From positions 622,122 through 686,121 of the forward strand of contig JAWQFM010000012.1 in NCBI GenBank assembly GCA_033442325.1: 64,000 bases of DNA, given 5' to 3'. The DNA comes from Salpingoeca rosetta (lineage: Eukaryota; Protista; Choanoflagellata). A program made the position numbers and the translations under genes. Of the stretch, positions 1-64,000 are shown one piece after another. The notes below the pieces were generated by a model. It did not search any database. It saw only the letters and a program-made list of their open reading frames with translations, and was not told the DNA's origin. Positions within the stretch are counted from its first letter, which is position 1. Each line of letters begins with the position of its first letter.

Positions 1-182
1 ACAGAACACGCCATTCAACCACACACACACACAATTGGACCAAGAAGATATTTGAACAAGCGCGCCAGCAACGCCAGCAACGCCAACACACACACACACA
101 CTCACACACACATGCAGACAGACACAGACACGACACAGACAGACAGACAGACACAGACACGACACAGACAGACACACACACA

Positions 183-233
<51 letters not shown>

Positions 234-261
234 ATACACGCGCGCGCGCAACTGCTACTCA

Positions 262-2916
<2,655 letters not shown>

Positions 2917-3533
2917 NNNNNNNNNNNNNNNNNNNNNNNNNNNNNNNNNNNNNNNNNNNNNNNNNNNNNNNNNNNNNNNNNNNNNNNNNNNNNNNNNNNN
3001 NNNNNNNNNNNNNNNNNNNNNNNNNNNNNNNNNNNNNNNNNNNNNNNNNNNNNNNNNNNNNNNNNNNNNNNNNNNNNNNNNNNNNNNNNNNNNNNNNNNN
3101 NNNNNNNNNNNNNNNNNNNNNNNNNNNNNNNNNNNNNNNNNNNNNNNNNNNNNNNNNNNNNNNNNNNNNNNNNNNNNNNNNNNNNNNNNNNNNNNNNNNN
3201 NNNNNNNNNNNNNNNNNNNNNNNNNNNNNNNNNNNNNNNNNNNNNNNNNNNNNNNNNNNNNNNNNNNNNNNNNNNNNNNNNNNNNNNNNNNNNNNNNNNN
3301 NNNNNNNNNNNNNNNNNNNNNNNNNNNNNNNNNNNNNNNNNNNNNNNNNNNNNNNNNNNNNNNNNNNNNNNNNNNNNNNNNNNNNNNNNNNNNNNNNNNN
3401 NNNNNNNNNNNNNNNNNNNNNNNNNNNNNNNNNNNNNNNNNNNNNNNNNNNNNNNNNNNNNNNNNNNNNNNNNNNNNNNNNNNNNNNNNNNNNNNNNNNN
3501 NNNNNNNNNNNNNNNNNNNNNNNNNNNNNNNNN
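2917..3533. other. Assembly gap (617 N)
   Basis: Run of N. Confidence 0.99.
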
Positions 3534-5153
3534 GGGCGTGGGACGCGTGTATCAATCGCAGGAAGCAAAACACCGCGTGAAAAGCAGGGCCAACTAACGA
3601 CTAGATGACAGGGTGAAGAAGGCAAGGAGCGAAGGAAGGAGCTAGTTAGTGACGGTCTGGCTAAGCGTCTGTCTGTCTATGTGCCTGTCTTTGTGGGTTG
3701 TTGCCAAAGGGCCAGCCCCAAGGTGAGTTCCAATCAACAAGCAAGAAAACAAGGACGACGGCAAGGGGGAATGTACAATGTAGATCGCGATACAACACAG
3801 GGTACAAAACAACAACAAGGTGTGCCGAGTACGTCGCACGGAACCGAGACAAACAAACAAGTAGCGAACAAAATATGAAGAACAGAGATACAGATGCCCT
3901 GCAGCCTCTTCCTTCACTTGGAAACGACACACACACTCACAACACCACCGCCACCACAACAACAAACTAGGGCAACAGCGGCGCACGCAGGGTGCGGAAT
4001 CAACTGACTGGCGTGGTTTTGGCTGGTTGTGGGGTCCGCAAACGCGTGCAGCAGCAGCAGGTCTTGAGGTTCGATTGATGTACAGAGGGAGGGAGGTGAT
4101 GACGGCGAAGGCCGGCGTGTCACCACCGAGAGAAGGCGGGCGCTTAAGGAGGGCGAATCGAAGAAGGGGAAGAAGGGGAAGAAGGGGAAGAAGGGGAAGT
4201 TACGAAGGGAAAACAAGGCAGCAAGGAATGGAAAGGAGAAAAGAAGAGGGGGAACAAACCAAATGGGCAACGCTGGGGAAAGGGTGGTTGCGCGTGCGGG
4301 TGGTGTTGGGCTGGTCCGAAACGCGTGTGCGACAAAGGGAAAGGTTTGCACACGCGAACGTCAGCCGTTGGGTCGATCGAGGTTCTCGTGTCACAAGAAA
4401 CGACGGGTCACCGCAGCAAAGATGATGTCCTGTTGCTCACCAAGTTGTCAAAGCAACAAAGGTGGCGCGGGTGCTTTTCCCCAAGAAGCACCAAGACAAG
4501 CGCTGGCGCGAGCCAAGCACAGACCCCCGGAAAGGGCGGCGGGAAGCCTGAATGGAAAAGAATGTGTCACTTGGAGATGAAGGAAGGGAGGAAAAGAGGG
4601 AGGAAAAGAAGTTACACAGAGACGGAAAGGAAAGAGAGGGGCTTTTGTTTCAATCCCAACACCCACGCAAAGACACACAACACACCAAGTTGCTGCTGGT
4701 GTTATCTAGAGGTGTGCGAGTCTCCAACACCAAGACGCCACACACCCACAAGCAACAACGCAACAGCACGAGGCACGGGGGTGGGTGAAGCAACAACGCC
4801 GCCACCACCCAATATGATGGTCGAAAAACCACAGAAGGAGAGAAGGCGAAGAAGGGGTGGCGTGCGTGTGTGTCGTTGGAGCGGTGCGGGGATAGAAAAG
4901 ACACGACAATTCAACCAAGATACAACTAATAGTCGTTCAGGCGACAATACAGAGGGCACAAAAAACCGCAGACACAAAAGCAGAAGAAAGAAGCAAGAAG
5001 CAAACAACCGTTCTCTTGTTCGCTCGGGCACACACACACACACACAGATCGACGACACTTGTTGTGTTTGTATCCCCCAGGCACACATCGACACACACCA
5101 CACCACACGCACACACACTCACACGCACGTACACAGCAAACACAAGGGACATT

Positions 5154-5703
5154 ATGTCTTCGTTCCCTCCTGCACCTCCTCTGTGGTCTGGTGGCCCTGC
5201 GCCCGGTGCTCTTTACTTGAGCACATTGACTGGTCCAGCGTCGACATCTTCCATGTCGACAGGATGGATGTCACAGACGGCGCAACCGCGCGCCCCTCAG
5301 CCCCAGGCAGGCGAGGACGCACGGACCCGCACTATGTACGCTTACTGTGTGTGTATAGGTGTGAGTGTGTGCGTGATGTGTGGATGCGTGTGAGTGTGAA
5401 GTGCGTGATGTATGTGGTGCATTTGTTTTTGCTTTTGTTTGGTGGACATGAACACGACACTGATTCCGGTTTCGCATGAACGTGTTTTGCACCGCTTGAC
5501 CGCCCTTGCTGTTCTTGCTGTTCTTGGATATCAACTTTGCTTCTTTTGCAGGCGACCCATTGTCACGGGTACGAGCGTTCTGGGCATCAAGTTTGATGGC
5601 GGTGTGGCCATCGCAGCAGATACCCTCGGTGAGAGTGCGGGTGTGCGTGGGTGTGGGGTGCGTCCACGTGTATGTGTGACATGTTTTTGCTTTCGTGTGT
5701 GTG

Positions 5704-5746
<43 letters not shown>

Positions 5747-6720
5747 CATGTTTTTGCTTTCGTGTGTGTGTATGTGTGGTTACATTATGTTTGCACTTGT
5801 GTACATTGGTTTTCGTGTGCACATGTGCCCGTACGCACATATGTGTGCGGAAGAGTGTTGGTTCCCCCTCTTCCTCTCGCCCTCCCCCCGAGCCTAACCA
5901 TTTCTCACACACCAAACGGTACATGTGTTTGTGCATGAACCACACAACCACAGGCTCGTATGGATCTCTCGCCCGCTTCCGCGAGATCTCTCGTATGTGC
6001 AAGGTTGGCAACCAGACGGTGGTTGGCGGCGGCGGCGACGTTGCTGACTTCCACATGATCCGTGACCTCCTCAACACGCTCGAGTGCGTTTTTCCTGTGG
6101 TGGTAGTGCTTGGTATTGGTTGCTGCTGTTTGCTGCTGTTTGCCGGTGCTGTTCAAGAGCTCTTCCATCCCTGTTCCATCTGCCATCGCTTCAACACATT
6201 GTCGCTCGTTGTGTGGCTTTCTTCCCTCGCATCTCAACCCGTTTCCTTTGTGCATGTGCGCATGTATACACATGTGTGTGTGTGTTTATTCAGGATTGAG
6301 AACCGCGAGTATGAGGATGAGCATGACATCAAGCCACAGGCCGTCCACACATACCTCACCCGCGTCCTCTACAACAGGTGTGTAATTGTATGTATGTGTG
6401 TGTGTGTGCGCGAGATGTGACAACTCGTGACACCAGCAACTCGTGGCACTCAACCAACGCCTCCACGCGCACTAACGCTTGGCCGCCTTGCCTCATCACC
6501 ACCACCACCACCACCACCACCACCACCACCACCACCACCACTTGCTCCACTTTCCACTTTCCAACACTCAACCAGGCGTTCGCAGATGAACCCGCTGTGG
6601 AACACGGTGCTGGTTGCCGGTATGCAGGATGGGGAGCCGTATCTCGGGTACACGGACAAGCTCGGCGTCGCCTACCAGGAGAGCACCCTCGCATGCGGTT
6701 ACGGCGCATACATCGCCCTC

Positions 6721-6754
<34 letters not shown>

Positions 6755-7554
6755 CGTGGTGTGTGTGTGTGTGTGTGTGTGTTTGTGTGTGCTTGAGCTT
6801 CTCGTGTCATCAATGGTACCTTCTTCGCAGTACAGCCCATCCCTAAACATACACACACCCTTCCACCTCTCCAACACTCACCCCCCCCCAAACTTCCACC
6901 AAATCATCAGCCGCTGCTGCGGGAGGTGGCTGACAAGGGCGAGCCCATCACGAAGGACGCTGCCGTGGCCCTGCTGCAGAAGTGCCTCAAGGTCCTCTGG
7001 TACCGCGACGCACGCTCCCTCAACCGCGTACGTGTCCACAACGCATGGGTCTATGCGTGCATGTCTGCGTGTATGCGTGCACGTTGGCTGAGATGTATGT
7101 CAGTGTTTGTTGTAAGATGCTGCTATTGTGCTGCTGCTGCTGCTGCTGCCCCTCTCCATCTCTTGCATTAGTGGTGCTCACCACGCCTTGCCTCTTCCCT
7201 CCCTGACACATGCTGGTGATGCATGTTCAGTTTGAGATTGCGACGGTGACGGCAGAGGGTGTGGACATCTCTGCCCCGCAGTCTTCCGAGTCCGACTGGG
7301 GCATCGCCTCCATGGTCCGGTGAGTACATGCACATGCATATGCACATGCGCTGGGTTTGTGGAATGGTTGGCGAGATGTTTGTGCATGCATGCACGCCAC
7401 GCATGGGCGAGCGGGTGAGCGGGCGAATAAGCAAGCACAAGTGTCCTGAGATTTCTCCCACATATCCTCACACACACACACACACATACGCACACACACA
7501 TATGCGCGCGCGCACACACACACACACACATGCACCTATAGCGGCTACGAGTGA
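5154..7554 (+). CDS. PSMB4: Proteasome 20S subunit beta type-4 (beta-7), ~8 exons
   Basis: Exons stitch to a propeptide ending RTRTM, then [25 protein letters not shown] / [14 protein letters not shown]...GDVADF / [28 protein letters not shown] / [30 protein letters not shown]...GYGAYIALG / PLLRE...[11 protein letters not shown] / [14 protein letters not shown]...DWGIASMVR / GYE*. All junctions are GT-AG and the motifs are diagnostic of beta-7. Confidence 0.96.
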
Positions 7555-8087
7555 GTGGACATGGCCTTAGCCACCACGGCAGCAACGCGCCGTCTGATGT
7601 GATGCTGTGCTGTTGTTGGTCGCACAATGTGTCTCTCTCGCTTCTCCTCCTCCTCTTCCTCTTGTTTCTCGTCGTCTGACGTGTGCGCTTGTGTGTTTGC
7701 GTGTTTGCATGCAGCGTATTGGTTTGTTCCGTTTCCCACACGGCGCGTGCGTTATTGTCCATGTTGGTGTTGTTGTCGTCAGTTCAATACAATGCGGTGC
7801 ACAGTCCAGCAGCACGCGAAGCAAGGAAGAAGAAGTACAAGTTGGAAATTAGGAGCGGGGGTGGGAAGTGGAACAAGCCAGAGCGAGAACAGCTGGAGTC
7901 CCAACCAAAGAAATCAAGCAAATGAGCAAACAAGCAAACGATCAATCGAGCAAACGAGCAAACAAGAAACAAGCAACTCGTGTACGCCTTCCCCGGGTCT
8001 TTCGCATCAAAATGCCATGCACACCATCACATCATGCCATCTCATGGTCCAGTTGTCACATGATGGCACCGCACCATCATGTCGCCC

Positions 8088-10240
<2,153 letters not shown>

Positions 10241-10750
10241 CGTGGCTTGGTGTTGGTCCGTCGTGTGTTGTCGTGCGTGCAATGCCCCTGAAATCCACGT
10301 GTGTGGTCTAGACTGAATTCAGTTGACGATGGAATGCACTGCAATACGTCCTGTCGTGACGGTTTGTTTATTTTGATTGTTGTTTTTTTCGTCTGCTGCG
10401 TTGGGTGTGTGTTGGCGGTGGTTGTTGACAATTACGCGGCTCGAGCACGTCAGCAGCACAGCAGCGCGGAGATCAACGTTCGTTCGTTTCGTCGACACTT
10501 TCCCCCTCAACACAAACCAAACCAAGCATCAAGACCCACCTGTCCCCGCCCGCACACGCACACACGCACACACGCACACGCACACACACTCTCTTGTTGG
10601 CCTCCACCTGCGTTCGCAAGTTCATTCATTCATTCACACCTGGACTCGCGCTGACGAACAAGCAAGCAAGGGGCGACAGAAGCAGCCAAGCAAGGCAGGA
10701 AGGAAGCGGCCAACAACAACACACAGACACACAGACACACACACACACAC

Positions 10751-10808
<58 letters not shown>

Positions 10809-10811
10809 ACG

Positions 10812-12508
10812 ATGGCGCAGACAGTTGAGTGGGTGAAGGTGTCGCTGGGCGACGACCTGCGCCGCATGCGCGTGAGCCAGACATTCGAGCAGCTGCGGTC
10901 GCGTGTGCAGGAGGCGTTCCACCTCGCAGGCACCGCGTTCACCCTCAAGTGGGTTGATGAGGACGGCGACCTCATCACCCTTGCCGACGACACAGACCTG
11001 ATTGCCATGCTGGCGCACCCAAAGGCGTGCGTTCGCGCATATGTGCAGCTCGATGGCAGCGGCAACGACGCAGGCCCAAGCTCATCGCCTTCCCGCCGCG
11101 GCCACCGCAAGAGCGACCACAAGAAGAAGGACAAGAAGGAACACAAGAAGAAGGAACACAAGAAGAAGGAACACAAGAAGAAGGAACACAAGAAGAAGGA
11201 ACACAAGAAGAAGGAACACAAGAAGAAGGACAAGGAGCGCAAGCACACTCAGAAGGAACGCGGGCAGGCCAAGCATTCTCCTGGTGTCCGTGATGCTGAG
11301 GAGCAAGACCACGGCCCACACTCTGCCGGCCCTTCGAGCCACACAACGACGGTCACTTCCACTCAGGCACCGACCACCACGAGCACGACAACAACCACGA
11401 CATCCAGGGCTTCCGCCAGCGCCAGCACGCCCGACGGCAACGTGGTGTCCATCGACGTGTCTGGGGAGGCGCCGTTTCAATCGCTGATTGAGGCAACGGA
11501 GCAGCTCATCCGGCAGTACACGGGCATGAGCGGGTCTGTGGAGGTTCGCCTCGACCAGCCCGCCACCCGTTTCGTCCCACAGCAGCAAGAGGAAGAGGAA
11601 GAGGAGCAAGAGGAGCAGGAGGAGCAAGAGGAAGAGCAGGTGGCCACGTTTGAGGTGCACGAGGTGGAGGCCCACGAGCAAGCCGAGCCCCAAGTATCGC
11701 AGCAGCAGCAGCATGAGTATGTGTTTGTGGAATTCCCTACTGACGACGACGATGATGAAGATGATGAAGAAGGTTTGGACGTGGATGCGGATGTGACGCC
11801 GCGTGTGGAAGCGATTGTGCTGGAGACTGCCACTCCAGAGCCAACCCAGACAACAACAGAGGCACCGGCAACAATGACCGCATCCAAGGACCTCCTCGTC
11901 TTCTCCACCCACAACGACGACGACGACGACGACGATGAGAATGATGGCGACGACGGCCGTGCTGTGGACGAGGGTGATGCTGGGCTCGACCGGCTCATCG
12001 CTGCTGCGCTGGCTGAAGCAAAGGAGGAGGATGCATCGTCGCGTGGCTCCTCTTCATCATCCGATGACGATGACTTGGAGATTGTCTCCACTGCAGATGT
12101 GCTTGCAAGCATCCAGGCTGAGCACGAGCAGCAGGAGGAGAACGACAACCAAGGACAAGGCGACGACGGCAGCGCTGTGCCTGCAGGCAGTGATGATGGG
12201 GAAGATGACTCTGCTTCCTCGTCGTCCGACAGCGACTACAACGAAGGGTTTGAGCTGGTGGACGTGCCAACAGCCCAGCAGAGCCACAACCGCGATGATC
12301 ACATGGATGAGGACGAAGACGAGGATGAGGATGCGGGTGAGGTGATCATGATGGCTAACGTGCCAGCAGACCAGCTACAGCAGCAGCAGCAGCAGCAGCG
12401 ACGCGACGAGGAGAAGAACCAGACATCAGCAGCTGTGACCACCTCTTCGACCCTGCTGCCACCACCAGGCCCTGTCTCAAGCTGGCCAACCTTTGTCCCA
12501 TCCTACCA

Positions 12509-12552
<44 letters not shown>

Positions 12553-13400
12553 CTGGCGCTGCAACGCGCCCGCGGGCCAGCACAGCCCCATCCACAACGC
12601 AGCCGCCAGCAACGACGACGACGACGACAACGACGACAACAGAGGACAGGCGGAGTGAGGAGGGGAAGGAGGAGCAGCAGAGGTCATCAGCGCCAACCTC
12701 GGGCACGTCCTCTTCCCTGTATCCGCTGCTGCCGCCGCCTGTACCCATGGTGCACACGACCCGCCACCAGTCCGCCCACACCCAGCACCACCAGAGCCAT
12801 CAGAGCCATCAGAGCCATCAGAGCCAGCACCAGCAGCACCACCAGCAGCACCAGTGCGCCAGCGTGAATGGCCCGAGCGGTGATGTGCGTCCGCAGTCGT
12901 CATCATCGTCAGCAGTGTGGTGCCCATCACCCTCATCATCATCGTCGTCGGCGTCGTCATGGAACACGGTCTCGGCACCGGCTCCCGCGTATGACCTGCG
13001 CAATGCGTTTGCGGCCCTGTTTGCACCAGACCAGACGCCAGCGCCAATCAACCAGCAGCACTCCACGCACCACTACCAGGCAGTGCAACAACAACAACAA
13101 CAACAACAACAGCAACAACAACAACAACAGCAGCAGCAGCAGCAGCAGCCAGCGAAGAGAGTGCATTGGGGAGCGACACCAAGCTACCACACCCATGCGC
13201 GGGACCAATATGCCCAACCGCCGGCGCCGGCACAGGTGTCACGTCGGCCTCGCATGCCATCTGGCTCCACGGCATTTGACCGCCAGCTGAGCCAGCTTGT
13301 GGCCATGGGCTTTGATGAGCGCAAGCACCGCCTGATCCAGCGCCTGCGCCGCCACAAGGGCGACGTGGCCGCCGTTATTGACGACATTGTCAGGCAGTGA
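10812..13400 (+). CDS. Intronless PB1 + UBA protein (p62/SQSTM1-NBR1-like selective autophagy receptor candidate), ~862 aa
   Basis: N-terminal PB1 domain (WVKVSLGDDLRRMR...LKWVDEDGDLITLADDTDL, OPCA motif), a long acidic/Q/T low-complexity middle and a C-terminal UBA (FDRQLSQLVAMGFDE...LRRHKGDVAAVIDDI). First plausible ATG at 10812 after a CA repeat; continuous ORF. Confidence 0.82.
11118..11236 (+). repeat. Coding 15-bp tandem repeat (CACAAGAAGAAGGAA)n encoding (HKKKE)n
   Basis: About 6 near-perfect copies plus degenerate flanks inside the PB1-UBA ORF. Confidence 0.9.
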
Positions 13401-13404
13401 TGGT

Positions 13405-13437
<33 letters not shown>

Positions 13438-13469
13438 CGTGTATTGTTGTGTGTGTGTGTCGTGTATTG

Positions 13470-13524
<55 letters not shown>

Positions 13525-13826
13525 CTGTTGTGTCTGCCTAACTGCGTTGTTCTCTGATGCTCTTGCTTGCTTGTTTGCTTGTTTGTTGCTTGCTGCGTTT
13601 TTGAACGCGTGTTGTTCTGCTTTGTTTTCGATTCAACGAACACCCCCCCCCCTAACTGCCGCTTTTTCTTGATCCTAACCTGTAACGCAACCGTGACCCT
13701 CTCACGTAAAATAACCAAAACGAAGCCGAGATGGGCATGAACTGGAGGAGAACAAACAGGAGGAGGAGGAGGAGGAGGAGGAAGAGGAGGAACGAATGGG
13801 GAAGCATATACACAGACACATACACA

Positions 13827-13889
<63 letters not shown>

Positions 13890-13952
13890 GCAGTCGTTGC
13901 TGGGTGCGGAATATTTGTGTGTATTTTTAGCCAAATTTCAGCAAACCGGACA

Positions 13953-14125
13953 ATGGAGAGTGGCAGCGGAGATGGCAGCGAAGATGGAGCGGTGCCGGTG
14001 GCAGGGGATGACCAGCTACAGGAGTTGAGGGAACGCATTGGCAGGCAGATTAAGCTCGACGGCACCATCATCGACGCCATCAAGGTGTGTGTGCATGTGT
14101 GTGCGTGTGTGTGTGTGTACTGTGT

Positions 14126-14175
<50 letters not shown>

Positions 14176-15237
14176 GTGTACTGTGTTGCGTGTTGTCTTT
14201 TTGTTTGTGTGTGTTTACATGTGTGTTTACATGTGTGTTTACATGTGTGCGTGTGCACATTGCAGTTCACTTGCCCTTTTGGGGTTTGTTGCTTCTGCCA
14301 CATACGTCCAGGGCATGACGGGGATGCTGTCAGAGCGGTCGCCGCACATCTGCTCTTGGGGTTGTCGTGCAGTCATGAATGTTGCACGCAGTGACGGTGA
14401 GTTTGGGACATTGTTGGTTGTGAAGAGATGCAAGGGCCAAGTGAATGAAATCTCAGTGAACGCGAACCAGGAAGCAAATGGCTTTTACTTTCCACTCTTC
14501 CTTGCCCTGTCTCCACCACGGACTGCACTCCATCTTTTGAAACTCAAACCTCACCCATCACATGCACACACATGCACATGCACACACATGCACATACACA
14601 TCCACACACGTGCACTCACCCATTTACGCGCTCACAGTTCAAGATGTGCCGGCTCTGCAAGAGCTGAATGCCCTGGAAGCCGTGCTGCGGTGCATTCGCC
14701 TGCATCCGCAAGATGAGAGCGTACTCACCAGCGCGCTCGGTGCCCTTCGTTACCTCTTTGCAGCTGGTTCGTATTTCTTTGCATGAACGCATCGTAATGT
14801 TGTGTCGTGATGGTGTGTTGCGGTGCTGTGTGTCGGTGGGTGTGCGCTTGACATTTGTGTGGTATTTCTTCGTCTTGTAGCTTTATGTGCTGTACTGTGT
14901 TGTTGCATGATGCTGTGTAGCCTGTGGGTTCTCCCACAAAACCCTTGCGTTCCCTCGCCACGTCACTTCGTTCGTCCATCGCGTCCACACTCACTGTTCC
15001 GTCACGCGCGCAACCACCCTTGTGCCTCCCTCCCATCCTCCACGACAGACGTGTGTGCGCAGCTGTTTGATGCAAGCATGGCCGCCGTGCTGGTGGTGGC
15101 GGTACGGGAGCACGGGTCCGATAAGCCCATCATTCTCGAACACGCCAGCGGCTGCTGCTCCGCCCTTTCCAACACAGGTACGCTACACCAAGTGCCACTG
15201 TAATTGCACTCGTGTTCGATGCTGCTGCTGCTGCTGC

Positions 15238-15313
<76 letters not shown>

Positions 15314-15765
15314 GCTGTTTAAGTTGTGTATTATGAAGGCACTAAGTCATAAGCAGAGGTCAACACACGCCCAGCTTACAGTCAAACCATTGTTCTGCCC
15401 CGTCTTACCCTTCGCGTTGCTGCACTCCCATCCTGTCTGCCTCCGATTTTCATTCTAGGCGAGGGCCGAACCATGCTGGGCGACAGCGGGGTGCTTGAGG
15501 CCATATTGGGTGCTGCATCACACCACCTCACGGACGAGCCGACACCAGCGCTTCGAATGGCCATCGCTGCCGTTGCTGCAATGTGCCAGAACCACGGTCA
15601 GTGATGAATACGAAGCACACGCGTGCATCTGTGTGTGTGTGTGTGTGCGCGCGAGTGCTTGTTTGTTTGTTTGTTTGTTTGTTGTTGAATGCCTTTGTTG
15701 ATTCTGACATTGTGCACATGTTTGCACAATTTTTCAGCGCATTCTAGTACACCGACAATGTGACA

Positions 15766-15817
<52 letters not shown>

Positions 15818-18800
15818 ACAGACAGACACACAGACAGACACACAGACACACACACACACACACTCGCACATATTCACACGCATTCACACCACACACACAC
15901 ATTCACACACATTTATGCACACACATTTACACACGACGAACACGTACCCCTGACCACCACCATCACTGCACGGCAGACGGCAACAGCGGGCGTGCGGAGA
16001 CCAACGGCGGCCTGCCGCTGTGTCGCAATGTCCTCTTCAAATACACGGCCCATCCCGACACCCTCGCAGCCGTGTTCACCCTGCTCGAGTGTCTGTCAAC
16101 CCGCGACTCGTTCCGCGAGTGTGTGCGCACGGAGCACCTGCTGCCTGCGGTTGTCGCTGCGCTGACCGCCCACGCTGCAACGCACGTGTCGCTGGCGGAG
16201 TCAGGGTGCAGGCTGGTTGCTCGCCTCGCCCAGTCCGAAGAGAACAGGTACGCTGCTGCTGCTGCTGTACTGCGCGATGTAGAAAAGGAGGAGAGGGAGG
16301 GGGACGAAGGAGGATGAGGGTGTGTGTATGTGTGTGAGTGAGAGGGGGTGAGTGAGAGAGTGTGTGTACGTGTGTGTGTGTGTGTACGTGTACGTGTGAA
16401 GATGGGAGGTGACAGACTGGCACGCACAGAGTCACACGCACACACAACGAGAGGGAGGAAGAGAGAGGAAGGCAGGTTTGGGTGGTCAGTGTTGCGGGCA
16501 ACGGGGGGGGCGGTGGTCATCGATCGTTGCTAACCACGACTCGCCTCCGCGTCGTGTTCGTCCTCGATATATGGCTCTTTGCACTCAAAACCACTCGGTG
16601 CCGTTGGTGTGGTGCAACGTACAGAGTGCAGCTGCTGATTCTGAACATTCTCCCCGTCATCATTGATGTGCTCGAGATCCACAAAGGTGCGAAGGGGGCT
16701 GTGTGTGTGTATACCTTTTCATATACTTTGCGCTTACATGCACCGTCTGCCCTTTGCTGCGCTGCCTTGTTTCTCTTTCGTAACCCGTGCTGGCTTTGCC
16801 GTGTGTGACCACAGACCACACGGATGCGATTCTGTACGCGTGCTGGGCCATTGTTGAGCTGGCCGTCTCCAATTTCCCAGAAGGTTTGCATGCACGCGCA
16901 CACTGCCGCACACACTTGTGCGAGTTGGTCACTTGCACCACTTGTGAACACATGCTGGCGTCCCTGCACACGCATAAACACACACACACACACACATACA
17001 CACACGCATGTACACACGCATGTACACACACATGCACACATACACACACATACACACACATACACACACAATCGATTATCCTCACACACGTGCAGAAGGG
17101 GAGGAGCACGACACGCTGGACGAAGACGACGACAGGGGCGAACGGGCGGATTCGGGGCCGCAAGGAGAGGAGAGCGCGAGCGTTTTAGGCCTGGCCTCGC
17201 CACGTTTTTCTGTCGTCAGCGGTCCTTTTGAGGGCCCCACTACCTACGAGCCGGATGACGAGGACATTTCAGTGCTGTCGGAACATGAGCAAGCATTTGA
17301 AGACGTCATCACCTCCATTTTGAAGAACATGAAGCAGCACAAGGACAAGGCAGACGTGCACCGATACGGCACCCTTGCCCTTGAAAACCTCGCAAGCAGA
17401 TCAGGTTCCGTGTTCGCGTGTGCATGTTCGCGTGTGCATGTTCGCGTGTGCATGTTCACGTTCGTGTGATTTTCCCACATTTCTACGTTTGCTTTCCTCC
17501 CATCTCAAGCCTCACTTTGCAATCAACAAACACACACACACACACACACACTAGAGCGTTTGCGTGTTGCAATTGCTGTGAAGAACGGTGTGCACATCAT
17601 CATCATCGGCATGAAGCATCACATGAAGGAGCCACATGTTCTCGCAAACGCAGCGCACGCCCTCGCCGTCCTCGCAGCAGACGGTGAGAGAGAGAGAGAG
17701 CTTGTGTGTATGTGTGTATGCTCGTGTGTATGCTTGTGTGTACGTGTGTACTTACGCGTAGAAGCGTGTGCATGCACGCGTAGATGCACATGTGTGTGCA
17801 GTGTGCAGTGTGACTTACGCGTGCTATTGACAATCATTTGACCGCTGCCATTGTCACGCCTGTTCCTGGTTGTTCGCATTCATTTCGTCCTTGCAGATGA
17901 GAAGATGCATCGCCACATCACCATGATACGCGGCATCAACTACACGCTCAAGGCCATGGCCATGCACCCAGAGGTGTGGAATATGTGTGTGTGTGTTTGC
18001 ACGACTGTGTGGATGTTTCCGCAACTGTGTGGATAAGCGTGTGGATGGATGTGGTTCATGTGGAAGTGGGAGCGAGGTGCATCTTGCACGTGCCTGCATG
18101 CACACGTTCGCTCACTCAACATAAACTTAACTGTCATGTTGCTGGCGATTCTGTTATTGCGCAATTGTGATTGCAGGAGGAGGATGTTCAGTTCAACGCC
18201 TGCCGTCTCCTTGCAAACCTCTGCCTCACACGTACGCCGATTTGGGGATTTTTCCCCTGTAACCCCCCCCACCCATTCTTGTGTGCTCATGTACGTTCCA
18301 TGATTTATCTCTATTCGCTCATTCCATTTTCATCATCACCACCACCACCACCACCACCACCACCACCACCACCTTCACGGCAGCGGAGGTGTGCGAGGAA
18401 GCGATGCGACAACACGCCGCCACAATGTGTCTGAATGCCCTTGATCGCCACCGCTCAAACTTCGACGTACTCGTGTACGGCTTTCGCCTCCTGGAGAACC
18501 TGTCCACGCAAGGTGCGCAATTAGTGGAGAGAAACGATCGTGCAGCGGGGCGTGAGTTGCACGCATGGATGGATGTCACTTCACATATACATGGGCGAGA
18601 CTGTTTTCACTCACCCAAATACACACAAACAAATACACAAACAAACAAACAAACAAACAAACAAACAAACAAACACACATACATACAAACATAATATTTT
18701 CAAACACGCGTACACCGTGCACCCCTTCTTGCTGCCACAGCTGCCGTTCGCAAGCAGCTGCAGGAGGACGGGCGGGCGCTGCGCATATGTCTGGACGGAC

Positions 18801-20288
18801 TCAAAGCGCACGCGAGCGACGCGGACCTGCAGATATCCGGCATTCGCTTGCTCGAACGCCTCTCCTTCAACGGTGGGCCGTGCATGTGTCATGTTGCTTG
18901 CTTATGTGTCGTGTTGCTTGGTCATGTGTCGTGTTGCTTGGTCGTGTGTCGAGCTTGCCTCTGCACTTACACACACACATGCTCGCATGCTCGCATGTTC
19001 GCATGCTCACATTCAGATACACACATGCATGCACCTGGTGTCGTGCTTGCATGATTGCTTTTTCATGTCTGTTACACCGTTGACACATGCGAAACCCTCA
19101 CGTCATTATCGGATGTGTTGGTTCACGGACGGCAGAAAACAACCACGTGGTTGCGAATTCCGCGTGTGTGAGCGCCGTTCTGTTTGCGCTTGAAATGCAT
19201 TTGAAACTGGGCGATGTTGTTGCATCGAGCCTGTTCACGCTCAACAGCCTGGCGCTGAACGGAGCCAACAGACAGGCGATTATGGCCGCACACGGACACG
19301 AACTCCTAATGCTTGTCATCAAGCGATGGTGCGTGGTGCGATGCGTGACGTGATGTGACATGATGTCACAGCAGTGCAGGTTTCATCCATTGCTGCGTGC
19401 TGCTCTTTCGTCCAGGTCTTTGCTTCTTACCAACACTTCAAACTTCTTCTTCTTTGTGCGATGCTCGGTCACACACACACACACACACACACACATACAT
19501 ACACAAATGCATATTCGCACACACTCCTTCGTGTTGCGTTCTGCGACCACCACATGTCATCACAGGCGCCGGCGTGCTGATTTGCTGAAATACGCGTGCG
19601 GCGCCCTCAGCAACCTTGCATTCAAGAGTGGTACGGTGCATATTGTTGGTTTTGTTTGTTTGTATTGTGCGTGGCACGTTGTACACCTGACGCTCGCGCG
19701 TGTGTTGGTGTATGTGTGAGTTCGCCATGCATCGCTCAGTGCGACTGGTGTGCGTTCACACCACATCACGTTGCGTGTCTGCATGGGTCCCACACAGACA
19801 AGATCCGCCAGGCCCTGCTTGTGGCCGGCGTTGCAAAGGCCATGTGCGCACTCATTAAGGACAAGATTGACGAACCAGAGGTACGGTTCATTGTGTCAAC
19901 ATGGTGTGTGTGATTGTGTGTGATTGTGTGTGATTGTGTGTGATTGTGTGTGATTGTGTGTGATTGTGTGTGTGTGTGTGTGTGCGTGTGATTTGTGTGT
20001 GTGTGTGTGTGCGTGTGTTTGATTGCAATTGTATGCTGACGTCGTGTTGACGTGGGCGTGTGGGACTTGTGTACATGGTGTGCTCATGGGCACACCTCCG
20101 TTTGCCATTGCTCTTCTTGCCGCTTCAGGTGATTCTGCCGGCCTGCGCCGTTCTGCGGAACCTGTCGTCACACATCAGTGAGTTGAAGACAGAAGACGCA
20201 GATGCAGTCGCAGATCATGCTATTGCTTCTAATAATGCGAGATGCACTGTTGCTTTCAGTCGTTCAGCTTTGCAGCTCCAACACACAC

Positions 20289-20366
<78 letters not shown>

Positions 20367-21069
20367 CACACACTCACACACACACACACACACAACAACA
20401 CACACACACACACACTCACACTCACACACTCACACACACTCACGTGCGCGCAACATGGCAGAATCGCACCGCAAGTCTGTGTACGATGCGGGTGCATTCG
20501 AGACGATGGCGACCGTGCTGAGCGAGCACGGTGCCGACACCACGCTCGTGTATTGGGCGTTTGGCGTCCTCAACAACATCTGCCGCGAGCCCGCCATCAA
20601 GCGTGAGGCCGTCCGTATTGGCTGGGTCGACAGGTGCACTGCAGCCATGAACCAGTTTGAAGAGGTGCGATGCTGGTGTGGCATGGTGTACAACAAGTGT
20701 ATGCTGCGTTACACATTGCACCAGGCATGTTGGTCACCATTCACACATGCACATACAATTGTCTCTATGTCTGCTATCTCTTGCATGTCCCCATCTCACC
20801 GCGGAATGCACTCAATGTGCTTGTTCCACCAACCGACCCCGCTTCCCTCCCTTCCACCCCTCCCTTCTACCTTCTCCATCCCACACCCCATGCATTCCTT
20901 GACCCATGTGCTCCCTGGCGTGCAGACATCGCCTGCGTATCAGGCCGCACTTGAGCTGTGGACGCGCCTCCCAAAGCCAAAGAAGCACGACAGGAGTGGA
21001 GTGCGCGTCGAGACAACCCCTGATTCCGTCCAGGAGATGACGGGCGCTGAGCTGATGACCTTCGCGTGA
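13953..21069 (+). CDS. Armadillo/ARM-repeat protein, ~20 exons
   Basis: Short exons encode repeated helical units of the pattern M/L-x-x-H...D/E-V/L-Q/H...A/G-L-x-N-L-A/S. Examples: CIRLHPQDESVLTSALGALRYL, MKQHKDKADVHRYGTLALENLA, MAMHPEEEDVQFNACRLLANL, LKAHASDADLQISGIRLLERL, LLKYACGALSNLAF, VILPACAVLRNLSS. Ends ...EMTGAELMTFA*. Confidence 0.75.
15222..15317 (+). repeat. Intronic (GCT)n/(GTT)n trinucleotide microsatellite
   Basis: About 25 perfect GTT units preceded by GCT units. Confidence 0.9.
19908..19975 (+). repeat. Intronic 10-bp tandem repeat (TGATTGTGTG)n
   Basis: About 6 perfect copies. Confidence 0.85.
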
Positions 21070-21604
21070 TGTTGTACTGCACACACACACACACACATAT
21101 TCTGTCTCTGTCCCTCTCTGTCTCTGCCTCTCTCACTCACTCACACATACACACACTCTGTCTTGTTCGCTATTCGCGGTTCGCATGCGCTGTGTGTTCT
21201 AATTGATGACATGTATGGGCTGTTGCAGGTGTTATTCCGAACTTGTTTGTTTGGAGGGTGACATGATGGTTGAACGAAAGTAAAGGGTGCTTGTTTGTTT
21301 GCGAATCTGAAATGAACGATTGGCAGCAACGACGGTGGCGATGGTGGCGATGATGTGATTTGATTTTATGCCTTTTTGCTTGTTGTGTACAGTTCGTTAC
21401 AGAAACAGAGAGGGAGCAAGAGCAAACCAAGAGAAAGAAAGCGAGAACGGAAATAGGTATGTTGGCTCGAAACAAAACCAGCCGTCAACACGTGCTGGTG
21501 ATGTAGTATGCGCCATTCTGTACAGACAGGCAGGCAGACACACAGACACACACACGACCACACACACACACACACATACGCACACACACATACACACTAC
21601 TACA

Positions 21605-37799
<16,195 letters not shown>

Positions 37800-38273
37800 G
37801 TCGCTGACTTGTGTTGGAGCAGCGAGCCAGCCCGAATCGTTGAACAAGACAAACCAAAGAAGAAGAGAAGAAGAACAGAGGAAGAAGCAGTACTGCGCAC
37901 TTGGGCAGGACTGAAGGTGTGTCTGTGTCTTCCTTCCTGCTTCCTTGTTTGCGTCACCCGTTTCTTTTCTTCTTCACCTTCACCTTGTTCCTTTGATGCG
38001 GCCCGCCTCCCTCACATACGCACACACACACTCTCCCAACAACAAGCTGCTGCTGTGTTGTGGTGTTGTGTGGTTGGTCGGATTTGAATGGATGCTGGCA
38101 GCGTCAGTGGCGGGTGCGGCCGATGAATACCGAAAGATATCAATGAAAATTCTACAATAACCAAAAACAAAAAAGAAAATGGCCAACCAAACAAAACAAT
38201 GCGTGGGATGGGTGTGGCGTTTGTGGCGTTTGTGGTGTGCCTGCAGGCACGGCAGGTGCGCATGCGTATTGAG

Positions 38274-38305
<32 letters not shown>

Positions 38306-38428
38306 TGTGTGTGTGTGTATACATGCGCGTGGTGTGTGTGTGTGTGTGTGTGTGCGCGTGTGCGTGTGTGTGCTTGTTTGCTTGTTTGCTTGTTTGCGCC
38401 TTGTCTGTTTTGTCTGCCGCCCACAGTG

Positions 38429-40434
38429 TCACGAGGAGCCAGAAGATGGCTGGGTGATGGCCAGCTTGTCCAGCGTATCTGCAATGTCCTCACGTCCCTG
38501 CGTGCGCGCCCTGTGGCAGACAAAAAAAAAAGTACATCATGCAGGATGAAGGCGAGATGAGGGTTGAAGGAAAGCACGTGCTGGTAAAGATGGATAGAGA
38601 ACGACAGACAGCGGTGAAGAAGCAGGAGAAAAAGGACAGAGAGGTGGAAACAAGACAACGACAGGCACACAGACAAGACACCATGTACTTCGTCCACAAA
38701 CACACCAACAAACAAACACACCAACAAACAAACACACCAACAAACAAACACACACACCAACAAACAAACACAAAAAATCCATGCGATACCTTTGGCTGGC
38801 AGTCGTTGGGCGGCCCGGCAAGTCGGCAGCAGGGTCGCTGTGTCCGCCGGTGTTCTGCAACAGCGTAACAATGGCCTGATGTACGTGTTGTTGTGAGCTT
38901 ACAGTGAGGTCCACATGAACAAATAAACGGATCTACAATACGGTTCCCCAAAATACACACACGCACACAAGCACACACTCATGCACACACGCACACAAGC
39001 ACACACTCACGCACACACGCACACATGCACGCACACATGTACACACACCTCGTGCTCCATCATGGCTGCGAGGTCGAGAGGCGTTGCGTCGCCCGTTTCC
39101 GGGTTGGTCACGTGCGTGTTTGCACCAGCCTTAAGCAGCATCTTCACCACGTCCTTGTTGCCCGTCGTCACGGCAGCATGCAGCGCGGTGTTGCCTGACG
39201 CAGCCCGTCTAGAGTGGGAAGGTGAGACAAGAGGCAGCAGGGAGGGGGGAACGCGTGTGAGTTGAAGATGCCATGCCATCGGCCCGGGAATTCTGGGTGC
39301 AACGCACATGCGCAACAAGAAACAGGCACATACAACTACGCGCGGATACACAGACACACACACACAGACACAGAAACACATCGACACAGACACACAGACA
39401 CACACACACACACAGAAACACACACACACAGACACACAGACACAGACACACGCAGACACAGACACACACACACACACACGCAGACACACGTAGACACAGA
39501 CACAGACACACACACGCGCGCGCGCGCGCCAAGACAACGTACGCGTCAATGTCAAAGTGGTGGGCGTTGTCGAGAAGAAAGGCAATGACATCAAGCTGCT
39601 GGTGAAGCACCGCCACAAACAGCAGCGTGCGGCCCAGCCCGTCGAGCGTGTCAAAGGACACCAGGTCGCGGGTGAGGTAGTAGTACAGCACGTCCGCGTG
39701 GCCATATTTGACGGCGCGAAACGCTTCGTCCACCGCGCCCTCGTACGTGCGCGCGCCAACAGCGGTGGTGGGCCGGACCGGAACGCCGCGTGCGTCCACG
39801 TGTCGGGATGACTGTGCGCGATCGCGCGCATTCCCCGGGCGTGGCTGGTCGCGTGCGTCACCACCGCCGCTGTCGCTGTGGGGGCTGTTGGCGTTGGCGT
39901 TTCCTGCGCTGTCTGAACCGCCTGTTGCATTGCTTGGGTCTTCAAACACATCATGCCTGTTCTCGTCATCATTACCATCGCCATCATTGCCGTCACCACT
40001 CTCGCGGCCACCACGCCCGCCGCTGCCACACCGCCCGCACGATGCAGTTCGCCCCCGCAGCACTCCTTCGCTCTCCTCGCCGTGATCGCGACCGTCAACA
40101 CTCGCGCTCCGCTGCAGCAGCATTGCGGACGATGACGATGATGAAGATGCAGACGTGCCTGTTGCTGCGGAGCGCATGGCAGCCTTCTGTAGGGCAGCCC
40201 TCACCCGAGATGTGCTTGGGTGGCGCGGGGTGCCTGGCGGCGGCTTGGCCGGTGTTGACGTAGAGGATGGTGGGATGGGCGCCAGCGGCTTGTGCGGGTT
40301 GAGCGTGTACGTGCCTGGCTTTAGTACTGCGTCAGCATCAGGGCTGCCGAGAGCATCGTCGTCATCATCGTCTTCCCCGCCACCACCGCCGCCGCTGCTG
40401 TCGGATGAACTGCGCGCACTCGCCCGCTGCCCTA

Positions 40435-40476
<42 letters not shown>

Positions 40477-41530
40477 TTGTGAGGGATGAGGCCGATGACG
40501 CAGAGGACGAGCGCATGGCGCGTGCAAGCTCTGGCCTGGTGCCTGTGGATGTGCCTGGGCGGGCAAATCCTTCGGCCACCTGCATGGTGGAGAGGTTGTG
40601 GAAGAAGCTGACGATGGCGTTCATGGTGGAGAGCAGGCAGAACCCGCGCATGCCCAGGAGACACTGGCGGTGCTTTGTGTCGTCTGTGCTGCACTTGATG
40701 GCGCTGAGGAGCTCCTGGTATGGCCGGCGCTGCCGCAGGGACTGCGGATTGACGGGCGCCGTTGCCGTTTGCGCGCAGCCAAGGATGTGAAGGAGGTCCA
40801 GGCAGCCCATGCCGCCGTCGGCGAAGAAGGCATCTGGGTACTCACTGAAGACGGCACGGCGCAGCTTGACCAGGTCACGCTCGTGCACCTGTCCCGCATC
40901 GACGCCGTCCTGCAGCGCCATGCGGAACTCGTCCAGAAGCAGCTGGCCCTCCATCTGCAGCAGCTCCTGCCTGTCCTTGTCGGGCATCTCCGACATCCAG
41001 AAGTGGGAGAAGAGGATGACGTTGTCGTCGGAGCTGTACCACTGGCGGAGGCGGGCTAGGTGCAGCTGGGTGCGCTGCAGCCACAGCGTGAGGTAGGAGG
41101 CGTCCAGGAAGCCAAGCACGTGGTCCAAATCAAAGCCTGCCGCGGGCGTCTTTGGGCGCGGGGTGTGTGTGAGAGGTGCCAGCGTCCGTTTTCTTCCGTA
41201 CACAATCGGCGCCTGTCCAATCTGCATGAAAGTGAGTGAGCGTGTGTGTGTGTGTAGGTGTGTGTGTAGGTGTGTGTGTAGGTGTGTGTGTGTGTGTGTG
41301 TGGTGGGAGGAATCGGAGGTGGTGTGGGAGATTGGTGGGGTCACGTGTGCATCTGCTGATGCAATGGCAAGTACAACAAAGCTTCACACACACACATGCA
41401 CACACACATATGCACACACACATGCACACAAAAGGGTTGAACTGACTTGTCGAAGTGGTGTCTTCTTGATACCACCCGCATCATAGCGGGAAGCACCCAC
41501 CAATGATCTCAAGTCTCTGATGCTTGACAT
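38429..41530 (-). CDS. Ankyrin-repeat protein with an uncharacterised N-terminal helical domain, 5 exons
   Basis: Exon 1 [28 protein letters not shown] (41530-41447). Exon 2 (41221-~39543) has a globular domain [16 protein letters not shown]...FSHFWMSEM...SEYP...LLSAIKCST...RGFCLLS, a low-complexity linker and ankyrin repeats ([30 protein letters not shown]). Exon 3 [34 protein letters not shown]. Exons 4-5 run in phase to TGA at 38429. Confidence 0.82.
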
Positions 41531-41827
41531 GCTGGCTGGTGAGAGCAAGCGTGTGTGCGTATGAGTGAGTGAGGGAGTGATGTGAGGGGCGAGCGAGGCT
41601 GGCTGTTGTCAGAGCCGTTGCTCGGATTTAGATTGTTGTTGGATCATTTGCACAAATCGTCCACAACCAACTCGACACAAACAACAAGCAAACAAGCAAC
41701 AAGCAAGCAAGCAAGCAAGCTTCTCGCTGTTGTTGTCTCATTTCACACACATCACCATCACACCACGTCCATCTTCCATCACACCCCCCCTTCCTCAACA
41801 CACACCACACATTTTTGTTGGTCCAGC
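41531..41827. promoter_or_regulatory. Putative bidirectional promoter/5' UTR region between the divergent ankyrin gene and HAP40(/SSR4)
   Basis: Only ~300 bp separate the head-to-head ATGs. Contains (GCAA)n-rich leader sequence like that upstream of other genes in the window. No promoter motif proven. Confidence 0.45.
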
Positions 41828-42817
41828 ATGTCGTCTGGATTTGTGTACGACTACATGGCGCACTACCGTGCGATTACGGCAAAGTTGAAGAAGAAGTTCT
41901 TGAGGCGGCCAAACACAGCCGAGGTGCGCGACAGCTACAAGGACCTGTGCGTCCAGCTGACCAAGGAATGCAACCACCCATACGCAGCCTTTGTGTGCCT
42001 GGCGCAGGCGCGGTGCGAGGAGGCGCTGGAAAACAAGCTTGGCGAAGCAGAGACGCTGACGCGCGCAGGCCAGTACTTCTTCAAGAGCGAAGCGGACAAG
42101 GCCATGACCTCGCGAGACTCGTTCGAGGAGGATCTGATGGACGCGCTGTACTGCTTCGACGCGGCAATCGACATGTATCTCCGGGAGGGCAAGAAGGCGC
42201 TAGCGGCCGCGCTGTGTGTGGAAACGTCCCGCTCGCTGGCGCTGCTGGGAAAGGAGGAGGAGTCCATCCCTTACGCGCTGAAGGCCGCGGATCTGGAGTC
42301 TGAGAGCCCGCTGGCGGCGATAGCTGCGCTCACCCGCGCGTCGCAGTACCAGATCAACCTGCTTCGGTTCGAGGCTGCGCTGGACTCGCTCTTCCGCGTG
42401 GTGGACGTGGTGCTGGCGACGTGCCACGTGCGCAACGACGACAGGACGTGCTCCACGGTGCCGGTGGACTGTTTCCTGCGCGCTGCGCGCGTGTGTCCGT
42501 CTGGCGTGTACCGCGCTACCATTGCGGACGCGGAGGTGCAGTGCCTGCTGCTGTTCTACCTGATCCACCCAGACCAGCGTGGTCGCTTTGCCGCCTTGCA
42601 GCTGCTGGCCCAGCGCTACGGGAGCGTGGAGCACTGCCCGCATGTGGCACATCTTGGGCAGACGCTTGTATTTCTGCTGCGCACGCTCGTGATGCTGCTG
42701 GAGTCGAATGGCGACCCGCAGGCGCTTGTGGATCTGCAGGGCGAGCTGTGGCCACTGCTCTCCGCAACACAGAACCAACTTCTCCACCACATTGTCCAAC
42801 GCAGGCTCGAGAGATGA
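41828..42817 (+). CDS. F8A1: 40-kDa huntingtin-associated protein (HAP40/F8A) homolog, intronless, 329 aa
   Basis: N-terminal DYMAHYRAITAKLKKKFLRRPNTAE...PYAAFVCLAQARCEEAL resembles the HAP40 motif (RYR.VSNKLKKRFLRKPNV.EA...PYAAWC.LAVARC..AL). C-terminal LQGELWPLLSATQNQLLHHIVQ resembles LQ.EMWPLLTAEQNHLLHLV.Q. TPR/SNAP-like helices lie in between. Confidence 0.9.
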   Translation: MSSGFVYDYMAHYRAITAKLKKKFLRRPNTAEVRDSYKDLCVQLTKECNHPYAAFVCLAQARCEEALENKLGEAETLTRAGQYFFKSEADKAMTSRDSFEEDLMDALYCFDAAIDMYLREGKKALAAALCVETSRSLALLGKEEESIPYALKAADLESESPLAAIAALTRASQYQINLLRFEAALDSLFRVVDVVLATCHVRNDDRTCSTVPVDCFLRAARVCPSGVYRATIADAEVQCLLLFYLIHPDQRGRFAALQLLAQRYGSVEHCPHVAHLGQTLVFLLRTLVMLLESNGDPQALVDLQGELWPLLSATQNQLLHHIVQRRLER

Positions 42818-42851
42818 CCACGGATGTATATGTGTATACGTGTGTGTGAGC

Positions 42852-42945
<94 letters not shown>

Positions 42946-43015
42946 GTCGCGTCAGCTTTTTGTGCTTTGTGGCACCGCAACTCACATTGGCATTCTGTTT
43001 GCTTGCTGGGATTAG

Positions 43016-43941
43016 CTGCGACTGTTGATTGTGTCTGCGCTTGTTGCATGCGCCTCTGCTGCGCTGTGCGACAAGCCAGAGGTCTCTTCCACCTACGCTG
43101 CCACAGGCGTGGACACCCAGTACAAACAGACCTCTTTCCTCGCACAGTTTACGGTTTCTTGCGACGGCGAAAAGTTCCAGGTTTGCGGCTGTGTTGTGTA
43201 GTATTTGTTGTGTTGTGGGTGGGTGTGGGTGGGTGTGGGTGTGCTTATGCGTGTGTACATGTGTGTGTGTGTGTGTGTGGTGTGTGTGTGTGTGTGTGCT
43301 TGCATACATGTGTGCGTGTACCTTTACTTGTGTGCCTTGACTTGTGTACTCCCACGTCGTCATCTGCATCTCAACCCCCGGGGGTTTGTTGTTTTGGCAT
43401 GCAATGCATCATTCATTGTAGGACGAACTTGTGGCTCAGATTGGGAATGAATTCTACCCCGTTTCCTCTGACGACGAGGGCAACTACCAGGTGGGCAAGA
43501 TTCCGCTGTTTTGTGTGTGAACAAGAACGCGTCGTGCATGTGTGGTGTGTGTGTGTGTTTTGTTCTTGTGTTCGTGTGCTCAGGTCTCTTTTGTCCATGT
43601 GTGCGCACATGGCTCGTGCTGCTTGCTTGCGCTTGTGCTTGCGCTTGGCTTTGCTTGTGTTTGTTGTTTGGGATCTGCTTCTGCTCACCTTGAAATTGCG
43701 CTTTTTTTTCTCTCTCTCTTTTTGATGTGGCAGGTGAGCTGGTATGTGCCACACCGTGTTGCCGTCTCTGGTGGCGAGACCGTCAAGATCTTCGACCAGG
43801 ACAGCATCTCCCGCGCTCAGAAGGTGCGTCCTGTGTGCGTATGTGGTGGTGCGGGCGGGATACGTGTGGTGAGGTTTGTGGCGCGTGATGTGTGTATACG
43901 TGTCTGTGCGTCTGTGCTTGTGTGTGTGTGTGTCTGTGTGC

Positions 43942-44005
<64 letters not shown>

Positions 44006-44780
44006 TGTTTTGCGCGAATTTCTGCTGTGGCGTCAGTGCACATGTGCCTGTCTGACTCTCTCGTTTCTTTTCACGTGCGTGTTCTATGATGTCACGCTCA
44101 CTCTCTCCGCCATGCTCTCTATCCAACCGCCACCTGAACTTGCTTCAACTTGCAGGCGCTTCGTGAGGGCGGCAGCACCGACGGCCTGGAGGCATTCACC
44201 GTCTCCAGCTCGTTCTCGGTAAGTGGATGCCGGTGGCGTGTTGCGCCTAAATGTTGTCACTTTTGTTTCTTGCGACCTGCCATCATGCGGCACACACACA
44301 CACATACATACATACACACACACACATACATACATACATACACACACATACATACATACATACATACATACATACATACATACATACATACATACATACA
44401 TACATACATACATACATACATACATACATACATACATACATACATACATACATACATACATACATACATACATACATACATACATACATACATACATACA
44501 TACATACATACATACATACATACATACATACATACATACATACATACATACATACATACATACATACATACATACAAACAACACAAAACAAAACAAACAA
44601 ACGACAAACGTGTAACACACCCACACTTACTCCATCACCACGCACACATACACACACAACCCCACCGCGATGCAGTCGCCCATTGATGTGCAGCTCCCGA
44701 TTGCGCCCCAGTTCCTTGCCATGGCCGCCTTTGGTTACGCGGCTGTTGTCCTCTTCATGAAGACCAGGAACGTGCAATGA
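43016..44780 (+). CDS. SSR4: Translocon-associated protein subunit delta (TRAP-delta); start exon unresolved
   Basis: Phase-0 exons: ~43016-43180 LRLLIVSALVACASAALCDKPEVSSTY...FLAQFTVSCDGEKFQ; ~43422-43490 DELVAQIGNEFYPVSSDDEGNYQ; ~43734-43823 VSWYVPH...VKIFDQDSISRAQK; ~44156-44218 ALREGGSTDGLEAFTVSSSFS; ~44676-44780 SPIDVQLPIAPQFLAMAAFGYAAVVLFMKTRNVQ*. Signal peptide, two Cys, YQVSW motif and C-terminal TM match TRAP-delta. Absent from the ORF track as a unit. Confidence 0.85.
44292..44576 (+). repeat. Intronic (TACA)n tetranucleotide microsatellite in SSR4
   Basis: About 55 perfect CATA units plus CA-rich flank. Confidence 0.95.
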
Positions 44781-45187
44781 GCCCAACACACACACACACC
44801 GCCGCCATTGACACTGACGCTGCCCTGTGTGTGCTCGCACTGCTCTGTTTGTGTGAGCCTGCTTGTTTTTCGTGCCGTTGTTGTGTTGTTGCATTCACAG
44901 TGCGTGCATGCGTTTGTGGGTGTGCGTGCGTGCGTGCGTGCGTGCCGATTCAAACAGTACACCTGTCGCTTCTCTCTTCATATTTCGAGCGTAACAAGAG
45001 AGCCACAAAGGGAGGGGAGGTGGTGCCTTTACTGGCTGACTGTCTGACTGTCTGTCTGACTGTCTGTCTGACTGTCTGTCTGACTGACAACAGCAACACT
45101 GACTGCTTGCTGTTGAGCTAGTGAGTGGACAAAGCACGTATGTTTCAGACCGTGTGTGCGTGGGTGTGCTGCGCGACCATGTGTTGC

Positions 45188-47070
45188 TCAATTTGCAGCG
45201 TCTTCGTCGTGCCATGCCTGCTGCTGCGTGAGTGACTTGAAGCGTTCAGCCATCCCTGACGGGTTGGGAGAGTGGGAGAGGTTGGAGGAGAAGGATGAGA
45301 GAAGAGGTGAGGGAGGCATGGGGGCACTGGGGTTGACGCGAAAGACAATCCACCCTCTTCCAACCCTAAACCACACACATGCAAACACACAAGCTAACAA
45401 CACCACGCAAGCACGTACGAACATTCAAACTGCCCTCCCTGCCGCACGTGCATACACGCACCTTGGTGGACTTTGACAATGTCGAGAAAGTCGTTGCGGT
45501 GGATGACGAGAACCTGCACAGTGGTGGCCGCTCGCAGCTCTTCTGTGGACGGCGCGTTCACCAGGAAGCTGTCAAACCCAAGCGCAGCAGCACCACGGTG
45601 CACGGAGAGAAGGGTGCCGTGCCGGTCGAGTGCATGCACGCAGCCGCTGTGCACGAGGAAGAGCTGTGTGCTCTGGTCACCAACGCCGATGAGAGAATCG
45701 CCAGGAAGAAAGAACTGCGGCCGGTACTTGCGGCAGAGCGCAGGCAGGAAGCCCGCGTCGGTGTCCTGAAAGAACGGGAGCTGTGCAGCGCAACGTAGGG
45801 TGGGGTGATGATGGTGAGGGGGTGTACGACAGTGTGGTGAGGGGAAGAAGTGTGCAATGAAAAACACAAGCAAGACGGAACAAACGACGTAACACACACA
45901 CACACATGCACACACACACATGCACACACACATGCACACACACACATGCACACACACACATGCACACACACACACATGCACACATGCACGCACACATGCA
46001 CACATGCACACACACATGCACACCCGCACACGTGCACACACACAACACACGTGCACACACACATGCACACGCACCTGCTGTAGGATGGGCTGGCAGATGA
46101 TGAGAGCAACCTCCGTTTGCATTGTTGTCGGCAGATCCTCCATCAAGTGCGTAGTGTCGGTGGGAAGACCGCGGCGCCAACGCGCCTCAAAATGCTCCAG
46201 GCAGTGGGCAAGTGGACCCAACACGCCACGCAACTTGAGTGTTTCACGAACGGTCATCAACCGCTCCCGGCTCTGCACACGTTGGTAGTCTGCATTGGCC
46301 AGCGTGGAGGTGATGTTACCTGCAGTGGTGGTGGTGATGGCGGTGGGGGTGGTGGTGGTGGTTGGAATGTTATGTCGGCGCGTGTGCAATGTGTGCAGCG
46401 ATCACAGGGATGACAGTTCGGCCAACGAACGGGTGACTGCATTGCACTCCAGCTGTACATCCACATATAAACACACATTTGCAGCACTCACCGAGCACGA
46501 ATGCAAACAGGAGTTTGCCTGCAAGCATGAACAGCACCGCCGTGAGCTTCTCTGCGGTCGTGTGCGCGTGCAGATCGCCGTAGCCGGTGGTGGTGAAGGT
46601 GGCCATCGTCCAATACACGCTGTTGGTGTACACGGAGAACTGCAGCAGCCACACCAGGCAAGACGATACAAAAGTCACAGAGCGGCATGCACACGCACGC
46701 ACACACGCACGCATACACACACGCGCACACATATTTGCACACAAATATGGTTCACCGAAATGAACGTGCATGTGAGTGAAACGCCGTGGAACGTGACCGC
46801 AAACGCCGTCGTCGACTGAGATACCATCCCGCATTGACACAGCAAGAGACACCACTGGCACCATGTCCATGCAAGCTGCGTTGCACGTCACTCACGCGAG
46901 AGAGGCTGGTTGCGTGCGGGAGCCAGGAGGAGGATGAGCATGTCACGTCGGGCCCGCACGTTGCAAGATGCCACGTACACGACATGAGATGAACTGCCAG
47001 CGCAATGTACGCCGTGAACTTGATCACACGCAGCACCAGCACAGACGCATCTGCAGTGTGGTGGGTGGGC

Positions 47071-47112
<42 letters not shown>

Positions 47113-47470
47113 GCATGTGTGTGTGTGTGTTGCATGTGTGTGTGTGTTGCGTGTGTGTTGCATGTGAGTAGAGAGGGTTAGCGGGAACTGACGCGAGCAA
47201 ATATGACACGCGCACATGCAAGCCTGGCCAACCACAAGCTCAGCGCATGCCACATCTCATGTCTTCCAAACGAACCGAGCTCTGCCTCGCGAGCGGAGAA
47301 GAAGTGCATGGCGCGAAACAGGCGGCACACGCGCGTGAGCCGCAGGAGGGAAACGGCCGTAAACGCGTGGGGATGACGCGTGAAGAACAGCAGCACCTCA
47401 AAGGGCGTAAAGGACAGCAAGCCCAGCACCGTCCACCCAGCTCTGCGGGTTATGGTGGTGTTGCGACCAG

Positions 47471-47555
<85 letters not shown>

Positions 47556-48503
47556 CGAGAGAGATGCGTGTCTCCGCAGCACAAACATCACAAAACGCAC
47601 AGCTGTGGTCACACCAACAGAATACTTGCATCCATGCACACCTGGACACGACAGACACACACTCTCTCTCAATCACACTCACTCGCACACAACACACACA
47701 CACACACACTCACTTACACATAACACACACAATCCACACTTCACACAGCTGTCGCTGCAAAACAACAGCCACTGCGTGCTCGTCTTACCTGTACACACCA
47801 CGACACCACGCGTGCTTGCTGCCATTGTGCTGTGGTCGTGTGGGTGTGTTTGGTGTTTTCGGCGGAGCAGGAGTGTCTTTCTTTGCAGCGCGCTGTACTT
47901 CTGCTGCCTCCTGCTTCGTGCTCAGCTGTTTCGAGGCACTGGCTTTCCGACGTTGCCGCCAGCGTGCAAGGGCAATTGCCCAGCTCACGGGCTCAATTGC
48001 ACCTGCGCAGCACATGAGAAGGAGCGATGTACGGTGCAATCAAACATGTAAGCTCTTGGGGTTTTGCATGTGCAACACCAAGACGAAATACCGTTGTACA
48101 ACACGCACGCACTTACACACGCACTCACACTCACACTCGCACTCACACACGCACTCACACTCACACTCACACTTACACTCACACTCACACACGCACTCAC
48201 ACTCACACTCACACTTACACTCGCACTCACACTCGCACTCACACTCACACTCACATGACGTACCGAGTGCGATGGCAAGGGCGATGCTCTCGCGGTCAAA
48301 GACGGCGGTGTATGTGCTGGTGCACACGATGGCGAGGGCGGACATGAGATCGAGGACAAGAACGGCATCCCGCAACGAGAACGGCGGCGCAAATGCGCGG
48401 AGCAACCTGCAGCACGGTCGAGCAGGAAAAGGGGCAGTGGTGTGCACAAGGGTAAGCGTATCCTCTCGTCACATCAAACAAACAAGCAAACACACAAACA
48501 CAC

Positions 48504-48558
<55 letters not shown>

Positions 48559-49688
48559 TGCACATGCACATACACGTACACGTACACACACACACAAACA
48601 AACAACTTGAGTTATCAAAAGTACTGCGCAACGTGCGTTGGTGGGGTGTTGGCGATGGCGGCTGCTGCGAGCACCGCTTGCTTCAGTGCGCGCGTGATCC
48701 GATATGCGAAACGCGACCGTGGGTGAGCACATCGTGTCCGGGCCGTCTCCTCCAACAGCAGCACAGGGTCCGCGTGATGCATTGGCAGCTGTCCACTTAC
48801 AAGACCAACACCGCCATTGTTACCACTGTTGCTGTTGTTGATCGCGTGTGCACTCTCGTCTTCGCTGCTGAGCCCGGACGAGGACCACACCGACTCCAGG
48901 GACGGGTGGCGGACAATCACGCGGTTGGGCCGCGTCACGCTTCGAGGTGACGATGGTGGCTGCAGCTGCTGTAGTCGGGATGGTGGGTTGTGCTGCGGCT
49001 GCAGCTGCTGTTGATGTTGTAGTTGCTGTTGATGTTGTAGTTGCTGTTGGTGCTGCGGGTGTTGAGCAGGGGATGACGGTTGGTGAGTGGAAGGGCGGGC
49101 TGAGGCTGTTGTTGATGCTGATACTTGTGTGTTGGTGCCTGAAGCTGTTGTCTCGTTCGAGTCAGCACTGGCACGTGCTGCATTGCTCTTGCCGCTGTCA
49201 CTGCTAGCTTTGCTACCTCGCTTCTCCTGCACCGCGCGAATGCGAGTGAGTTCCACCAGTCGTCAGCTTGTAGCCTCTCACTACAGCTTTTGCAACTTCA
49301 AGGCCCACGGTCACTGCTGGAACACACACACACACACACACGCACAAGCACACGCACACCCACTGTCTGCACACGCACGCACACTCAACACACGCTCAAC
49401 CTACCTGTTCTTCGCGGCGTTTCTTGACGAGGTTGAAGCGTTCGTTCGCTTCCTCCTTCACCTGCGCGGCAATGTCTGGGAAGATCTGCAACACACAACG
49501 GGATTTGCGTGTGTTATGCATGTGTGTGCGTGCGTGCGTGCGTGCGTGTGTACAGTATGAAGGTGAAAACACAAGTTGGCAAACCACCACCCTTACTCGC
49601 AACGTACCAATAAGCCTTGAGATGCAACAAGCATGTTTGAATCACTATTCAGTGAAAAGCACACGAGGATACGTGTTACAGCGCTGTT

Positions 49689-49726
<38 letters not shown>

Positions 49727-52700
49727 TCAGAACGTCATCAAAGTCCTGCCTGCTCAACACGAAGAGGTCACAGTCCGTCTGTGTGCGAATGGACGCTGTT
49801 CGCGGGCACGAAAACACGAGCGCAATTTCCCCTTGTTGTTGATGGCGTTGTTGTTGAGTGAGTCAGGAAGTACGTGCGTGCGTTTGTGTGTGGGTGTGCA
49901 CGACACGCTGAAGCAAACAAGCAAACGAACAGATTGCCAGCCGAGCATAGCCTCTCTGAACTCGGCTTCGCAAAGGATGTATTCTTACCAAAGAACTCTC
50001 CGCCGTGCATGGAGGCAAACACTTTTGTGCCGTCTTCAGACACCACATCCACAGTTCCGCGGTGAATGAAATACATTTCGTCTCCAGGATCGCCCTGAGG
50101 GTATGTTGGTCCAACACCATCAGTGCAATAGTGTGAAAGGGTGTGGAAGGTGGAGGTGACGCCGTGGATGACACATGAAAGGGGGCAACGTGCATCGATG
50201 AGTGACGCTTGCGGTGCAAATACATACGCAATACAGGCACATGCCTCACACAGCGTGCACGCAACCACACACACGCACACACCTTGCGGACGATGTACTC
50301 GTGCTGTGCAAGCAGAAGCGGCTGCATGTGCTGCGATAGCATTCGCTTGAAGCCTTTGCTCTTGTTGGCAAACAATGGCACGCTCTCAATAGCATCCCTG
50401 TTGCGCGCAATGAAACGCATGTGAGCGATGCAACACTGCAAATCACAGATGCCTGTGTGTGTGTGTGTGTGTGTGTGTTTATGTGTGGGTGTTTATCGGT
50501 GTGTGTGTTTATCGGTGTGTGTGTGTGTGCCTGTGTGTGCACGCGCGCGTGTGTGTGTGTGCCTGTGCATGTGTGTGTGTGTGTGTTGAAAGCTACGACA
50601 ACTTGTGGGGGGTCTTGCGAGTGTCAGATGTGCTTAAGAGGACCATCGCGATACAGGTCGGTCATGTGAAACACGGTGCTTACCGGTACACCTCAAACGC
50701 AATTTGTGATTTGAGATTCATCGGAAGGTTTCCAAAGAGGCTATTGACATTCATGCCCCTAGTGTATGTCGGTGTGGCAAAATCAGGGCGATAGCGTGGA
50801 TGGGTACGTGCATGAGATCAGCATTGCACAAAACACGACGTGCAAATGCCCCCGTTTCACAATCACACAAACACAAACACACACGCGCAAACGCGCATGC
50901 AAACAGAGCGTCCACAAATACACGCATGGTGAACTGACTCACTTGTTCCTCTTCCACAGGTATTCGTAGTATTTCAGGATGCGCGAGAGAACAGAACGGT
51001 TCACGTCAAACTGGAGCAGCAGATTCCGTATGAACACCATCTGCATGTTGCACCATTGCGTGTGCGTGTGTGTGTGTGTGTATGTGTGCGTGCGTGTGTG
51101 TGTATGTGTGCGTGTGTGTATATGTGTGTGTGGTGGTTAGTGAGTGCTGTAGAGAAAGCCTGTGAGCGCAAAGTTCAGACAACGAAGCCCAACACAGTGT
51201 CAATGATGGTGGCGTGTGTTGCTGCTCACCTTCTCCCTGTATCGCGTCTTGAGAAAGTCTGCGTTTGCCAGCAGCGCAGCAATGCTCGCCACCATGTACC
51301 CAGACAACACCGTCCCCGACATCATCATCAGCATGCTGAACGCCATTTCCCCCTGGATTGATTGAACAGTTGCGTGCATGCGTCGTTGTGCGTCCGTGAG
51401 TGGGTGAGTGCATGTGAAGGAGCGTACTTGCCTGCATGTGCACTGTGCACGAAAAGCAGGTGCTTGCATGTTCACATGGGCACAATCATACCAGCGTTCA
51501 CATTACACATAGTTCAGTGCCCATCAATGCAGGGTGCACAACGTACGGTGGTGCTCGCGTGGACATCGCCGTAGCCAACCGACGTGAGCGTGGCGGCTGC
51601 CCAGTACAGGCTCGTCGCATATGCGTCCGTGATGGAGTGGTTGCTGTTGTGCAGAAGGGCATGGGACGTGTGATGCACACAGCAATGAGAAAATACTCAC
51701 CCTGGTGGAGATGCGTTGCAGGCTGGCACAAATCACACAAGTGAACACACAAGTGAACACACAAGTGAACACCCAAGCATGCGCAAACACATTTACACGC
51801 ACACAAGCGAGCACACACAACACAGCACATAAAAAGTGTTGCATGCTGTATATTTGTACAAGAGCGATGCAAACCTGCTGAAATGGCCCCGCGCCCAGGA
51901 TTGCGGCGAACAGCCCGTGTCAAAGCACCCAATGAGATACCAACTGCACGCCACAACGTGCAGCGCCAAGAGCGCCAGACACATGAACTTGAACTTGCGA
52001 ACGGCTCCGACATCGATGGCGATGTTGCTCTCGCGCTTTCCGAAGAACAACATGACCTGGTGATGATGATGATGATGATGATGATAATGACGATGATGAT
52101 GATGATGGTGATGGTGATGGTGGTGGTGGCGAGGATGCACGCGAAAAATGATTGGGTTTGGCGCGTGAGAACGTGGTCAGAACGCTTCGTAAACAAGGGC
52201 GAACGTGTGAGGAGGAGGTTCAAGAGAGGTCGAGACACGGGCGCATGCACACGAACGCGAGCACGCGAGCACACGAACAAAGATGAACAGACACATACTA
52301 CGCGCGCCACCATGTCGGGGACATTCACGTCAATCCATCCAGCGTCACAGCACATTCACACACATACACACACACACACAACCTTGCTCCCACCACATGA
52401 CTCACGCGGGCGAGGCGGAAGCAGCGATTGAGCCGCAGAAGGCAGAACACGGTGCTGGGAAAGGCAAAGGTGGCGAGACTGACAGTCTCCAAGGGGCACA
52501 TACACACGGCATCCAACAACGCATATTGCCTAGTGGATCATATGACGGATGAAGTACCCGTTCGTCAGCATTTTTGCACAGCATCGCCCACACATGCGCA
52601 CGGCGTGACATACCGTCACCATCATCCTTTCGAGCATCCACTCATTTGCTCATTGTCACAGACACACACACACACACATGCACACACCCGTGCACGCGTA

Positions 52701-53146
52701 GCATCGCAGGCAGGTGCTGTTGGAACGCACTTTAAGTAGTTGCGAAGCGTGCAAGCGGGATCGGAAACGACGATGCCATTGCTCGTGTAGAAGGCTGAAG
52801 CACCCGCATCATATCCACATTGGAAATACAATGTGAGCATGCGTGTAGCGAACAGGCGCGGAAGGAGAGAGAGTGTGTGTAAGAGAGTTGTGTGTGTATG
52901 AGAGAGTGTGAGTGTGTGTGTGTATGAGAGAGAGAGTGAGTGTGTATGTGTGCAAGCTACACAACGAATGACTCACATGCACGCAAATACAAACAATATC
53001 ACGAAGCACAATCCGTCTTCGCTCGTTGCTGATCGTGCTGCATTGTTCAGTGCTCACTCACTCACTCACACACTCTCTCACACAAACACACACACACATT
53101 CACACACGTTCACTCACATTCACTCACATACTCTCTCTCACCCACC

Positions 53147-53179
<33 letters not shown>

Positions 53180-55017
53180 TGACTCACCCACTCTCTCTCA
53201 CCCACACACACCCACACACACACACTCTCTCTCGCTCACTCACCCAAGTGCATGCGCAGGTACGCATCCACAGCGTGAATTGCCTCTGTCAGGTAGAAGG
53301 CGATGTGCAGTGCGAGCGATTGTGGCGCAAACGCGGCCTGAAAAAACAACAACGCAATCTGTACCAAGGAAACTGCTTGCACAGCCTGAAGACCAAGCAA
53401 GTCGTGACGTGGGGTATGTGTGAGAAGGCAGACTGGCTGTGTATGCGTGTGCATGTGTGCTCAAGTCATGTGCCAGCGTGCATGTGCACTCGCATCGATA
53501 CGCTGCGTTCATCTCACGCACCCACGCATCTTGCACACACGCTTCACCCTGTGTGCGAACAGTATCTTACAAAGTCCCATCGCTGCATGGCTGCGCTGCT
53601 TGGGCGAATAGCTGTTCGCATCATCAACAGCGGACGCCTGGCTGGTGATGATGTTGACGATGTTGATGATGTTGATGATGATGATGATGTTGTTGTTGTT
53701 GTTGTCGTCGTTGTTGTTGTTGTTGTACAGGAGGTTGGTGTCTTTGCATCATCGCCGTCACCTTCAATTACACTCGTGTTTGCCGCTGCTGATGGTTTGG
53801 CGGACATCTCTTCGTCTCGCTCAAGGCTAGCTCTTCCTTCCGACTGCCGCTGCTGCTGTTGTTGTTGTTGTTGTGGGTGTTGTTGTTGTTGTGGGTGTTT
53901 TTGACCTGTCTCATGTCTTTGTGGGCTTGCTGCGTGTGCTTCTGCTGCCGATGATGACTGCGCGTCACGATCGCTGCTGCTGCTGGCTGCGCTCTCGTTC
54001 ACTGCGCGCTGAATGTCGTTTAGGAGCGCCTTGCACTGCACAAGTGACTTGACCTGAGGAAAAAAGTGAAGGTTGCGAACCGGCATGAGCAAGCACGCAT
54101 GTACGTGTCCATATGTTTCATACATCCAACACACGCTCACACACTCACACGCACTCTCTCCTCACACACACTCTCTCTCTCAACGCCTCCCCCACCTGCT
54201 TGTGGAAGCCGCGGTTCTTGCGGAACATGGCCTGAATGTCCGTCCAGGCGAGCATGTACGCGTCCACGTGTGTTACGGCGACAACGGTGGCCAGGCGGGG
54301 ACAGGCAAATAGCATTCCGTTCTCGCCAACATATGAACCACTCGACAGGCGGTGGACAACAGCACCAGAAGAGTTCAAGACCTAGCCATTCGCATGATGA
54401 TGTCAGTTGTGTGTTGCAAAGGCAGCAGGGGCAGTGTGGACAGCACAAGCATTAGAAATGCGGACACTTCACTGTGCACGACACATCCAACATTGCAGCG
54501 TCACAAATCGCTCACCTCCACTGTCCCGCGCTGAATAAAATACATTTCCCTGCCCATGTCGCCCGCACGAATGATGGTCTGGCCAGGCAGGAACAGCTGG
54601 GGATGCAACGAATTGCACGCGATTGTCAACAGCTGTGGCCCGAGCATGGAGAAGAGCGGGTACGTCTCAATCAGTCCGCCAGCAATGTCCAGTCGTCTGG
54701 CATCACGCGCAGTTGTGTGCACGTGTGAACAGTGTGAGTTGGGGTGCATGTGTATACAATGTGAGTGGGGGTGCGAATGCACATACGTGATTGCATTTTG
54801 GAACAGTGCATTCAGCAGACACAAGACAGCGGCAGCAGTTACAACACTCGGTCGCGCAAACGCATGAGCAGCGTCCGCGTACAGCTCGTGGCCAAGCGAG
54901 TCTGGCACGACATTCAACAAGTCCCACGCGCTGAGGCCCTTGTCCTTTCGCCACCTGACGACAGTGCAGAGTACATTGTTATCGCATGAAACAACGGTGC
55001 AGGTACACACGTAACCA

Positions 55018-55097
<80 letters not shown>

Positions 55098-58000
55098 GCA
55101 TTCACAAAATTGCGCGCGTGCAAGCACGAGGACACTTGCCCCCCCCCTTCCCCCAACCTGCACGTCATGTAGTCCTTGACGGCAGAGCGAACAGCGGCAG
55201 AGACGTCGTGCTCGTCCATGTATCGCTGCATTGCATCCATGCGCTCGCGGTGCTGCACTTGCATCGAGTCAGCATTTGCCTGGCGGGGAGGGGGAGGGTG
55301 ACGCATGTAATGCACAAACATATAAACGCGTGCGTACGTGTGTGAATGAGTGGATGAGGGAGTGAGTGAGTGAGTGAGTGAGTGAGTGAGTTAGCAGTGA
55401 GTGAGTGTACGTGCATGTCGTCGCATGTGTATGCCCGCAATGTGCATTCTGTTGAGAAACGCTTGCAAGAAACAGGTTGTGGTGATGAACAATGTGTGAA
55501 CACCACCACGACGTCTGCGGCACCTTGATGGCGGCGACAAAGGCGAGGACAACACCAAAGCACAGCTGTCCCAGGATCATGACAATGGCCGAGAAGACGC
55601 GTTCGCCGGCAGAGAATGGGCGAATGTCGCCGTAACCCGTCGATGTCATTGTCGCAATCGCCCTGCCAGGTAGGGCGTAGTGTGGTGTGGTGTGGTGTGG
55701 GATGCATGTCAGTCTTCTTTGCTAATGGTCAGCAAAGGCTTGCCCTTGAAAACGGTATCCAAACACAAACGCAAGAGCACTTGCTTGTCGTACCAGTACA
55801 TGCAGGCAATGTAGGCGCTAAAGGGCTCTGCTGTGGTCATGTTGCTTGCGCGCAACCAATTATATCCGCCGATGGCAATTGCGCTCCATCCACACGCACA
55901 CGTGTGCACCACAAACTACAGCAGCATACACAACGAAACAGCGTCACAAATTCAGATGGCACACTTTGCAACGAGTGAAACACAGTGAACAGCTCCCATG
56001 AATACAATACACACACATGAACACATGTACAGACGCAAACACGCACATGAAGACGCAAACGCACACACGCATCAACACACAAAACAAACCCGTCAAACGC
56101 ACACACACACACACACCACCACCACCACCACCACACGCACATCAACACAGACAACTCCCCCCCCCCGCCACCACGACACAGGCAGACACACTTCGCATAC
56201 GCGCGCGGCGGGACTTACGAAGGTGAGGCCAGCAAGCTTGAGGGCGGGCAGGGTGTGGTTTCGCTGGAAGGATTCGGCCTCCAAGCGGGAGAGCAGTGAC
56301 CAGGCCGTGTGCAGACGAAGAAGACGATTGAGGCGAACAGCAGCAACCACAGGCATCGGCAGGAACACACACCAGCACAGCAGGTCCCACGGTGCAAGGA
56401 GGATGGCTGGTATCCAGGCGTGGAGAAACGACGCCATGATTGCCGCAACGCGCGGTGCTGATGGTGCTGATGATGACGGTGACGTGCGTGCTGGTGTTTC
56501 GATTCCATGCTGCTGCTGTTGTTGCTGCTGGTGGTGGTGAACAGGGGTCGTGCAACCCATTGCACCTGAGGAAACAGCTATCGTCGTGTCTGCCACTGCT
56601 GGTGCTGGTGGTGGTGGCGCTGATGATGATGATGATGGTGATGATGACGGTGCTGTGTGCGACTGCAAGAGTGTCACCGGATAGCCGCCAGTGCGAATGG
56701 CGACGACAATTCCTTTGATCTCGCGCAGCAGCAGCGGCGCTTCCAGCGCATACGTAATGATCCACAGCGGAAGACTTGCGGGGGCAAAGGCCGCGTGATA
56801 CAGCAGCAGGACGGAGTGAACTGCAATTATGATGACATCGCGCACGTACGCGTGTCGTGCACCTGCACCCGCACTCGCACCTGAGAGGGGCGCTGCGGTC
56901 GACGCTGTCGCTGTGGTGGTTGTCGACTTTGTTGAACACAATGAGAAGAGCGGAGATAGGAGACACCACAGACACGACTGCATCCAGCCACCGCGGCGGA
57001 TATGCTGTGAACCGTTGAGAGACGAAGAAGCAAGAGATCCTCGTGTCCACCCATTGTGAATGCGTGCCCGCGTCACCCGCTCGTCATCACCACCATGAAC
57101 ACCGTCACCATCACGATCAACACCAGCGTTGCCAGCAGCAGTGTGCTGCTGCTTCTGACTGTTGCTGCCGTTGTTACTGTCGCCGTGGTGATGGCTGGCA
57201 CTCGGGTCATTCGCGACGCTTTCACTTGAGGGCGAGCCCAGCACCAGCGACAGTTCCGGAATGTTGGGCGGAGGTGGTGGCGATGGCGGTGAGGTGTCCG
57301 TGTTGCTGTTGCTGCTGCGGCTGTTGCCGTGTAGGTTGTGTGTGGCGTGGGTCGTTGTGGTCGTGATATCATCCCTACCACGACCTGTGGCGATTGAAGT
57401 CGGCTGTTGCCATGCAGCTGCGGTTGCTTGGCGAGTCAAGGTGTGTCCTGCGTTGACGCTGTTGTTCTTGCTGCCGACGCGTGAAGTTGTCGCTGCTGCG
57501 TATGCCGCCGCCTCCCGCGCGTGATCTCGAACGGACGATTCCGCCTGCGCGTCCGCCAATCGCGACTTTGCGTTCGCCATCAGCCGCGCCATCAGCACCG
57601 GATACGGTTGCAGCGCCTGCAGTGCGTTTGTGTGTGTGTGTGCGAGAGAGAGTGTGTGTGTGTGCGTGTGTGCGTGTGTGTGCGTGTGTGTGCGTGCGAG
57701 TGTGTGTGTGTATTTGCAAGCGTGTGTGCACGTGCGTGTGTGGATGTGCGAGAGAGAGAGAGTGTGTGTGCGTGTGTGCGTGTGTGTGCGTGTGTGTGCG
57801 TGCGAGTGTGTGTGTGTATTTGCAAGCGTGTGTGCACGTGCGTGTGTGGATGTTTGTGCAAAACGCAAACAAGCAAGCCACGTGTCCACAGCTCGCACAT
57901 TCACGTCGTCATGCACCAAGCAATGGCATCCATTCACCATAACATATACACACACGCGCAAACACACACACACACACAATGCCATCTCGATGCCCCCCAC

Positions 58001-61000
58001 CACCTCACCTTCTTGAGCTTCTCCTGCGTGAGCACATAGAGATCGCACGGTGCCACAGCGACAATGTCAACACTCGACCGCAACGCTGCCAATATGTGCG
58101 CGAGAGAAAATGAATGGGTGAAGAGCGGTGAGAGAAGAAGGCGTTGTCACAAACGAAATCGTGCTGCTGAGCATGTGTTGACTGCCAGAGAGAGAGAGAG
58201 AGAGAGCGCGCCGTCATGAAAGACGCGAGACTGTGCTGGCATTCTCACTGTCGCACGTTTTGGAATGTAATTGTGCGTGTCTGTGTGTGCGCGTGTGCGC
58301 GCGCGTGTGTGTGTGCAGAGGGTTAATGGACGTATTACCAAGCAAGACGCCGGCTTCACCAAACGCGTCACCGGTGGAGAGAACCGCCTGCACAGCGCCC
58401 GTTTGACCTGACACACACATACGCACATACATTCACACATACGCACACGCACGTACACACAAACACATTCACACACGCACATACGCACGACATGCAATGA
58501 GATCATCAGCAAGATCACAAATCACAATCACAATCGCACGCACCACCAACAACAATCCAATCACCACTGCAGCCATGATCACCACCTCACCTCGCACGTG
58601 CAGCTGCCCGCTCTGGATGAGGAAGACGGCTGGCACGGTCTGCCCGCGCCTGAGGACGTATTCGTTTGGGAGAAAGAGCATTGGTGCCGCCTCCATGGCG
58701 ATGCAGCGCACAATCGCAGGATCAAGATCCTTGAAGCTGTGCGTGTTTGTGTGTGTTTGTGTGTGTTTGTGTGTGTTTGTGTGTGTGTTTGTGTGTGTGT
58801 GTGTGTTTGTGTGTTTTTGTGTGTTGCGTGATGTGTTGTGTTGTGTTGCGTGTGTGTGTGACGTGTGGTGGCAAGGACGAGACGTGTGCATGACAAGTGA
58901 GTGGGTGAGAACGGGCATAATGTTCGCTTTCATTCACGATAGATGTACATCTGCAAGTCGAGGTGTTCCCACCTTGGCAGTCGCAACATGGCATCCTTCA
59001 GCGTTGTTTCGGCCACCTGAACCAGAGCAGGAACGAAGTGGCATGAGCGAACAGAACGTGCAGTCTACAAAGAAGACACATTGAAAAGCGACACAAGCGC
59101 ACAACACAAGAGCACACACACACACACACACAATACACACACACAAACAATACACACAAGCAACACAGGCACACACACAAGCAACACACACACACAAGCA
59201 ACACACGTGCACACACACATGCACACCTGGGCCTGGATACTGAGGGGCAGATCGGAGAACGAGACGGCCTGTGTGCGGCCGCCCTTGAAGCGCCAGAGAT
59301 ACTGCAAGTACGAGACCACGCGATGCTGCAGCTGCGGTTTCACGCGCTCCGCTTGCATCAGGTCGGTGATTGCCTGCACACGTGTCGAAGGCAGTGCACA
59401 CAGGGTTTGCGTTCGAGCGTGTGTGTGTGTGTGTGTGCGTGTTATTATTGTGTGTGTGTGAGTGTGAGTGTGAGTGTGAGTGTGAGTGTGAGTGTGAGTG
59501 TGAGTGTGAGTGTGTGCATCGTGGTGGTGAAGCACACACGGTAGGGCATCACACAATCCTTCAGGTACAGCGAGGACAGCATACAGTGAAGCAAACCACC
59601 TCTCCCTTCGTTTCCTCCTGCCCTCGCCTTGCATGGCGACACGTCGTACCTGTGCAAGATGCTGGTATCGAACCCTGTGGGCGCCTGTGTTGCTGAACAC
59701 GGATGCAAGACCACCAAAGAGGTATCCAAATGCAACAACACCTGACACAGCGACAGCGTGGCGTGAGCCCAAGGGGTTGTGGGCATGCACACATGATGTA
59801 AGAGACATAGAGCTGTGTCCACATGCCGATGTAAGAGACATAGAGCTGTGTCCACATGCCGAGCTGCGTGCACATGCCGAGCTGCGTGCACGTGCAACCA
59901 TACTAAGCACACACACAACACACACACACACACACACAAACACACACAAATACACACACAACACACACAACACACACACACCACATGCTTGCAGACCTGT
60001 GAGCATGAGGATGATGGTGATCCATTTCTCGCCGACAAAGACGGGAAACACGTCGCCGTAACCCGTGGAGGTGGTGGTTGCCGCCACCCAATACAGCGCA
60101 AGCACGTAACTGCATGGCAACGAGGGCACGTGTGGCGTTTGATGCGGTTTGGAAGGGACGTGAGGGTGAGGCGGAAATGCGATTGTGAGGAACACTGATA
60201 GCACTCCAACGTTGGGTTGTGACGACACACAGCGCTGCCTCATGGCATGCACACACAAGCACACATGTAAACTCTCACACACACACAAACACACACACAC
60301 AAACACAAACACAAACACAAACACAAGCATAACTCGCACGCATGCACACACACAGACACACAAACACACAAACACGTACACAAACACACATTCTCTCTCT
60401 CATTCACATTCATACGCAAGCATGCACTGACTCTGATGATGAGGAGTTTGTGGCTGCGAGGTGTGCCGACCACGTCCAACCCGAGGCATCACATCCGCGC
60501 TCACCGCACCCTTTTGGGGGGCGTGGTTGTACAATGTGGTGATGGGGGCAGGGGGCGGTTGTGGTGGCGATATGGGGGAGCGAAACGAAGGTAATATGAG
60601 GCACGATGCATGATGAGGACACAAGAGGCAACGGAAGTAGAATGCGTTCATTCATATGTTTACATTGAGCAGGAGCACGTGCAAGCAAGCTGGGACACGT
60701 ACCGAAGAAGACCCATGCACACGGAACGAGATGCTGCATAGCCAGCATGAGCGCAATAAACTTGATGGCCAACATCTGTCGAGCAGCAGCAACACGGTGA
60801 GCGTTATCCTGGATGCAATTCGGGGTGAAGCTCACAATACAATCCTTCCCACGTACACGCACACAACGCAGTCTTTCATGATGCGAATACCCGCGTGCAC
60901 TCCACGCAAGCAACAAACAACACACACGCACGCACACACGCACACGCACACACACACACACGCACACACACATACACATACACGCATACACGCACACACA

Positions 61001-62097
61001 CATACACACACACGCGCGCGCACGCACGCACACACACACACACGCATACACGCACGCACGCACACACACACGCACGCATATACACACACACGAGCAACAG
61101 ACCCAACGCACATGTACACGACTGTCACCACCACCACCACCACCGCCACCGCGAAACGCACGTGCATGTAGGAGAGGCCGATGCGTTCAAACTGCATGCG
61201 CGCGTATTGCCAAAGAAACGCAGCGCGCAGGAGGCGGTTGAGGCGATAAAAGCGAGCGAGGTGTGCAGAGTCGCCTGATTGGAACACGAGATCCACAGGC
61301 AGGGAGCTGAGGACAATGAGGGCGATGGCAACGCGAGGAGAGAGGCACGATGGTGTTTGACGCCAGCGCCCGCTGTCATCCTCTGCCTGTATGTCACTGT
61401 CATCCTGCTGTTGCAATTGTTGTTGCTGCATTTCCTGCTGCTGCTGTTGCTGCTGCTGTTGCAACTGCTCTGTGGAGGTTGCCCACGCCAGGTGCTGGCG
61501 CTGTGGGTGCTGCCGAAGCGACCCAGTGGCCGTTTCTGCATCGCCGCTGAAGGCGTCTGCAGGTGCAAAACGGTGCGACGCTTGTTGTTGTTGCTGCTGC
61601 TGCTGCTGGTGCTGGCTGTGGTGGTGATTATGGTGGTGCAGTGGGTACTGTGCTTGGGCCAAGTTCGGGTGTGGGGCGATGCGACGTGGTGGGCGAGGGC
61701 TGAACAAGTGGCACAGGCGGAGCAGCACATGCCTGGACTGACTGCAGCATGTGGAAACTAGCACGGGGCTGTGCCAGAGAAGGAACAGCACGTCCACAAC
61801 ATAGAAGAGGGCCAAGGCCTCTGTTGCCTCGTGCGTGTACGACAGCAACCGAGGGCTTTTTCGCTCTTCGTCATAGGGCTGATCAAAGGTGACTTGAAAT
61901 GCCGTGAGAATGACGCTGACAAATGACAGCACTGCCGTGCATGTGGACGCCCATAATGGTGCCTGGTGTTGCCGCCGCGACAGCCTGTTTAGCCCATGCT
62001 GCACTTGGCCCAGCGCTGCACCCGTTGCTGCTGGCGCTGCTGGTGCTGGCACTGTTGTCGCTGTCGCATGCGGTGATTGCGATGAACGTTGTTCCAT
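45188..62097 (-). CDS. Four-repeat (24-TM) K+-selective cyclic-nucleotide-gated channel, CNGK/tetraKCNG type; 5' end uncertain
   Basis: Four tandem S1-S6 + C-linker + CNBD units. S4: [10 protein letters not shown] (~61230), [10 protein letters not shown] (~56320), [11 protein letters not shown] (~52420), [11 protein letters not shown] (~47330). Pores: [14 protein letters not shown] (~60070), [14 protein letters not shown] (~55640), [14 protein letters not shown] (~51580), [14 protein letters not shown] (~46590). CNBDs at ~58010-58735, ~54200-54690, ~49430-50400 and ~45460-45785. Last exon GMAERFKSL...AAN* at 45188. Confidence 0.92.
57641..57852 (+). repeat. Intronic tandem duplication of a ~105-bp unit
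   Basis: Two near-identical copies ending ...TATTTGCAAGCGTGTGTGCACGTGCGTGTGTGGATGT. Confidence 0.8.
59795..59892 (+). repeat. Intronic short tandem duplications (33-bp x2 and 18-bp x2)
   Basis: GATGTAAGAGACATAGAGCTGTGTCCACATGCC twice, then GAGCTGCGTGCAC(ATGCC) twice. Confidence 0.75.
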
Positions 62098-62406
62098 CTC
62101 ACCTCATCCTCCACACACGAAAAAAGACGTGAGCGTGCGCGAAGGGCAGGAGCGGGTGTGTGTATGCGTGTGTGCGTGTAAATGTGTGTGTGGGTGTGGG
62201 TGTATTTGTGTTTGTATGTATATGCGTGTGTATGTGTTTGTGTATGCGGGGGGGTGTGTTCGTTTGTGCCCTTGCACGTGCTGTTGAGTTGCTGCTTGTG
62301 AATGTGGTTGTATCTGCAGCCTCTTCTTCTCCTTGTTCCTGCTGCTTCTCCTCCTTCTGTTTGCCTTGTGCTCCTGATTTTCTTCTCTCCTTCTTTGCCT
62401 TCTCCT

Positions 62407-62453
<47 letters not shown>

Positions 62454-62877
62454 TCTCGCTCTTATTCCTCGTTGGTCGGTGTGTCTTCGCTTCAAGCGCT
62501 ATTCGTATCCATGGATTCACACTGCACGCCAACGAAACCCCAGCCTCGCATCAATGTGGCCACCACCACCTCCAGCAGCACCACCGCCAGCAGCACCACA
62601 GCAGCAGCACACGCCTGCTGCAGTTCGGAATCGTGGCGGCACCAGTCCTGCGTCCACTACAGTTTGTGCTGCCGCAGACTGTTATTTTGCCCTCCCTCCA
62701 AAATCCACCACCACGCAACGCGCACAATCCCTTACAACCACGCCACAACACAACAACAACAACCACGCCACAAACACCACCGCTTCCCCCTTCTTGCTTG
62801 CTTGCGCTTGCTTGCTCCCTGCGCCTTGTTTCACCAACTCACCAACCCCCCCCCTTCTTCTCTCTCTCCCTCCCGAG

Positions 62878-64000
62878 ATGATAAAGGTGGTCGTGTTGAT
62901 GGCCGCTGTGGCTGTGGTTGCAGTGGCAGCGATGCTGCCTGCTGCGTGCAGTGGCCTTGGATCAGAGGCCACGCAGCCGGAGCAGGTGCACATTGCACTG
63001 GCAGGCCTCGATGCAAAGGGCAACCCAAATGGCATGGCTGTGTCGTGGCAGACGCACACGCGCACGGCCACGTCCGTGGTCCGATATGGCCTCAACAGCA
63101 CGGCGCTGACCATGCACGCCACGGGCAACTGCTCCTCCTACTACGCCACCTTCGACCACCACGTCGTGCTGCACAACCTGCTGCCCAAGACCCGCTACTA
63201 CTACCAGGTCGGCGACGCCACTGGCGGCTGGAGCAAGGTGTTCTCGTTTGTGAGCGCCCCGCTCTCGTCCCGCGACATGCCCATCAACTTTGCCGTGTGG
63301 GGCGACCTCGGCGTCGTCAACGGCGACTCCACGCTGGCCTTCCTCAACAACATCAAGGACAACATCGACCTCATGTGGCACGCGGGCGACATTGCATACG
63401 CCGACGACACGTTCATCCACCTCACGTGCGCCACCAAGTTCTGCTACGAGGACATCTGGAACGAGTACATGAACCTAATGCAGCCACTCGCCTCTGGCAT
63501 GCCATACATGACCACCCCGGGCAACCACGAGGCCGAGTGCCACAGCCCGGCGTGCCTGCTGTCCTCGGAGCGGCGGGAGGCCCTGCGCAACTTCACCGCC
63601 TACAACCACCGCTTCCGCATGCCCAGCCCGGAGAGCGGCGGCGTCCTCAACATGTGGCACTCGTTCAACTACGGGCCCGTGCACTTTGTCTCGCTCGACA
63701 CGGAGACCGCGTTCCCGCTCGCCCCTGAGGAGCACATGTACGTGCTGCCGTGCGGCGGGTTTGGCGACATGCTCACGTGGCTGGAGCAGGACCTGATTGA
63801 GGCGAACAAGCACCGCGACGAGCGGCCGTGGATCCTGGCGGCGTCGCACCACCCAATGTACTTTGGCGGGAACATCAACGAGCCCTTCCAGAAGGCCATC
63901 GAGGACCTCTTCCACAAGTACAACGTGGACATGTACTTTGCCGGGCACAAGCACTCGTACGAGCGCGACTACCCCGTGTACAAGGGCGTGCCGCAGCCCA
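62878..64000 (+). CDS. Secreted purple acid phosphatase (FN3-like N-domain + calcineurin-like metallophosphoesterase), runs off the window
   Basis: Signal peptide MIKVVVLMAAVAVVAVAA, then PEQVHIAL..MAVSW..YYYQVG (PAP N-domain) and all five metal-ligand motifs: GDLG, GDIAY, GNHE, ASHHP, GHKH. Uninterrupted ORF, missing from the track because it has no stop in the window. Confidence 0.95.
   Translation, partial: MIKVVVLMAAVAVVAVAAMLPAACSGLGSEATQPEQVHIALAGLDAKGNPNGMAVSWQTHTRTATSVVRYGLNSTALTMHATGNCSSYYATFDHHVVLHNLLPKTRYYYQVGDATGGWSKVFSFVSAPLSSRDMPINFAVWGDLGVVNGDSTLAFLNNIKDNIDLMWHAGDIAYADDTFIHLTCATKFCYEDIWNEYMNLMQPLASGMPYMTTPGNHEAECHSPACLLSSERREALRNFTAYNHRFRMPSPESGGVLNMWHSFNYGPVHFVSLDTETAFPLAPEEHMYVLPCGGFGDMLTWLEQDLIEANKHRDERPWILAASHHPMYFGGNINEPFQKAIEDLFHKYNVDMYFAGHKHSYERDYPVYKGVPQP

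What the first reader, a model, noticed from the sequence alone, without database searches (positions are those of the whole stretch)
49725..50100. Only CNBD3 of the channel has a fully canonical phosphate-binding cassette
Seen after splicing: CNBD3 = [18 protein letters not shown] (G-E, R, and following T). CNBD2 = [18 protein letters not shown] (R kept, T lost). CNBD1 = [18 protein letters not shown] (R displaced). CNBD4 = [18 protein letters not shown] (E and R lost). Established: the Thr after the Arg favours cGMP, and in sea-urchin CNGK the third CNBD is the one required for cGMP gating. Inference: single-ligand, repeat-3 gating is ancestral and conserved beyond animals.
Basis: partly seen in the sequence, partly recalled or inferred. 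Interest (0 to 1): 0.7.

Follow-up and report, generated by a model that had tools for sequence, protein, structure and literature searches.

The report
Choanoflagellate CNGK channel: one intact cGMP site
The stretch encodes the third cyclic-nucleotide-binding domain of the already published four-repeat potassium channel SrCNGK of Salpingoeca rosetta; it is the only one of the four with a complete ligand-binding motif, which fits the sea-urchin channel but does not show that one-ligand gating is ancestral.

Summary
All four 18-residue strings are encoded on the minus strand. RNA reads confirm the splice that builds CNBD3 (F-F-G|E-I-A-L; intron 49832-49988). The CNBD1 junction is a clean GT..AG pair that keeps the canonical motif length, and no other frame near CNBD1 or CNBD4 encodes a canonical motif.

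The gene is SrCNGK, already listed by Fechner et al. 2015 (PMC4749565), and it is the only such locus in this genome.

- **For it:** in 32 four-repeat CNGKs, repeat 3 keeps G-E plus Arg in 30, against 25, 25 and 4 for repeats 1, 2 and 4. Repeat 3 is also the slowest-evolving repeat. Its motif in S. rosetta matches the sea-urchin one at 17 of 18 residues.
- **Against it:**
  - Sea-urchin relatives keep G-E..R-T in repeats 1 to 3, although only repeat 3 is reported to gate, so an intact motif does not predict function.
  - S. rosetta CNBD2 keeps Glu and Arg and may still bind.
  - The ichthyosporean Chromosphaera keeps all four motifs, so four competent sites look ancestral.

This is a modest addition to a known channel family.

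The parts
50283..50396 (-). CNBD3 first exon part (DAIESVPLF...HEYIVRK): helix A and first strands of the beta roll; donor gtgtgt follows
   Evidence: intron 50095-50282 confirmed by spliced RNA reads. tblastn gives 56-58% identity to repeat 3 of P0005 and Chromosphaera.
49989..50094 (-). CNBD3 middle exon ([35 protein letters not shown] plus first base of the Gly codon)
   Evidence: Pfam PF00027 profile positions 14-51, E=3.1e-6. Both flanking introns are confirmed by RNA reads.
49832..49988 (-). 157-nt GT..AG intron that splits the phosphate-binding cassette of CNBD3 between FF-G and E
   Evidence: Joint seen in 3 and 12 reads of two raw RNA runs and in one contig each of two other runs.
49725..49831 (-). 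CNBD3 cassette exon: (G)[35 protein letters not shown], with Glu, Arg and Thr all present
   Evidence: Pfam PF00027 profile positions 52-87, E=2.9e-7. Identity to repeat 3 is 80% for P0005, 72% for Chromosphaera and 69% for Diadema. Best solved relatives are the LliK and SthK CNBDs.
49405..49485 (-). Exon after the CNBD3 cassette ([27 protein letters not shown]), probably helix C
   Evidence: Acceptor ttgcag and donor gtaggt. RNA depth is present in 49300-49496 and zero in 49497-49693. The joint itself was not among the rows shown.
54196..54381 (-). CNBD2 cassette exon: ...[22 protein letters not shown]..., with Glu and Arg kept and Leu after the Arg
   Evidence: Introns 54382-54515 and 54054-54195 are confirmed by RNA. 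Pfam PF00027 E=2.8e-5 on the overlapping translation 54172-54345.
58340..58405 (-). CNBD1 exon ending ...[13 protein letters not shown] plus the first base of an Ala codon
   Evidence: acceptor gtgtcag, donor G|gtaata.
58006..58086 (-). CNBD1 exon (A)[26 protein letters not shown]: Arg sits one place early and Ser occupies the canonical Arg position
   Evidence: acceptor ttggcag; hmmalign places S, not R, in the Arg column. The cassette length equals the canonical one.
45472..45792 (-). CNBD4, almost whole in one open stretch; cassette [18 protein letters not shown] with Phe for Glu and Ser for Arg
   Evidence: Pfam PF00027 E=8.4e-11, profile positions 2-86. Very long branch in the CNBD tree; its only close relative is the fragment P0002 at 58% identity.
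51565..51585 (-). Repeat-3 selectivity filter TSVGYGD. The others are TSTGYGD at 60052-60072 and 55626-55646, and TTTGYGD at 46574-46594
   Evidence: all four repeats carry the K+ channel signature.

Best explanation
The stretch is the ligand-binding core of the third cyclic-nucleotide-binding domain of SrCNGK. This is the single four-repeat (pseudotetrameric) K+-selective CNBD channel of Salpingoeca rosetta.

**Shown:**
- All four repeats have a T-x-x-G-Y-G-D filter.
- CNBD3 has a complete cassette (G-E ... P-R-T-A-S) that matches the sea-urchin repeat-3 cassette at 17 of 18 residues.
- CNBD1 has Ser at the phosphate-binding Arg position.
- CNBD4 lacks both the ribose-binding Glu and the Arg.
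- CNBD2 keeps Glu and Arg but has Leu where cGMP-binding sites have Thr.

**Inferred:**
- CNBD3 is the principal high-affinity sensor that opens the pore, probably for cGMP.
- CNBD1 and CNBD4 serve as structural parts of the gating ring without canonical ligand binding.
- CNBD2 is either silent or a weaker, less cGMP-selective site.
- The asymmetry arose by decay from an ancestor with four competent sites, with repeat 3 under the strongest constraint since at least the common ancestor of choanoflagellates and animals.
For: - Motifs and splice sites.
- RNA-confirmed junctions for CNBD3 and CNBD2, and expression from the minus strand.
- Contiguous Pfam profile positions across the CNBD3 junction.
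- K+ filters.
- Only one such locus in the 55.4-Mb genome.
- Cassette survey of 32 CNGKs, counting G-E plus Arg: repeat 1 has 25, repeat 2 has 25, repeat 3 has 30, repeat 4 has 4.
- Repeat tree: the repeats are 1:1 orthologous across Chromosphaera, the unnamed clade and animals (R3 clade 98*, R4 92, R1 83), and repeat 3 has the shortest branches.
- An unnamed protist clade that is sister to animals in each repeat clade shares the S. rosetta pattern: repeat 1 has Arg only at the -1 position, repeat 2 has P-R-L, repeat 3 is intact, and repeat 4 lacks Arg.
- Role of the Thr, and a roughly 30-fold effect of replacing it: PMC3080414.
- Third-CNBD gating in ApCNGK: PMC4749565.
Against: - No functional data exist for SrCNGK.
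- An intact cassette is not sufficient. Sea-urchin relatives have G-E..R-T in repeats 1 and 2, yet only repeat 3 is reported to gate.
- Zebrafish CNGK has what its authors call canonical CNBDs but is gated by pH. Those authors state that no sequence feature explains this (PMC4749565).
- CNBD2 keeps both main contact residues, so two-site binding is not excluded.
- Thr after Arg is also found in cAMP-preferring HCN channels (my own knowledge), so the ligand is not settled.
- The CNBD1 junction was not checked with reads.
- The 32 proteins are not phylogenetically independent; seven are echinoderms.
Confidence: 0.55

Rival explanations
1. Two-site channel: CNBD2 and CNBD3 both bind ligand. CNBD2 would be a lower-affinity or cAMP-type site because Leu replaces the Thr that contacts the guanine 2-amino group, and gating integrates both sites.
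For: - CNBD2 keeps G-E and P-R at canonical spacing, and the rest of its beta roll looks normal.
- P-R-L or P-R-M in repeat 2 recurs in the unnamed clade, corals, an annelid and a nemertean. That recurrence suggests a tolerated, conserved state rather than decay.
- Replacing the Thr in PKG or CNG channels lowers cGMP sensitivity about 30-fold but does not abolish binding, and cAMP sensitivity is unchanged (PMC3080414).
Against: - In ApCNGK, where repeat 2 appears even more canonical (R-T in the urchin relatives Diadema and Lytechinus), repeat 2 is reported as non-functional (PMC4749565).
- CNBD2 has N-G where the helix of the cassette usually has [LIV]-[AS].
Confidence: 0.2
2. [quoted passage not shown] As in zebrafish CNGK, the CNBDs serve another stimulus such as intracellular pH, or act only structurally, and the intact CNBD3 cassette is kept for a non-gating reason.
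For: DrCNGK is insensitive to cAMP and cGMP and is controlled by pH. Its authors conclude that sequence does not predict this (PMC4749565).
Against: - Fish CNGKs sit on long branches with altered cassettes in repeats 2 to 4 and carry a 42-residue insert in the repeat-3 C-linker (PMC4749565).
- S. rosetta repeat 3 has no such insert according to the RNA-defined exons, and its cassette is 17 of 18 identical to the cGMP-gated urchin type.
Confidence: 0.15
3. The apparent decay of CNBD1 or CNBD4 is an artefact of a wrong gene model, and the real mRNA encodes canonical cassettes there.
For: The CNBD1 junction was not covered by the single reads call allowed (one search covered 49300-55200 only).
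Against: - No frame near CNBD1 or CNBD4 encodes a canonical cassette.
- The CNBD4 cassette is uninterrupted inside a 107-residue open stretch that matches Pfam end to end.
- The CNBD1 junction uses a clean GT..AG pair and gives exactly the canonical cassette length.
- The same Arg-at-minus-one state is found in intronless genes of the unnamed clade.
Confidence: 0.03

Closest known systems
ApCNGK / Sp-tetraKCNG, the sea-urchin sperm cGMP-gated K+ channel (Bonigk et al. 2009, as summarised in PMC4749565)
   Same: - Four 6TM-pore-CNBD repeats in one polypeptide and G-Y-G-D filters.
- Repeats are 1:1 orthologous in the repeat tree, judged from the urchin Diadema.
- The repeat-3 cassette [18 protein letters not shown] of the urchins Diadema and Lytechinus differs from S. 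rosetta at one residue (Ser for Ala).
- Repeat 4 lacks the G-E pair in both.
   Different: - Urchin repeats 1 and 2 keep G-E..R-T, and repeat 4 keeps the Arg.
- S. rosetta has lost the Arg in repeats 1 and 4 and the Thr in repeat 2.
- Overall identity is only about 40% over alignable exons.
- S. rosetta is unicellular and has no sperm. No electrophysiology exists for it.
DrCNGK, the zebrafish sperm CNGK (PMC4749565)
   Same: Same family and four-repeat plan, with unequal CNBDs.
   Different: - It is gated by pH, not by cyclic nucleotides.
- It has Ala for Arg in repeat 2 and a 42-residue insert in the repeat-3 C-linker.
Chromosphaera perkinsii (Ichthyosporea) four-repeat CNGK, P0174
   Same: An orthologous four-repeat channel from a unicellular holozoan. 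Each of its repeats groups with the matching animal repeat.
   Different: All four cassettes keep G-E..R-[ST]. It therefore shows the undecayed state that S. rosetta has lost in three repeats.
Homotetrameric CNBD channels with solved structures: LliK (5v4s), SthK (4d7s and others), HCN, MloK1
   Same: The CNBD3 cassette exon aligns to them end to end with Glu, Arg and Ser/Thr in register.
   Different: They have four identical subunits and four identical sites. No CNGK structure turned up in the two exon-level sequence searches of the PDB.

Membership tests
CNGK / tetraKCNG (four-repeat K+-selective CNBD channel) | Four tandem repeats, each with a pore and a CNBD, in one gene | tested here: met
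   Four G-Y-G-D filters at about 60.06, 55.64, 51.58 and 46.58 kb, each followed by a Pfam PF00027 match. All are on the minus strand and collinear with full-length CNGKs in tblastn. Two RNA contigs link exons across 49988-53384 and across 53905-54696.
CNGK / tetraKCNG (four-repeat K+-selective CNBD channel) | K+ selectivity signature G-[YF]-G-D in the pore loops | tested here: met
   TSTGYGD, TSTGYGD, TSVGYGD and TTTGYGD. Actual ion selectivity was not measured.
CNGK / tetraKCNG (four-repeat K+-selective CNBD channel) | Orthology to animal CNGK rather than to HCN, CNG or KCNH | tested here: met
   - Best relatives of the exons are four-repeat CNGKs of echinoderms, hemichordates, cnidarians and sponges at about 40% identity.
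- The repeat-3 cassette exon is closest to repeat 3 of those proteins.
- The published tree places SrCNGK in the family (PMC4749565).
- I built no tree with a joined S. rosetta sequence.
CNGK / tetraKCNG (four-repeat K+-selective CNBD channel) | Gating by cyclic nucleotide | not testable with these tools
   Needs electrophysiology. One family member, DrCNGK, fails this feature (PMC4749565).
Ligand-competent CNBD (canonical phosphate-binding cassette) | G-E, then Arg nine residues after the Glu, followed by Ser, Thr or Ala | tested here: met
   For CNBD3 only: [13 protein letters not shown].
Ligand-competent CNBD (canonical phosphate-binding cassette) | The same feature in CNBD1, CNBD2 and CNBD4 | tested here: not met
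   - CNBD1 has Ser at the Arg position.
- CNBD4 has Phe for Glu and Ser for Arg.
- CNBD2 has Glu and Arg but Leu after the Arg.

CNBD2 fails only the third element.

The most novel reading that the evidence does not exclude
The functional asymmetry of CNGK, with one working sensor in repeat 3, predates animals. S. rosetta and a sister protist lineage would then be natural 'minimal' versions, in which evolution has already removed the canonical Arg from repeats 1 and 4. SrCNGK would be a single-ligand, high-sensitivity cGMP-gated K+ channel acting in a unicellular cGMP pathway, for example downstream of the rhodopsin-phosphodiesterase first found in this species (PMC12004702). Chromosphaera would preserve the four-site ancestor. 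Together these would give a natural series for studying how cooperative tetrameric gating became non-cooperative.
Probability: 0.3. Interest if true: 0.6.

Novelty: already known. Interest (0 to 1): 0.35.

Why it matters
CNGK is the textbook case of a CNG-type channel opened by a single ligand molecule, which underlies near single-molecule sensitivity in sperm chemotaxis. The gene in S. rosetta is already published.

This check adds three things:
- A transcript-verified statement that three of its four binding sites lack the full canonical cassette, while repeat 3 is almost identical to the sea-urchin site.
- The finding that repeat 3 is the most constrained repeat across Holozoa.
- The finding that an ichthyosporean keeps four intact sites.

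This gives an ordered set of natural variants (four, three, or one intact cassette) for testing when and how one-site gating arose. It also suggests a cGMP-controlled K+ conductance in a choanoflagellate. It does not settle function.

Tried and rejected
- **Annotated S. rosetta protein (XP_004992545.1).** It did not appear in the representative search or the word search. The best matches to the window are about 40% identical, so I could not compare with the public gene model.
- **Bonigk 2009 and Altenhofen 1991.** Neither is held. I used the summaries in PMC4749565 and PMC3080414.
- **Placing S. rosetta in the repeat tree.** I tried with the single CNBD4 exon. It sits on a very long branch and joins only a 151-residue fragment, P0002, so the result is uninformative.
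- **Joined sequences.** There is therefore no full-length S. rosetta protein, no tree with it, and no structure prediction of CNBD1-3. All searches were exon by exon, by reference.
- **Identity of the unnamed clade.** I tried to identify it through a neighbouring CCDC39 gene. The best named hit is an acanthoecid choanoflagellate at 37%, against 33-34% for animals. This is suggestive only.
- **Wrong gene model for CNBD1 or CNBD4.** Rejected.
- **Extra RNA 'joints'.** Joints such as 50884 to 54163 lie in (CA)n repeats, carry non-intron ends, and were ignored.

Full report
**What is at the coordinates**

The window is eukaryotic DNA with short GT..AG introns rich in (CA)n. On the minus strand, 49725-50100 holds two exons of a cyclic-nucleotide-binding domain. 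Exon 49989-50094 encodes [35 protein letters not shown] plus one base. Exon 49725-49831 encodes (G)[35 protein letters not shown].

The donor is G|gtaaga and the acceptor is caacaacaag|GG, and the split codon G+GG reads Gly. Pfam PF00027 matches the two exons at profile positions 14-51 and 52-87, which are exactly contiguous.

RNA reads from two raw RNA-seq runs (3 and 12 spliced reads), plus one contig in each of two other runs, skip exactly 49832-49988. They also confirm the neighbouring introns 50095-50282, 50397-50683, 54382-54515 and 54054-54195. First mates lie almost only on the + strand at the exons, which fits a minus-strand transcript in a stranded library. The CNBD3 string is therefore real and expressed.

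**The other three strings**

- **CNBD2** (54280-54333) and **CNBD4** (45532-45585) are uninterrupted within exons.
- **CNBD1** is split. AFGEAGVLL plus G is followed by gtaata, and ttggcag precedes CG-TTG-CGG. This gives [18 protein letters not shown].
- The distance from the CNBD1 Glu to the conserved C-D-L of the next strand equals that in CNBD3. The Arg is therefore not shifted by an indel. It sits at the position usually held by Pro, and Ser holds the Arg position. hmmalign agrees.
- I could not lay reads on this junction, because only one call of 6 kb was allowed.
- A scan of all minus-strand frames around CNBD1 and CNBD4 finds no alternative segment that could supply a canonical cassette.

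**What the gene is**

Four filters (TSTGYGD, TSTGYGD, TSVGYGD, TTTGYGD) are each followed by a CNBD. Fechner et al. 2015 list a CNGK orthologue in this species, SrCNGK (XP_004992545.1), and place it in the CNGK family. A six-frame search of the whole 55.4-Mb assembly with a repeat-3 query hits only this locus. The gene itself is therefore already known.

**Relatives**

A full HMMER search with the one CNBD that lies in a single exon (CNBD4, 107 residues) returned many proteins of about 2000 residues with four matched stretches. A word search with repeat 3 of one of them added named orthologues. These come from sea urchins (Diadema, Lytechinus), starfish, sea cucumber, crinoids, hemichordates, annelid, nemerteans, cnidarians, sponges, tunicates and fish. 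Cluster look-ups also identified the ichthyosporean Chromosphaera perkinsii. None is the S. rosetta protein; identity to the window is about 40%.

**Repeat orthology and rates**

In it, repeats 1, 3 and 4 of Chromosphaera, an unnamed protist clade and animals form one clade each (support 83, 98*, 92). Repeat 2 is nearly so. Within each clade the order is Chromosphaera, then the unnamed clade, then animals. The four-repeat gene therefore predates the split of Ichthyosporea from choanoflagellates plus animals.

Mean patristic distance is 1.50 for repeat 3, against 2.22, 2.17 and 2.59 for repeats 1, 2 and 4. Stramenopile four-repeat channels fall outside these clades.

**Cassette survey**

Counts in 32 four-CNBD proteins:

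| Repeat | G-E plus Arg at the canonical place | With Ser/Thr after the Arg |
|---|---|---|
| 1 | 25 | 17 |
| 2 | 25 | 18 |
| 3 | 30 | 25 |
| 4 | 4 | 2 |

The counts are not independent; seven of the proteins are echinoderms.

The repeat-3 cassette is [18 protein letters not shown] in the sea urchins Diadema and Lytechinus and in the unnamed clade member P0005. The S. rosetta cassette differs only by Ala for Ser.

The unnamed clade has an intronless gene beside CCDC39 and NIPA genes. The best named relative of that CCDC39 is an acanthoecid choanoflagellate at 37%. This clade shares the S. rosetta pattern: repeat 1 has Arg only at the -1 position, repeat 2 has P-R-L, repeat 3 is intact, and repeat 4 lacks Arg. 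The pattern is thus a lineage feature and not an accident of one genome.

**What limits the inference**

- Diadema and Lytechinus have LFGEVSLIFSMPRTNTIR in repeat 1 and YFGEVGLIFGDYRTATVR in repeat 2. Both keep Glu, Arg and Thr. Yet the sea-urchin channel is described as opened by one cGMP at the third CNBD, with the others implied to be non-functional (PMC4749565). An intact cassette is therefore not sufficient for function.
- Zebrafish CNGK is insensitive to cyclic nucleotides, and its authors state that no sequence feature explains this.
- S. rosetta CNBD2 keeps Glu and Arg. Replacing the Thr by Ala or Val in PKG, or by Ala in the rod channel, costs about 30-fold in cGMP sensitivity and nothing for cAMP (PMC3080414). 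A Leu there predicts a weaker, less cGMP-selective site, not a dead one.
- Chromosphaera and its unnamed relative keep all four cassettes. The ancestor most likely had four competent sites, as expected for a channel built by duplicating a working subunit.
- Repeat 3 is not inviolable. It has lost Glu and Arg in an amphioxus protein and in a jellyfish, and it has Lys for Arg in a cyprinid.

**Mechanism proposed**

Shown: K+ filters, expression, one intact cassette and three altered ones, and the strongest constraint on repeat 3.

Inferred: cGMP binding at CNBD3 opens the pore. CNBD1 and CNBD4 act as ligand-free members of the ring. CNBD2 is weak or silent. The ligand is inferred from near-identity to the urchin site, not from the Thr alone. 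A cGMP pathway exists in this species, since rhodopsin-phosphodiesterase was first found in it (PMC12004702). A link to this channel is speculation.

There is therefore no full-length S. rosetta protein, no tree containing it beyond one exon, and no structure model of CNBD1-3.

**Verdict**

The gene is already known, and the per-repeat pattern with its comparative context is a modest, testable addition.

Noticed in passing
P0174 (Chromosphaera perkinsii, EukProt EP01135) and P0001 (ENA, unnamed): An ichthyosporean has a four-repeat CNGK whose repeats group one-to-one with animal repeats, and all four phosphate-binding cassettes are intact. The survey paper PMC7576140 speaks only of metazoans and choanoflagellates, so the family may be older than stated there.
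   Followed up: partly
L004:4423-10728 (Logan SRR27444502); also L003 (ENA ERZ17096198); proteins P0005, P0173, P0180, P0165: An unnamed protist clade has an intronless 6.3-kb CNGK gene, flanked by CCDC39 and NIPA genes on a compact contig. It is sister to animals in every repeat clade and shares the S. rosetta cassette pattern. The neighbouring CCDC39 is closest to an acanthoecid choanoflagellate (37%).
   Followed up: partly
P0012 (Branchiostoma floridae), P0197 (Rhopilema esculentum), P0045 (Sinocyclocheilus): In these animals the repeat-3 cassette itself has decayed: FFGYMHVMLKEPWEFTVR, FFGDVGVVCNAQVNFSIR, and P-K-A-A for P-R-T-A. Other repeats keep Glu and Arg. They are counter-examples to a universal repeat-3 sensor.
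   Followed up: no
P0214 (Hondaea), P0215 (Triparma), P0216 (Cantina): Stramenopiles have four-repeat CNBD K+ channels whose repeats cluster together outside the holozoan R1-R4 clades (99*). This suggests an independent origin of the four-repeat form or strong divergence.
   Followed up: no
window 50864-50889 and 54129-54181: (CA)n and related microsatellites in introns attract many RNA reads from elsewhere. They create false joints (for example 50884 to 54163, ends GC..CT) and apparent base differences at 50264-50265, 50870 and 54151. Depth there is not expression of this gene.
   Followed up: no
window 45472-45792 (minus strand): CNBD4 of S. rosetta is extremely diverged. Its only close match in 1.8 billion representatives is a 151-residue metagenomic fragment (P0002, 58% identity) with the same G-F start of the cassette. 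It still scores as a complete CNBD fold in Pfam (E=8.4e-11).
   Followed up: partly
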